Shown: piece by piece, positions 1 to 30,056 of the stretch
Position numbering within the stretch: position 1 is the stretch's first letter
Layout: each line of letters starts with the position of its first letter
Virus record (IMG/VR): IMGVR_UViG_2778261301_000023
Length of the DNA: 30,056 nucleotides
Source of the DNA: a virus
Taxonomy: Duplodnaviria > Heunggongvirae > Uroviricota > Caudoviricetes
Reading direction: 5' to 3' (one strand)
Program-made: the position numbers and the translations under genes
The notes under the pieces: model-generated
The model's input: the letters and a program-made list of their open reading frames with translations, nothing else
What the model was told of the DNA's origin: nothing
Databases searched by the model: none

Positions 1-1035
1 ATGGAAGATGCAATTCAGGCCTATGAAATCAATGATATTGATGATATAGAAAATATTTTCGGACGAGTTATTTCAGGCGAAGAAATCCACATTGAAAATT
101 TGAAGTTAAACTTCTTAGAAAGTATTGATTTCAAATTTTTTGGTGATGAAGATAAGTATAATGGTACTCTGCCTGCAAGTTTGGCACAGGGTATCTGTGA
201 ATTTCAAACTGAGATGTACAAGGTTTTTACTCTAATCAAGTACAAAACCTCTAACTTACAGAAGCTCACTGCTGAGGATCGAGAAGCTGCAGAGTTGGTT
301 TTTACTATCAATCCTGGCTGCACAGAAATTATCACCTCAGTTAAAGAACTTATTGATTCCTTTGGTAACGCATTTGAGAAGGTAACACAAGGTATGAGCC
401 CAAGACAGAAAACAATGTGTTTCCTGTTTGCTGTCTTAGTTTTAGGCGGCGCATGGGTCGGTACGTCCTACTTAGATCATCAGACACAAGTCGAAACCAA
501 AACTATTGAGTTACAACTGGAAGAAGCAAAACAGCGAGCAGAATCCGAGCGGATGACAATTCTACGCGATGGTATGCTGTCTGCAATAAAAGCACATGAA
601 GGTATTGATACGATAGAGCGCGCCGAAGGTATCCAAGAGCACACAGCTAAGGCATACACTGGAGTTCTTAAAGGTGCATCTGATGCAGACAAAGTGACGA
701 TCCGCGGGGCCAGCAATATTGAGCTTTCGCAAGGTCAGGTTCAAGAAATCATCAAGAACCCAATTGAAAAGGCTAAGTCAGAGCAGCAAACATTGGAAGT
801 TGTCATTGATAGTATAAAACGCTCAGCCGATAAGCTAACGTTAAGCTGCCATGAGCCAACAGGTGATGATTCATTCCCGATCTATGTTGATACCAGTTTT
901 ATCAATGATCCTGATGAAATAGGCTTAATTTTTGACGCGATGAAAAATAATAAAACGGTCAACATCCTTGGTAGTTATAAGATTAGGTCTGGTGTGATAG
1001 AACAAGGTAACGCCTCTACAATCTCACCCCCTTGA
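1..1035 (+). CDS. Hypothetical protein, 344 aa, with one central hydrophobic helix (CFLFAVLVLGGAWVGTSY) followed by a charged coiled-coil-like region; AT-rich accessory gene
   Basis: Intact ORF starting with ATG at the window edge and ending with TGA at 1033-1035, followed by a hairpin. Composition is visibly more AT-rich than the phage structural genes. No recognisable catalytic motif. The true start could lie upstream of the window. Confidence 0.5.
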   Translation: MEDAIQAYEINDIDDIENIFGRVISGEEIHIENLKLNFLESIDFKFFGDEDKYNGTLPASLAQGICEFQTEMYKVFTLIKYKTSNLQKLTAEDREAAELVFTINPGCTEIITSVKELIDSFGNAFEKVTQGMSPRQKTMCFLFAVLVLGGAWVGTSYLDHQTQVETKTIELQLEEAKQRAESERMTILRDGMLSAIKAHEGIDTIERAEGIQEHTAKAYTGVLKGASDADKVTIRGASNIELSQGQVQEIIKNPIEKAKSEQQTLEVVIDSIKRSADKLTLSCHEPTGDDSFPIYVDTSFINDPDEIGLIFDAMKNNKTVNILGSYKIRSGVIEQGNASTISPP

Positions 1036-1040
1036 ACTTC

Positions 1041-1070
1041 AAACCGGCCAATGTGCCGGTTTGTTATTTC
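1041..1070 (+). terminator. Putative intrinsic terminator downstream of the first plus-strand ORF
   Basis: Stem aaaccggc (1041-1048) / gccggttt (1055-1062) with loop caatgt, followed by a T-rich tract (gttatttc). Confidence 0.45.
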
Positions 1071-1133
1071 ATTACAATCCCTCTTGGGTAACATTTTTAT
1101 ATAGATAACAGTCTTAATTTTTGGTAAGGCACC

Positions 1134-1892
1134 ATGCTCACAGAAAAACAGTTTTTTGAACTTATCAAAGCATTACAGTCATCTAATTTCTCAACCACAG
1201 AGATTTTAGGGTTGAGCTTCGCTATTATTATTGCAGCTCTCATAGTGAACTTTATTGTTTCTTTTATAACTGAAAAAGCAAAAATTTCTGCTACCAACGC
1301 TAACTATGAAATACTCAGAAAGCAGTTAGCATTAAATACAACAACTATCAAAGATATAGAAAAAAAGATTACTTCTGAGTTGTGGATTTCTCAACAAATC
1401 TGGCAAAAAAAGTACGATATGTATGAGTACATTTACACTCAGTTACTTAGTATAAAAAAATGGGCTGATAATGAATTTGAAATTATTGAGATTCACATGA
1501 TGCCAACATATGTAGCCAATAGTTATCAAGGATATTTTAATCAAGAACAAGAAAAGCAGTTTTGGGATGAAGTACAACAGGCTCACGAAGACCGTGATAA
1601 AGCACTAAACGATGAAGACCTTAAATTAAAAAATAAAGAGCTACAACAGAAACTTAGCCTAGCCTTCACAGCATTAACAGAGATGATGTTAACTAAAGCA
1701 GTCCTTCTTAATAAAGAAGTAACTGTTATTTTAAATGAATTAATTGAGAATATTGGTACAAATCCGTCCCCACAGGAATATGAAGAACCGGATGATTATG
1801 GATACAGAATCAAGGGGGCCATGGATAAAGCCTTAGAAAAAATAAGAATTAATGCTTTATCTGATTTAGAAATAAAAAATCCAGAATATTAA
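1134..1892 (+). CDS. Hypothetical membrane-anchored protein, 252 aa: N-terminal transmembrane helix (LGLSFAIIIAALIVNFIVSFI) and a long Lys/Glu/Gln-rich coiled-coil-like region; AT-rich accessory gene
   Basis: ATG at 1134 preceded by AAGG 5 nt upstream. Intact ORF, AT-rich. No recognisable enzymatic motif. Confidence 0.5.
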   Translation: MLTEKQFFELIKALQSSNFSTTEILGLSFAIIIAALIVNFIVSFITEKAKISATNANYEILRKQLALNTTTIKDIEKKITSELWISQQIWQKKYDMYEYIYTQLLSIKKWADNEFEIIEIHMMPTYVANSYQGYFNQEQEKQFWDEVQQAHEDRDKALNDEDLKLKNKELQQKLSLAFTALTEMMLTKAVLLNKEVTVILNELIENIGTNPSPQEYEEPDDYGYRIKGAMDKALEKIRINALSDLEIKNPEY

Positions 1893-2007
1893 TCCCCGTC
1901 ATGTGGTGACAGAGGAATAAAATTCAATTTCTCTTGCGCGTGAAATGCGTAAAATGAGTAATGGCTGGAAATCATTCAATACTCGCACTATCAAAAGTTT
2001 ACTAGCC

Positions 2008-2055
2008 AAACCGCAGCACGTCCTGCATACGTCGTGTCTGCGGTTTTTCTTTTTT
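2008..2055 (+). terminator. Putative intrinsic terminator between the convergent plus-strand cargo genes and the minus-strand tail fiber assembly gene
   Basis: Stem aaaccgcag (2008-2016) / ctgcggttt (2037-2045) around an internally paired loop, followed by tttttcttttttg on the plus strand. Confidence 0.35.
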
Positions 2056-2057
2056 GC

Positions 2058-2420
2058 TTACATTGTGTCTGGTTCTTCCGGCCACTCAATATCAGGTGCA
2101 GTTGATGTATCAACACGGTTCAGCAACACCCGATACTTTTTCCAGGCTTCCAGCAACGAATTTTCTTCCTCCGTTGCGATCTCCAGATCTACAGCATCCT
2201 GAAGCGGCGCTATATGCTCACTGGCTACCTGCATCAGGCTGTTTTTTGTTTCTTCCGCCTCCCGGATCCGGAATAGTTTTTCTGCTTCTGCATCTTTCAC
2301 CCAGGCTGTACCGTTCCACTTCTGATATTCCCCTTCCGGCGACAACCAGGTGACATTTTCCGCTAATGGGCCTGGTTCAGAGATAAATAGTGCGTCCCCG
2401 GAAGCCAAGTCAAAGAGCAT
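2058..2420 (-). CDS. tfa: Tail fiber assembly protein, lambda Tfa-like C-terminal region (120 aa, shorter than full-length lambda Tfa)
   Basis: Translation ([14 protein letters not shown]...[35 protein letters not shown]...APDIEWP) closely resembles, from memory, the C-terminal two-thirds of lambda Tfa and related tail fiber assembly proteins. Confidence 0.75.
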
Positions 2421-2513
2421 TTTTCCCCTGTGACCTTCAACGGCTACTTACTGTTTAAAAACAGCTACGATGCCAGCATAGATCCTCTTGAATACGATGT
2501 ACTACGTTTTTTC

Positions 2514-2942
2514 TTATTCTGGACTGAACTCCCTAACCTGCTTCAAATCCAGGAGATTGCTCAGTTCCTCTTTCATTTCACGCTGATGACGATAAATCTC
2601 ATTATTGCGATCAACCTGCGCCTGCGCCATAGCTGCAGCCAGCTCCTCCAGTTCCGTCATCGACAGTTTCACCTGCTGATTATCAGCATCACTCCATGTC
2701 ATAACGTCCCACTGCCCTGAGTCAGCCCCTGCAGCCATTACCACCGGGTAAAGGCGGGCCAGCGAGTCGGGGCCGCCATTCCAGGTGTGTCCGTTCCATT
2801 CGAATGTGAACGGCTGCGCTTCCTGTTCTGTGCGCCACACCTCGATTTCCCGCTTTCTGGCATCCTTTCCCACGGCGATAAGTTCTGGCGTGACGGTGAA
2901 CGCAGGGCTGTCCAGTGGCGCTTTTGTTTTCGTCTCGTCCAT
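2514..2942 (-). CDS. Tail-fibre-derived ORF (142 aa): N-terminus carries the conserved fibre motif (MDETKTKAPLDSPAFT); probably the 3' remnant of a disrupted second tail fiber gene
   Basis: ATG at 2940-2942. The stretch immediately upstream, read in a shifted frame, gives LAATPKAVKTV, matching the conserved LAATPKAVK-VMDETN-KAPL motif that I recall from P2 H and lambda Stf fibers. Confidence 0.45.
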   Translation of the reverse strand: MDETKTKAPLDSPAFTVTPELIAVGKDARKREIEVWRTEQEAQPFTFEWNGHTWNGGPDSLARLYPVVMAAGADSGQWDVMTWSDADNQQVKLSMTELEELAAAMAQAQVDRNNEIYRHQREMKEELSNLLDLKQVREFSPE

Positions 2943-3250
2943 GACGGTTTTGACAGCCTTTGGCGTGGCTGCCAGTACTTCGCTGTCGTTGTCTGTATCA
3001 CTACAGAGTTGCGCCAGACCTTTTTTGTCGTGGAAGCATTGCTTCCCTTCAGATCATCAACTATCCATTGCGCCTCGTCCCTGTGCTGTTTCGCGCTCTG
3101 CTGCGCCTGCACCACAGTTTCCTGTCACCACGTCGGCAACTGTGCGCATCACACCTCTGAGGTGTTTACCCGGGATTTCAGAGTTATGTGGCATCCGTAC
3201 ATGGGGATGCCTGCGCCATCAATCAGCGCACCTGATATCACTACAGACAT
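2943..3250 (-). pseudogene. Degenerate 5' part of a lambdoid side-tail-fibre (Stf-like) gene, broken by frameshifts and a large internal deletion
   Basis: ATG at 3248-3250 opens MSVVISGALIDGAGIPMYGCHITLKSRVNTSEV followed by a stop; the next segments continue in two other frames (..AQAQQSAKQHRDEAQWIVDDLKGSNASTTKK, then ..LAATPKAVKTV). The N-terminus resembles the lambda Stf N-terminus as I recall it. No single frame stays open. Confidence 0.55.
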
Positions 3251-3273
3251 AGTTTTTCTCGCGATAAATTAAA

Positions 3274-3816
3274 TCAGGAAGAGGCTTCCAGAGAGACGGG
3301 CCATTCAATGGCGTTATATGAGGATTTATCAGTGATGGTGCTGAAATCCATCGCCTGCAGCGATTTCGCGTAAATGCGGTACGCTTTCAGCTTCTCCCTG
3401 TCGTCGTCACTGATTAATCCCAGCAGCAGGTCTTTTTCCCATTCGCTGGTCATGATGCTGACCCGTTGTAACAGGGCATCGCGCTCATCTTCCGCTTTAA
3501 GTTTGTAGTCGAAGACAAATTTATCGTCGCGGTAAAACCAGTAACCAGGCACGGTAATACGGCGGTTAGCGGTAATATCAGGAACTTCAATAACACTGGC
3601 GTTACGGGGTTCAATGCCTGTCACATCCTTACCGACCCATACCACGCGCCCGTCTCCGGTGTAAACCATTTTTATGGTGTCACTGGCAAAATTTTTCAGC
3701 TCTTCATACCAGTTTTGGTCATCTTCCGAAAAAAGCCAGGTGATACCATGTTGTTTTGTCATCTGATATTGTTCTGCGGTTTTCGGATTGCCTGCAGTAA
3801 TATTTTTTAAATGCAA
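3274..3816 (-). CDS. Tail fiber assembly protein (Mu U / P2 G-like chaperone), 180 aa
   Basis: Directly downstream of the large fiber gene; size and position are typical. The frame opens with TTG at 3816; an internal ATG (MTKQHG) is an alternative start. Confidence 0.65.
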   Translation of the reverse strand: MHLKNITAGNPKTAEQYQMTKQHGITWLFSEDDQNWYEELKNFASDTIKMVYTGDGRVVWVGKDVTGIEPRNASVIEVPDITANRRITVPGYWFYRDDKFVFDYKLKAEDERDALLQRVSIMTSEWEKDLLLGLISDDDREKLKAYRIYAKSLQAMDFSTITDKSSYNAIEWPVSLEASS

Positions 3817-3821
3817 TATTG

Positions 3822-5375
3822 TTAAACACTCGCCACGTTATACCAGGTGCCGTTAATCAGTTTCTGAAGCGGTCGGTAATACACGCCGTTGACGTTATCC
3901 GCTGAATTTTTACCAGTATCCGATATCGATATCCCTGACAATCCGTGTCCCGCAGGAGCGTGATATGTCCAAGAGATTACATTGCTGCCAGGTTTGTAAT
4001 ACATTTCGGAACCATAGCGCACATCCTGCACGCCGCCATTTCGCTGCTGATAACGGGCATCGAAATTTCCATAGTTTGATGGGGTCATCTGTCCGTTTAC
4101 AGCGAATGTGATACTGCCATCGGTATTTCTCTGGCTGTAAAAATGCCAGCCGGAATCATCACCAAGCTCTGCAACTACAGGTCGGGATGAATTACCCCAT
4201 AAATTAAACGTTGCGTTTTTCGTGGAGTTGTTGGCGCTGGATAACGTGAATTTTTTAGCATTTCCGGCCTGAATATTTTTTAACGCTATCGCCACACCAT
4301 TCTGGAAACGAAATACATGCTGTCCATTCGCATAAACATCCAGAATGCCGTCGCCGTTTTGTTTTATACCTGTATCGTTATCCCCGAAAGCAATTGAGTT
4401 TCCGCCCAGCGCGTTCTGAACGCCGATACCCAGTGCACCATTGACCTGAGAACCACCGCCAACAGACACTTTATGCGACATGGATATCTCTCCTGTCCGC
4501 AAATTAATGGTGAGCGGACGCAGGGGACCAATATCTCCATTCTCGCCCTGACCTTCACTAGTAGGGATAAGGTGCAGGCACTCTTCAGAACGGCGAAAAA
4601 TAAGGCCAAAAGCCTCGTTAAAAATCCTCAATGCATTAACACCACGTATTTTCAGCTCCCCGGTCATCAAATCACCAGATTTTTTTACATATCGCAGATC
4701 AAAATCTGAATAGATATTGCCGGGGTTTATCACACTGAAATAGCTTTTCTCGCTATCAAGAAGGCAAATCAAAGGAATACCCTTAATGATATCATTCGCT
4801 ACCAGCTCGGACTTGTTCCCCTTATAAAGTGGGAACGTACCAAGAACCTTTCCGCCTAGTGTTAGTTGAAGTGTCGCCGCGTTGGTATTGTTCTGAACGG
4901 GGAAAACTATAATCGGGGTTCGTAGCGTCCAATCTGTACCTCCATTAACAAAAAACGTCGAGGGAAGTTCCAGCGTCAGTGCGTTTGCAGTGCCACCAGT
5001 AACACCCGCAATATAATGACCGCTCTGAAGCTGCGCTATTTGTACGAAATAGTTTTCCGAACCACGCGTGGCAAAGTTAGCCACAACATCATTAAGGGAC
5101 CAACCTTTCGCGGTTGTTCCTTCCTGCCCACGAATGACTTTCAACACATCACCGCTTACCGATACCAAGTGACAAATCTCAAATGCAGACTCTTTATTAT
5201 CGGTAAGCGTAATTTTTGCATAGACGCGTTGCCCGTTCGATTTATTTTCAAAATCGGCAGAAAGCAATTTTGCAAATTTAGCCCCTGTACCGGGCATTAC
5301 CGGAATATCAGTCTGAATCGTGGTGATATCACCAGCCAGTGCTGAAACAACGTTATTGCCGAACCCAAGAATCAT
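3822..5375 (-). CDS. Tail fiber protein, 517 aa
   Basis: Large Gly/Asn/Ser/Thr-rich protein between the baseplate genes and the tail fiber assembly gene. Its start overlaps the stop of the upstream gene (ATGA). Confidence 0.7.
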   Translation of the reverse strand: MILGFGNNVVSALAGDITTIQTDIPVMPGTGAKFAKLLSADFENKSNGQRVYAKITLTDNKESAFEICHLVSVSGDVLKVIRGQEGTTAKGWSLNDVVANFATRGSENYFVQIAQLQSGHYIAGVTGGTANALTLELPSTFFVNGGTDWTLRTPIIVFPVQNNTNAATLQLTLGGKVLGTFPLYKGNKSELVANDIIKGIPLICLLDSEKSYFSVINPGNIYSDFDLRYVKKSGDLMTGELKIRGVNALRIFNEAFGLIFRRSEECLHLIPTSEGQGENGDIGPLRPLTINLRTGEISMSHKVSVGGGSQVNGALGIGVQNALGGNSIAFGDNDTGIKQNGDGILDVYANGQHVFRFQNGVAIALKNIQAGNAKKFTLSSANNSTKNATFNLWGNSSRPVVAELGDDSGWHFYSQRNTDGSITFAVNGQMTPSNYGNFDARYQQRNGGVQDVRYGSEMYYKPGSNVISWTYHAPAGHGLSGISISDTGKNSADNVNGVYYRPLQKLINGTWYNVASV

Positions 5376-5998
5376 TTTTGAATCACCGTTGTTGCATAAG
5401 AATAAATAAAAGGGAGTTTTACATATTTCTGGTCAATGGCATCTTTCAGAAAATAGCCTATACCATCACCATATTCTGGTATATGAATAGAAAAAACACT
5501 GTCCGACACAGTCACGCTCACATCAAAAGTGTGCTGCAACGGCGGGTCTATTCCGTTTTTCCCATGAATGAACCGTGCCACACGGCGCTTTAACCAGTCA
5601 ATACAGAAATGCGAACCGTCAGCCTTATAAAAATTCCAAGTTAATATTCGCTTGAAATAATCATCCGGAACATACGATGCCTGCCCCGGAACATAATTCC
5701 GCATTGCCGCATAAGGGATTGTATTGTATTCAATGGTATCGTATGCGCCGCGTGCAATAGCCTCCTCGGAAACCTGTAGTAAAGGCCTTTCAACGCCATA
5801 AATCCCGAGAGCAATCCAGTCCAGCAATTGCCCGGTTATTGATTCCGATGTCCAGCATGGCAATGCCAGATTGTTGAGTGAATCGAGGTATTCCTGAGCA
5901 ATTTCATTGTATGCATCAAAGAACGCAACAACATTCGGATCATCTCTGTACTGCACAAACGGATAAGCAGGGAGAATTTTTTCAGTCAGATATTGCAT
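5372..5998 (-). CDS. Baseplate/tail protein (P2 gpI / Mu gp48-like position)
   Basis: The track ORF runs 5372..6106 but overlaps the J-like gene by about 125 nt. The internal Met (MQYLTEKILPAYPF) at 5998 gives a short, coupling-type overlap. Assignment is by position between the J-like gene and the fiber. Confidence 0.55.
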   Translation of the reverse strand: MQYLTEKILPAYPFVQYRDDPNVVAFFDAYNEIAQEYLDSLNNLALPCWTSESITGQLLDWIALGIYGVERPLLQVSEEAIARGAYDTIEYNTIPYAAMRNYVPGQASYVPDDYFKRILTWNFYKADGSHFCIDWLKRRVARFIHGKNGIDPPLQHTFDVSVTVSDSVFSIHIPEYGDGIGYFLKDAIDQKYVKLPFIYSYATTVIQK

Positions 5999-7208
5999 AC
6001 TTGTTAACTTGAACCTGTGATGCCACTGTCGAAAAATAGGAATAGGTATCGCCATAAACCAGGCTTGTGTCTTTTGCCGGAAGAACAATATGACCATTAA
6101 TGCCAATGCTCACACTGATTGTTGAGATCAACGTCGCATCAACCAGCAACCTGACAGAACTGGTAAAAATATCCTGGATACGCAGAAGATTTATCGGGTG
6201 TCCGACTTCAATTGAATTGATGTAATCAGCAACGTTTTGCTGCACAGCCATAGCAATACCCGCCGGATCAACATAATCATCAGACACCGTGTTCCAGGTG
6301 ATTAGCACCATGACGTTTTGTGATGACGGGATAACGAACGGCACCTGATAAACGTCCGGCGAAACGGTTATTGAAACCGTGCGTTTTTCCACTGCCGCAC
6401 CGGATGGATTGCTTACATCGTTGGTCAGTTTCGAAATATCCGGTACAGATTTGTAAATCGCATAAGCCACATCATACGGATCACCGCCACCAACAACCGC
6501 AACCCATTTCCCCAGCGACGACTGCCGGAAAGAAATCAGGTTTTCTCGCACACCGCTTACTGATTTGAGCATCGCTTTATAGCAATCCGGTGTTCCCTGC
6601 ACACCAAACATACCGGACTCCATGACTTCGGCGCGGTAAGATGCCCACGTCTGCGCCTCCTGACCTGGCATCCCTGCGGTAAGGTTCGTGCATTTTACAG
6701 GCTGGTCTTTTGGTACTGAGGTAATAACCTGCGTCACAGTCCCTTCCGGTACAGCCCATGAGCCTGACGTTGTGGCCACACAGTAGACTGGTTCAGTCTG
6801 CCCACTTTCCGGCACCACCGTATCGCGGGAAACTGCATACTGGTAGTTGCCATCACCGACAACAAATCCTTTAGGGATACCAAACCCCGGCAACGCCTCA
6901 AATACCACGTATACCGCCGTATTTGTACTTAATCCCTTCTGTGCTCCATAAATGTTTCCGAGTTGCATCAGTAACGGAATATTTGCGCCGTATGGGCTTA
7001 CGGAGTTAATAAGGTCCACCCGCGCCTGGTCTATTAATGCCAGCGCCCCGACTGCCGTGCTGGCAAGGTCAGTAATAAGCCCCGCCGGAAGGTTGGCTGT
7101 ATATCCAGGTACTTTTTCAGCAACTCTGATGATAAGATTTGCAAGCAAATCATTGGGTGGCGTAGGCTGCGCCCCCGCACTGGTCATAGTAATTGGTATT
7201 TCTGACAT
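5982..7208 (-). CDS. Baseplate J-like protein, 408 aa
   Basis: Size and position are typical of the baseplate J family in Mu/P2-type tails. GGAG ribosome-binding site upstream of the ATG at 7206-7208. Confidence 0.65.
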   Translation of the reverse strand: MSEIPITMTSAGAQPTPPNDLLANLIIRVAEKVPGYTANLPAGLITDLASTAVGALALIDQARVDLINSVSPYGANIPLLMQLGNIYGAQKGLSTNTAVYVVFEALPGFGIPKGFVVGDGNYQYAVSRDTVVPESGQTEPVYCVATTSGSWAVPEGTVTQVITSVPKDQPVKCTNLTAGMPGQEAQTWASYRAEVMESGMFGVQGTPDCYKAMLKSVSGVRENLISFRQSSLGKWVAVVGGGDPYDVAYAIYKSVPDISKLTNDVSNPSGAAVEKRTVSITVSPDVYQVPFVIPSSQNVMVLITWNTVSDDYVDPAGIAMAVQQNVADYINSIEVGHPINLLRIQDIFTSSVRLLVDATLISTISVSIGINGHIVLPAKDTSLVYGDTYSYFSTVASQVQVNKYAISD

Positions 7209-7220
7209 ATTTACTCCATT

Positions 7221-7246
7221 AAAAAACCCGCTTTCGCGGGTTTTTT
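7221..7246 (-). terminator. Palindromic intrinsic terminator immediately 3' of the inserted nuclease gene and 13 bp upstream of the J-like start
   Basis: aaaaaa-cccgc-tttc-gcggg-tttttt: GC stem flanked by A6 and T6, so it can act in either direction. Confidence 0.6.
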
Positions 7247-7248
7247 AC

Positions 7249-8409
7249 TTATTCAACCTCTTCTAAACTGCTCACTCTGGACCCTCGGCGGAAATTATCA
7301 TCATTTTTAACATACTCGTATGAATCCAGAATCAAACCAGATATGCGAAGTATATCTTCCGGATTAGTTATATGTATCCTTTTACCATCCGTATCAAGTC
7401 GAGCTCGTCTTATTTCATTCAACTGAACTTCACTAAGCGAAATAGGTAAAGTTATAAATGAAGATTTTTTATCATAAAATCTTAACAGCCATCTATTAGT
7501 TTTACCATTCAATAGCACACCAAAATATGACTCAGTATCTTTATATTCTATATTATCTTCTGTTTGTATGATTTGTTTTACCCTTTCAAATAGCTCCAAT
7601 TCTTTGGCTGTGGTTATTATGTTGGGGTTTTCTTCATCAACAATGGCGTTATTAACTTGTGTATCCGTTGCATCATTTTCTTTAGTTTGCTCTACCGGTT
7701 GTGTAGATAGCCCGGAAACCACCATTGCGCTAACAGCGCGCTCAACGGCCTGTTTAACTAATGGAGTCACGAACTCAAGAAATCTCTGATTAAGTTGTCT
7801 CTCAATATTTGAACGACTAGCAACATATCGAACAAACTCCAGATCAACTTCACGAAGACTAGAACTGATTGTTTTAGTAAATGAATTCAAATAAACACTT
7901 TCTTCAGCCAGTGTCCGTAAAGCCTCTGGTTTGAATTTATCATAACGAAAACGAAATAATTGTGTAATATCGGAGTGAGTTAGAGAATCCATTCTTATTT
8001 TTAAAAACGGCGTTGAATCCATTATGTTTTTTTGTTTCAAATCCGTAAAAAAACGCCATTCAACACCATTTGTAATGGCTGATATAGTAACTTCCGGTGT
8101 TGAATTAAAATATCTTGATAGCTGTGGGCAGTGATTATCAATTTGTTCTGAAAACGATTTCGCCTCAATGAACATCACAGGAACATCATGACAAAATAAA
8201 GCGTAATCAACCCGTTCATTAGCCTTAACCCCGGGGAAGTCAGCACTATACTCAGCTTTGACTTTTCTTGGATCATACGGAGTAAAACCAAGAATATCTA
8301 GTAATGGCATAATGAGTGCTTGTTTTGTCGTTTCTTCAGTTGTACAAAACACCCCCATTTTTGCAACATGCTCTGTGTGTATTTTTAACTTATTTGCAAA
8401 ATTTTCCAT
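7249..8409 (-). CDS. Stand-alone PD-(D/E)xK nuclease of the type I restriction HsdR N-terminal (HsdR_N) kind with an uncharacterised C-terminal half; AT-rich cargo gene
   Basis: N-terminal region shows the HsdR_N-type pattern: TTEETTKQALIMPLLDILGF ... RVDYALF ... VMFIEAKSF, giving candidate D and E-x-K catalytic residues. The strong GGAGGAG site lies before the second ATG (8407-8409); the track ORF extends to 8424. The gene is strikingly more AT-rich than the flanking baseplate genes and has its own terminator. Confidence 0.6.
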   Translation of the reverse strand: MENFANKLKIHTEHVAKMGVFCTTEETTKQALIMPLLDILGFTPYDPRKVKAEYSADFPGVKANERVDYALFCHDVPVMFIEAKSFSEQIDNHCPQLSRYFNSTPEVTISAITNGVEWRFFTDLKQKNIMDSTPFLKIRMDSLTHSDITQLFRFRYDKFKPEALRTLAEESVYLNSFTKTISSSLREVDLEFVRYVASRSNIERQLNQRFLEFVTPLVKQAVERAVSAMVVSGLSTQPVEQTKENDATDTQVNNAIVDEENPNIITTAKELELFERVKQIIQTEDNIEYKDTESYFGVLLNGKTNRWLLRFYDKKSSFITLPISLSEVQLNEIRRARLDTDGKRIHITNPEDILRISGLILDSYEYVKNDDNFRRGSRVSSLEEVE

Positions 8410-8437
8410 GCTTGTCTCCTCCATGGTAACAATATGT

Positions 8438-8467
8438 ATTTTGCAAATCCGAAATAATATATGTCAA
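8438..8467 (-). promoter_or_regulatory. Possible sigma70-like promoter for the nuclease cargo gene
   Basis: On the minus strand, TTGACA (plus 8462-8467) is followed after about 18 nt by CAAAAT/CATATT-like -10 candidates inside a 134-bp AT-rich intergenic region. The -10 match is weak. Confidence 0.25.
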
Positions 8468-8558
8468 TATGCTCCAGCTTAGAAAATTACTCGCCCCCCT
8501 AAAATATCTCTCTACAGCACTCCAAACCAAGGTAAAAGTTTTATCATAAAACTGTGAT

Positions 8559-8906
8559 TCATACCGGCACCTGCGTCCGGTAACTGGTCCCATTAAAAAA
8601 CACAACATCGATGTTATAGGTGGGGTTATCTGCTCCATCTACCTTTGAAATTGCCAGTGATGCAAAATACCCAGCAAACTGTTGCTGAACCATGTTCACA
8701 TAGTAGTCTGGGTAAATCTGCTGCACGATGCACTGCTGTGCAGGAATACCGTAATTCGCGTAAAACGGCGACTCCCCCAATCCCAGCTTTAACGTCTGAA
8801 TGAGCGTCGTCAGCCAGCCGTAGGAGAAATCACCGTTGGCGTCAGATTCTACTGCAACCCATTTTTTGTTGCCGTTCGCGTCGGTGACGCGGCCCCATGT
8901 TCTCAT
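8559..8906 (-). CDS. Putative baseplate protein (gpW/gp25-like position), 115 aa
   Basis: Assigned by size and position between the spike-like and J-like genes. I could not confirm any family motif by eye. Confidence 0.4.
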   Translation of the reverse strand: MRTWGRVTDANGNKKWVAVESDANGDFSYGWLTTLIQTLKLGLGESPFYANYGIPAQQCIVQQIYPDYYVNMVQQQFAGYFASLAISKVDGADNPTYNIDVVFFNGTSYRTQVPV

Positions 8907-9106
8907 CGTGCCCCCATCACTTTAACTAACTCTGTCAGTACTGGTGAAAAGGCAAATGCTAAAGCTACGAGTGCAGCGGTGTAATACATGCGTCGTAAGG
9001 TATTGCTTTTTGCCACTAATTTTAAGGCTTTCACAATCCAGTCTCCTCCGCTAAAATTAATCACGGAAGACCTCCAAACATACGTAATCATCCCTTGCGT
9101 ATTCAA
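8903..9106 (-). CDS. Small hypothetical protein with a C-terminal hydrophobic segment (YYTAALVALAFAFSPVL)
   Basis: Short ORF whose stop overlaps the downstream start (ATGA). The start codon is uncertain. Confidence 0.3.
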   Translation of the reverse strand: MNTQGMITYVWRSSVINFSGGDWIVKALKLVAKSNTLRRMYYTAALVALAFAFSPVLTELVKVMGAR

Positions 9107-9119
9107 GGTGAGAAACAGA

Positions 9120-9157
9120 AAACCCCGACTGGGCCAACAGTCGGGGTTTTCGTTTTA
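9120..9157 (-). terminator. Intrinsic terminator-like hairpin inside the baseplate gene cluster
   Basis: Stem ccccgactg (9124-9132) / cagtcgggg (9139-9147) with loop ggccaa, flanked by AAAA and TTTTCGTTTT; T-rich on either strand. Confidence 0.5.
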
Positions 9158-9188
9158 TGGTCAGAATTTAAAGTGAAATGAACCGGTA

Positions 9189-9902
9189 TTAACCAGGATT
9201 TGGTTTCTTCGACGTAATCGTGCTGCTGCCGCTTTGAACACCAGTCACATCGTGGCTGTGGCCGCTGACGCTCACGCCGTTGATAACTGCATCCATCTCG
9301 ACATTAAGAGGACCAATCAGCGAAGCGGTTGTATCCTTCATCTGGGCTTTGTCCTGGACGATCGGTCCATTGAGGTGAATTTTCCCGTTCAGGAAAATAT
9401 CTTCGGCCTCGAGGTAAACAGCTTTCGACTTTTGCCTGATTTCTTCCAGAGCCACCATTACCGAGCTACTGCCGTCCTCTGTTTTGAGGATCGCGCCATC
9501 CGGACCGTACAAAACGATTTTTTGCGGATCTTCGTCGGACCACTCCTTGTTTGCCAATGGCACGAAAAACAGGGGAGTGAGCGACATCGAGTAAGAAAGC
9601 GTTGCCATACCGGTTCCCAATCCGGACACACCGCGCAGTGATACATCAGCGGCAATTGTTACTCCTCGATCGCCCGGCTGTATCGGGTAACGGATATACG
9701 GGAATGTGGCGACAGGGATTGTTATCTGCGGGAAGTTGATCCCCTCCGGCAGCATATCAAACTGAACTGTCACTATTTGCCCGCAGATATCGACAACATG
9801 GCAGGGCAATTCGCGGCCTTTAAGCTCGGCTTGCTGGTTACCAGAACTGGTCATCATCTCCGACAGTGTTCGGAGAAACGGTAATTTTTGAGCGTTTGAC
9901 AT
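9189..9902 (-). CDS. Baseplate spike / assembly protein V-like, 237 aa
   Basis: Position after the hub-like gene; C-terminal SGHSHDVTG recalls the His-containing apex motifs of gpV-type spikes. The stop overlaps the upstream gene. Confidence 0.55.
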   Translation of the reverse strand: MSNAQKLPFLRTLSEMMTSSGNQQAELKGRELPCHVVDICGQIVTVQFDMLPEGINFPQITIPVATFPYIRYPIQPGDRGVTIAADVSLRGVSGLGTGMATLSYSMSLTPLFFVPLANKEWSDEDPQKIVLYGPDGAILKTEDGSSSVMVALEEIRQKSKAVYLEAEDIFLNGKIHLNGPIVQDKAQMKDTTASLIGPLNVEMDAVINGVSVSGHSHDVTGVQSGSSTITSKKPNPG

Positions 9903-10909
9903 TACACCCTCGCCCAGTTCTCAGCATATGCCTCAAATACCGTCACCCAGGCATCGCCATCGGCTGTCAGATACGAACCAATGTGTCTGACTGATTTCAC
10001 AAGAAATTTCCCGGTGAACGTGGTCGAATTTTTTGCGATAACGCTGGGTACCGTTGTATTAGCCATCACAATCGACGCAGCGCCAGAATATAGCCCCTCC
10101 GGCAGTTTAACCACATCACCACATCTGATATCGCCTCTCATAGGGCATTTGAAACTGACGGTAAACGGCGCTATCCATGTCGGCTGCCCGACCAGTTCAT
10201 GGGCATGAATTGTTTTTGGCTCACCCCACTTTGCCGATGCGTTATCGTAGATTCGTATTCTGTCGGAAAGAATACTGATGGCGATTCCGCTATACCTTTC
10301 ATTACGCATCATCGCAATAGAGGCGTTTTTTACGACCATAGCCAGCGAACCAATCTCCGTATATTTGCCCGTCCACGGCTCTGGCAAAACCAGGTTGTCG
10401 CTGACTGTGCAATCAATAAGTTTATTGGGATATGCTTTTTGCAAAGCGCGGACTAAAACATCGCCCACCCTTTCCCCTGCTTCCCCCTGCCCCTCAATTG
10501 AAAAAGGTTTACCGTCATCGGTTTTGCGTATGCTTGGATTTATTACCAGGTTTAAAGTCTGGTTCGTGCCGATCCAGTTGGCATAGGCCAGATAAATTTC
10601 ACCATAGATTACCTCCCCCTGTTGATCCTTATTTGCCAGTGGTAACCCCTGAACAAAGCCTGCTTTCATACGTACCAGACAACCCTGCAAACTTACGCTT
10701 TGCTTCAGCATGTCAATTGGTAATCCATAGATCGTCAGCATCGTACCCGAACAGACTACATCCAGGCCGGTTACTTCAAAGTCAAATTCAACATGCAACC
10801 CACATCCTGGTGTTTCATTGGTATCAAAAGGTCCAATGGGTTTTCCATTGCTATCCACTGGCGGCTTGCCTGTTTTAGGATTAATAATTTCCAGTCGGTA
10901 ATAACGCAT
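9902..10909 (-). CDS. Baseplate hub / late-control gpD-like tail protein, 335 aa
   Basis: Size and position in the tail cluster; translationally coupled to both neighbours. Confidence 0.5.
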   Translation of the reverse strand: MRYYRLEIINPKTGKPPVDSNGKPIGPFDTNETPGCGLHVEFDFEVTGLDVVCSGTMLTIYGLPIDMLKQSVSLQGCLVRMKAGFVQGLPLANKDQQGEVIYGEIYLAYANWIGTNQTLNLVINPSIRKTDDGKPFSIEGQGEAGERVGDVLVRALQKAYPNKLIDCTVSDNLVLPEPWTGKYTEIGSLAMVVKNASIAMMRNERYSGIAISILSDRIRIYDNASAKWGEPKTIHAHELVGQPTWIAPFTVSFKCPMRGDIRCGDVVKLPEGLYSGAASIVMANTTVPSVIAKNSTTFTGKFLVKSVRHIGSYLTADGDAWVTVFEAYAENWARV

Positions 10910-11175
10910 TACGAAACCTCAAACTGATTCGTACTTTCGCGAAAAACAAGTTTCCCCGGAGAGCAAGGCAGCGCCAGATTGATGTCGTAACTGTCAGGTG
11001 ACGCGATCAAAGGCATGTATACAATCACGTCGCCTGAACTGTCTTTCAGTTCCAGGTAGTAACGATTTGCATACAGATTAAACGGAACGCGGGCGAATGT
11101 TTCATATTCTCCGATTCTGGCAGTGAACTGAAATGGTCCTCGCCCGTCAGGTTTGAAAGGAATTAACGTTGTCAT
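10909..11175 (-). CDS. Small tail protein (gpX-like position), 88 aa
   Basis: Coupled small ORF between tail genes; no motif confirmed. Confidence 0.35.
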   Translation of the reverse strand: MTTLIPFKPDGRGPFQFTARIGEYETFARVPFNLYANRYYLELKDSSGDVIVYMPLIASPDSYDINLALPCSPGKLVFRESTNQFEVS

Positions 11176-11840
11176 AAGCCAAAACCAAACTCCTGCACGA
11201 CCTGGTTCTTAATACCTGACCACGATAGCGCCCCGTCTGACGGCATCCCTTTATCAAATTTATCCAGAACGCTCGCCAGCGTTTTTACCGTTTGTTCGAC
11301 AGACGACAATGGTTGCTCAAACTCAATCTGCCAGGTGTGCTGAACCTGCTTGTTCTGCTCAGAGAAACCGGATGTATCGATAAACGACCGCATCAGACAG
11401 CGCGTGTAGATGAAAGATGGCGTCATTACGGTGTAACAACCGCCATACTGGTTATGCATATCGAGCGCCATTTTCAGCGCCGTGAATGTCATCCCCTTAG
11501 TGATGTAGCCACCGTCCTCCGTTGATGCCGGACGGATCATCTGCATGACTACCCGGTTAGGCTTCTTGACGGTCGCATTCGCTGCCGTTACCTGGTTATA
11601 GAAATTCAGGTTGCAAATATCCTGCTGAACCAACGTTGTCCCCGCCATCGGGGTAAATGCCGCCATCGAGCGTGTACGAATCTCGCCATGCAGCAGACCG
11701 TTCACAATGCTTAGGCCTTCGGTCAAAACAGCAATCGGCATCACCCCGCCGGGAATTTTCGACGCTATGCCATCAACTAAAAGAATGGGCGATACTTCAA
11801 ACGCCAGTTTGAAAGCTTGTCCAAAGTAATTAAGTGACAT
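11172..11840 (-). CDS. Tail protein immediately after the tape measure gene (gpU-like position), 222 aa
   Basis: Position only. Confidence 0.35.
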   Translation of the reverse strand: MSLNYFGQAFKLAFEVSPILLVDGIASKIPGGVMPIAVLTEGLSIVNGLLHGEIRTRSMAAFTPMAGTTLVQQDICNLNFYNQVTAANATVKKPNRVVMQMIRPASTEDGGYITKGMTFTALKMALDMHNQYGGCYTVMTPSFIYTRCLMRSFIDTSGFSEQNKQVQHTWQIEFEQPLSSVEQTVKTLASVLDKFDKGMPSDGALSWSGIKNQVVQEFGFGL

Positions 11841-11843
11841 GGT

Positions 11844-13922
11844 TTACCCCGGTATTTGTTGCATTCCGGCGAGTTGTGCCAGTATGTCGGAACCTGGTTT
11901 TTGTTGAACGTCGAGCCTGATTACCTGAGAAGTATTATTTGGTGAATATACGTTTCCCCGGTTCATTGCCAGCGCCCGCATCACATCATCGCCACTTACT
12001 GCACGAGCGGCGTCCCCATTTTCATGGTTAATAATGCCCTGAATTAGCTTTCTCATTATCTCAAAATTAGAACCATCGATTTTCTCCTTAACACCTAATC
12101 CGGTGTACTGAGAGAGATAGCTTTTATAGGACGATGTGTTATTTCCATCAGATGAAGGGGCATAAATATCAATAATCTGATCAATCGTATTTTTGCCGCG
12201 TTTCAGGTATAGCATTACCTGCCGATCTAAGGCAGCAATGCCTTCCAGCATCGTCGGGAAGCTGGCAAAACGGGCATTTGGCCCCGATTCCAAGGTAGCC
12301 CCTTTTTGTCCTGCGAAATTAAGATTTCCGGGATTGTTATTCCTGATCCCTCTGGATAAATATGCAGATCTGTTTACTTGATTTGAAAATCCCTGCAATC
12401 CTCCAGGCCAGACCTTACCCGGATTGTTTTTTTGCCACTCCTGCACTTCGTTAAAATAATCAAAGTTGAAACGCCCCTCCAGCCCTTTCATTTCCTCACT
12501 GGTGGTTGGTGTGTCATTTGTAGGAATAGCCAATCCAGCTACTGTTCCGGCTGTAGCCCCAAGAAGACTTCCACCAACAACACGGGCGGCAACTCCGGTC
12601 GTTGTGGCTGCCACAGCACCAACTCTCGATGGTCCAGCAAGTACTGCGGCCCCAAAAAGCCAGGGATGTTCAACCGCAAAACCAACAAACCCGCTAAGTG
12701 CCTTAACAACCTTTGCAACATTTTCGGCAAAATTATTCAGGTCGTTATTAAAATCCGGGCCATTTACATACTTACCAAGTTTATCCAGACCTGTTTCAAC
12801 ATCAGTCAAAATTCTTTTAAAGTTCTCACCGTTAAGGAAATTTAGACCAGCATTCTTTACACCATTAGATATTCTAATTAGCTGTACAGAGTTACCCGAC
12901 ATTGCCCCCTGAAATCCGCTGGTAAGTTGATCCCAGTTATTTTCTAAGTTACTGGTAAGATTCTGATACTGGCTTGTATGTCCAGAGGTAAGCAACGAGT
13001 CATTCTGAGAAGCTCGCGATAAAAACTCTTTGTTGAGTTCAGGTATTTTGTCCTGATATTTGACTAACTGGTTAGCAATACCAAAATTTACCCATCCAAG
13101 GCCACGACCTCTGAGCATGCTCTGAGTAAGTCCGGTTCCCTCATACTCCTTTGCAAGAGCAGCAACTCTTTCTAACAATACAGGAAGATTTTCTGCTGCC
13201 CCTTTTTTAGGATTTATCCCTAATCCAATTAGCCCGTTGTAAGCAGGATGCTGAGTGTCATTTTGCGCGGCTGCCAGTGTATTGAGCAAATTACCAACAC
13301 CGGAAAAATAAGGCGAATAAGTGCTTTCTGCCGCCTTTAACTCTCCTGGAGTTGCCTGCAATTCATCAGCATTTTTCTGTTTCTCTACAACATTACGAGC
13401 CATCATGCCAAAGCCAAACGGCCCGGTAACGCCCATAACCGCAAGTTTTGTCCCCCACGATACGGTGGTTTTAAACAGGTTGTTTAATCTCGAAGTGGTC
13501 GTCCGTAGCGTAGAATTGATCTGCTTGTAAGTTTTCAGCGTCTGTTTGGCGTTTTTCCCCAGCCCGCTGAGGTACTTATCAAACATCGTTTCGCCGCGAC
13601 CTTTATAGTTGCTCACCAGCGAATCAGGTGTTTTCCCGCTGCCAACAAAGCGCCATTTTTCATCCCTTAAACGTCCATCAGTGGAAGCAGCCAGAACTGG
13701 CGCGGGTGAAGATGGTTTCCTGGGAGCCTGATTGGCTTCTCCGCCTGTGGTTGTCTGCCAAGAGCCACCTCCCGGACCGGTATTTGAAGGTATTTTAAGC
13801 GGCGTACCGGCAGGGCCAATCATCAGTCCGTTGCGATACTTTTCAAATATCGCCTCAAGCCGCCTGAGGTGTTCTTCATTAACATCCAGCGTCAGAACTG
13901 GCATCTGGTTACCAGCCATCAC
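11844..13922 (-). CDS. Tail tape measure protein, 692 aa
   Basis: Largest ORF, downstream of the chaperone frameshift pair; Gly/Ala-rich hydrophobic central region, typical of tape measure proteins. Confidence 0.65.
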   Translation of the reverse strand: MMAGNQMPVLTLDVNEEHLRRLEAIFEKYRNGLMIGPAGTPLKIPSNTGPGGGSWQTTTGGEANQAPRKPSSPAPVLAASTDGRLRDEKWRFVGSGKTPDSLVSNYKGRGETMFDKYLSGLGKNAKQTLKTYKQINSTLRTTTSRLNNLFKTTVSWGTKLAVMGVTGPFGFGMMARNVVEKQKNADELQATPGELKAAESTYSPYFSGVGNLLNTLAAAQNDTQHPAYNGLIGLGINPKKGAAENLPVLLERVAALAKEYEGTGLTQSMLRGRGLGWVNFGIANQLVKYQDKIPELNKEFLSRASQNDSLLTSGHTSQYQNLTSNLENNWDQLTSGFQGAMSGNSVQLIRISNGVKNAGLNFLNGENFKRILTDVETGLDKLGKYVNGPDFNNDLNNFAENVAKVVKALSGFVGFAVEHPWLFGAAVLAGPSRVGAVAATTTGVAARVVGGSLLGATAGTVAGLAIPTNDTPTTSEEMKGLEGRFNFDYFNEVQEWQKNNPGKVWPGGLQGFSNQVNRSAYLSRGIRNNNPGNLNFAGQKGATLESGPNARFASFPTMLEGIAALDRQVMLYLKRGKNTIDQIIDIYAPSSDGNNTSSYKSYLSQYTGLGVKEKIDGSNFEIMRKLIQGIINHENGDAARAVSGDDVMRALAMNRGNVYSPNNTSQVIRLDVQQKPGSDILAQLAGMQQIPG

Positions 13923-14226
13923 AATACTCCTGCGGGATTTTTGAATTTGAGCAGCTCACGAAACTGAGCTGCTGTTTTTACATTTAGGCCGGAATCTGCA
14001 CAGATGTCTCTGAATCCGGCTCCGGCTGAGTAGTCGAGGATGTCGCTGATGACGTGTTCGCCGTCGCGCCAGAACTGGCGGCTGATTTCAATGTCGGCAA
14101 TGAAGCGATCCATTCCGTAAGATTCAATAACGAGCATTGAGTGCTCCATACTCCATTGACCACATCCATAGTCCCCTTCGCCTGCTCCGGTGAATTTATC
14201 GACGAGACGCATGTAAAAAAAATGAG
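13919..14226 (-). CDS. Tail assembly chaperone -1 frameshift extension (lambda G/GT-type fusion product)
   Basis: A 97-aa ORF in the -1 frame starts inside the chaperone gene directly after a run of eight T on the minus strand (plus 14215-14222; zero frame ..GAG CTC ATT TTT TTT ACA..) and ends overlapping the tape measure start. Confidence 0.55.
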
Positions 14227-14601
14227 CTCACCCGCCACTTCATCCAAATCAATGATTTCACGCTCCAGCGCCATATCGAGAGGGATTGTGTCGTAGCCTT
14301 TACCCTCCACTGAGTAAACAAGGTTTGCCAGGCGAATGACCTCATTAACAAGTGTATTACGGACCCCTTTATCACCTTCCCAGATATTAGAATCACGCGA
14401 GATCCGCTCCAGCATCAAAAAAGCGATACGCGGACCCGCAACGACGCCAAGACCTTCTGAAAAAATGGCAGAAAAAGTTTTACTCAGAATGAAGAAATGC
14501 TCTTTAAACACCTCTTTGCTGATCGGCGTGGCATGGATCCAGCCATTACCCTTTTCTGTCCGGACAGGAATAATCAGGTTTAAATTTCGAGCGATTTTCA
14601 T
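13984..14601 (-). CDS. Tail assembly chaperone, zero-frame product
   Basis: Between tail tube and tape measure. Start at the internal Met (MKIARNL) gives an ATGA overlap with the tube gene stop. Contains the T8 slippery run. Confidence 0.55.
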   Translation of the reverse strand: MKIARNLNLIIPVRTEKGNGWIHATPISKEVFKEHFFILSKTFSAIFSEGLGVVAGPRIAFLMLERISRDSNIWEGDKGVRNTLVNEVIRLANLVYSVEGKGYDTIPLDMALEREIIDLDEVAGELIFFTCVSSINSPEQAKGTMDVVNGVWSTQCSLLNLTEWIASLPTLKSAASSGATANTSSATSSTTQPEPDSETSVQIPA

Positions 14602-15041
14602 ACCAGATCCCACATTTCAGAGTTGATGTAATACGTACCAGTAATGGTGATGGCCACACCCGGCTCGCCCCCGGCGAAGGTCATATCCTGCACGTTGGTG
14701 ATCGCCGTGTTATAGATATCGAAGTCACCGAACACCGTGCTGTCGCTATACACTTTTGCGTCGCCGATCGTGGCATTCTTTTCCCATTGCGCCTTGAATT
14801 GTTTTCCCAGCGCCTGGCTACGCAGCAGATGAACACGCGCCTGTAAAATCATGTATGGCTGCGGCGACTGCACGGCTCCCGTCATAGCGGGTAAAAACTC
14901 CGTGATATTGCCCTGAAAGGACAATTCGACGCCTTCTTTTGCCAGAAATGAGGCGGACACATTCAGTTCAGAATGGGAGGTGAATTTAACGCTGGCGCGA
15001 ACCCGGTTAAGGGTGCCAACGGGGATCATTGGATTAGGCAC
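14598..15041 (-). CDS. Tail tube protein, 147 aa
   Basis: Position directly after the sheath gene; size. Confidence 0.55.
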   Translation of the reverse strand: MPNPMIPVGTLNRVRASVKFTSHSELNVSASFLAKEGVELSFQGNITEFLPAMTGAVQSPQPYMILQARVHLLRSQALGKQFKAQWEKNATIGDAKVYSDSTVFGDFDIYNTAITNVQDMTFAGGEPGVAITITGTYYINSEMWDLV

Positions 15042-15052
15042 GGTTCAGTCCC

Positions 15053-16390
15053 TCACGAAAGCTGCATTGTCACATTGATGTTAAAAATGATTTCGACAAA
15101 TCCGCGCATCGGCGTATAGGAGGCCGAAAGGCCTGCATAACGCCCGATACCGTAATCATTGGGATTAGTGTTGATATACTGGCGGAAAGGCACTGCATCG
15201 ACGACAGGCTGACCGTTGACCAGGCCGTAAGATACGCCCGTATTGAACACCGCCTGTGCGACCTGCTGTAGACGGTCGATCCCGTCCTGGTTGTAGTAAA
15301 GCGGGTTAATTGAGTTATTGCTGCCGTTGATCACCGTGTTGGCGAGCTGCATATCGACATTAATCTGCACCCAGTCCACGGAATACCAGTACGTCATATC
15401 GTTACCGTCACTGGTAACGCCTTTCACCAGAATCGTGTTGGAAATTCCCCCCTCAGCCCCCGTGTCGACGTAGTTAATATTCTGCTTCGTCATCGTGACC
15501 AGAATTGAATTTTTGCCCGTGTGGGCGTTTACCGCCTGTAGATAGCGAAATGCCATCGGCGGCACCTTGTTGATTTCTGAAGGTGATGCGGAAACATAGT
15601 TCCACATTACGGCTGCTGCCGCGTTTGTCGCCGGGTACGTATCATCCGCCGTTGCAATAACCGACTTAATACCGGCATAAGGCGAAACGTAATTCGTGTC
15701 GTCCGGCGTTTTCGTCAGCACGAAGAAATACTGCATCGCTTCGTTGGCGGTGTGGAGTTTTGCCAGACTGATAAACTCTGCGTCACCATCCCACGGCTGC
15801 GGCACCAGATACGCATAAAAACGCAGGAGCGGATCTTCCATATAAGCTTTCAGTGCAGCGATTTCCTTACTGACTCCACCTTTCTGTACTCCCAGCTCCA
15901 GCAGGTAAATCCCAACTGAATTTCCCTGGGCAAAAAACGTGTTTACTGCCGTCACCAGATTTTCACTGCCAACAATGGAAAACTGCCCCAGTGTCACTGG
16001 CGAACCGGAAAGCTGAGAATCAGCAATCGTCCAAGTCAGTGTTTTTTCATCCGTGACGGTAGCAGTATATTCGCCATTCCACGCGTCGGGCGAACACCCG
16101 GAAACAACAATTTTCACCTCAGAACTGTTTTCGCGTCGGATGTTGCTCCCTTCCGGAAGCGTCATCGTAACGGTGACGTTTGCCGCAGATTTTCCTGCAG
16201 CAGCCGCCGACAACGCAGCAATCGGATTTCTTACCAGATCGTTAATATCCTGATTACGGGTGAGTAATACAGGCTTTCCCGGCTCATGAGTCGTGGAGCC
16301 AAACGAGAGAACAGCGGACATCTGCTGCGAATTCGAGGGAATGGCCCCGATGGTCTGGGACACATTCACCGTGACGATATTAAACCCCAT
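15053..16390 (-). CDS. Tail sheath protein, 445 aa
   Basis: Size and position immediately before the tube and chaperone genes in a contractile-tail cluster. Confidence 0.6.
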   Translation of the reverse strand: MGFNIVTVNVSQTIGAIPSNSQQMSAVLSFGSTTHEPGKPVLLTRNQDINDLVRNPIAALSAAAAGKSAANVTVTMTLPEGSNIRRENSSEVKIVVSGCSPDAWNGEYTATVTDEKTLTWTIADSQLSGSPVTLGQFSIVGSENLVTAVNTFFAQGNSVGIYLLELGVQKGGVSKEIAALKAYMEDPLLRFYAYLVPQPWDGDAEFISLAKLHTANEAMQYFFVLTKTPDDTNYVSPYAGIKSVIATADDTYPATNAAAAVMWNYVSASPSEINKVPPMAFRYLQAVNAHTGKNSILVTMTKQNINYVDTGAEGGISNTILVKGVTSDGNDMTYWYSVDWVQINVDMQLANTVINGSNNSINPLYYNQDGIDRLQQVAQAVFNTGVSYGLVNGQPVVDAVPFRQYINTNPNDYGIGRYAGLSASYTPMRGFVEIIFNINVTMQLS

Positions 16391-17334
16391 TATTTAACCT
16401 CATATTTACAAATGACTTTTTCAATCAACTGCCGGGATATTTCCCGGGCGGTGCTCTGGTAGTAATTCACGTCAAAATCGACAATCTTTTTCTTCGCCAG
16501 AGCGTTGATTTCAACCTGTCCCGACTTTGCGTCCTGAACCACCGGAATATTGGTTACACCAAACTTTTCCTCCTCCAGCGCCCTGTTCACCACCGAGTCG
16601 ACAAGATCCAGCGCCATTTTATTGCTGAATCCGTAAAGCGTCAGGCGAACCGAATCCTGGACGAGCTGGAATCGCTCACCACCGAAAACAACGGGAGCCA
16701 CCTGCAACGGAATACTGTTGCGAACATCCACCGCGATATACGGAGGGCGAAGGTTCTGCGGTACCAAGTAAGACGGATACACGGTCGCGGCATCTTTCAT
16801 TTGCAGCCAGATCGGGATGCTGTTGGATATGATCTGCTCGTCGCTGATATCCTCCTCGCAGTCGATAATCTGGGAACGCATGGTTGGCAAAATCGCCATG
16901 CCGCGATAATGAAAAATACCCGACTGCTGATAGCGGCTCTCCATTCGAGAAAAAGCGAACTGGACGCCGCCGTACTCACCGAGATAGATCGCATCGGGAT
17001 TTTCCACATTAAAATCATCAACCTGCTGAACAGGCGTGAAAATAATGTTGTTCACATCCTTCGAGACAGACTCGTCCTGAATCGCAATAACCTGACGATG
17101 CAGGCTGCCTTTGATTTTCAGACGAGTTGGTGACTCAATATTCAGACGACACAGTTCATCGCAACTGATGATTTCCGCATTAACCCAATAGACAAAGCCA
17201 TCCAGCGGCAGAACCTGCCGGACATAGAGCCTGAACGTGATTTCCTGGTCTGACGAGATGGTTTCAACTGCTGATTTAAGAACGGACGAGAGCTGCGAAC
17301 TGTGCTGTTCGGCTAATTCTTCAAGACTCGGCAT
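16390..17334 (-). CDS. Hypothetical virion protein (neck / tail completion position), 314 aa
   Basis: Coupled ORF between head and sheath genes. Confidence 0.4.
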   Translation of the reverse strand: MPSLEELAEQHSSQLSSVLKSAVETISSDQEITFRLYVRQVLPLDGFVYWVNAEIISCDELCRLNIESPTRLKIKGSLHRQVIAIQDESVSKDVNNIIFTPVQQVDDFNVENPDAIYLGEYGGVQFAFSRMESRYQQSGIFHYRGMAILPTMRSQIIDCEEDISDEQIISNSIPIWLQMKDAATVYPSYLVPQNLRPPYIAVDVRNSIPLQVAPVVFGGERFQLVQDSVRLTLYGFSNKMALDLVDSVVNRALEEEKFGVTNIPVVQDAKSGQVEINALAKKKIVDFDVNYYQSTAREISRQLIEKVICKYEVK

Positions 17335-17761
17335 TGTTATCTATCCACGCTATAAAGCTGCCCTTAAACAGGCCGCCATCTATGAATGACGGGCGCCGCT
17401 CCCCGGTATATTTGTCCTTAAGCCTTGAGTTAACACCCTGTAACGCAGCCTGGGTTGGGACCTGATTTCCGTTGATCGTCATTCCGGCCATTTCTTCGGT
17501 TTCAAGAAATATATGGAAAATCTTCCCGGTCCCTTCCAGAAAATGCTCGCCAGGTAGCGGAGCCTTATACTTGAAGTGATTGACCAACTGGTACGCCAGT
17601 TCAGTACCTGCCTCCTGGATAATCTCGTCCTTATGCAATTCCCAGAAGTGCGTAAAAATTTCGTATCGCTCCTCGAGGTCACAGGCCACGTCAAACGTGG
17701 TTTTTCCCAGTTCGTCGCCGTAGTCATACGGCTGGTCGATAACCCCAAAACAAAGTTTCAT
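17321..17761 (-). CDS. Hypothetical virion protein (head-tail joining position)
   Basis: Coupled ORF; start taken at the internal Met (MKLCFGV) to limit overlap. Confidence 0.4.
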   Translation of the reverse strand: MKLCFGVIDQPYDYGDELGKTTFDVACDLEERYEIFTHFWELHKDEIIQEAGTELAYQLVNHFKYKAPLPGEHFLEGTGKIFHIFLETEEMAGMTINGNQVPTQAALQGVNSRLKDKYTGERRPSFIDGGLFKGSFIAWIDNNAES

Positions 17762-18198
17762 GGCGTGTAACCCCATACCGTGCCCATCTGCATCAGCACC
17801 GCAACAACCTGTCGTCCATACGGATCCTGTAACATCTGCAAATCCAGCAAAGACAGATTACTCAGCGCGTCGCTGATGGTGATCGAACCAGATGTCCCCT
17901 GGTCTGCTGCCGCGCTGACAAGCCCGGTAGCCAGTTTCCCAAGGTTGAGTTTTTTTCTCAGGTCGGCAAACCACGAGCCGGGAGCGAAATTCAGGAGAAA
18001 TGAGGCGGCAGCGTTATAAACCGTTCGCACATAGATGATGGGTAAACGCTCCAGCCCCTGATCATGAGGGATTAGCTCCATCGCAGACTGAAAGCAACAT
18101 TCCAGCGTCGGATCATCGTCAGCAATAGCATGAACCGGTACTTTCATGTCGTCACGAACAAAGCGAATAAATCCCTCCAGTGACGGACGCAAGGTCAT
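17758..18198 (-). CDS. Hypothetical virion protein (head-tail connector position), 146 aa
   Basis: Coupled ORF. Confidence 0.4.
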   Translation of the reverse strand: MTLRPSLEGFIRFVRDDMKVPVHAIADDDPTLECCFQSAMELIPHDQGLERLPIIYVRTVYNAAASFLLNFAPGSWFADLRKKLNLGKLATGLVSAAADQGTSGSITISDALSNLSLLDLQMLQDPYGRQVVAVLMQMGTVWGYTP

Positions 18199-18668
18199 TA
18201 TTTTTTAACCTTAATATTTCGCTTTGTGCTGGGCGGATTTTCCTGTTCAGTGTTAATCGCTTCCCCGGTGATTTCCATTTCAATACCACCCGGTTGAGGT
18301 TTTTCGCCACTCTGAATCACTGCCTGATCCACTGCGTTATTCAGCGATACGGCGCTGGCTGCGAGAATTTCTTCTGACAGGGATTCCAGATTTTCCGTTT
18401 TCTGCTCCGCGCAATCCTCAATGCGACCGACGCTCACAGGTTTATCGATGGAATAGCAGATACCGGAAAAATTCTTGTCCACCTTGTCACAACGCTGGAA
18501 TCCGTAAGGCTCATGCTGTCGGATGATGTGGTCGATAATATCGGACTGATTTTCGATCATATGCTGACGTCCGGACGGAATTGTCACACCGAACGACTGC
18601 GTTTTTTCGGGGAGTTTGTAGTTGAACGTGTGCGGCTGACGTGAGCAGTTAGCGATGTAGAGCTTCAT
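18198..18668 (-). CDS. Hypothetical virion protein (head completion position)
   Basis: Start at the internal Met (MKLYIANC), which follows the terminator hairpin; the track ORF extends to 18710. Confidence 0.4.
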   Translation of the reverse strand: MKLYIANCSRQPHTFNYKLPEKTQSFGVTIPSGRQHMIENQSDIIDHIIRQHEPYGFQRCDKVDKNFSGICYSIDKPVSVGRIEDCAEQKTENLESLSEEILAASAVSLNNAVDQAVIQSGEKPQPGGIEMEITGEAINTEQENPPSTKRNIKVKK

Positions 18669-18681
18669 AAATTTTTCCCAC

Positions 18682-18708
18682 AAAAAAGGGGAGCATTTAG
18701 CTCCCCGC
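18682..18708 (-). terminator. Intrinsic terminator immediately downstream of the major capsid gene
   Basis: On the minus strand: GGGGAGC-TAAAT-GCTCCCC followed by TTTTTT (plus stem 18688-18694 and 18700-18706, A6 at 18682-18687). Confidence 0.6.
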
Positions 18709-18725
18709 ATTATCAGATTGAACGT

Positions 18726-19754
18726 TTATGCGTATTTGGCAGACAATAGGGTGATCCCCTCAGGGCGGAAGTTCCAGCCCGGCGTCGCGCGCATCGTATA
18801 CAACGTGGTCAGGCCGCCATCCGGCATAGGGGACGGAATTTCCGTCGGCGCTGCCATATCACAGAACATCACGTTGACGGCCTGCTGGTTAGGTACCAGC
18901 GTGGAGAAAATATTGGTGTTAATGGTGTGACGCGCTTCCGGAACCTCAATCGTCGGGTTCGTAACGATGATCAGGTCATTACCACCAGCGCCTTTACCGA
19001 TCAGCGTGTCATCCTGGCAGAAAATGATGTCGTCGCCTGTCGCCTTATCGGCGACGTCTTTAACCATCGTTCCCACCGTTCCGGTACCACCACCAGGACG
19101 CTGGTAACTGGTCAGCTCAACAATTCCTGTCCACTCCAGCGCCTTCATGAATCGCTGTGGGCTCAGAATAACAGTCGTTAATGGCTGCCCCAGCAGCAAC
19201 ATGCGGGTTTTCTGGTCAGCAATCAGGCCAAGCATAAATTTAGCCATCTCACCGGAATCCCAGGTGGTATATGAATCATTCCCTTTGCTGTCGTTGCCCA
19301 GATTCAGCGTCACTGCGTTCGGGGAGTTGGTGATCCCCTCGTTATTAGCTGCATTCACGCCATACAGCAGCATATTACGCAACATTTGAGCGTGTCCCTG
19401 ACGGTTAGCCAGGCGCAGGCCTTCAATCAGAGAATAGCCCCAGCGATCTGCTGCATCAGTATCGAGATAGCTGTATTGCGAGCGGGAAGAAATTCGGTAA
19501 GTCATCATTCCGTCATAGCCGCCAGAGATACTGGAAGACGGTAACTGACCCGGCAGAGACTGGCTGACCTGCGCCTGCGAGGTCATGCGCAGATATTTCT
19601 GATAGACCATCAAATCACTGGAACTGATTTTTACCGCTGGAGCACCACCAGCCAGGACTTCAAACGCCCCGGAAGCCATGCTCTGTTGCACGATCATTTC
19701 CGGCAGCACCATTGACGGCGACACAATAGTAGTCGCAGGAGTAAATGCGCTCAT
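18726..19754 (-). CDS. Major capsid protein, 342 aa
   Basis: Position after the scaffold gene; followed by a strong terminator, as is common for highly expressed capsid genes. Confidence 0.6.
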   Translation of the reverse strand: MSAFTPATTIVSPSMVLPEMIVQQSMASGAFEVLAGGAPAVKISSSDLMVYQKYLRMTSQAQVSQSLPGQLPSSSISGGYDGMMTYRISSRSQYSYLDTDAADRWGYSLIEGLRLANRQGHAQMLRNMLLYGVNAANNEGITNSPNAVTLNLGNDSKGNDSYTTWDSGEMAKFMLGLIADQKTRMLLLGQPLTTVILSPQRFMKALEWTGIVELTSYQRPGGGTGTVGTMVKDVADKATGDDIIFCQDDTLIGKGAGGNDLIIVTNPTIEVPEARHTINTNIFSTLVPNQQAVNVMFCDMAAPTEIPSPMPDGGLTTLYTMRATPGWNFRPEGITLLSAKYA

Positions 19755-19768
19755 TAATTAATATCCCC

Positions 19769-20386
19769 TTAAATTAAAAACAGGCCGCACGGTTTGCCGA
19801 TTTCCCAGACAACGTTACCGCCATCCTCTTTTTTCACCGTCAGGTTTCCGTCAACTGAAACCATCAGCAGCTTAATATCCACTTTCGGATTAGCGCCGGG
19901 TGATCCCGAATAAACATCAACCATGTTTTTCGTCAGATCCCACACAAAACCACTGGCAGCAACGGTGTTATTTCCATCAGCCAGCGCAACAACTTCTGCA
20001 CTGACAGGGAGAGGAATGCGGGAACCTGAGCCAACGCGGTAATAGTGAACAAAGCCACCCGCGAGATATAACGGCACCGGATTATCCGGCGTGGTAATGC
20101 CATGAAATGCCTGATTAAAGACAGTAAAGGCGTTACAGGCGTCCTTCGTGGCTTGTTTAATTACCGCGCCGTTAACGCTGTCTTTCGCGGGAGCAATGCA
20201 CTCCATAACTCCAACGCCACCCCATACCGGTTCAGTGATTTTGCTGTCCAGTCGACCGGAGCAAAGTTGCAGACGAATTGCCGGATCATCCTGCGCATCC
20301 CCCTGCATCAGCCCACGGGATTCGACGTTAAAAAGGCCACCAAATGCTCCACGGTTTTTAAACGGATGAAAGTTAATATCAGCCAT
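19769..20386 (-). CDS. Hypothetical head protein (between scaffold and capsid genes), 205 aa
   Basis: Position only. Confidence 0.4.
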   Translation of the reverse strand: MADINFHPFKNRGAFGGLFNVESRGLMQGDAQDDPAIRLQLCSGRLDSKITEPVWGGVGVMECIAPAKDSVNGAVIKQATKDACNAFTVFNQAFHGITTPDNPVPLYLAGGFVHYYRVGSGSRIPLPVSAEVVALADGNNTVAASGFVWDLTKNMVDVYSGSPGANPKVDIKLLMVSVDGNLTVKKEDGGNVVWEIGKPCGLFLI

Positions 20387-21701
20387 TGTTCAGGCTCCCT
20401 TGAGTGTTAATTTTTGCCAGACGACGCCCAGGAATTTTGAAAGCACTCAGCCAGACGTTCGGATCGCCCTGATATTCAGTAATGCGACGTCCGGCTTCAT
20501 CGTTGCGGATACGTTTATGAAGTTGCCCCTGCGTACTCATCATTTCTTTTTCGATGGACTGACGGGCGGCACTGAAAATTGCGTCCTCAAGCACAGCCAG
20601 CGTTGCAGAATCCGCAATCGCGCGAATATTGACGTCCTTATGTGCCGGAGAGTGTTTCTGCATAGCGATTAGCGCACGCTTGCGGTAGTCCAGCGCATTT
20701 TCACCAGAAAACGGTGCTGGCGCGTTTTTACCGCAGGCACTGAATGCGGAGTCGGCTTTTGCCTGTGCTTCTGCCAGGGCTGAGTCATTGCGTTCTTTTT
20801 CTGCCTCCTCGGCAGCCTTACGCTGTTCTTCCGCTTCGGAATCAGCCTTTGCTTTCTCCTCAGCGTCTTTAGCTGCCGCCTCGTCAGCTTTGGCTTTTTC
20901 TTCCGCCTCCTTTGCCGCAGCTTCATCAGCTTTACGTTGTTCCTCTGCGGCTTCATCGGCTTTGGCCTTTTCTTCGGCCTCTTTTTTCGCCTGTTCTTCG
21001 GCATCCGCCCGCGCTTTGTCCCGCTGCTCCAGTGAGTCCATGCGCGTAACGACACCATCGATTTTCTGATTAATGCCTTGCAGGGCATCGCTCACAACCC
21101 CCTGTAACAGGGCCTGGAGTTCTTCTTTTTCCATCTCGATTTCACCTGTGTTTGTCACTTCAACCCCTGCGGGGATCCGGTCTTTATCCCACACACCCAG
21201 CGAGCCGTGGGCTTTCGTCACCAGGGCGATATGATCAACCAGGAAAGGAACGCCCTCGATTAAAAAATTGGTGTCACCTTCCTGTACTTCCACATTTCCT
21301 GATGTGCTGTTGAACACCACCGACGGACTTGTCGAAACATCCCCCTCAGTGATTTCTTCAACAATGCTCTGGAGGTAAACGCGGCACACCGCCCATACCT
21401 CATCACCCCGGATATACGGCAGCATGACGCTACCGACGATCCGCGATTTAAAATCCTCCTCCGTCAGAACTGCGTCGTCAGGATGGTTTGTGATAACCGG
21501 AAGGCCATTGCATCGCCTTAAAAACTCCTCGTTCAGATAGAGCTTTGGATCACGCCAGACGTGCTCTTTCAGCCCGGCGCGATAGGCAAGCCCGGTTCCG
21601 GTTATGCGCAAATTCACCAACCACATGTTGGAGAATTTCACCGGAGACGGTACGGTTCCGTCCCTGATGCGTTCTGCCACTTCAAGCTCGGTTAAACTCA
21701 C
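20379..21701 (-). CDS. Putative head scaffolding / prohead core protein with a repetitive Ala/Glu/Lys-rich coiled-coil segment, 440 aa
   Basis: Position between the head morphogenesis and capsid genes; central (EEKAKADEAA)n-like repeats. Confidence 0.5.
   Translation of the reverse strand: MSLTELEVAERIRDGTVPSPVKFSNMWLVNLRITGTGLAYRAGLKEHVWRDPKLYLNEEFLRRCNGLPVITNHPDDAVLTEEDFKSRIVGSVMLPYIRGDEVWAVCRVYLQSIVEEITEGDVSTSPSVVFNSTSGNVEVQEGDTNFLIEGVPFLVDHIALVTKAHGSLGVWDKDRIPAGVEVTNTGEIEMEKEELQALLQGVVSDALQGINQKIDGVVTRMDSLEQRDKARADAEEQAKKEAEEKAKADEAAEEQRKADEAAAKEAEEKAKADEAAAKDAEEKAKADSEAEEQRKAAEEAEKERNDSALAEAQAKADSAFSACGKNAPAPFSGENALDYRKRALIAMQKHSPAHKDVNIRAIADSATLAVLEDAIFSAARQSIEKEMMSTQGQLHKRIRNDEAGRRITEYQGDPNVWLSAFKIPGRRLAKINTQGSLNNG
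20800..21010 (-). repeat. In-frame tandem DNA repeat (period about 72 bp, roughly three copies) inside the scaffold gene
   Basis: Near-identical 25-mers cagctttggctttttcttccgcctc (20884-20908) and cggctttggccttttcttcggcctc (20956-20980); encodes repeated KAKADEAA/EEQRKA units. Confidence 0.6.
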
Positions 21702-22515
21702 GTTTGCCCTTCTCCGTTAAAAATTCGTCGGGTAGTTTCTGAGGGGCGTAGATCGGCAGAGCATCGCAACTGCAATAAACCTCCTCCCCGGCAGCAGTGA
21801 TTTCGTCATAAAAACCATATACGGGCTTAATAAGCCCCTGCTCCAGCGCCCACGAATCGCGGAGGAGATAAATTTTCTCGTCGCGCTCTTTGTGGTCCTG
21901 TCGGTATTTGTAGCCCGGACGCCGCCAGTTAGAATGCCAGCGCAGAGCAATCGCACCACTCTGAACAGCCAGCAGATACTTAACGTTGCTCGCCAGCTTA
22001 TGTCCCTGGTCAATTGCCACCCGGCGACTGATAAAATCCATATCCTTCACGGACTTCTGAAAACCGGACTTCACTTCCCGGCGATCAATTTCGCTCACCC
22101 CGTCAGGCGGAATGGACGTAACCCATCCCTGAAAACGCTGTATGGTTTTCTCGATAGCCTGTTCGCGGTTGAGTTTTATCAGGTTGGCACTGGCGAAAAT
22201 TCGCCTGTCGAGTTCCTTGCGAAACTCAGGTTTCAGTTTTTCAACAGTGATTTTTTTAGGGCCGTCAGGAGGCTGATCCCGTAATGCCCCGCCGTCGATG
22301 ACAAGACGGCTGTAGATAGCGGTGAGATGTTTTCTGGCTACGGTATCATCAGGGGTTTCTCGCTGAGCGGCTACACGGAGTTTCCGGCACCATTCGAGCA
22401 ATGATTTTTCGCTATCCCACCCGTGATTTACGTAGTAGTTAACGGCATCCGTCAGAACCTCATACAGCGTCCTGATCCGTTTCGTCTTCCTCCCCGCCCG
22501 GCTGGAAATTGCCAT
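21682..22515 (-). CDS. Head morphogenesis protein (Mu F-like position)
   Basis: Follows the portal gene. The track ORF (to 22653) overlaps the portal by 194 nt, so an internal start (MAISSRAGRK, about 22515) is more likely; the exact start is uncertain. Confidence 0.5.
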   Translation of the reverse strand: MAISSRAGRKTKRIRTLYEVLTDAVNYYVNHGWDSEKSLLEWCRKLRVAAQRETPDDTVARKHLTAIYSRLVIDGGALRDQPPDGPKKITVEKLKPEFRKELDRRIFASANLIKLNREQAIEKTIQRFQGWVTSIPPDGVSEIDRREVKSGFQKSVKDMDFISRRVAIDQGHKLASNVKYLLAVQSGAIALRWHSNWRRPGYKYRQDHKERDEKIYLLRDSWALEQGLIKPVYGFYDEITAAGEEVYCSCDALPIYAPQKLPDEFLTEKGKREFNRA

Positions 22516-23899
22516 CAGGCGTCTCCTGCTTCGGTGGTTCATAATTCGCCAGGGCGTCCACATCAATGATGAGTGGAGCTTCGCCATAGGTCTGCGTGGC
22601 ATTAACAAGGCTTGCCAGCCATTCAGTGACGGCGGCACGGTTTTCAGGATCAACCTGTAGCGACACGGCAGAGAAAAGTGCTATCGCCTGTTGAATCACT
22701 TTACTGTCGCTTTCCCGGCGTTTGTCCGGCGACTCCTCCACCAGCTCCTGCCACGTCGCGGTAAACTCGCGCCGCCACTGGTAAAACGTGGTTTTATAGT
22801 CCTCGGTTATGATGTCCGGGTAATCATTTTTCAGCGACTGATAAAATTCCTCGTTCCAGGCGATGTACTGCACCAGGCGTTCGAAATAATCCATCACAGG
22901 TTCAATCTGCTGGCGTACACCATCGATATACTGGCTGATGGCTTTCGAGTCCTCGGTTCCTTCACCGAAACCATTCGAGAAAGCCTCCTCCTTGATGAGA
23001 ATCGCGGGAACATCGCTACCTGATGCAATATCGGAAATAATGTTGTCGCGGGCGGCATTTAGCGCGCCATCGATGTTTTGTAAATTCAGCGAGGTAACGT
23101 CCTCATCCTTCCCGATACTAAGCACACCTTTATTTTTTGCCTCTTTGACATTTTCCCTTTTTCGTCCCGTGGCGGCAGCCATGATCCCGTCAAGTTTCGA
23201 ACCATACTGCACAACTTTAGCCACCAGCACGCCTGCCTTCTGGCTGACGAGATCATTCGCCTCCATCGTATTGATATAGGATTTCAGGGAATAAAGAACG
23301 CGCTGAAACACGCTTCGCCCGGTGAATCCGAACGATGAACTCTGAAACTCCAGATAAATCGGTGTGCCATTGAAAATTTTCAGTGTGCGTGACGGATGCC
23401 AGTCTTTTCCGCCAATCTTCAGCTTTTTATTGGCTTCCTGGAAAAACGGGCTGTTTGGGTTCTGGTCAGTCACCATCGAACCAGAAGCGTTCAACGGGTC
23501 CCACGCGTTGATATACACATCATCTTCTGTCAGTCCGAATGTCGGAAGCGGCTCACGACATGGAACACTGTCGGTGCCCACGCCGATCGCTGCGGCACCG
23601 TAGCAACGAGACAGAAAAAACAGATTTTTAATCTTCTCGTTAACCTTCATACGTTCCCATACCTCCTGGAAACGCCGCACAACCCGCTCGTCAGGGTCTG
23701 TCTCCACGTTGTACTGACGCGGCTTACACATCGCCATAAGTATGGGTTTTTCGACAAGTTTTCCGCCCAGAGGATGGAATTGCCACAGCTGCTTACACAA
23801 TTCATAGCCAATGTCGGTTCCCGGCTGAATTTCTTCAGCCTCAAGAATATGCATCAGTGCTGAACCGAGGCCGCCAGTAATCTCGATCTCTGCCATCAA
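22460..23899 (-). CDS. Portal protein, 479 aa
   Basis: Immediately downstream of the large terminase gene; size; acidic C-terminus. Confidence 0.6.
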   Translation of the reverse strand: MMAEIEITGGLGSALMHILEAEEIQPGTDIGYELCKQLWQFHPLGGKLVEKPILMAMCKPRQYNVETDPDERVVRRFQEVWERMKVNEKIKNLFFLSRCYGAAAIGVGTDSVPCREPLPTFGLTEDDVYINAWDPLNASGSMVTDQNPNSPFFQEANKKLKIGGKDWHPSRTLKIFNGTPIYLEFQSSSFGFTGRSVFQRVLYSLKSYINTMEANDLVSQKAGVLVAKVVQYGSKLDGIMAAATGRKRENVKEAKNKGVLSIGKDEDVTSLNLQNIDGALNAARDNIISDIASGSDVPAILIKEEAFSNGFGEGTEDSKAISQYIDGVRQQIEPVMDYFERLVQYIAWNEEFYQSLKNDYPDIITEDYKTTFYQWRREFTATWQELVEESPDKRRESDSKVIQQAIALFSAVSLQVDPENRAAVTEWLASLVNATQTYGEAPLIIDVDALANYEPPKQETPDGNFQPGGEEDETDQDAV

Positions 23900-23913
23900 A
23901 AATATCCTGATTT

Positions 23914-25242
23914 TTACAACTCCGCGTAATTACCGTGCGCGATGATCAATCCATAGGTGTAACAATCGAAAAGGTCATCAGCACGTTTATGCGCGTCTTT
24001 ATCCGCCAGGTGGAATCCGGCGATTTGTTTTATGAGGTGGTTTGCGGTGGTGCGCTTGAATGAAACGGTCTTGTCGTAAGCCTCCCGGACGATTTTGCAC
24101 ATCCCCTGATAGTGGTAGCTGGATGCCATCACCGCCCGTTCGTCTTTGCCCTTGCTGGTTAGTGCCGATTTAATCGGCGTCATATCCCAGCCTTCGGTTT
24201 CCGCCTTCTGGTTGAGGATTGCCCCCATCGCGGCGTCTTCCATAAAAATTCCCTGGCTGCCCAGACGCGGACGGCATAATTTCGCGAGGCGCTCAAGGTT
24301 GTCATAAACGCCGGGGATATATTCAGGAAGCAATGACGCTTTAATTTGCGTAACATCCCAGTCAATAATCGTCAGTTTTGGCTCTTCCGAATACGTTGAC
24401 TCATAAGCGAAATACAACACGCCAGTACCATCATTTTCGGTCCCGCCTTTCAGCGCCGTATCCATCACTGCGAAAATCATGTCGCAGTACGGCGGCATCT
24501 CAATCGGCTGACCGTCCACCAGCAGCTTATCGACATCGAGTAACGCGTCTTTGGACCAGTCCACGAACTCGGCAAGATATTCCTGCTGCCAGACGCGCGG
24601 ATCGGATTTCTTCTCCGTTTCCTCCAGTTCTTCTTTCGGAATATACGGATTCGATGAAGTTGGCGCATGGTGCATGACAAATCCCAGGGATTCATCGTGG
24701 CATATCGCGTAGAAAAAATTGCTCTCGTCGATACCGTTTGGTGTGGAAAATACCCACGCACAGCCGCGGTAATCGACAAGCGTCGGGCGTATAGCTCGGG
24801 GCCAGATTTCCTCGAGCATTTCCGGCGATTTAGTGAATGCTGCCTCATCAATCAGCACAGCGTGATATTTACGCCCACGCCCGGCCAGTTTGTTATTGTC
24901 CGTTACCCAAAAGTCGATGCGCCCCCCATTACGGAGAATAATGCGCTTTTCATTTTTTGACTGGCTGAGGATCAGCGGTTGCAGAACGGCGCTAATTTCA
25001 TCCCAGATTTCCTGGTACTGGCGGTATTGTGCGGTAAAAATCCCCACCCTACCCGCGATAAGTTGCCCGGTGGTAGGAACGGCAAATTTCCGCGTAGCGA
25101 AACTGGTAGCGATGTTTACCAGCATCACCGTTTTACCCCAGCGACGACCACAGCATACCGCGTGGAAGCGTTCCTCTATTGCCGCCGTCCATGCAGCTAT
25201 TTGCCCCTCATGAGGTTTTGGGAGGTAGATTTCAATCGACAT
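23914..25242 (-). CDS. Terminase large subunit, 442 aa
   Basis: Walker A-like CCGRRWGKT and Walker B-like AVLIDEAA in the N-terminal ATPase region; nuclease-sized C-terminal half; position before the portal. Confidence 0.8.
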   Translation of the reverse strand: MSIEIYLPKPHEGQIAAWTAAIEERFHAVCCGRRWGKTVMLVNIATSFATRKFAVPTTGQLIAGRVGIFTAQYRQYQEIWDEISAVLQPLILSQSKNEKRIILRNGGRIDFWVTDNNKLAGRGRKYHAVLIDEAAFTKSPEMLEEIWPRAIRPTLVDYRGCAWVFSTPNGIDESNFFYAICHDESLGFVMHHAPTSSNPYIPKEELEETEKKSDPRVWQQEYLAEFVDWSKDALLDVDKLLVDGQPIEMPPYCDMIFAVMDTALKGGTENDGTGVLYFAYESTYSEEPKLTIIDWDVTQIKASLLPEYIPGVYDNLERLAKLCRPRLGSQGIFMEDAAMGAILNQKAETEGWDMTPIKSALTSKGKDERAVMASSYHYQGMCKIVREAYDKTVSFKRTTANHLIKQIAGFHLADKDAHKRADDLFDCYTYGLIIAHGNYAEL

Positions 25243-26323
25243 TATCCACTCCCGGCATCGGCAGAGAGTTGTGGATAATTATTTCGTTATTCTCACCACC
25301 CACGCCTTTTTTGAGGTTTTCAATCTCAGTGCGCAGCTTTTCGTTGCGAAGCCTCAGTCCTTCAAGCTCCAGATCATTGCGACTGTCAGTTGCACCACCA
25401 GCAGAACTTCCTTTCGTCGCCATTATCAGCTTGATAAGTTCGCGCCGGGCGGCAGCCTTATCCTCCAGCAGGATCTCAACACCAAATTTCCCGAGCTTTG
25501 CCCCTGCATATAATTGTCGCGCATCCCCATCAAGCAGAGTGGTATCAGCCATATAAAGCTGTCCCGTTCCCTCACCGCAGCACTTCGGACAATCCGGATT
25601 GGGTATGGCGTTATCAACAAAGCCGAGGCCTCCATATTCCGGCTCGGGTTTGCCATCTCTGGAGGCCTGTGCCGCTGCCTTATCGAATTCTGCAATATCA
25701 CGCCACTGGTAGAGATGATTCTCGCCCCAGCAATAACGGCAGTTAACACGGCGAAATTGTGCCAACTGATTGGGGTCGGCCTGGACAATAGCCATCAACT
25801 GACTCACCAGTAAATCCAGGTCTGCGGTATAGCGTTTCTGATACTGATTGCGGAAGTAGCTGATAGCACGATAAACCCTGGCATTTCTAAGCATACGGCT
25901 GGCGTTGCTGTTAGCTGTCGCACCTTGCCCCTCATAACCAGCCAGTCGGTATGCCTCTGTCGGCTTTTTCCCCTGAGCAACAAGCATCGCAAACTTAGCC
26001 TGCTGGTCAGAAATGCCGAATTCATCGGGGCAGAACGAAAATTCCTCCGCGTCGCCCTCATTCAGGCACGCATCGGATACTGGCTTTTTTTTCTGAGATT
26101 TTCCGTTCCGCTTTTGCGCAGTCTGCGCAGATTTTTTCTGCGCACTTTGTTGCGCAGTTTTGCGCATTTCTGTCTGCGCATTTTTCGGAGGTTTTTTGAT
26201 GTAACGACGGGCTGTTGCGTAATTCAGTCCCCTTGCCTCACACCATGCCACCGGAGATACACCGGAGCGGGTGTATTCAGCAATATATTCCTGCTGCAAC
26301 GCCCCCCAGTCCGGTCTGCTCAT
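25232..26323 (-). CDS. Terminase small subunit, 363 aa
   Basis: Immediately upstream of and overlapping the large subunit gene; N-terminal helix-turn-helix-like segment; basic repetitive linker; Cys cluster CPKCCGEG. Confidence 0.55.
   Translation of the reverse strand: MSRPDWGALQQEYIAEYTRSGVSPVAWCEARGLNYATARRYIKKPPKNAQTEMRKTAQQSAQKKSAQTAQKRNGKSQKKKPVSDACLNEGDAEEFSFCPDEFGISDQQAKFAMLVAQGKKPTEAYRLAGYEGQGATANSNASRMLRNARVYRAISYFRNQYQKRYTADLDLLVSQLMAIVQADPNQLAQFRRVNCRYCWGENHLYQWRDIAEFDKAAAQASRDGKPEPEYGGLGFVDNAIPNPDCPKCCGEGTGQLYMADTTLLDGDARQLYAGAKLGKFGVEILLEDKAAARRELIKLIMATKGSSAGGATDSRNDLELEGLRLRNEKLRTEIENLKKGVGGENNEIIIHNSLPMPGVDNVD
26115..26180. repeat. Array of six TGCGCA hexamers at 9-15 bp spacing inside the small terminase gene
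   Basis: TGCGCA at 26115, 26124, 26139, 26151, 26161 and 26175; includes the palindrome TCTGCGCAGA. Encodes the repeated peptide AQKKSAQTAQK. Confidence 0.5.
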
Positions 26324-26326
26324 TAG

Positions 26327-26578
26327 TTAGTCCTGATTTTTATCCACCCTGAGTAGTTCACGCAGGGCAAAGGCATCCCCTTTTCTGGCAAGCTTAAACA
26401 ATGCCGCCCGTAGTTCGGCTTCACCTTTCGCTCTGCCCTTACGGATGGATGCGTAAAAATCTGTCATTGCTTCCCGATTTTCTTTCAGTCGGTTCAGATC
26501 AACATCCAGAACGTCAGCGATTTGTTGTGCAGTCATCCGGCACGCTGCCAGAGACTCGGCTTTCGAATACGGAATCAT
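26327..26578 (-). CDS. Small hypothetical protein, possibly DNA-binding, 83 aa
   Basis: ATG at 26576-26578 with a G-rich ribosome-binding site. Overlaps the 3' end of the upstream gene; the start is uncertain. Confidence 0.35.
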   Translation of the reverse strand: MIPYSKAESLAACRMTAQQIADVLDVDLNRLKENREAMTDFYASIRKGRAKGEAELRAALFKLARKGDAFALRELLRVDKNQD

Positions 26579-27464
26579 TTGTCACCCCCATTGATATGCA
26601 GGGTGTCTTCTTCCTGTATTTTTCGTGAAGGATTTTTACTGCAGCGTTGTTCCAAGTGACCTGATGGTGAATGCGTTTATGGCTGGCCCCCATCAGTGAG
26701 ATTTTTACGCACGAGGGCGCATACATGACGGAGTAAAAACTTTTAACGTAGGTTCCGGAATCCAGATACAGCTCGGTCATTCCGCCGCTGTTTTTCTGCG
26801 TCTGTTTCTGCCCTAACTGGACAGCACCGATCGTCATAAACAATTCACCACAGCGACCGAGATTCGTGTACGTATTCACATCCTCGTTAATGCGCCCCAT
26901 GAATGAGAACGGTCGATCAACCGAACAGATAAAGCTGTTCATTGCCTTGCGTTTCACCCACGAAGCATGGCCGCCATTGTCACCAAGAAAATCCCCGCCC
27001 TGCGACATAGCGATGGAAAGCGCAGGTATTGATTCGTAGTACGCCAGCATTTCAGAAAGGATCGCATCCAGTTTTCTTATCGGGAAATAGGCCTGGTCAT
27101 AGTTGCGATCCACCCGAAACTGGAACTCGTGATAATCATCATCGAGCTGAATGAAGTATTTACACCCGACCAGTTTTGCCAGGTCGAAACAGGCATTACG
27201 GGCGTAAAAAATTGAGCGGCGATCACCGAAATTATCGGCTTCGTCAAAACGACTGGCTATATCGGCTTTGGAAAACACCAGCACCTGTTCACCAAATTCA
27301 ACTATGTACTGATGCCGTGTCTTATCTTCATCATCAACAACGATAAAAATTTTCCCGGTATAGCCAGCACGACGCAACGTCCGGTAAGTCAGAACTTTGT
27401 CCGGTCGCCCGTGAGTCAGAATAAAGGCGCAAAAATCATCACGCATATTCCTCCTCCCCGCCAT
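26514..27464 (-). CDS. Soluble family-2-like (GT-A fold) glycosyltransferase-like protein, 316 aa
   Basis: IFIVVDDEDKT and ARN..(about 14 residues)..YFIQLDDDY resemble the GT2 pattern (hhhVVDDxSxD ... ARNxG ... hhhLDxDD) as I recall it. No transmembrane segments. Coupled to the ParB-like gene. Confidence 0.4.
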   Translation of the reverse strand: MAGRRNMRDDFCAFILTHGRPDKVLTYRTLRRAGYTGKIFIVVDDEDKTRHQYIVEFGEQVLVFSKADIASRFDEADNFGDRRSIFYARNACFDLAKLVGCKYFIQLDDDYHEFQFRVDRNYDQAYFPIRKLDAILSEMLAYYESIPALSIAMSQGGDFLGDNGGHASWVKRKAMNSFICSVDRPFSFMGRINEDVNTYTNLGRCGELFMTIGAVQLGQKQTQKNSGGMTELYLDSGTYVKSFYSVMYAPSCVKISLMGASHKRIHHQVTWNNAAVKILHEKYRKKTPCISMGVTNDSVFESRVSGSVPDDCTTNR

Positions 27465-28227
27465 GCATGATCTCCACCATGTGCTGCGTCATCCGGACAA
27501 ATCCATTTTCAATAGCCTGCTGATAATCAATGATCACCAGCGCCGACTCCTCAAAAAGGCGCTGAATTTCAGCGGGGGCGTGAGCGTAATAATCCGCAAT
27601 TCTGCTGAAATTAAACACCGTGTGGCGTTCTGCCGCGCACAGGAGGAATTTTTCGATATCAGGCTCAAGGGACGCCGAACGTATCCGGCTGATCAGCTCC
27701 TGAGTTTTCGTATCGTCGTACAGTTCACTGATATCCGGTTTATCGCCCGACGGCTCATAAACAGGCGTATCAATTTTCGTCGTATACTGCTCCTCCTCAT
27801 TTCCGGTACCTGGCAAAACTTCCATCAACAGTTCATCAATTTCTGTTGGGCTGAATCCTGTCAGGGAGATATCAAAATCAGCATTGATTAGCTCCGACAG
27901 TTCCACCCGTAACAGTTCTTCATCCCAGCCAGCGTTGAGCGGCAGGCGATTATCTGCCAGGCGGTACGCCTTTTTCTGATCATCCGTCAGGCCAGACAGA
28001 ACAATGACCGGAACAGAATCCATTTTGAGCACCTCAGCCGCCATCACGCGACCGTGACCAGCAATAATTTCGCCCTTTTCGTCAATCAGCACCGGATTGG
28101 TCCAGCCGAATTGCTTAATGCTTTCTACCAGTTGTGCCACCTGCTCAGGGCTGTGTGTCCTGGCGTTGTGCGCATACGGAGACAGTTTTTGCAACGGGCG
28201 ATAGACGATCTTCAATTTCTCGCTCAT
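27439..28227 (-). CDS. ParB-like nuclease domain protein, 262 aa
   Basis: N-terminus (KLSPYAHNARTHSPEQVAQLVESIKQFGWTNPVLIDEKGEIIAGHGRVMAAEVL) matches the ParB N-terminal domain pattern; GAGG ribosome-binding site. Confidence 0.75.
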   Translation of the reverse strand: MSEKLKIVYRPLQKLSPYAHNARTHSPEQVAQLVESIKQFGWTNPVLIDEKGEIIAGHGRVMAAEVLKMDSVPVIVLSGLTDDQKKAYRLADNRLPLNAGWDEELLRVELSELINADFDISLTGFSPTEIDELLMEVLPGTGNEEEQYTTKIDTPVYEPSGDKPDISELYDDTKTQELISRIRSASLEPDIEKFLLCAAERHTVFNFSRIADYYAHAPAEIQRLFEESALVIIDYQQAIENGFVRMTQHMVEIMHGGEEEYA

Positions 28228-28350
28228 ACAGCCTCGCTTTATGAATAAAAAAGCCCGCTATCGGCCAGTGCGCTGGGTGCGCGGCGGGTGCTGATAACGA
28301 GCTTTGACATTATCGCAGCCCCTCACACTGAAGGGCTGCTGTAATGCCTG

Positions 28351-28647
28351 TTACTCAGTAACAACTGCGCCTTCCGGTAATTTCATACCGGCAAATACCG
28401 GACAACCAGGATGACAATCATCTTCTGTTGCTTCCAGCATTGACTCACCAAACCACTCCGTCGTGGCGCGACCATCAGCTGCTTTGTAGTGGATCAAGTA
28501 CTGGTTTTCGCCATCCGCATACTGCGCGCGGGCTTTAACCTCCCCCCATTCATCACTGATGCGCATCTCCACCAGTTGAGACAACTCAAACTTAAACGGA
28601 GCAGCATCAGCACCAATTACAATCGGTTTGTTTTTTGTTTTTTCCAT
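28351..28647 (-). CDS. Hypothetical protein, about 98 aa
   Basis: Start taken at the second ATG, which follows AGGAGA; no recognised motif. Confidence 0.4.
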   Translation of the reverse strand: MEKTKNKPIVIGADAAPFKFELSQLVEMRISDEWGEVKARAQYADGENQYLIHYKAADGRATTEWFGESMLEATEDDCHPGCPVFAGMKLPEGAVVTE

Positions 28648-28785
28648 CATCGTCTCCTGATATCGAAGCCCGCCGCCGCACCGGGCGCTGATCAACATTT
28701 GAGTATTCGCAGCGAAAGAAAGAATTTATTTTATTGAGTAGCCACAAACACAGAATTTCGTGCTTTCCAGACGATGGCGCATCCT

Positions 28786-29004
28786 TCATTTTTCAGCAAA
28801 ATATTCTGCTCTTACAGGCGATAAGTTCTGCAGACACTGCCGAACACCGTCAACAATTTCGCAGACCTGAGAAGCCGTATCGAAAAGCTGGCGCGCCTTA
28901 TCCAGGCTAACGCATCCCACCAGGAAAAAAGGCACCAGTATCGCTACCAGTGCCCATTTCGCCGCCGTTCGCGGCATTCTGTGTGTCCAGTGTTTTCTGC
29001 TCAT
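28786..29004 (-). CDS. Small lipoprotein (possible outer-membrane spanin or exclusion lipoprotein)
   Basis: Signal-peptide-like segment ending in the lipobox LVGC; short mature part; sits directly after the endolysin gene. The start is taken at the internal Met (MSRK). Confidence 0.4.
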   Translation of the reverse strand: MSRKHWTHRMPRTAAKWALVAILVPFFLVGCVSLDKARQLFDTASQVCEIVDGVRQCLQNLSPVRAEYFAEK

Positions 29005-29018
29005 AACACACCTGGTTA

Positions 29019-29402
29019 TCAGCGTTTCAACTGAAAGTGAGGCCCGTCTTTCAGTGTTTTCCAGTCCCCGCCCCATTCGATGGCAGTTCCCAGCTCTGCG
29101 GCAGCCTTCTTAAATGCCTGCGCGATTTTCTCGTACAGAGGCCAGTCCCATGACACCTGGCTGCCAACCCAGGCAACAACATCCACCGCATCACCGGTCA
29201 GGTGGCGGCTGTTCATGGTCTGGCTTTTCCCTTCCGCGACCAGCTGTTTCTGGCGTTCTTTCGTGCGCAGCCCTTCCGTAATACCGAAATCAACCTCCGT
29301 CAGCTCCAGCGCACGGCGAACGACAGCAACCAGCTGTGGTTTAACGCCCTCCAGATTTTTTTCACTGCGACGGCTGAATCTGAATTTACCCGACATATTC
29401 AC
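29019..29402 (-). CDS. Endolysin, peptidase M15 (L-alanyl-D-glutamate peptidase / VanY-like) type, 127 aa
   Basis: Small protein with His/Asp motifs (SRHLTGDAVDV ... GGDW ... GPHF) typical of M15 endolysins; sits between holin-like and lipoprotein genes. Confidence 0.7.
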   Translation of the reverse strand: MNMSGKFRFSRRSEKNLEGVKPQLVAVVRRALELTEVDFGITEGLRTKERQKQLVAEGKSQTMNSRHLTGDAVDVVAWVGSQVSWDWPLYEKIAQAFKKAAAELGTAIEWGGDWKTLKDGPHFQLKR

Positions 29403-29674
29403 CTCAACAATGGAAAGATTTTTGTGACGTTCCCGCGTGCGCGTATCACCAGCACGCAGAACAGCAGGTTAAAAAACACTTCCAGCCAGCCCGTTGCTAA
29501 CGGGCGACCACACAGATAGCTGAGGGGCGCAAAGGCATACAGCAGCATCAGCAGCCACGCCAGCCATGACATCAGCGGTTTATGTCTGGAATCACGGCGA
29601 CGATAAAAAAAGAGCGTCAGCACGATAACCGTGCATAACGCTACATTCAGCAATCCGGGAAGGTTACTTAACAT
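29399..29674 (-). CDS. Small membrane protein, holin/antiholin-like (two predicted transmembrane helices)
   Basis: Hydrophobic segments LLNVALCTVIVLTLFF and WLAWLLMLLYAFAPL; overlaps the endolysin start. The start is taken at MLSNLPG. Confidence 0.4.
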   Translation of the reverse strand: MLSNLPGLLNVALCTVIVLTLFFYRRRDSRHKPLMSWLAWLLMLLYAFAPLSYLCGRPLATGWLEVFFNLLFCVLVIRARGNVTKIFPLLR

Positions 29675-30056
29675 TGCCGCCTCCTCCACCCCGCAGACGG
29701 GAGAACAGGCCGGACACAAGTGATGCAATATCCTGCTGGTGGATGAACGAGAGAATCTTCACCGACACCACTGACACCAGCACTGCACACAGTGCGTCGA
29801 CAGGCGCACCGTCAAACCCTGTATGCTTTACCAGCCAGGATGCCAGAACCTCTGCGCCCAGCACGCCGATAATGAACGACACCAGAAAATGCGCCGCCAC
29901 ACGCCAGGCTGAAAGCGCCTGCGGCATCGTTGCCACAAATAACGCCCCGGCGAACGCACCAAACACAATCCCGAAATCCGTTCCGGTAAACAGCCCGAAT
30001 ACCGTCGCCCCGCCGAGCGCCACAGCCGTACCGGAACCGGATAAGGGTTCAGACAT
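29664..30056 (-). CDS. Putative holin (multi-pass small membrane protein), 130 aa
   Basis: ATG at the window end; several Gly/Ala-rich hydrophobic helices; first gene of the lysis cluster. Confidence 0.5.
   Translation of the reverse strand: MSEPLSGSGTAVALGGATVFGLFTGTDFGIVFGAFAGALFVATMPQALSAWRVAAHFLVSFIIGVLGAEVLASWLVKHTGFDGAPVDALCAVLVSVVSVKILSFIHQQDIASLVSGLFSRLRGGGGGNVK

What the first reader, a model, noticed from the sequence alone, without database searches (positions are those of the whole stretch)
1..2055. AT-rich two-gene plus-strand module at the distal end of the tail-fiber locus, encoding membrane-anchored coiled-coil proteins
Two intact plus-strand genes (344 and 252 aa) run convergent to the phage late operon, are visibly AT-rich, and each is followed by its own terminator hairpin. 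The first has a central transmembrane helix; the second has an N-terminal transmembrane helix followed by a long coiled coil. Neither shows a motif I can name. The position just beyond the Tfa genes is a classic moron or cargo position. Membrane plus coiled-coil pairs are common in abortive-infection and exclusion systems, but the function here is unknown, and the true start of the first gene may lie outside the window.
Basis: partly seen in the sequence, partly recalled or inferred. Interest (0 to 1): 0.65.

Follow-up and report, generated by a model that had tools for sequence, protein, structure and literature searches.

The report
Two independent prophage membrane-protein cargo genes
The two AT-rich genes are real and intact, but they are two unrelated single-gene prophage "add-on" cassettes that sit side by side in only one E. 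coli prophage lineage; the first belongs to an uncharacterised membrane-protein family that normally sits right behind the phage repressor gene, so it is a reasonable untested candidate for blocking infection by other phages.

Summary
Two intact plus-strand genes (344 aa at 1-1035; 252 aa at 1134-1892) have 33-42% GC against about 50% elsewhere. They run convergent to the tail-fibre genes, each has one transmembrane helix, and both are under strong purifying selection (dN/dS 0.06-0.13).

The "two-gene module" reading does not hold.
- The genes are adjacent only in one E. coli prophage lineage, integrated in the 5' end of prfC (28 of 5,426 complete genomes).
- 51 other ORF1 loci lack ORF2, and 17 other ORF2 loci lack ORF1.
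- A strong terminator separates the two genes.

ORF1 is a PHROG 6191 member of unknown function. In 20 of 28 distinct viral loci its homologue sits directly downstream of a cI-type repressor, the slot that holds rexAB and bstA in other phages. The predicted structure has an N-terminal alpha/beta domain, one TM helix, a helical hairpin and a C-terminal OB-fold, which is probably periplasmic.

ORF2 has an N-terminal TM helix followed by a long stalk helix and a generic four-helix bundle, predicted cytoplasmic. It occurs as a solitary gene at prophage or integrative-element ends.

Neither protein matches Pfam, NCBIfam, PADLOC or any solved structure by sequence, and every source calls them hypothetical. 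The best reading is two autonomous moron cassettes. ORF1 is a plausible lysogen-expressed envelope-level exclusion or defence factor. All functional claims are inference.

The parts
1..1035 (+). ORF1, 344 aa, PHROG 6191 family. Predicted bitopic inner-membrane protein: N-terminal alpha/beta domain (aa 1-130), TM helix (aa ~138-158; nt 412-474), helical hairpin (aa 169-225), C-terminal beta domain with OB fold (aa ~231-342; nt 691-1026).
1040..1073 (+). Intrinsic terminator after ORF1 (9-bp GC-rich stem, loop 6, T-rich tail). It separates ORF1 from ORF2.
   Evidence: dG -16.8, z -4.9. The block of 114 bp upstream + ORF1 + this hairpin is conserved as a unit in other prophages that lack ORF2.
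1134..1892 (+). ORF2, 252 aa. Short N-terminal tail, TM helix (aa ~24-46; nt 1203-1271), continuous stalk helix to aa 128, then a four-helix bundle to aa 244. Predicted N-out/C-in. The family core is aa 23-105 with a W84/Q87/W90 motif.
1948..2055 (+). Conserved ~100-bp lambdoid 'post-tfa' element ending in a strong plus-strand terminator hairpin (2008-2046) plus T-run. It acts as the distal terminator for ORF2. In genomic copies a second copy of the element lies upstream of ORF1, just after dinI, so the two copies flank the two-gene segment as direct repeats.
   Evidence: (2,813 of 5,426 E. coli genomes; HK97, mEp460 and others)

Best explanation
The region holds two unrelated, independently mobile single-gene prophage accessory cassettes (morons). 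They became neighbours once, in a lambdoid prophage lineage integrated in the 5' end of prfC. They are not a two-component system.

**ORF1 (PHROG 6191).** It is a single-pass inner-membrane protein. A ~135-aa N-terminal domain is predicted cytoplasmic. A C-terminal helical hairpin plus OB-fold domain is predicted periplasmic. Its usual genomic home is immediately downstream of the cI-type repressor of lambdoid phages, so it is presumably made in lysogens from the repressor operon.

The most likely role (inferred, not shown) is protection of the lysogen against superinfecting phages at the cell envelope. The periplasmic domain would meet the incoming tail-tip, tape-measure or ejection-protein conduit and block genome delivery across the inner membrane, as P22 SieA and HK97 gp15 do. 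The conserved cytoplasmic domain would either stabilise the protein or transmit a signal.

**ORF2.** It is an N-out/C-in membrane-anchored stalk plus four-helix bundle with no catalytic signature. It travels alone as terminal cargo of prophages and integrative elements, sometimes beside known defence genes. Its role is probably also phage- or MGE-conflict related, but this is much less certain.

**Shown:** gene integrity, purifying selection, independence of the two genes, prophage location, the cI-adjacent synteny of the ORF1 family, and the predicted folds.

**Inferred:** expression in lysogens, topology, and any anti-phage activity or mechanism.
For: **Independence**
- ORF1 homologues occur in 10 sequenced phages; ORF2 has no hit in the phage collection.
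- Among fetched loci, 15 carry both genes, all the same 98-100% lineage. 51 carry ORF1 only and 17 carry ORF2 only, most of them with flanks of 4 kb (ORF1 loci) or 8 kb (ORF2 loci).
- In complete E. coli genomes, 28 carry the pair, all seen at prfC. Five carry a 67%-identical ORF1 alone and 7 different genomes carry a 71%-identical ORF2 alone.
- A terminator lies between the genes.
- A 95%-identical ORF1 (L027) sits without ORF2 among effector-like genes I judged by eye to resemble NleG and a pentapeptide-repeat effector. The conserved DNA block there is 114 bp upstream + ORF1 + terminator.

**cI synteny**
- In mEp332, PhiR12_x, phi458 and E. coli MDK9L1 the homologue is the next gene after cI.
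- 20 of 28 distinct upstream neighbours in IMG/VR loci carry Peptidase_S24, and 19 carry HTH_3.
- These repressors are highly diverse (24% mean column identity), so ORF1 is not tied to one repressor.
- The cI-N interval is a documented hotspot that holds rexAB and bstA and is highly transcribed in lysogens (PMC8585504).

**Structure and topology**
- Charge bias around the TM helices.
- A 137-aa N-terminal domain with no signal peptide is expected to stay cytoplasmic (established membrane-protein biogenesis knowledge).

**ORF2 context**
- It sits at prophage ends next to SRAP, UmuDC, DinI, RnlAB, a T5orf172 gene or integrases, as a solo insertion in Aeromonas, and in one distant member beside two CAP12-PCTIR_TIR genes.

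**Inside the prophage:**

**Analogues:** inner-membrane proteins that block or attack DNA during injection include SieA (PMC10883804) and SNIPE (PMC13190303).
Against: - There is no functional, expression or localisation data for either protein.
- No hit to any of the 5,027 PADLOC models. None of the four RefSeq accessions checked for the two proteins appears in the DefensePredictor supplements. All database names are 'hypothetical protein'.
- The topology call for ORF1 is weak on charge bias alone (13 versus 5 sequences). If the OB-fold domain were cytoplasmic, a nucleic-acid-binding mechanism would be more likely than a periplasmic block.
- In the window itself ORF1 is not behind cI, so expression depends on an unverified own promoter; the consensus scan found none in the 114-bp upstream block.
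- Position-based inference ('guilt by location') also fits non-defence lysogenic-conversion genes.
- ORF2 contexts are cargo-like but only loosely defence-associated.
Confidence: 0.5

Rival explanations
1. Obligate two-gene membrane abortive-infection or exclusion system: ORF1 and ORF2 act together, for example as sensor plus effector like RexA/RexB.
For: The genes are adjacent, on the same strand and 98 bp apart. Both are membrane proteins with similar AT-rich composition. The pair is stably kept in 28 complete E. coli genomes.
Against: There is no co-occurrence outside one near-identical lineage: 51 ORF1-only loci and 17 ORF2-only loci, and disjoint sets of E. coli genomes carry the diverged single genes. 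ORF2 is absent from all 50,697 phage records while ORF1 is present in 10. A strong terminator lies between them. A 95%-identical ORF1 moves as its own promoter-gene-terminator block.
Confidence: 0.05
2. Single-gene abortive-infection effectors: on sensing infection, one or both proteins oligomerise through their TM or stalk helices and permeabilise the inner membrane, killing the infected cell rather than blocking entry.
For: The cI-adjacent slot also hosts abortive-infection systems (rexAB, bstA; PMC8585504). Both are bitopic proteins with long helices. One distant ORF2 relative sits next to TIR-domain effector genes.
Against: Each protein has a single TM helix and large, well-conserved soluble domains on one or both sides. 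No known pore-forming or effector domain was detected. No toxicity data exist.
Confidence: 0.15
3. Lysogenic-conversion or fitness genes unrelated to phage defence, for example envelope-stress tolerance, colonisation or virulence-associated cargo, like other morons carried beyond the tail-fibre genes.
For: The tail-end cargo region also holds Lom and DinI-like genes, and ORFs I judged by eye to resemble NleG and a pentapeptide-repeat effector (L027). The ORF2 fold resembles four-helix-bundle sensor domains only generically. Hosts include UPEC and mastitis strains.
Against: The dominant location of the ORF1 family is the repressor operon of diverse lambdoid phages in several genera, a slot so far linked to phage-phage conflict. 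Inner-membrane anchoring argues against direct host-cell interaction.
Confidence: 0.22
4. The genes serve the phage's own life cycle. For example, ORF1 could be a transmembrane sensor that feeds envelope signals into the lysis-lysogeny decision, or a factor in lysis or DNA entry.
For: ORF1 is a bitopic protein with folded domains on both sides of the membrane, encoded next to cI/cro.
Against: ORF1 stays under strong purifying selection when moved far from any repressor (dN/dS 0.06-0.09). Its neighbouring repressors are extremely diverse. It is absent from most lambdoid phages: only 10 of 50,697 phage records. ORF2 occurs outside prophages altogether, in Aeromonas.
Confidence: 0.08

Closest known systems
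Lambda rexAB / Salmonella BTP1 bstA (accessory defence genes in the cI-N interval of lambdoid phages)
   Same: ORF1 homologues occupy the same slot: the next gene downstream of a cI-type repressor, same strand, with a 60-100 bp gap. That slot is a known mosaic hotspot transcribed in lysogens (PMC8585504).
   Different: No sequence similarity was found to lambda or P22 by tblastn against the phage collection, and PADLOC gave no significant hit. ORF1 is a single gene with one TM helix. RexB is polytopic and needs RexA; BstA is a soluble KilA-N protein (own knowledge). In the window ORF1 is not in this slot but in the post-tfa cargo region.
P22 SieA, HK97 gp15 and T4 Imm (prophage or phage inner-membrane proteins that block DNA injection)
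   Same: These are small-to-medium inner-membrane proteins encoded as autonomous accessory genes. They act on the periplasmic or inner-membrane DNA-delivery conduit (SieA: PMC10883804). HK97 gp15 is itself a moron near the tail genes (own knowledge). This is the mechanism proposed here for ORF1.
   Different: There is no detectable homology. ORF1 is larger and has folded domains on both sides of the membrane, including an OB fold. The function is untested.
SNIPE / PD-lambda-1 (membrane-anchored nuclease that cuts phage DNA during injection)
   Same: ORF2 has the same predicted topology: short periplasmic N-terminus, one TM helix and an elongated cytoplasmic helical region (PMC13190303). The SNIPE paper reports highly variable TM-containing N-terminal anchor regions among SNIPE homologues.
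   Different: Neither ORF has DUF4041 or a GIY-YIG nuclease domain, and neither matches any PADLOC model. The ORF2 cytoplasmic part is a plain four-helix bundle with no catalytic motif.
Morons of HK97/HK022-type lambdoid phages (promoter-gene-terminator cassettes of deviant composition)
   Same: Both genes show deviant GC, an own terminator, insertion between conserved phage modules, and movement as a unit between unrelated contexts.
   Different: The promoters are not demonstrated. Here two unrelated cassettes are stacked and jointly flanked by ~100-bp direct repeats.

Membership tests
PHROG 6191 (phage protein family, function unknown) | Full-length match to the family HMM | tested here: met
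   ORF1 aa 4-342 matches profile positions 4-332 of 338, E 2.2e-92. ORF2 matches no PHROG.
Moron (autonomous prophage accessory cassette) | Nucleotide composition differs from the flanking phage genes | tested here: met
   GC is 0.33-0.42 against about 0.5.
Moron (autonomous prophage accessory cassette) | Own intrinsic terminator | tested here: met
   ORF1: hairpin at 1040-1063, z -4.9. ORF2: hairpin at 2008-2046 plus T-run, z -4.3, 116 nt after the stop codon.
Moron (autonomous prophage accessory cassette) | Own promoter active in the lysogen | tested here: inconclusive
   The consensus scan finds no good sigma-70 site upstream of either gene. A conserved 114-bp upstream block with a -10-like TAGTAT exists for ORF1. 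Expression cannot be tested with these tools.
Moron (autonomous prophage accessory cassette) | The same cassette is found in unrelated genomic contexts | tested here: met
   ORF1 occurs after cI, in tail-end cargo with effector-like genes (L027), and at prfC. ORF2 occurs at icd, purB and other prophage ends and as a solo gene in Aeromonas.
Multi-gene defence system (operonic pair) | Conserved co-occurrence and synteny of the components across taxa | tested here: not met
   15 loci carry both genes, all one 98-100% lineage. 51 are ORF1-only and 17 are ORF2-only. The single-gene E. coli genome sets are disjoint.
RexAB | Homology to RexA or RexB; two-component architecture with a polytopic RexB | tested here: not met
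   tblastn against the phage collection gave no hit to lambda, and PADLOC gave only insignificant hits (E about 0.02), none to a Rex model. Each ORF has a single TM helix. Only the genomic slot is shared, and only by ORF1 homologues.
SNIPE / PD-lambda-1 | DUF4041 plus GIY-YIG nuclease domains behind an N-terminal membrane anchor | tested here: not met
   No Pfam or PADLOC match for either ORF or for 57 ORF2-family members. Only the anchor topology of ORF2 is similar.
Superinfection-exclusion injection blockers (SieA-like, functional class) | Inner-membrane localisation | tested here: inconclusive
   This rests on prediction only: one strong hydrophobic helix in each protein and helical in the AF2 models. 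No fractionation data exist.
Superinfection-exclusion injection blockers (SieA-like, functional class) | Blocks DNA entry of superinfecting phage without blocking adsorption; escape mutations map to ejection or tape-measure proteins | not testable with these tools
   This needs plaque, adsorption and DNA-injection assays.
OB-fold domain (structural class) | Five-stranded closed beta-barrel superimposable on known OB folds | tested here: met
   [not shown]

The most novel reading that the evidence does not exclude
The ORF1 family (PHROG 6191) is a previously unrecognised, widespread single-gene anti-phage factor of lambdoid prophages that works across the inner membrane. A periplasmic OB-fold domain would recognise the incoming phage DNA-delivery apparatus, or the DNA itself. 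A conserved cytoplasmic domain would execute exclusion. This would be a transmembrane 'sense outside, act inside' design not described for known superinfection-exclusion proteins. ORF2 would be a second new single-gene membrane-anchored defence family.
Probability: 0.3. Interest if true: 0.65.

Novelty: new member of a known kind. Interest (0 to 1): 0.4.

Why it matters
The repressor-adjacent slot of lambdoid phages has already yielded RexAB and BstA (PMC8585504) and, from my own knowledge, Nun and Stk. ORF1 defines another conserved occupant of that slot. It has no annotation and no match in any defence database. Single alleles were seen on 408-620 contigs each, and the predicted architecture (cytoplasmic domain, TM helix, periplasmic OB fold) differs from known exclusion proteins.

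It is cheap to test, because one gene can be cloned and challenged with a phage panel. A positive result would add a new mechanism class for blocking phage genome entry.

Showing that the apparent pair is two stacked cassettes also warns against inferring 'systems' from adjacency in prophage cargo regions. The ~100-bp repeat that flanks cassettes beyond tfa hints at how such cargo is exchanged.

Tried and rejected
- **Family libraries.** Pfam, NCBIfam and PADLOC scans of both proteins gave only insignificant hits: Csx16, LeoBC and PspC at E of about 0.02-0.1. Pfam, PADLOC and PHROG scans of 57 diverse ORF2-family members showed no consistent family.
- **Solved structures.** Profile searches against PDB sequences found nothing for ORF1. 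For ORF2 they found only noise at E>0.3.
- **Viral structure library.** A Foldseek search of BFVD with the ORF1 model found only two uncharacterised phage proteins at E<=1e-3, both with low TM-scores.
- **Species-representative genomes.** The scan for ORF2 returned only two loci.
- **Literature.** Searches for mEp332, PhiR12, the RefSeq accessions and PHROG 6191 found no study of these proteins. The DefensePredictor supplements do not list the accessions. The Brenes & Laub 2025 paper, whose authors I believe deposited the PhiR12/mEp332 genomes, is not held.
- **cI remnant upstream of ORF1.** I tested whether the 350 bp upstream of ORF1 in E. coli 1303 is a remnant of a cI gene. blastx found no similarity.
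- **phi458 homologue.** I considered that it might carry a swapped C-terminal domain. Inspection shows the same architecture at low identity, so I did not pursue domain shuffling.
- **SCU-306 pair.** The 89-91% identical pair is not an older diverged pair; that assembly is full of frameshifts.
- **GenBank label.** The annotation 'T2SS GspM containing protein' could not be reproduced with Pfam at E<=1.
Full report
**1. What is in the sequence**

Window 1-2055 holds two intact plus-strand ORFs: 1-1035 (344 aa) and 1134-1892 (252 aa). GC is 0.33-0.42 here, against about 0.45-0.55 for most of the window. Downstream, on the minus strand, lie a truncated tail-fibre assembly gene (2058-2420, Caudo_TAP), a DUF4376 gene, a second Caudo_TAP gene, a 517-aa fibre gene and a Baseplate_J gene. 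The two genes are therefore convergent with the late operon.

ORF1 is followed at 1040-1063 by a GC-rich hairpin with a T-rich tail (dG -16.8, z -4.9). The plus-strand terminator serving ORF2 is 116 nt past its stop codon, at 2008-2046, followed by TTTTTCTTTTTT (dG -20, z -4.3). Each protein has one strongly hydrophobic helix: ORF1 at aa ~138-158 and ORF2 at aa ~24-46.

Both are real genes. dN/dS against homologues is 0.06-0.09 for ORF1 and 0.10-0.13 for ORF2. Homologues occur across Enterobacterales, Aeromonas and a Pasteurella phage.

ORF1 is complete in the window. Identical genomic copies are annotated with the same start, AAGGA lies 6 nt upstream, and the only alternative in-frame ATG adds 6 codons. 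Several IMG/VR prophage contigs end exactly at this ATG. The window edge may therefore be a prophage-prediction boundary rather than a biological one.

**2. Genomic setting**

The 2,055 bp recur at 98-100% identity in 28 of 5,426 complete E. coli genomes, including strain 1303 (100%) and UTI89 (98%). In the copies I inspected the order is prfC, a DinI-like gene, 450 bp of spacer, ORF1, ORF2, then tfa, stf, lom and J of a lambda-like prophage.

Homology to K-12 stops 24 bp inside prfC. The prophage is thus integrated in the 5' end of prfC, and the DinI-like gene, ORF1 and ORF2 all lie inside it.

The window itself is mosaic. Positions 1-2902 match the prfC prophage, while 2329-9000 match a different, baseplate-J-type prophage. 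No complete genome carries the two parts contiguously.

**3. The two genes are not a pair**

- ORF1 homologues occur in 10 sequenced phages, while ORF2 has no hit in 50,697 phage records.
- Across all loci fetched, 15 carry both genes, and all belong to the same 98-100% lineage. 51 carry ORF1 only and 17 carry ORF2 only, most of them with flanks of 4 kb (ORF1 loci) or 8 kb (ORF2 loci).
- In complete E. coli genomes, five carry a 67%-identical ORF1 alone. Seven different genomes carry a 71%-identical ORF2 alone.
- The one apparently diverged pair (SCU-306, 89-91%) is a frameshift-ridden assembly of the same locus.
- A 95%-identical ORF1 (L027) lies without ORF2 among genes I judged by eye to resemble an NleG-type and a pentapeptide-repeat effector. 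The DNA conserved with the window is exactly 114 bp upstream + ORF1 + its terminator, which is the layout of a moron.

Together with the terminator between the genes, this rejects the two-gene-module reading.

**4. ORF1**

ORF1 matches PHROG 6191 (function unknown) end to end, at E 2e-92. It matches nothing significant in Pfam, NCBIfam, PADLOC or PDB sequences.

Its homologues have a characteristic home. In phages mEp332 (43% identity), PhiR12_1 to _5 (67%) and phi458 (27%), and in E. coli MDK9L1, the gene is the next one downstream of cI on the same strand. Among 28 distinct upstream neighbours taken from IMG/VR loci, 20 carry Peptidase_S24 and 19 carry HTH_3, as cI-type repressors do. These repressors are very diverse (24% mean column identity), so ORF1 is not matched to one repressor.

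The cI-N interval is a recognised mosaic hotspot. It holds rexAB in lambda and bstA in BTP1 and is highly transcribed in lysogens (PMC8585504).

AlphaFold2 (30 sequences, pLDDT 81, pTM 0.73) predicts these elements:
- an alpha/beta domain at aa 1-130;
- a TM helix;
- a disordered linker at aa 156-170;
- a helical hairpin at aa 169-225;
- a beta-rich C-terminal domain.

Charge bias around the TM helix mildly favours N-in/C-out (13 versus 5 sequences; the C-side is acidic). A 137-aa N-terminal domain with no signal peptide is expected to stay cytoplasmic (general knowledge of membrane-protein biogenesis). The OB-fold domain is therefore probably periplasmic.

**5. ORF2**

The close family (47-90% identity) is spread over Klebsiella, Citrobacter, Proteus, Yersinia, Pectobacterium, Pantoea and Aeromonas. 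An exhaustive profile search finds 184 representative relatives at E<=1e-3 and 36 at E<=1e-10. Most are 200-260 aa and share aa 23-105, the TM helix plus the first part of the stalk. W84 is invariant, and Q87 and W90 are nearly so. None of 57 members has a consistent Pfam, PADLOC or PHROG match.

The gene is always solitary. It sits at the far end of lambdoid prophages next to SRAP, UmuDC, DinI, RnlAB or T5orf172 genes, or next to integrases at icd. In Aeromonas it is a single-gene insertion between formate-dehydrogenase genes. One distant member lies beside two CAP12-PCTIR_TIR genes.

**6. How it most likely works**

The following points are shown:
- two autonomous cassettes;
- location inside a prophage;
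- purifying selection on both genes;
- cI synteny of the ORF1 family;
- the predicted folds.

The rest is inferred. ORF1 is probably produced in lysogens and anchored in the inner membrane. The best-fitting role is exclusion of superinfecting phages at the envelope. Its periplasmic hairpin and OB-fold domain would be positioned to meet the tail-tip, tape-measure or ejection-protein conduit and block genome delivery, as shown for P22 SieA (PMC10883804). An abortive-infection role, as for RexAB or BstA in the same slot, is the main mechanistic rival.

ORF2 has the topology of the SNIPE anchor (N-out, TM helix, elongated cytoplasmic region; PMC13190303) but carries no nuclease or any other catalytic domain. 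Its function is open. A role in phage or MGE conflict is suggested only by its cargo context. A non-defence lysogenic-conversion role cannot be excluded for either gene.

**7. Comparison, novelty and score**

The pair is not a member of RexAB, SNIPE or any PADLOC system; defining features were tested and not met. ORF1 is a member of PHROG 6191. Both genes fit the moron concept, except that their promoters are unproven.

Every database name is 'hypothetical protein', and I found no paper on either protein. I rate this as a new member of a known kind: uncharacterised prophage accessory membrane proteins.

Interest is moderate (0.4). However, ORF1 is a common, well-conserved and unannotated occupant of a slot with a strong record of exclusion and defence genes. 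It has an unusual two-sided membrane architecture and can be tested easily.

Noticed in passing
[not shown]
   Followed up: partly
window 2101-2299, minus strand: Full-length, high-scoring match to Rfam RF02111 (IS009): 220 bits against a gathering score of 117. It lies inside the 3' part of the truncated tail-fibre assembly gene.
   Followed up: no
window 7249-8424, minus strand: An AT-rich (about 36% GC) 391-aa ORF is inserted between baseplate genes. It has an N-terminal HSDR_N domain, as in type I restriction R subunits (Pfam E 5.6e-14), and no PADLOC match. It looks like another moron and a possible defence gene inside the tail module.
   Followed up: partly
window 1-2902 versus 2329-9000: The window is a mosaic. 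1-2902 is 99.5% identical to the lambda-like prophage at prfC (E. coli 1303). 2329-9000 is 99.7% identical to a different baseplate-J-type prophage. The overlap lies in the tfa/DUF4376 genes. None of 5,426 complete E. coli genomes has the two parts contiguous.
   Followed up: partly
L001 11063-11110 (E. coli 1303, prfC 5' end): The prophage carrying the two genes is integrated inside the 5' end of prfC and supplies a new N-terminus: MTSLLAAEVAKRR (1303) against K-12 MTLSPYLQEVAKRR, which I translated by eye from the K-12 sequence printed. It presumably also supplies a new promoter for release factor 3.
   Followed up: partly
L001 11887-12000 (= 114 bp upstream of window position 1); L027 3886-4000; L028 242-365: A conserved block upstream of the tail-end copies of ORF1 contains a -10-like TAGTAT and the palindrome GTGATTTAGATCAC. 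An AAGGA Shine-Dalgarno motif 6-7 nt before the ATG is kept in the six family members whose upstream sequence I examined. This may be the cassette's own promoter and operator.
   Followed up: partly
L089 685-3417 (metagenome contig SRR32481289_72339): A distant ORF2-family member (E 2.6e-10) lies directly downstream of two CAP12-PCTIR_TIR genes on the same strand. This is the only clearly defence-like neighbourhood seen for the family.
   Followed up: no

Follow-up and report, generated by a model that had tools for sequence, protein, structure and literature searches.

A stand-alone HsdR_N-type nuclease gene carried as a moron among the baseplate genes of a Rac-type lambdoid prophage: a candidate defence gene

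Lambda rexAB, P22 sieA/sieB and the P22 immI region are exclusion genes expressed in lysogens, and they are located behind the repressor or in accessory slots of the late region. Fillol-Salom et al. (2022) reportedly validated an HsdR-like protein that is encoded by one gene of a phage-inducible island and is the basis of the DefenseFinder entry 'FS_HsdR_like'. Methyltransferase-less modular nucleases that act against hypermodified phages include the END nucleases (PMC12191111) as well as MdgA, PD-T4-3 and HEC-06 (10.1101/2025.02.28.640651). Upx is a single-protein anti-phage nuclease of the dual PD-(D/E)xK type, with regulatory non-catalytic parts (PMC13099982). The MotA 'double-wing'/YjbR-type fold is a predicted DNA binder, and some predicted defence genes join it to a nuclease (PMC7641849).

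We analysed a stretch of 30,056 nucleotides of tailed-phage DNA (IMG/VR record IMGVR_UViG_2778261301_000023, hereafter the window) and examined in it a gene for a predicted nuclease. Our reading, to which we assign a probability of roughly 60%, is that the gene encodes a restriction-like defence (superinfection exclusion) nuclease that is expressed in lysogens, lacks a methyltransferase and is carried by the prophage as a moron.

The gene occupies a variable cargo slot of 1331 bp (7217-8547, defined without strand from blastn breaks and GC content). The flanks are 91-96% identical to Rac-SA53 and vB_Apl-pPE4; homology to these phages ends at 7216 and restarts at 8548. Phages that are 95% identical have unrelated cargo at this site, and both Rac-SA53 and vB_Apl-pPE4 carry other genes in the slot. 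The first-pass annotation had described an AT-rich, single-gene insertion with nearly exactly these limits, and the computed composition agrees with it. GC content of the cargo is 0.358, versus 0.489 +/- 0.036 in equal-size windows elsewhere in the window (z = -3.6), and GC3 is 0.258 for the nuclease gene versus 0.44-0.59 in the adjoining tail genes. A second, equally AT-rich block is present at about 600-2100.

On the downstream side lies a conserved backbone gene of the baseplate J/gp47 family (5982-7208, minus strand; Pfam Baseplate_J, PHROG 6 and the RefSeq name), which is outside the cargo. On the upstream side is a gene for a 115-aa protein at the W/gp25 position (8559-8906, minus strand), which is conserved in Rac-SA53 and pPE4. 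It belongs to PHROG 7986, a group listed as of unknown function, and a Pfam search of the protein gave no match. Of the two neighbours named earlier, the J-like gene is thereby upheld, and the W-like label is one of position only.

We compared prophages with and without the insertion, as the first-pass annotation had proposed. Among 5426 complete E. coli genomes, about 100 have a prophage of this type, and only 25 of these encode the nuclease. In the other 75 or so, the slot is filled by Ant or AntA/AntB antirepressors, or by LprI-family, Rha-family or hypothetical genes. A role as a conserved structural component of the baseplate, the alternative raised at the outset, has its position between baseplate genes in its favour and nothing else. 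The gene is missing from most phages of the type, which carry antirepressor or other cargo in its place, the protein has a nuclease domain, and its homologues elsewhere reside in lysogeny modules. We reject a structural role, to which we give practically no credence. A variable gene between conserved backbone genes, with a composition unlike that of its neighbours, is what is found for morons of the Hendrix type (independent transcription units in a late operon). We take the block to be such a moron, acquired horizontally as a self-contained transcription unit and lodged in a late (baseplate) operon slot of a Rac-type lambdoid E. coli prophage.

The coding sequence (7249-8409) lies on the minus strand, an orientation to be added to the earlier description, and encodes 386 amino acids plus a stop codon. 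It was recognised in the list of open reading frames and by Pfam HSDR_N and HSDR_N_2, PHROG 4225 and RefSeq (WP_000426902.1). An alternative in-frame ATG at 8424 would give a protein of 391 aa (7249-8424); the second ATG, at 8409, gives the 386-aa product, and this start is also chosen by RefSeq and in the closest homologues. The sequence signals read by eye from the DNA are present. A strong GGAGGAG ribosome-binding site (8416-8422, minus strand) lies 6 nt upstream of the ATG at 8409. The AT-rich intergenic region (8425-8558; GC 0.356) measures 134 bp to the first ATG, as first described; counted to the start that is probably the true one, it is 149 bp long. A candidate sigma-70 promoter (TTGACA, an 18-nt spacer and CAAAAT; 8438-8467, minus strand) was found by consensus scan in this intergenic region. 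It has 10 of 12 consensus matches and is the top site in 6900-9000, a region in which the count of such sites is not above that in shuffled sequences. Operator-like inverted repeats were searched for upstream of the gene, and none was convincing.

Between the stop codon of the cargo gene and the start of the J-like gene, inside the variable block, is a hairpin resembling a bidirectional intrinsic terminator (7220-7247, no strand assigned; from RNA folding). In the near-perfect palindrome noted earlier, the 12-bp stem is in fact perfect; it has a CCCGC/GCGGG core, is closed by a GAAA loop, and has A6 and T6 at its sides. Its folding energy is -17.4 kcal/mol (z = -4.65), and none of 200 shuffled sequences folds as well. 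The runs of A and T pair together, which is why a consensus terminator scanner missed the hairpin. An Rfam scan of 6900-9200 returned only sub-threshold matches, which were driven by terminator hairpins.

Residues 1-158 (7936-8409, minus strand) form an N-terminal PD-(D/E)xK nuclease domain, with E25/E26, D68, E82-x-K84 and Q96xxxY100. The motifs TEETTK (residue 24), VDYAL (67) and FIEAK (80), on which the initial HsdR_N-type assignment was based, are in the protein, and the assignment is confirmed by Pfam. HSDR_N (PF04313) matches with E 5.6e-14 and 52.9 bits (cut-off 25.1), and HSDR_N_2 (PF13588) with 37.7 bits (cut-off 25). In an alignment of seven sequences from four phyla, D68, E82, K84, Q96 and Y100 are invariant. 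The predicted fold is restriction-endonuclease-like and resembles the nuclease domains of HsdR, DrdV and BpuSI. The QxxxY motif was defined for RecB-family nucleases, which include recombination and repair enzymes; in HsdR of EcoR124I, the Q179K mutant and the double Q179A,Y183A mutant show no detectable DNA cleavage, and the remaining single mutants in the motif cleave DNA more slowly (PMC2475608). By sequence, the N-terminal domain is thus a PD-(D/E)xK nuclease of the HsdR_N type whose predicted active site is intact, and we infer nuclease activity for the 386-aa protein.

The C-terminal half had been described as a single unknown domain of no recognisable motif. The latter holds, as no match was obtained with Pfam (C-terminal 216 aa, E up to 10), NCBIfam or PDB sequences, but the half resolves into three parts. 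The first is a helical middle segment (residues 159-235; 7705-7935, minus strand), which AlphaFold2 models as long helices with pLDDT of about 47-50, and which possibly serves in oligomerisation. The second is an acidic, disordered and poorly conserved linker (residues 236-262; 7624-7704, minus strand) with pLDDT < 50 and a pI of 4.05. The third is an alpha/beta domain (residues 263-372; 7294-7623, minus strand) with a frataxin/YjbR/MotA-CTD-like fold. Pairwise identity within the Enterobacterales is 83% for the helical segment, 82% for the nuclease domain, 63% for the C-terminal domain and 27% for the linker. The C-terminal domain thus evolves faster than the nuclease domain in this order. 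It is acidic overall, and its conserved features are TTxxE, (K/R)DxxSY and R310. It recurs joined to a WYL domain, and also to an unrelated N-terminus.

Structure prediction and fold comparison of the C-terminal domain gave YdhG, YjbR and the 'double-wing' domain of T4 MotA as neighbours, with only 9-12% identity to the structural matches. The domain has the same fold as YjbR/MmcQ (PF04237) and YdhG/DUF1801, but sequence profiles (Pfam at E up to 10, and a PDB profile) do not place it in either family. When PDB sequences were searched with the protein itself, a family profile and a profile of the C-terminal domain, only chance matches were returned (haemagglutinin, chemoreceptor). Foldseek against viral structures gave no match at E <= 0.001; the best was Gp643 of Bacillus phage G (E 0.011), and MotA proteins were matched with a probability of 0.5-0.75. 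The fold also overlaps the structural neighbourhood reported for McrB-N, which is not among the top 60 matches. The resemblance to YjbR, YdhG and MotA is a likeness of fold only and does not demonstrate homology or function.

The C-terminal domain is modelled confidently, and the full-length AlphaFold2 model is weak between domains (pTM 0.44). This bears on an abortive-infection or toxin-like role, in which the nuclease would be kept inactive, perhaps by its own C-terminal domain, until a phage cue and would then degrade DNA indiscriminately, killing the infected cell. Such a role would still be defence; it differs from a restriction-like one in mechanism, and sequence alone cannot separate the two. 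The low inter-domain confidence gives no sign that the domains interact, and no trigger is known. We consider abortive infection unlikely.

The protein belongs to PHROG 4225 ('endonuclease'), to which it has a full-length profile match (E 4.7e-149; residues 6-375 align with positions 1-357 of the 357 in the profile). The architecture, which had first seemed impossible to place, is thus that of a catalogued family with thousands of members. Close relatives number at least 1354, and the Firmicutes branch has at least 8000 members. The family is already known to databases, very large, and found in prophage lysogeny modules across bacterial phyla.

In Citrobacter, Salmonella and Enterobacter prophages, the homologue lies about 20-40 nt downstream of the repressor gene and is co-directional with it. 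The repressors are CI-type, RacR-type or LexA-like, and come from different families. The homologue also adjoins the repressor in a Klebsiella phage and in another lambdoid prophage. At least five enterobacterial prophage lineages have it directly downstream of a CI-type repressor, on the same strand. In Streptococcus, Corynebacterium and Lactococcus elements, it sits between repressor and integrase. One member is carried, together with a VapE-type primase, by a satellite-like element of Lactococcus, and another adjoins HicAB and an anti-CRISPR candidate in a Porphyromonas phage. Within the window, the nuclease gene is not adjacent to a repressor. The defence reading gains independent support because homologues sit directly behind the prophage repressor. 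The first-pass annotation had proposed the gene as a candidate for prophage defence or superinfection exclusion and had assigned its architecture to no named system; these placements strengthen the proposal, which remains one of probable function. None of the families in PADLOC-DB v2.0.0 matches the protein at E up to 1.

Other contexts are a decayed prophage remnant in Citrobacter koseri, which retains the repressor and the homologue and otherwise only a terminase fragment (with a RecT fragment in some strains), and the chromosome of Gilliamella, where the homologue is solitary. Retention of the gene in these two settings suggests a benefit to the host. It also argues against a function in the phage's own biology, such as recombination, processing of replication intermediates, degradation of host DNA or counter-defence. 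The kinship of the QxxxY motif with recombination and repair enzymes would fit such a function, as would the PHROGs category of the family ('DNA, RNA and nucleotide metabolism') and the location of the homologue, in several prophages, on the same strand as the early-left genes recET, gam or kil. However, the nuclease is dispensable, as about three quarters of the related prophages do without it, and homologues lie immediately behind the repressor rather than inside the recombination cluster. The gene is found in satellite-like elements and moron clusters as well. We regard a role in the phage's own biology as quite improbable.

No helicase, methyltransferase or specificity partner was identified in any context examined. 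Selfish addiction was also considered, in which loss of the prophage would remove a protective factor and free the nuclease, and the gene would persist without benefit to the host. The gene is a mobile single-gene cassette that varies in position and in the kind of element that carries it, and it is linked to repressors, as would fit such a module. Nevertheless, there is no conserved antitoxin-like partner, solitary chromosomal copies have no partner at all, and active sites that are intact across phyla fit a selected enzymatic function. Stabilisation of this kind is very improbable.

Some prophages that encode the nuclease also carry phage-borne C5 and N6 methyltransferases. Simple m5C or m6A therefore cannot be the target of the nuclease. 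A restriction-modification system split between the nuclease and a prophage C5 methyltransferase was considered and rejected, as many members have no methyltransferase nearby and the methyltransferase types vary between prophages.

For a restriction-like defence nuclease, we propose the following mechanism. The gene would be transcribed in the lysogen from its own candidate promoter, and the product would act as a single-polypeptide DNA endonuclease that cuts incoming foreign DNA. The C-terminal domain would be the specificity or sensor module and could spare the host DNA in one of two ways. It may confine cleavage to DNA with some foreign trait, namely hypermodified bases or a particular form or end. 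Alternatively, it may hold the nuclease inactive until a phage cue appears.

More tentatively, members of the family may be widespread single-polypeptide restriction enzymes of prophages and satellites, in which a frataxin/'double-wing'-like domain is a new reader that steers an HsdR-type nuclease, encoded at a rexAB-like position from Proteobacteria to Firmicutes, Actinobacteria and Bacteroidetes. The target of such a reader would be hypermodified phage DNA, a particular DNA form or a phage cue. We hold this wider proposal to be possible, if doubtful. Were it true, few defence genes of prophages would be as common as these, and a new fold would be added to those used in sensing.

Should the protein prove to be a defence nuclease, this would give a function to a very large family whose members genome pipelines now name "type I restriction endonuclease" or "endonuclease". 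The position behind the repressor, together with accessory slots of the late operon, would be a second general location for prophage defence cargo. The C-terminal domain would join SRA, EVE and inactive-EndoIII readers as a new specificity or sensor module. For phage therapy and dairy starter cultures, it could matter that prophages of E. coli, Salmonella, Klebsiella, Streptococcus and Lactococcus carry the gene. We found no published functional study of the family (expression, nuclease activity or phage protection) in the full-text literature, and prior validation elsewhere is possible. The family is mentioned only as a correlative case in Campylobacter (PMC8713573). WP_000426902 is not listed in the DefensePredictor supplements, and HsdR_N goes unmentioned in the domain-centric paper in NAR 2026.

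Among known systems, HsdR of Type I enzymes (e.g., EcoR124I) shares with the prophage protein the HSDR_N domain (PF04313), the D...ExK triad, QxxxY and the predicted nuclease fold. Unlike HsdR, the protein lacks the SF2 helicase/translocase motor (only HSDR_N and HSDR_N_2 were found) and the methylase-docking C-terminal helical domain. It is a stand-alone protein of 386 aa, without HsdM and HsdS, and has its own unrelated C-terminal domain. The HSDR_N match and a weak full-length HsdR match in NCBIfam (18.9 bits versus a cut-off of 729) could suggest that the protein is what is left of a Type I R subunit, as a remnant or an orphan fragment that either works with HsdM/HsdS of the host or is non-functional. 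Against this, the missing motor is accompanied by an intact reading frame, the alignment shows 63-87% identity to close relatives, and the protein is one of a discrete family of about 350-390 aa that spans four phyla with its own conserved C-terminal domain. Neither hsdM nor hsdS is adjacent in any context examined. The architecture effectively refutes a Type I fragment, which is scarcely credible. The name in RefSeq, "type I restriction endonuclease", thus claims too much, and the annotation is corrected here: the protein is not a Type I R subunit.

Type IV enzymes, END, MdgA, PD-T4-3 (for which PADLOC includes a model) and HEC-06 resemble the protein in design. They are likewise single polypeptides in which a nuclease is combined with a separate non-catalytic module, and they likewise have no cognate methyltransferase and are located on mobile elements or in defence loci. 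In one JGI source, a family member in fact bears the name 'predicted type IV restriction endonuclease', and the gene is solitary in all contexts, as for Type IV enzymes. However, searches by Pfam and by fold identified no recognised modified-base reader of the Type IV kind (SRA, EVE/ASCH/PUA-like, McrB-N, NEco and similar) in the C-terminal domain. The catalytic domain is HsdR_N here, in contrast to the Type IIS-like, GIY-YIG or other domains of these enzymes, and the second domain is frataxin/YjbR-like rather than inactive EndoIII, SRA, EVE or similar. Upx is comparable as a single-protein PD-(D/E)xK nuclease with non-catalytic parts; identity with Upx was rejected, given the different layout and the lack of similarity.

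RexA, RexB and the Sie proteins act at or through the membrane and have no kinship in sequence or fold with the protein described here, a soluble nuclease. The likeness is one of placement. As with rexAB, homologues are encoded first downstream of the repressor and on the same strand. As with P22 immI, the nuclease gene of this prophage occupies a late-region slot, in which sister phages carry ant-type antirepressor genes.

The gene for the putative nuclease occupies a variable slot. Its flanks are about 95% identical in Escherichia phage Rac-SA53 and in a phage deposited as Actinobacillus phage vB_Apl-pPE4, and homology to both ends at window position 7216 and restarts at 8548. The slot is filled there by unrelated genes of opposite orientation, which code for hypothetical proteins and an antirepressor and span 1847 bp and 1034 bp, respectively. 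Among 5426 complete E. coli genomes, the phage type is present in about 100, of which 25 have the nuclease gene; in the others of this type, the slot holds Ant or AntA/AntB antirepressors, LprI-family members, Rha-family regulators or hypothetical proteins. A structural baseplate part is thus ruled out, as the slot is variable and has other cargo in Rac-SA53, vB_Apl-pPE4 and most E. coli carriers. This agrees with the first-pass annotation, which had proposed cargo rather than a baseplate component. Its placement of the gene between W-like and J-like genes holds in part: the downstream flanking gene encodes a baseplate J/gp47 homologue, whereas the upstream one is W-like in position only (that of W/gp25), lacks a recognisable family and belongs to PHROG 7986 (function unknown). 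An antirepressor region set among late genes is reminiscent of immI in phage P22. We consider, with a probability of about 95%, that the block is an independent cargo gene for an HsdR_N-type nuclease.

The composition and signals of the block had been described from reading alone, and the measurements bear this out. GC content across 7217-8547 is 0.358, compared to 0.489 +/- 0.036 in equally long segments from the rest of the window (z = -3.6), and GC3 of the nuclease gene is 0.258, compared to 0.44-0.59 in adjoining tail genes. The single long ORF in the region spans 7249-8424 on the minus strand. Translation likely starts at the second in-frame ATG (8409), based on the position of the ribosome-binding site GGAGGAG (8422-8416, minus strand, 6 nt 5' of this ATG) and on the start used by RefSeq and the nearest homologues, giving 386 aa. 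The upstream 115-aa gene ends with its stop codon at 8559, so that an AT-rich spacer (GC 0.356) separates it from the first ATG by 134 bp, as originally noted, and from the likely start by 149 bp. The top site of a consensus scan of the region, TTGACA and CAAAAT separated by 18 nt (8467-8438, minus strand), lies inside this spacer; it is a candidate promoter only, because the number of sigma-70-like sites in the region is not above shuffled expectation. Directly 3' of the nuclease stop codon, RNA folding identified a terminator-like hairpin (7220-7247) with a perfect 12-bp stem, a GAAA loop and A and T runs on either side (dG -17.4 kcal/mol, z = -4.65; 0 of 200 shuffles fold as well). The J-like gene starts next, at 7208.

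A second block of the window (about 600-2100), at the end of the prophage beyond the genes for the tail fibre and assembly, is equally AT-rich (GC about 0.353) and may be further cargo; ORFs 1-1035 and 1134-1892 (both plus strand) have no Pfam, NCBIfam or PADLOC match. In the spacer after the V-like baseplate gene (9106-9183, minus strand), sub-threshold Rfam matches to ctRNA_pGA1 (25 bits, cut-off 45) and to sar of P22 immI (22 bits, cut-off 43) most likely reflect just another hairpin inside the baseplate operon.

The E. coli strain EC11 is 100% identical over query region 7100-8700. At ttcA it harbours the element as a full Rac-type prophage (racR, ydaS/ydaT, recET, kilR, xisR and intR), with a DUF1133/Q-like gene between the replication and lysis genes; the copy of this gene in a related prophage also matches the antiterminator-Q Pfam family. 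Under Q-type antitermination, late transcripts can read through the terminator of a moron. Between the replication and late-regulation regions of the EC11 prophage (locus L022, 8223-11415, outside the window) are accessory genes for a Hok/Gef toxin, an 'ATP-dependent nuclease' with a small ORF after it and, on the opposite strand, a DNA cytosine methyltransferase. Just 5' of the small terminase gene, the window encodes a 316-aa protein (26514-27464, minus strand) matching Pfam TAGT (TET-associated glycosyltransferase; E 2.4e-34) and an overlapping upstream 262-aa protein (27439-28227, minus strand) with a ParB_N domain that matches the N-terminal third of a PADLOC Type II methyltransferase model. 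This pair may belong to a module for phage DNA modification or be what is left of one. In the EC11 prophage copy, no TET/JBP gene was seen, and the ParB-like gene ynaK is a pseudogene. The 479-aa protein at 22460-23899 (minus strand), named 'anti-CBASS protein Acb1 family protein' by RefSeq, is at the portal position by the terminase and matches Pfam Phage_portal_3; the RefSeq name is probably wrong.

The HsdR_N-type PD-(D/E)xK pattern initially recognised by eye at the N-terminus was recovered by profile search (Pfam HSDR_N, E 5.6e-14, 52.9 bits, cut-off 25.1; HSDR_N_2 also exceeds its cut-off). We aligned the protein (WP_000426902.1) with homologues from Klebsiella phage, Gilliamella, Clostridium, Streptococcus, Porphyromonas and Corynebacterium phages, at identities down to 27%. 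Invariant residues include E25, E26, K29, D57, D68, E82, K84, Q96, R99 and Y100, among which are the triad (D68...E82-x-K84) and the QxxxY motif of RecB-family nucleases (Q96-x-x-x-Y100). Most HsdR subunits retain this motif, and EcoR124I shows no detectable cleavage with Q179K or the double mutation Q179A,Y183A (PMC2475608). The triad and QxxxY are thus common to Type I HsdR and the cargo protein, but the latter has no helicase domain in its 386 aa and misses the full-length HsdR model by a wide margin. RefSeq's label "type I restriction endonuclease" is therefore unwarranted, and a Type I R subunit is effectively ruled out.

The C-terminal half, in which no motif had been recognised, has no Pfam match even at E 10, and is divided by a structure model into three parts. 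These are a helical segment (residues 161-235; low-confidence model, conservation equal to that of the nuclease domain), an acidic disordered linker (236-262; pI 4.05, 27% pairwise identity) and a compact alpha/beta domain (263-372). The last is acidic overall (pI 5.2), and T266, T267, E270, D291, Y295 and R310 are conserved across phyla in a multi-phylum alignment. In Enterobacterales its mean pairwise identity is lower than that of the nuclease domain (63% vs 82%), indicating faster divergence. Its profile has no match among PDB sequences, and a search with this domain alone against 1.84 billion representative proteins returned 96 matches, mostly its own family or fragments. It behaves as a module, because it recurs behind a WYL domain in one match (P0183, 301 aa) and, in another (P0176, 437 aa), behind an unrelated N-terminal part that has cysteines of Zn-ribbon type and matches TPR below threshold. 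The modelled likeness to YjbR, MotA and others is a fold resemblance only. YjbR is described as CyaY-like in fold and is predicted to bind DNA in the manner of the MotA domain, and YjbR-like domains are found in fusions that combine EVE domains with GIY-YIG and PLD nucleases (PMC7641849). DUF1054 proteins and YjbR have been reported among the structural neighbours of the McrB N-terminal domain, a 5-methylcytosine reader (PMC3424535).

The protein has a full-length match to PHROG 4225 ("endonuclease"). We identified at least 1354 relatives at E <= 1e-5, and at least 8000 when searching from the Streptococcus homologue; source names include "type I restriction endonuclease", "endonuclease", "prophage Lp2 protein 6" and one JGI "predicted type IV restriction endonuclease". 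In enterobacterial prophages (Klebsiella phage KpF5, Salmonella Rac-like prophages, Enterobacter prophages and another lambdoid prophage), the gene is directly 3' of the prophage repressor, co-directional with it and opposite a Cro/YdaS-like gene; the repressors belong to various families. The same layout is seen in a decayed remnant in the purB-phoP interval of Citrobacter koseri (L005-L009, 5278-7152), where an S24-type repressor is followed after 22 nt by the nuclease gene; a terminase fragment and, in some strains, one of RecT are also left. The repressor-nuclease arrangement is present in many C. koseri genomes and looks like domestication of the pair. Homologues lie between repressor and integrase in Streptococcus phage IPP25, Corynebacterium phage Juicebox and a small Lactococcus integrative element with a VapE-type primase and HTH repressor (L028 and L030, 1-8327), which resembles a phage satellite more than a full prophage. 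Others are on the repressor side in a Clostridium phage, among structural genes adjoining HicAB and an anti-CRISPR candidate in a Porphyromonas phage, and solitary on the chromosome in Gilliamella. Across these contexts, no conserved partner (methyltransferase, specificity subunit, ATPase or other) was identified.

The rexAB-like placement, retention in a prophage remnant, intact active site and absence of partners suggest that the nuclease would be made in the lysogen and would protect it. Restriction-like defence is the more probable function, and a smaller further share of the probability goes to a variant acting by abortive infection. The enzyme must spare the host chromosome, so the C-terminal domain may either confine cleavage to a feature of foreign DNA or gate the enzyme until a phage cue, options that are inseparable by sequence alone. 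The same prophages carry the nuclease alongside phage-borne C5 and N6 methyltransferases, which speaks against simple m5C or m6A being the target.

No PADLOC model matches the protein. A possible counterpart in DefenseFinder is "FS_HsdR_like", a single-gene system that comes from a phage-inducible island. In the part of the full-text literature that was covered, nobody reports a functional test of the family; the sole mention found is a Campylobacter comparison in which a phage-resistant strain carries such a gene, its role left open by the authors (PMC8713573). The gene family is already catalogued, but as a putative single-protein nuclease defence it has an undescribed combination of domains. 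Its interest lies in this architecture and in how widely it is distributed while keeping a constant functional position, with no experimental work found.

In enterobacterial prophages, the homologues take the same place behind the repressor as lambda rexAB. As a modular nuclease without a methyltransferase, the cargo protein is comparable to the END nucleases (PMC12191111) and to MdgA, PD-T4-3 and HEC-06 (10.1101/2025.02.28.640651), all of which act against hypermodified phage DNA.

What the first reader, a model, noticed from the sequence alone, without database searches (positions are those of the whole stretch)
13919..14613. Programmed -1 ribosomal frameshift site (U8 run) in the tail assembly chaperone gene
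A run of eight T on the coding strand (plus 14215-14222) lies in the zero-frame codons ATT TTT TTT ACA, and the -1 frame ORF (MRLVDKF...) begins immediately after it and runs 97 codons to overlap the tape measure start. This is the conserved G/GT-type arrangement of tailed phages, so a fusion product of about 230 aa is expected.
Basis: partly seen in the sequence, partly recalled or inferred. Interest (0 to 1): 0.5.

Follow-up and report, generated by a model that had tools for sequence, protein, structure and literature searches.

The report
Frameshift site in phage tail chaperone
A run of eight T's in a prophage tail-assembly gene is a conserved slip site that lets ribosomes make two proteins with the same front half and different back halves; unusually, about 230 bases are read in two frames, and public records annotate none of this.

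Summary
On the minus strand, the gene between the tail tube and the tape measure (ATG 14601 to stop 13984, 205 aa) contains ATT TTT TTT ACA at 14222-14215. The -1 frame opens two codons upstream, runs 98 codons and ends in TGATG on the tape-measure start.

The heptamer U_UUU_UUU sits in the same codon register in 12 lineages that share under 50% identity. These include four isolated phages, and one lineage has 67% G+C. The -1 ORF has no conserved start codon and encodes a conserved domain. A programmed -1 frameshift giving a 227-aa fusion is therefore well supported by comparison. No expression data were examined.

It differs from lambda G/GT and P2 E/E+E'. There, the zero frame stops about 6 codons after the slip. 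Here it continues for 76 codons (54-76 in relatives). That tail is conserved and is predicted with high confidence to complete the fold. The slip site lies inside a predicted helix.

So the two products carry alternative C-terminal modules encoded by a dual-coding stretch. No stimulatory RNA structure was found. The family matches nothing in Pfam, NCBIfam or PDB, and every record calls it hypothetical. Transcriptional slippage cannot be excluded.

The parts
13984..14601 (-). Zero-frame chaperone ORF ('G-long', 205 aa): ATG 14601-14599 overlaps the tube stop (ATGA); stop TAA 13986-13984
   Evidence: RefSeq annotates it as a hypothetical protein. It matches phrog_11810 at 2e-89. AF2 gives pLDDT above 90 for residues 10-170.
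14215..14222 (-). T8 run; the slippery heptamer U_UUU_UUU occupies 14221-14215 (P-site UUU, A-site UUU), at codons F128-F129
   Evidence: Conserved in register in 12 lineages. Synonymous positions are fixed as T.
14228..14230 (-). Last stop (TGA) in the -1 frame before the run; it limits the productive shift window to the two codons before the T run
13919..14215 (-). -1 frame extension ('T-like' domain): 98 sense codons starting with TAC (14215-14213), stop TGA 13921-13919. The 97-aa ORF from ATG 14212 is its ORF-finder form.
   Evidence: It matches phrog_14324 at 2e-62. Conserved motifs are ELYG..F..DIDR.R.FWRDG..LDW..EGF..EFRQRY. Public records leave it unannotated.
13984..14214 (-). Dual-coding stretch: 76 zero-frame codons and the first 77 or so -1-frame codons are read from the same DNA
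   Evidence: Both frames are open and conserved in 12 lineages. The joint probability that each frame stays open, given the other frame's protein, is about 1e-12 and 1e-14. No codon position varies freely. 128 of 150 cluster representatives carry the zero-frame tail.
11844..13919 (-). Tape measure protein with a C-terminal lytic transglycosylase (SLT) domain. ATG 13919-13917 is coupled to the -1 ORF stop (TGATG); AGGAG lies at 13931-13927.
   Evidence: phrog_7694, phrog_2276 tape measure; SLT annotation
14598..15041 (-). Tail tube candidate (147 aa by ORF finder; 143 aa in RefSeq)
   Evidence: phrog_6566. Position after the sheath is conserved in relatives.
15053..16390 (-). Tail sheath (445 aa)
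   Evidence: phrog_205 tail sheath, 5e-53

Best explanation
The gene between the tube and the tape measure of this E. coli myovirus-type prophage is a tail assembly chaperone. It is decoded in two ways.

Most ribosomes read straight through ATT TTT TTT ACA and make a 205-aa protein. Residues 130-170 of that protein complete a compact alpha/beta fold, and a disordered Ser/Thr-rich tail follows.

A minority of ribosomes hold tRNA-Phe on UUU in both the P and A sites. These slip back one base on U_UUU_UUU (14221-14215) and re-pair perfectly. They read TAC (Tyr) and continue for 98 codons in the -1 frame. The result is a 227-aa protein with the same first 129 residues and a different, conserved C-terminal domain. 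Translation of this form ends on the tape-measure start codon.

By analogy with lambda G/GT and P2 E/E+E', the two forms would together coat the tape measure and recruit the tube, at a ratio fixed by the slip frequency.

Shown by the analysis: the sequence anatomy, conservation of the heptamer and of both reading frames, the lack of a start codon for the -1 ORF in relatives, and the gene order.

Inferred: that slippage occurs, that it is ribosomal, its efficiency, and the chaperone function.
For: Anatomy:
- Searches give the coordinates, frames and junction.

Slip site conservation:
- T8 is present in 7 of 7 close relatives at 86-99.8% nucleotide identity, with substitutions on both sides of it.
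- The in-register heptamer is present in 12 lineages below 50% protein identity: T7 in 3, T8 in 8, T9 in 1.
- These lineages include Klebsiella phage Chronis, Pantoea phage PdC23, Yersinia phage vB_YenM_21.09 and Shewanella phage QDWS.
- In the T7 lineages the run starts at codon position 3, which leaves exactly X_XXY_YYZ.
- The synonymous positions are T everywhere, including a 67% G+C locus whose other Phe codons are TTC.

The -1 ORF:
- It has no Met in most relatives. It is about 33% identical across lineages, with invariant YG, GF and R.
- It ends at or next to the tape-measure start.

The zero-frame tail:
- It is about 39% identical across lineages. W152 is nearly invariant and L168 is invariant.
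- 128 of 150 cluster representatives carry it.
- AF2 gives pLDDT 91-96 for residues 120-170.

Both frames and the fusion:
- Each frame staying open, given the other frame's protein, has a joint probability of about 1e-12 and 1e-14.
- The exact fusion occurs as one ORF in rare T9 variants (P0001: 6 contigs, against over 2,000 for the 205-aa forms).

Synteny and slipperiness:
- The order sheath, tube, this gene, SLT tape measure holds throughout.
- U_UU.U_UU.U frameshifts at over 0.1% in E. coli without stimulators, and H_HH.U_UU.Y motifs are among the most efficient (PMC4066793).
Against: - No expression data of any kind were examined.
- No downstream stimulatory structure was found. Folding z-scores range from -1.4 to +1.0 in 11 lineages, with no shared shape, and Rfam gave no match.
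- Upstream SD-like GAGG/GGTG strings are present in most lineages, but they are confounded by the conserved E-V-E-G peptide.
- The chaperone role therefore rests on gene position and the recoding signature alone.
- Runs of 7-9 U can also cause RNA polymerase slippage, which would give the identical protein.
- Three relatives (T9, T9, T6) have the fusion in the zero frame and the other tail in +1. A pure -1 ribosomal model does not explain these if they are functional.
Confidence: 0.8

Rival explanations
1. Transcriptional slippage is the main route. RNA polymerase adds one U while copying the A7-9 template run, so a fraction of mRNAs carry U9 and encode the fusion in a single frame. The ribosome does not slip.
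For: - The run is a pure homopolymer of 7-9 in all lineages.
- UUUUUUU is under-represented in all three frames of E. coli genes. The authors attribute this to transcriptional slippage or indels (PMC4066793).
- The T9 and T6 relatives keep both tails intact with the frames exchanged. Slippage in either direction at the RNA level could serve both layouts.
- No ribosomal stimulator was found.
Against: - The run always ends on the same codon boundary. When shortened to T7 it keeps exactly the X_XXY_YYZ register. RNA polymerase has no reason to respect that register.
- From general knowledge, not tested here: efficient polymerase slippage in E. coli needs runs of about 9 or more, and T7-T8 is short for that.
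- Lambda G/GT also works without a stimulatory structure.
Confidence: 0.15
2. The run is a heritable length switch. T8 and T9 genomes interconvert by replication slippage, and each genome makes only one of the two proteins. A mixed phage population, or complementation between genomes, then supplies both.
For: - T9 variants of the same prophage were found in 6 assemblies.
- T9 and T6 forms occur in three distant relatives.
Against: - The variants are rare: 6 contigs against over 2,000 for the 205-aa forms.
- The distant 'fused' forms were picked as cluster representatives, which may simply favour longer sequences. That is my inference.
- Most are single short contigs from read-archive assemblies, so assembly error is possible.
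- A single infecting genome must assemble tails on its own.
Confidence: 0.03
3. These are two separate genes. The 97-aa ORF is translated independently from its own ATG (14212), and the T run is incidental.
For: An ATG follows the run in the E. coli clade. PHROGs holds the 97-aa ORF as a family of its own.
Against: - There is no Shine-Dalgarno sequence before that ATG. The 8 bases upstream are the T run, and GGTGAG is 17 nt away.
- The Met is absent in nearly all distant relatives, where the -1 frame reads FFY(L/S/A/C).. with no start codon at all.
- The heptamer is conserved at synonymous sites.
Confidence: 0.01
4. It is a frameshift mutation, pseudogene or sequencing error in what should be a single 227-aa gene.
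For: Adding one T fuses the frames, and such sequences exist.
Against: - The split layout is the rule across the family: 128 of 139 non-fragment cluster representatives.
- It holds in 92 complete E. coli genomes and in four isolated viable phages.
- The zero-frame tail is itself conserved and predicted to fold.
Confidence: 0.01

Closest known systems
Phage lambda gpG / gpGT tail assembly chaperones (Levin 1993; Xu, Hendrix & Duda 2004, 2013, 2014, as summarised in PMC5009743)
   Same: - Two overlapping frames lie between the major tail/tube gene and the tape measure.
- A -1 slip on a heptamer gives a fusion that shares the N-terminus.
- The downstream frame has no start of its own and abuts the tape-measure gene.
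- No RNA stimulator is evident.
   Different: - In lambda the slip is at the very end of G. The G and T ORFs overlap by 19 nt, so G is nested within GT.
- Here 76 zero-frame codons (37% of the protein) follow the slip. They are conserved and predicted to be part of the fold.
- The heptamer is U_UUU_UUU rather than G_GGA_AAG.
- There is no detectable sequence homology.
- The virus has a contractile tail.
Phage P2 gpE / gpE+E' (annotated in AF063097)
   Same: - Contractile-tail phage with the order sheath, tube, chaperone, tape measure.
- The slippery site is a T run (GGT TTT TTG).
- The -1 extension overlaps the tape-measure start.
   Different: - P2 gpE is 91 aa and stops 20 nt after the slip.
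- The shared part here is 129 aa, and the zero frame continues for 229 nt.
- There is no detectable homology (hhalign probability 0.3%).
Recoding that swaps C-termini over a longer overlap: dnaX tau/gamma and IS3-family OrfA/OrfAB
   Same: A slippery heptamer inside a coding region yields two proteins with a common N-terminal part and different C-terminal ends at a fixed ratio.
   Different: - dnaX frameshifting only truncates the protein.
- IS3 elements use strong stimulators such as a pseudoknot or SD (PMC4066793). None was found here.
- Both alternative tails here are sizeable conserved modules.
Transcriptional slippage sites on A/T runs (reviewed in PMC5009743)
   Same: A homopolymer run of 7-9 sits at the junction of two frames. 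Variants of different run length keep both frames intact.
   Different: Codon register is conserved down to a 7-mer. From general knowledge, typical efficient slippage runs are 9 or longer.

Membership tests
G/GT-type frameshifted tail assembly chaperone (functional class, Xu et al. 2004) | Located between the major tail/tube gene and the tape measure gene | tested here: met
   The order sheath (phrog_205), tube candidate, this gene, SLT tape measure holds in the window and in distant loci.
G/GT-type frameshifted tail assembly chaperone (functional class, Xu et al. 2004) | A second ORF in another frame, without its own initiation signals, extends to the tape-measure gene | tested here: met
   The -1 frame is open for 98 codons to TGATG. 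Relatives have no conserved start codon. The window has an ATG but no SD.
G/GT-type frameshifted tail assembly chaperone (functional class, Xu et al. 2004) | A conserved slippery sequence lies in the overlap of the two frames | tested here: met
   U_UUU_UUU is in register in 12 lineages. Synonymous sites are fixed.
G/GT-type frameshifted tail assembly chaperone (functional class, Xu et al. 2004) | [quoted passage not shown] | tested here: not met
   76 zero-frame codons follow the slip (54-76 in relatives). Lambda has a 19-nt overlap and P2 20 nt.
G/GT-type frameshifted tail assembly chaperone (functional class, Xu et al. 2004) | Both products are made at a fixed ratio, are required for tail assembly and are absent from virions | not testable with these tools
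   This needs protein and genetic experiments.
Homology families of gpG / gpE / Pfam tail-assembly-chaperone models | Detectable sequence or fold similarity | tested here: not met
-1 programmed ribosomal frameshift signal (X_XXY_YYZ plus stimulator) | Heptamer allowing both tRNAs to re-pair in the -1 frame | tested here: met
   T_TTT_TTT at 14221-14215 is in register. The motif class is frameshift-prone in E. coli (PMC4066793).
-1 programmed ribosomal frameshift signal (X_XXY_YYZ plus stimulator) | Downstream hairpin or pseudoknot, or an upstream SD-like stimulator | tested here: inconclusive
   No structure exceeded shuffles and none was shared between lineages. SD-like strings lie 6-22 nt upstream in most lineages but coincide with a conserved peptide. 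Not all known sites have a stimulator.
Transcriptional slippage site | mRNA population heterogeneous in run length | not testable with these tools
   This needs cDNA sequencing. Run length of 7-9 and conserved register argue against it as the main route.

The most novel reading that the evidence does not exclude
This is not a nested G-within-GT pair but a module swap. In a large family of contractile-tail phages and prophages, a mid-domain slip inside a predicted helix exchanges one conserved C-terminal module for another. The family gave 626 cluster hits and spans Enterobacteriaceae, Shewanella, alphaproteobacterial MAGs and one MAG labelled Candidatus Limnocylindrus. The two modules are encoded in 54-76 codons of true dual-coding DNA. 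The short form's own tail would then have a function that the long form lacks. The homopolymer may also work in both directions, through T8 and T9/T6 genotypes.
Probability: 0.5. Interest if true: 0.55.

Novelty: new variant of a known kind. Interest (0 to 1): 0.45.

Why it matters
**Annotation.** The -1 product is missing from every record examined. These are RefSeq E. coli genomes and the phages Rac-SA53, pPE4, Chronis, PdC23, vB_YenM_21.09 and QDWS. The records show only a 'hypothetical protein' followed by an apparent gap of 57-129 nt before the tape measure (64 nt in the E. coli records). The family has no Pfam or NCBIfam model, and in PHROGs it has only 'unknown function' families.

**Biology.** The site extends the conserved tail-chaperone frameshift to a family with no detectable homology to gpG or gpE. 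It also shows a layout in which the slip occurs 37% before the end of the zero-frame protein. The two isoforms therefore differ by whole modules, and about 230 nt is under double coding constraint. This makes a compact natural system for two questions: how the two chaperone forms divide the labour of binding the tape measure and recruiting the tube, and how overlapping frames co-evolve.

**Prediction tools.** It is a useful test case for frameshift predictors that look for slip sites in short overlaps between adjacent called genes.

Tried and rejected
- **Locus search.** The search for related loci with the 25-sequence alignment failed because no conserved 7-10 column stretch was found. A smaller alignment gave only 6 loci.
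- **Missing DNA.** Four contig look-ups returned no DNA because the ENA samples have no file. The 'YFT/YFI' junction variants (P0245, P0206) therefore could not be read at DNA level.
- **Fusion structure.** The allowed shallow alignment gave a T-like domain at pLDDT 40-65 only, so I did not fold-search it.
- **afdb50.** This library was unavailable.
- **dN/dS within the E. coli clade.** This does not separate the two frames in the overlap. pN/pS was 0.69 for the zero frame and 0.60 for the -1 frame, against 1.86 for the third frame and 0.13 for the N-terminal part. In that output the row 'overlap_f+1' is the true zero frame and 'overlap_f0' is the third frame, because I mis-set the offset.
- **Downstream RNA structure.** Searched in 11 lineages and against Rfam; nothing found.
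- **Other in-register heptamers in the ORF.** They lie at 14587, 14584, 14554 and 14422, all upstream of the last -1-frame stop (14230-14228), so a slip there cannot reach the long -1 ORF. The one at 14422 is also not conserved in relatives.
- **C-terminal S-[VIL]-P motif of the zero-frame tail.** I considered it a docking peptide. By my own reading of the two frames, in most relatives it is the alternative reading of the conserved (I/V)VSA codons of the -1 frame. Its conservation may therefore be a by-product.
- **Literature.** Papers on Chronis/Roth and the Yersinia phages mention no frameshift or chaperone. I did not find Xu et al. 2004 in the library, so I could not check whether any of its 28 cases has a comparably long overlap.
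Full report
**What is in the window**

All genes of this region are on the minus strand. Their order is:
- tail sheath (16390-15053; phrog_205, 5e-53);
- a 147-aa tube candidate (15041-14598);
- the gene in question;
- a 692-aa tape measure with a C-terminal lytic transglycosylase (SLT) domain (13919-11844);
- baseplate and fibre genes.

The gene starts at ATG 14601, overlapping the tube stop as ATGA, and its zero frame runs to TAA 13986-13984 (205 aa). Codons 127-130 are ATT TTT TTT ACA. The T8 run is therefore 14222-14215, and the in-register heptamer T_TTT_TTT is 14221-14215.

In the -1 frame the last upstream stop is TGA at 14230-14228. From the run onward that frame is open for 98 codons, to TGA 13921-13919. 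That stop shares its A with the tape-measure ATG (TGATG), and AGGAG lies 7 nt upstream of the ATG. The predicted fusion is 227 aa with the junction ..GELIFF-Y-MRLVDK... The two corrections are the start codon (ATG 14601, not GTG 14613) and the unnoticed fact that the zero frame carries on for 76 more codons.

**Is it more than chance?**

A T8 run alone is not significant. The window has two A/T runs of 8 or more, and about three are expected. The weight comes from comparison with relatives.

The window is an E. coli prophage present in 92 of 5,426 complete genomes. It is related to Escherichia phage Rac-SA53 and to a phage deposited as Actinobacillus phage vB_Apl-pPE4. All seven fetched relatives (86-99.8% identity) keep T8 while the bases on either side vary.

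A search of 1.84 billion cluster representatives found 626 relatives. I obtained DNA for 11 further lineages with the same frame layout, all below 50% protein identity to one another:
- metagenomic and MAG loci labelled Pseudomonadota, Sphingomonadaceae, Acetobacteraceae, Saccharibacter and Candidatus Limnocylindrus;
- four isolated phages: Klebsiella Chronis, Pantoea PdC23, Yersinia vB_YenM_21.09 and Shewanella QDWS.

Counting the window's own clade, that makes 12 canonical lineages, and every one has the heptamer in the same codon register. The run is T8 in eight, T9 in one and T7 in three. In the T7 cases the run begins at codon position 3, so exactly X_XXY_YYZ is retained.

The three synonymous positions involved are T in every lineage. 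Elsewhere in the same genes, TTT is 63% of Phe codons and T is 26% of third positions. In the 67% G+C locus third-position T is only 5%.

**The -1 frame is a real coding frame, reachable only by recoding**

Across lineages the -1 extension is 92-115 codons long and about 33% identical. It has invariant YG, GF and R, and the motif ELYG..F..DIDR.R.FWRDG..LDW..EGF..EFRQRY. It ends at or next to the tape-measure start.

It has no start codon in most lineages, where the frame reads FFY(L/S/A/C)... The ATG at 14212 is peculiar to the enterobacterial clade and has no SD. Independent translation is therefore rejected.

Rare T9 variants of the very same prophage encode exactly the predicted 227-aa fusion as one ORF. 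That protein (P0001) is on 6 contigs, against more than 2,000 contigs for the 205-aa forms.

**The unexpected part: the zero frame after the slip is also a real coding frame**

In lambda the G and T ORFs overlap by 19 nt. In P2 the annotated slip is 20 nt before the E stop. Here 76 codons follow the slip, and 54-76 do so in relatives.

Several lines of evidence show that this tail is under selection:
- It is present in 128 of the 150 best cluster representatives. Eleven of the rest are fragments and eleven carry the other domain.
- It is about 39% identical across lineages. W152 is nearly invariant and L168 is invariant, within a motif FF(T/I)..S....(K/R)......L.....LWG...T.L..TEY..SL.
- Its best-conserved part (residues 130-155) lies over the least conserved part of the -1 frame. 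Its conservation there is therefore not a shadow of the other frame.
- AlphaFold2 with the family alignment gives pLDDT 91-96 for residues 120-170. It places F128-F129 inside helix 119-135, followed by helix 138-152, a strand and helix 161-167. Residues 174-196 are disordered.
- I kept one frame's protein and resampled synonymous codons. The other frame stayed open with per-lineage probability 0.004-0.56. The joint values over 12 lineages are about 1e-12 for the zero-frame tail and 1e-14 for the -1 frame.
- Within the E. coli clade no codon position in the overlap varies freely. Variable sites number 20, 10 and 18 by position, against 15, 8 and 64 in the N-terminal part. pN/pS is 0.69 and 0.60 for the two frames, against 0.13 upstream (with the labelling correction given under 'tried and rejected').

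The two products therefore share 129 residues and then carry alternative modules.

**Mechanism**

The heptamer allows perfect re-pairing of two tRNA-Phe in the -1 frame. Published E. coli measurements put U_UU.U_UU.U above 0.1% without stimulators, and H_HH.U_UU.Y among the most efficient classes (PMC4066793).

I found no downstream structure. For the window, folding z-scores were -0.2 and +0.9, and ten relatives gave -1.4 to +1.0 with no common fold. Rfam gave no match. Lambda's site is likewise described as low-level frameshifting (PMC5009743).

SD-like strings (GAGG, GGAGGT, GGTGA) lie 6-22 nt upstream in most lineages. They coincide with a conserved E-V-E-G peptide, so I cannot tell whether they are signals.

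Transcriptional slippage on the U7-9 run would yield the identical protein and is not excluded. The strict conservation of register down to a 7-mer favours the ribosome.

Three relatives (T9, T9, T6) have the fusion in the zero frame and an intact copy of the other tail in +1. They may be mutants or assembly errors. They may also have surfaced only because longer sequences tend to become cluster representatives, which is my inference. If they are real they would need +1 or -2 shifts, or RNA-level slippage.

**Comparison with known systems**

Functionally and positionally this is the conserved tail-chaperone frameshift of long-tailed phages, and it is closest in style to P2 E/E+E' (contractile tail, T-run slip). 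It is not a detectable homologue of either known pair:
- Pfam and NCBIfam gave no hits.
- PDB profile searches gave no match for the 205-aa form and only two sub-threshold hits to designed helical repeats for the fusion profile.
- hhalign against lambda G and P2 E gave probability below 1%.
- Foldseek against viral models gave only weak hits, though several were annotated tail assembly chaperones.

The class feature 'slip near the end of the upstream gene' is not met.

All public records examined annotate a single hypothetical protein and leave the -1 ORF as an apparent intergenic gap. The papers I could search on these phages do not mention the frameshift.

**Verdict**

It is an unannotated instance of a well-known recoding strategy, in a family with no recognised homology to the known chaperones. 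It has an unusual long dual-coding overlap that turns the nested G/GT pair into two isoforms with alternative C-terminal modules.

My confidence is about 0.8 that recoding at this run produces the fusion, about 0.65 that the slip is ribosomal, and about 0.75 that the proteins are tail assembly chaperones.

Noticed in passing
window 26085-26092 (minus strand), inside ORF 26323-25232: This is the only other homopolymer of 8 or more in the window. It reads CAG AAA AAA AAG CCA in frame, giving an in-register A_AAA_AAG heptamer, the dnaX-type motif. It lies in a 363-aa ORF next to the large terminase. The -1 frame stops after about 10 codons, so a slip would give a product truncated to roughly a quarter of the ORF's length. 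I did not check conservation in relatives.
   Followed up: partly
L008 3398-3406; L016 899-907; L017 1877-1882; L026/L027 1180-1188: These relatives have T9 or T6 instead of T8. The N-terminal part is in frame with the T-like domain, and the other tail is intact in the +1 frame. It is unclear whether they are functional genotypes, mutants or assembly errors.
   Followed up: partly
L020 1885-2385 and L021 1133-1633: In one metagenomic relative, a 166-aa ORF with a weak HNH_3 (PF13392) hit lies between the chaperone gene and the SLT tape measure. The slip site is kept, as T9.
   Followed up: no
window 14416-14422 (minus strand): A second in-register heptamer, T_TTT_TTG (the P2 type), lies in the N-terminal part of the same gene. 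It lies upstream of the last -1-frame stop (14230-14228), so a slip there cannot reach the long -1 ORF. It is not conserved in relatives (GCTTTTCTG, GCCTGCCTT), so it is probably chance.
   Followed up: yes
window 7249-8424 (minus strand): A 391-aa ORF matches phrog_4225 (endonuclease, 5e-149). It sits among the baseplate and tail-fibre genes, between the hub and wedge homologues. It may be a mobile or accessory insertion.
   Followed up: no
public records PP818812.1; NZ_CP026085.1 and NZ_CM135829.1: A phage deposited as Actinobacillus pleuropneumoniae phage vB_Apl-pPE4 is 90% identical to this E. coli prophage. Two assemblies labelled E. coli DH5alpha match this region at the same identity (86.8%) and score as E. 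coli W. Host or strain labels may be wrong.
   Followed up: no
P0245, P0262, P0206 (protein level only): Three cluster representatives read YFT or YFI instead of FF(T/I) at the junction, so the T run must be interrupted there. Their DNA could not be fetched, so it is unknown what replaces the slippery heptamer.
   Followed up: partly

Follow-up and report, generated by a model that had tools for sequence, protein, structure and literature searches.

A TAGT-family glycosyltransferase and its ParB-like partner: a conserved gene pair beside phage terminase genes and a candidate DNA glycosylation module

What would a soluble glycosyltransferase, encoded together with a ParB-like protein just upstream of the terminase genes, modify in a phage that has no source of hydroxymethylated bases? 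The lack of such a source is the most unusual feature of the gene pair described here, which lies in a stretch of 30,056 nucleotides (the window) from a virus of the Caudoviricetes (IMG/VR record IMGVR_UViG_2778261301_000023). The genes are read from the minus strand in the order partner, glycosyltransferase (GT), an 83-aa ORF, small terminase subunit (TerS) and large terminase subunit (TerL). The partner gene (27439-28227) codes for a 262-aa protein with a ParB/Srx N-domain, and the GT open reading frame is 316 aa at full length (26514-27464); both had been reported in a preliminary description of the locus and were confirmed by the ORF list, Pfam and PHROG. TerS (25232-26323) and TerL (23914-25242) were identified by Pfam Terminase_2 and Terminase_6N and by PHROG 51 and PHROG 2.

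The true start of the GT is likely to be Met7 of the ORF, judging from the sequence. Its ATG at 27446-27444 gives a 310-aa product (26514..27446), a ribosome binding site (GGGGAGGAGG, 27459-27450) stands ahead of it, and the partner stop codon TGA (27441-27439) overlaps the GT start by 8 nt (ATGCGTGA), so that the whole junction lies within 27439..27459. The PGAP annotation uses the same Met7 start and length. This arrangement bears out the translational coupling of the two genes that had been suggested earlier. Downstream, the basic 83-aa ORF (26327-26578) overlaps the 3' end of the GT gene by 65 nt and is similar to part of some small terminase subunits (PHROG 309 TerS, profile positions 145-218, E 2e-22). 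Enterobacterial loci have it after the GT, at 48-99% identity, and in distant loci it was undetected; it is probably packaging-related and outside the GT module. A promoter scan, which is weak evidence, found no sigma-70-like promoter between the lysis genes and the pair. Of 5426 complete E. coli genomes, 1566 (29%) contain the region at least in part, and 867 of those 1566 have at least 80% of it. Laboratory strains, E. coli W for one, are among the carriers, and Rac-like prophages with an intact pair occur in E. coli W, 042 and APEC O1.

The GT was found to match Pfam PF20691 (TAGT) far above the family threshold (119.5 bits against a cut-off of 27.5, E 2.4e-34, profile positions 4-205 of 205) and PHROG 842 with an E of 2e-102. 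PF20691 is its sole Pfam match, and every GT homologue among the matches listed has this domain. The abbreviation TAGT stands for "TET-associated glycosyltransferase", a family said to have been defined by Iyer et al. in Nucleic Acids Res in 2013. The NCBI name of the protein is 'GREB1-related protein' and, judged by its sequence, it is a member of the TAGT/JGT/GREB1-like family. It has a GT-A fold, a DxD site and the equivalents of an R...DDD...ED[Y/F] signature (R14, D102-104 and E188-D189-V190), which a preprint gives as the active-site signature of phage DNA GT-A enzymes and JGT (bioRxiv 10.1101/2023.12.21.572611). Both motifs that had been picked out earlier as GT-A-like do belong to the family: among 55 homologues there is little or no variation at D41 of VVDDEDKT and at D102-D104 of LDDDY (310-aa numbering). 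The protein has no membrane segment (highest Kyte-Doolittle 19-residue mean 1.08), in agreement with the earlier view that it is soluble and not of the GtrB type. The profile search that had been proposed as a check upheld the glycosyltransferase with a GT-A fold and rejected the GT2 family to which it had been likened, as there is no PF00535, no membrane segment, and the neighbours are the partner and terminase genes instead of gtrA/gtrC. The GT is basic (pI 8.0; family median 8.6), and its residues ~283-310 form an Escherichia-type C-terminal extension of low confidence. A PADLOC search with the GT gave no defence-family match. Relatives of the GT are fused to a class-I SAM methyltransferase, a sulfotransferase, a P-loop kinase-like domain or a second TAGT domain, which parallels the glycan tailoring of phage DNA-glycan gene clusters. 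The P-loop kinase-like domain was considered as a stand-in for the ParB module of the partner and was rejected, since one locus (L104) has both. In several Lactobacillus delbrueckii phages the GT is decayed, which marks it as dispensable there.

Among characterised enzymes, the T2/T6 beta-glucosyl-HMC-alpha-glucosyltransferase, after which PHROG 842 is named, is placed in the same Pfam family, PF20691, and puts a second glucose on alpha-glucosyl-5hmC in DNA (PMC13216743, PMC13390438). A homologue so named in Klebsiella phage PKO111 is a Foldseek match to the GT (E 2e-8) at ~13% identity. The T-even phages incorporate 5hmC into their DNA and lack a partner of the ParB-like or C-terminal-domain kind, whereas no 5hmC source is present here. 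A T4-like clade from Aeromonas phages, 22-26% identical to the GT, shares the core R14, R83, D102-103, D189, G221-222, K235 and H260-261, but the present clade has its own motifs QGGD149-152 and RKAMN166-170. The Aeh1-type clade has a small accessory domain of its own, either fused or as a separate upstream ORF. The GT of Aeromonas phage Aeh1 has, in its N-terminal extension, a PxYEPK stretch that resembles the partner tail described below; relatives have MPEF at this position and the tyrosine is unconserved, so the likeness was dismissed.

The GT-A fold and signature are also common to trypanosome JGT and to the GT-As associated with TET/5mYOX and C5-methyltransferases in phages, which have tailoring enzymes nearby and, in Pyle et al., ParB-like genes listed as neighbours (bioRxiv 10.1101/2023.12.21.572611). 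The TET/5mYOX-associated enzymes need a methyltransferase and a dioxygenase that make 5hmC (or 5hmU), and no such set was found here, among the recurrent neighbours in the 38 diverse loci compared below or in the whole c5 genome; the parts of that paper searched hold no mention of a partner with the C-terminal domain. GREB1, set beside the GT by name and description, has a GT domain related to TAGT/JGT (PMC7968844), but it is a human O-GlcNAc transferase, a eukaryotic multidomain protein of 1949 aa which acts on a protein substrate, ER-alpha.

The partner carries a domain of the ParB/Srx superfamily (PF02195), with a marginal match to Pfam ParB_N (E 1.3e-6, 28.8 bits against a cut-off of 26.3), and it matches PHROG 620 end to end (E 8e-88). 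The N module (residues 1-137, 27817..28227) conserves N21-x-R23, G57-x-x-R60 and D91-N92 in a profile of 38 homologues, motifs from which nucleotide binding is predicted, and it is followed by a WD...LTGF...EID linker. It should be noted that the name 'ParB-like nuclease' derives from annotation only. Partition ParB (Spo0J) shares the N-terminal ParB/Srx domain with its GxxR (weak 1vz0 match, E 1.7e-4), but it has a central HTH, a C-terminal dimerisation domain and a ParA with parS. The acidic partner has no detected HTH or dimerisation domain, the prophage lacks a ParA gene, and the match falls below the NCBIfam cut-off, so a partition role was rejected. The closer kin are phage ParB-DNA-methyltransferase fusions (PHROG 498, E 2e-51; PADLOC MTase_II, E 5e-38). 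In a tblastn search with the N module, which gave 407 phage records, the nearest non-orthologues were N-termini of annotated phage DNA methyltransferases with 46-57% identity, in keeping with the earlier remark that such proteins are often paired with DNA-modifying enzymes. The ParB-GT pair stands just upstream of terminase genes in the loci inspected. The homology covers partner residues 1-141, and the PHROG 498 and MTase_II matches end at residues ~141-146; the fusions continue into an enzyme domain, whereas no DNA methyltransferase domain follows in the partner, which carries a small new domain instead while the GT is encoded separately.

This C-terminal domain is, as its sequence indicates, new and previously undescribed. 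It is made up of a tail (residues ~146-170, EQYTTKIDTPVYEPSGDKPDISELY, 27718..27792) and a helical bundle (residues ~171-262, 27442..27717). The tail is strongly conserved across 38 diverse loci, with Y148 and Y157 invariant in an alignment of 52 sequences, and in the predicted structure it has low pLDDT and no secondary structure. The helical domain is even better conserved, with the motifs AAxRHTVF, IADYYAHA, EESALVIID and AIENGF and the invariant polar residues R201, H202, D212, Y214, E226, S228 and D234. The whole partner is acidic (pI 4.6; median of the C-terminal domain family 5.1). The ParB module is missing from the partners of some lineages, and the C-terminal domain occurs also alone. 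Many partners without the ParB module start with M-K-Q-x-x-L-F, which by pattern match only is like the bacterial sliding-clamp-binding motif, presumably of consensus QL[SD]LF; that a ParB module and a clamp-binding-like peptide serve as alternative add-ons points in both cases to DNA. The partner of Vibrio phage pv27 has neither. The pairing with the GT that had been described stands, but the real co-conserved part is the C-terminal domain (residues ~146-255) and not the ParB domain.

Conservation of the pair, another check that had been proposed, was followed in 110 loci fetched through GT or partner relatives. In 107 of them the gene immediately upstream of the GT, on the same strand, codes for a partner homologue, and in 98 of these 107 the two genes overlap by 1-20 nt; the pair is a conserved unit. 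Two of the three remaining loci are truncated at contig ends and the third is the distant T4-like homologue of Aeh1. In the distant T4-like TAGT clade, taken as control, the partner was found in none of 25 loci. When 38 diverse loci (GT identity below 70%) were compared, the only recurrent genes were partner, GT and TerL. The pair is found in viruses of Proteobacteria, Firmicutes, Actinobacteria, Bacteroidota and haloarchaea, including cos-type Lactobacillus phage c5, Nocardia phage NTR1, halovirus HHTV-2 and Vibrio phages of 191 kb. Its position just ahead of the terminase is retained with at least four terminase types that are unrelated, the same synteny recurring with Terminase_3, GpA and TerL_ATPase terminases. 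Since the GTs are 39-48% identical across all these host groups, the acceptor must exist in all of them, and besides DNA the C-terminal domain of the partner is the sole element that accompanies the GT throughout the host phyla. Among the matches listed the GT is never fused to the partner, though other GT fusions exist.

To our knowledge, every phage DNA glycosylation relies on a dedicated enzyme that makes the hydroxylated pyrimidine from which it starts. Examples of such suppliers are dCMP/dUMP hydroxymethylase, 5-hydroxy-dCMP synthase, or a methyltransferase together with TET. The feature to which TAGT owes its name, a link to TET/JBP or some other 5-hydroxymethylpyrimidine source, was not found at the pair loci. 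No TET/JBP, hydroxymethylase or companion DNA methyltransferase was seen in the annotated features of the matching Rac-like prophage, among the larger ORFs of the window or in the complete 31.8-kb genome of phage c5. Within 6 kb of the pair in the 38 diverse loci there was no TET/JBP, no hydroxymethylase and no recurrent DNA methyltransferase. One marine contig (L099/L100) has a C5 DNA methylase ~0.9 kb downstream of the pair, without TET. The literature searched gave no report of DNA modification in any phage that carries the pair.

We propose, with a probability of roughly 0.4, that the pair forms a DNA glycosylation module of two subunits, expressed late, which acts on an acceptor other than 5hmC or 5hmU. 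The 310-aa protein would be its catalytic GT-A subunit, holding metal and nucleotide-sugar at the DxD site, and the 262-aa protein would be an obligate accessory subunit. The tyrosine-bearing tail and helical bundle of the partner may bind the GT, and the ParB/Srx N module, as on phage DNA methyltransferases, would carry the complex to DNA. Both subunits would be made late in infection along with the packaging machinery, and the complex would add a sugar to progeny phage DNA before or during packaging; this sugar could plausibly shield the phage from restriction in the next host. As the phages are unable to make either 5hmC or 5hmU, ordinary DNA would have to offer the acceptor, whether a canonical base, a DNA end or a mark made by the host. 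We know of no precedent for the glycosylation of canonical DNA.

Since PF20691 already includes DNA glycosyltransferases, such a module is a family-level expectation and not an exotic guess. It is favoured by the PF20691 match with the shared signature, by the obligate pairing and the empty T4-like control, by the closeness of the N module to methyltransferase N-termini, and by the place of the pair beside the terminase across unrelated terminase types and host groups. The basic GT, the tailoring-type fusions and the lack of a promoter-like site of its own point the same way. The T4 alpha-GT has been suggested to work in association with the replisome (PMC13216743). Against DNA as the target stand the want of an enzyme to supply a hydroxylated base, an acidic partner, which is unusual for a DNA-binding subunit, a ParB module that is dispensable in some lineages with the pv27 partner lacking both add-ons, the absence of partner-GT fusions among the matches listed, the silence of the searched literature on modified DNA in these phages, and the ability of the GREB1 fold to act on proteins (PMC7968844).

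This last point leads to the main rival, itself rather doubtful, in which the GT O-glycosylates the disordered tail of its partner (at Y148, Y157 or T149) and the resulting glycoprotein acts at the phage DNA or replisome. The sugar could be methylated, sulfated, phosphorylated or extended in some lineages, and the ParB module or the clamp-binding-like peptide would be the tether. Hydroxyl amino acids are ordinary acceptors of GT-A enzymes and need no hydroxymethylase, which would explain the missing TET/JBP. The two invariant tyrosines lie in the segment predicted to be disordered, and the C-terminal domain is the sole non-DNA element that accompanies the GT in all host phyla. Genes that remain unfused among the matches listed fit a separate enzyme and substrate, the acidic tail opposite a basic GT could mimic DNA, and GREB1, which transfers O-GlcNAc to protein, belongs to the same superfamily (PMC7968844). 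However, the conservation of the helical domain beyond the tail, with its invariant polar residues, exceeds the needs of an acceptor peptide, and the N module is the one that DNA methyltransferases use. The characterised family members found, GREB1 aside (the T2/T6 enzyme and JGT), act on DNA, and a glycosylated ParB-like protein has no known role in phages.

It is improbable that the target lies elsewhere in the cell, such as an envelope glycoconjugate, RNA or a nucleotide or signalling molecule, with the pair as a lysogenic-conversion or anti-defence gene in the lysis-packaging slot. The slot between the lysis and terminase genes of lambdoid phages is a known site of accessory genes, prophage TarP modifies teichoic acid, and the decay of the GT in Lactobacillus delbrueckii phages would suit a dispensable gene of this kind. 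However, Gram-negative, Gram-positive, actinobacterial and haloarchaeal envelopes have no common acceptor for GTs of such mutual identity, the pair occurs also in cos-type phage c5 and in the 191-kb Vibrio phages, PADLOC did not match the GT, and an obligate partner with a DNA-enzyme module stays unexplained. Less probable still is a superinfection defence in which the prophage GT adds or extends sugars on the 5hmC of invaders, for example T-evens. The family acts on 5hmC or glucosyl-5hmC DNA (PMC13216743, PMC13390438), hypermodification of invaders by prophage GTs is raised as an idea in bioRxiv 10.1101/2023.12.21.572611, and no hydroxymethylase of the phage's own would be required. Against this, the genes belong to the late lysis-packaging block and have no separate promoter-like site, phage genomes other than prophages and an archaeal virus conserve the pair too, and its fixed place by the terminase is suggestive of a function in the DNA of the phage itself.

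The DNA glycosylation module that we prefer has a bolder form, which is put forward tentatively and is rather unlikely: a hydroxymethylase-independent system in which a TAGT enzyme, guided by an adaptor that carries a ParB/Srx module or a clamp-binding-like peptide, sugars ordinary phage DNA at a canonical base or a DNA end at packaging. If this were true, it would add a previously undescribed type of DNA modification, spread over temperate and lytic phages from E. coli to haloarchaea. At least part of the module is common in E. coli, and the pair occurs in cultured phages with natural GT-defective relatives such as phiLdb, LL-Ku, Ld17 and Ld25A, so that the question is easy to test. In any case the GT clade has kept the catalytic core of a DNA glycosyltransferase, lost the hydroxymethyl supplier and gained an obligate new partner domain. 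If the GT glycosylates its own ParB-like partner, GREB1-type protein glycosylation would have its counterpart in bacteria and in archaeal viruses; if ordinary DNA is what the pair glycosylates, it would represent a new DNA chemistry, with a bearing on restriction evasion, sequencing artefacts and enzyme tools.

The 316-aa ORF at 26514-27464 on the minus strand matched Pfam PF20691 (TAGT, 'TET-associated glycosyltransferase'; 119.5 bits, cut-off 27.5) and PHROG 842 (E value 2e-102). Its true start is probably Met7 (ATG 27446-27444), four bases 5' of which lies a GGGGAGGAGG box; this gives the 310-aa protein chosen by PGAP and by database clusters, and its residue numbering is used here. In an alignment of 55 homologues D41 was invariant and D102-D104 were at least 90% conserved, so both motifs named in the preliminary description are real family motifs; R14, R83, G151/D152, R166-K167, N187/D189 and R258/H260/H261 were likewise at least 90% conserved. 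Hydropathy analysis revealed no hydrophobic segment, in agreement with the earlier statement that membrane segments are absent. Among predicted viral structures, phage proteins with a TAGT domain ranked highest (TM-score 0.85-0.87, normalised to the length of the target), and a lower-ranked match was a protein named beta-glucosyl-HMC-alpha-glucosyl-transferase. Because of these family matches, motifs, hydropathy and structural matches, the enzyme is a soluble GT-A glycosyltransferase of the TAGT/JGT/GREB1-like family; the earlier GT2-like assignment was thus right as to GT-A and wrong as to GT2. The current NCBI name is 'GREB1-related protein'. The Escherichia-type enzyme carries a C-terminal extension of ~28 residues, without counterpart in ~288-aa homologues and of low confidence in the model, and its coding sequence (26514-26578) overlaps by 65 nt the start of an 83-aa ORF (26327-26578, minus strand; PHROG match).

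The partner, a 262-aa protein encoded at 27439-28227 on the minus strand, has the ParB N-terminal domain ascribed to it earlier (Pfam E 1.3e-6, barely over threshold; PHROG 620 over the full length, E 8e-88). Residues 1-137 correspond to an N-terminal module of phage DNA methyltransferases (PHROG 498, E 2e-51; PADLOC MTase_II, E 5e-38); tblastn with this module found 407 phage records, the closest non-orthologues among which, at 46-57% identity, carry DNA (adenine) methyltransferase annotations. The strongest conservation lies not in the ParB domain but at residues ~146-255, where the linear motif K-Y-T-x-K-I-x-x-P-x-Y-E-P-K-x-x-K-P, with Y148 and Y157 invariant, is followed by FLxxAAxRHTVF, IADYYAHA, EESALVIID and AIENGF. 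This C-terminal domain also occurs as stand-alone proteins of 127-153 aa, encoded immediately before TAGT genes in contigs of marine phages, IMG/VR loci and Vibrio phage pv27; hence the conserved core of the system is the C-terminal domain plus the glycosyltransferase, and the ParB module is frequent yet optional. Of the 37 partners that have a short N-terminal leader in place of the ParB module, 22 start with M-K-Q-x-x-L-F (variants include QVTLF, QFNLF, QTLLF and QLTMF). The bacterial beta-clamp-binding consensus is QL[SD]LF, and by pattern match the leader could be such a peptide; the pv27 partner has neither the module nor a clamp-binding-like peptide. Since the ParB-type module is shared with phage DNA methyltransferases and the leader resembles a clamp-binding peptide, both add-ons would point to DNA. 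In a 99.9% identical genome PGAP calls the partner a truncated pseudogene, 'ynaK, missing C-terminus' (L001 21644-21901, window 27970-28227), even though the ORF is intact at 262 aa; the reference appears to be the K-12 Rac remnant, so that the C-terminal domain is hidden in many annotations.

Loci with relatives of the glycosyltransferase were drawn from species-representative genomes, IMG/VR, GenBank phages and metagenome contigs, with a few added via the partner. The earlier question whether the pair is conserved as a unit was answered positively: 107 of 110 loci, many of which are near-identical E. coli prophages, have a partner homologue in the same orientation, with few exceptions immediately upstream. 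At the other three, two contigs end at the glycosyltransferase and one holds a distant homologue, that of Aeromonas phage Aeh1. In 98 of the 107 paired loci the end of the partner gene runs 1-20 nt into the start of the glycosyltransferase gene (most often 8 nt, 55 loci, or 11 nt, 30 loci); in the window this overlap reads ATGCGTGA. Pairing persists at the 38 loci where the enzyme is <70% identical to that of the window, and only three gene clusters recur there: partner (37), glycosyltransferase (37) and large terminase (21). Cultured viruses that carry the pair include Lactobacillus phages c5 (ORF1 and ORF2, the first genes past cos) and phi jlb1, Nocardia phage NTR1 (Orf1 and Orf2, immediately before TerL), 191-kb Vibrio phages, haloarchaeal virus HHTV-2 (genes 21 and 22) and Porphyromonas phages, where glycosyltransferase identity is just 27%. 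Four unrelated terminase types lie behind it: Terminase_6N in the window, and Terminase_3, GpA and HK97-like TerL_ATPase elsewhere. As a control, no partner was found within 8 kb at 25 loci of a distant TAGT clade of T4-like Aeromonas phages. A small accessory domain of that clade's own, W..MPEF...KTKSIW.P (L127 7917-8213; L129 7733-8002; L102 3689-4030), is fused to the glycosyltransferase in Aeh1; in metagenomic relatives it has an ORF to itself, which lies upstream and overlaps the glycosyltransferase gene. The arrangement parallels that of the window's partner. Several phages of Lactobacillus delbrueckii (phiLdb, LL-Ku, Ld17, Ld25A) carry a split or truncated glycosyltransferase; its function is thus an accessory one, as a counter-defence modification would be expected to be. 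One metagenomic phage with the pair (L109 17837-20316; L110 8659-11138) also has four GT2-family genes in tandem past the major capsid gene, which may be a separate virion-glycosylation cluster.

All ORFs called in the lysis-pair-terminase part of the window are on the minus strand, in transcriptional order: two holin-like ORFs (29664-30056, running to the window end, and 29399-29728), an M15 endolysin (29019-29402; Pfam), an Rz-like ORF (28786-29076), a conserved 115-aa protein (28351-28698; PHROG 1935, E 1e-59), the pair, the 83-aa ORF, TerS (25232-26323) and TerL (23914-25242), both by Pfam and PHROG. The gene for the 115-aa protein separates the lysis genes from that of the partner and occurs in only some related E. 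coli prophages. A 479-aa portal protein (22460-23899, minus strand; L001 16133-17569; Phage_portal_3, E 1e-12) directly follows TerL, the expected portal position, and its PGAP name, 'anti-CBASS protein Acb1 family protein', is probably misleading. Within the TerS gene TGCGCA occurs six times in 66 bp (26115-26180; A-rich, 9-15 bp spacing), against 14 in the whole 30-kb window; this palindrome cluster may mark a pac or TerS recognition site, or be a side effect of the repeated Ala-Gln codons (TAQ/SAQ) there. A Rac-like E. coli prophage with intR, xisR, recE, recT and kilR (L001) matches region 26327-28227 at 99.9% identity. Of 5426 complete E. coli genomes, 1566 contain some part of this 1.9-kb region, and 867 of these contain 80% or more of it. 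Amid baseplate and tail genes, 7249-8424 (minus strand) encodes a 391-aa protein with HSDR_N, a type I restriction R subunit N-terminal nuclease-type domain (E 6e-14; PGAP 'type I restriction endonuclease'), which may be a defence or accessory gene inside the structural module. Two plus-strand ORFs at 1-1892 (344 and 252 aa; GC 0.34-0.40 against ~0.5 elsewhere), neither with a Pfam match, resemble foreign cargo carried at the prophage's tail-fibre end.

Two 2026 papers (PMC13216743, PMC13390438) assign to PF20691 the T2/T6 beta-glucosyl-HMC-alpha-glucosyltransferase, which adds a second glucose onto alpha-glucosyl-5hmC in DNA; the T4 alpha-GT has been suggested to work in association with the replisome (PMC13216743). 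The preprint of Pyle et al. (bioRxiv 10.1101/2023.12.21.572611) describes reconstituted phage gene clusters: 5hmC is made by a C5-methyltransferase together with a TET-like dioxygenase, and GT-A or GT-B enzymes put glycans on it. The GT-A enzymes are like trypanosome JGT and share the signature R...DDD...EDY/F, to which R14, D102-104 and E188-D189-V190 correspond in the window; the preprint names 'ParB-like proteins' as neighbours without analysing them. The human relative GREB1 is an O-GlcNAc transferase with a protein substrate (PMC7968844). Among relatives of the window's enzyme, a class-I SAM methyltransferase is fused to the glycosyltransferase or lies between it and the partner, and other fusions are to a carbohydrate-type sulfotransferase, a P-loop kinase-like domain or a second TAGT domain; the fusions look like glycan tailoring. 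No partner-glycosyltransferase fusion was seen among the homologues listed. On one contig (L104) a radical-SAM gene (80-1042) lies directly upstream of the ParB-like gene, and the glycosyltransferase has an N-terminal P-loop kinase-like domain.

All the characterised DNA-acting PF20691 members that were found require a hydroxyl on a modified base or on a DNA-attached sugar. No TET/JBP dioxygenase, thymidylate-synthase-like or DNA methyltransferase gene is present in the annotated features of the matching prophage, which extends to the integrase gene, no hydroxyl-supplying domain in the larger window ORFs, and no such enzyme recurs within 6 kb at the 38 diverse loci. The complete 31.8-kb genome of phage c5 (50 ORFs) has zero nucleotide-metabolism genes, and Pfam gives nothing relevant to hydroxyl supply for its unnamed ORFs.

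The glycosyltransferases of the E. coli prophage, Lactobacillus and Nocardia phages and the haloarchaeal virus are 39-48% identical, and therefore the acceptor has to be present in all these hosts. This argues against envelope polymers, so that the remaining candidates are ordinary nucleic acid and the partner protein itself; modification of envelope or small molecules, like action against hydroxymethylated invaders, fits the distribution of the pair poorly. In the reading that we prefer, with a probability of roughly 40%, the partner would be an obligate accessory subunit that recruits the glycosyltransferase to phage DNA late in infection. The record of the family on DNA, the methyltransferase-type module, the clamp-binding-like peptide and the fixed place before four unrelated terminase types speak for it; its chemical weakness is that canonical DNA has no good hydroxyl, and a further weak point is that the partner is acidic (pI 4.6) while the glycosyltransferase is basic. 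In the main rival reading the acceptor would be the invariant tyrosines in the disordered tail of the partner. Ordinary chemistry would suffice for this, and both the strict pairing and the lack of fusions would be accounted for, but it would explain neither the strong conservation of polar residues in the helical domain nor the DNA-type add-ons, and we consider it rather unlikely.

The protein family is already named and its ParB-like neighbourhood has been mentioned in passing. Neither obligate coupling to a specific undescribed domain, nor independence from hydroxymethylases, nor spread from E. coli to haloarchaeal viruses was found in the searchable literature, outside which lies the 2013 TAGT-defining paper, which may note the ParB link. 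The question at stake in this pair is one of new DNA chemistry versus new protein glycosylation.
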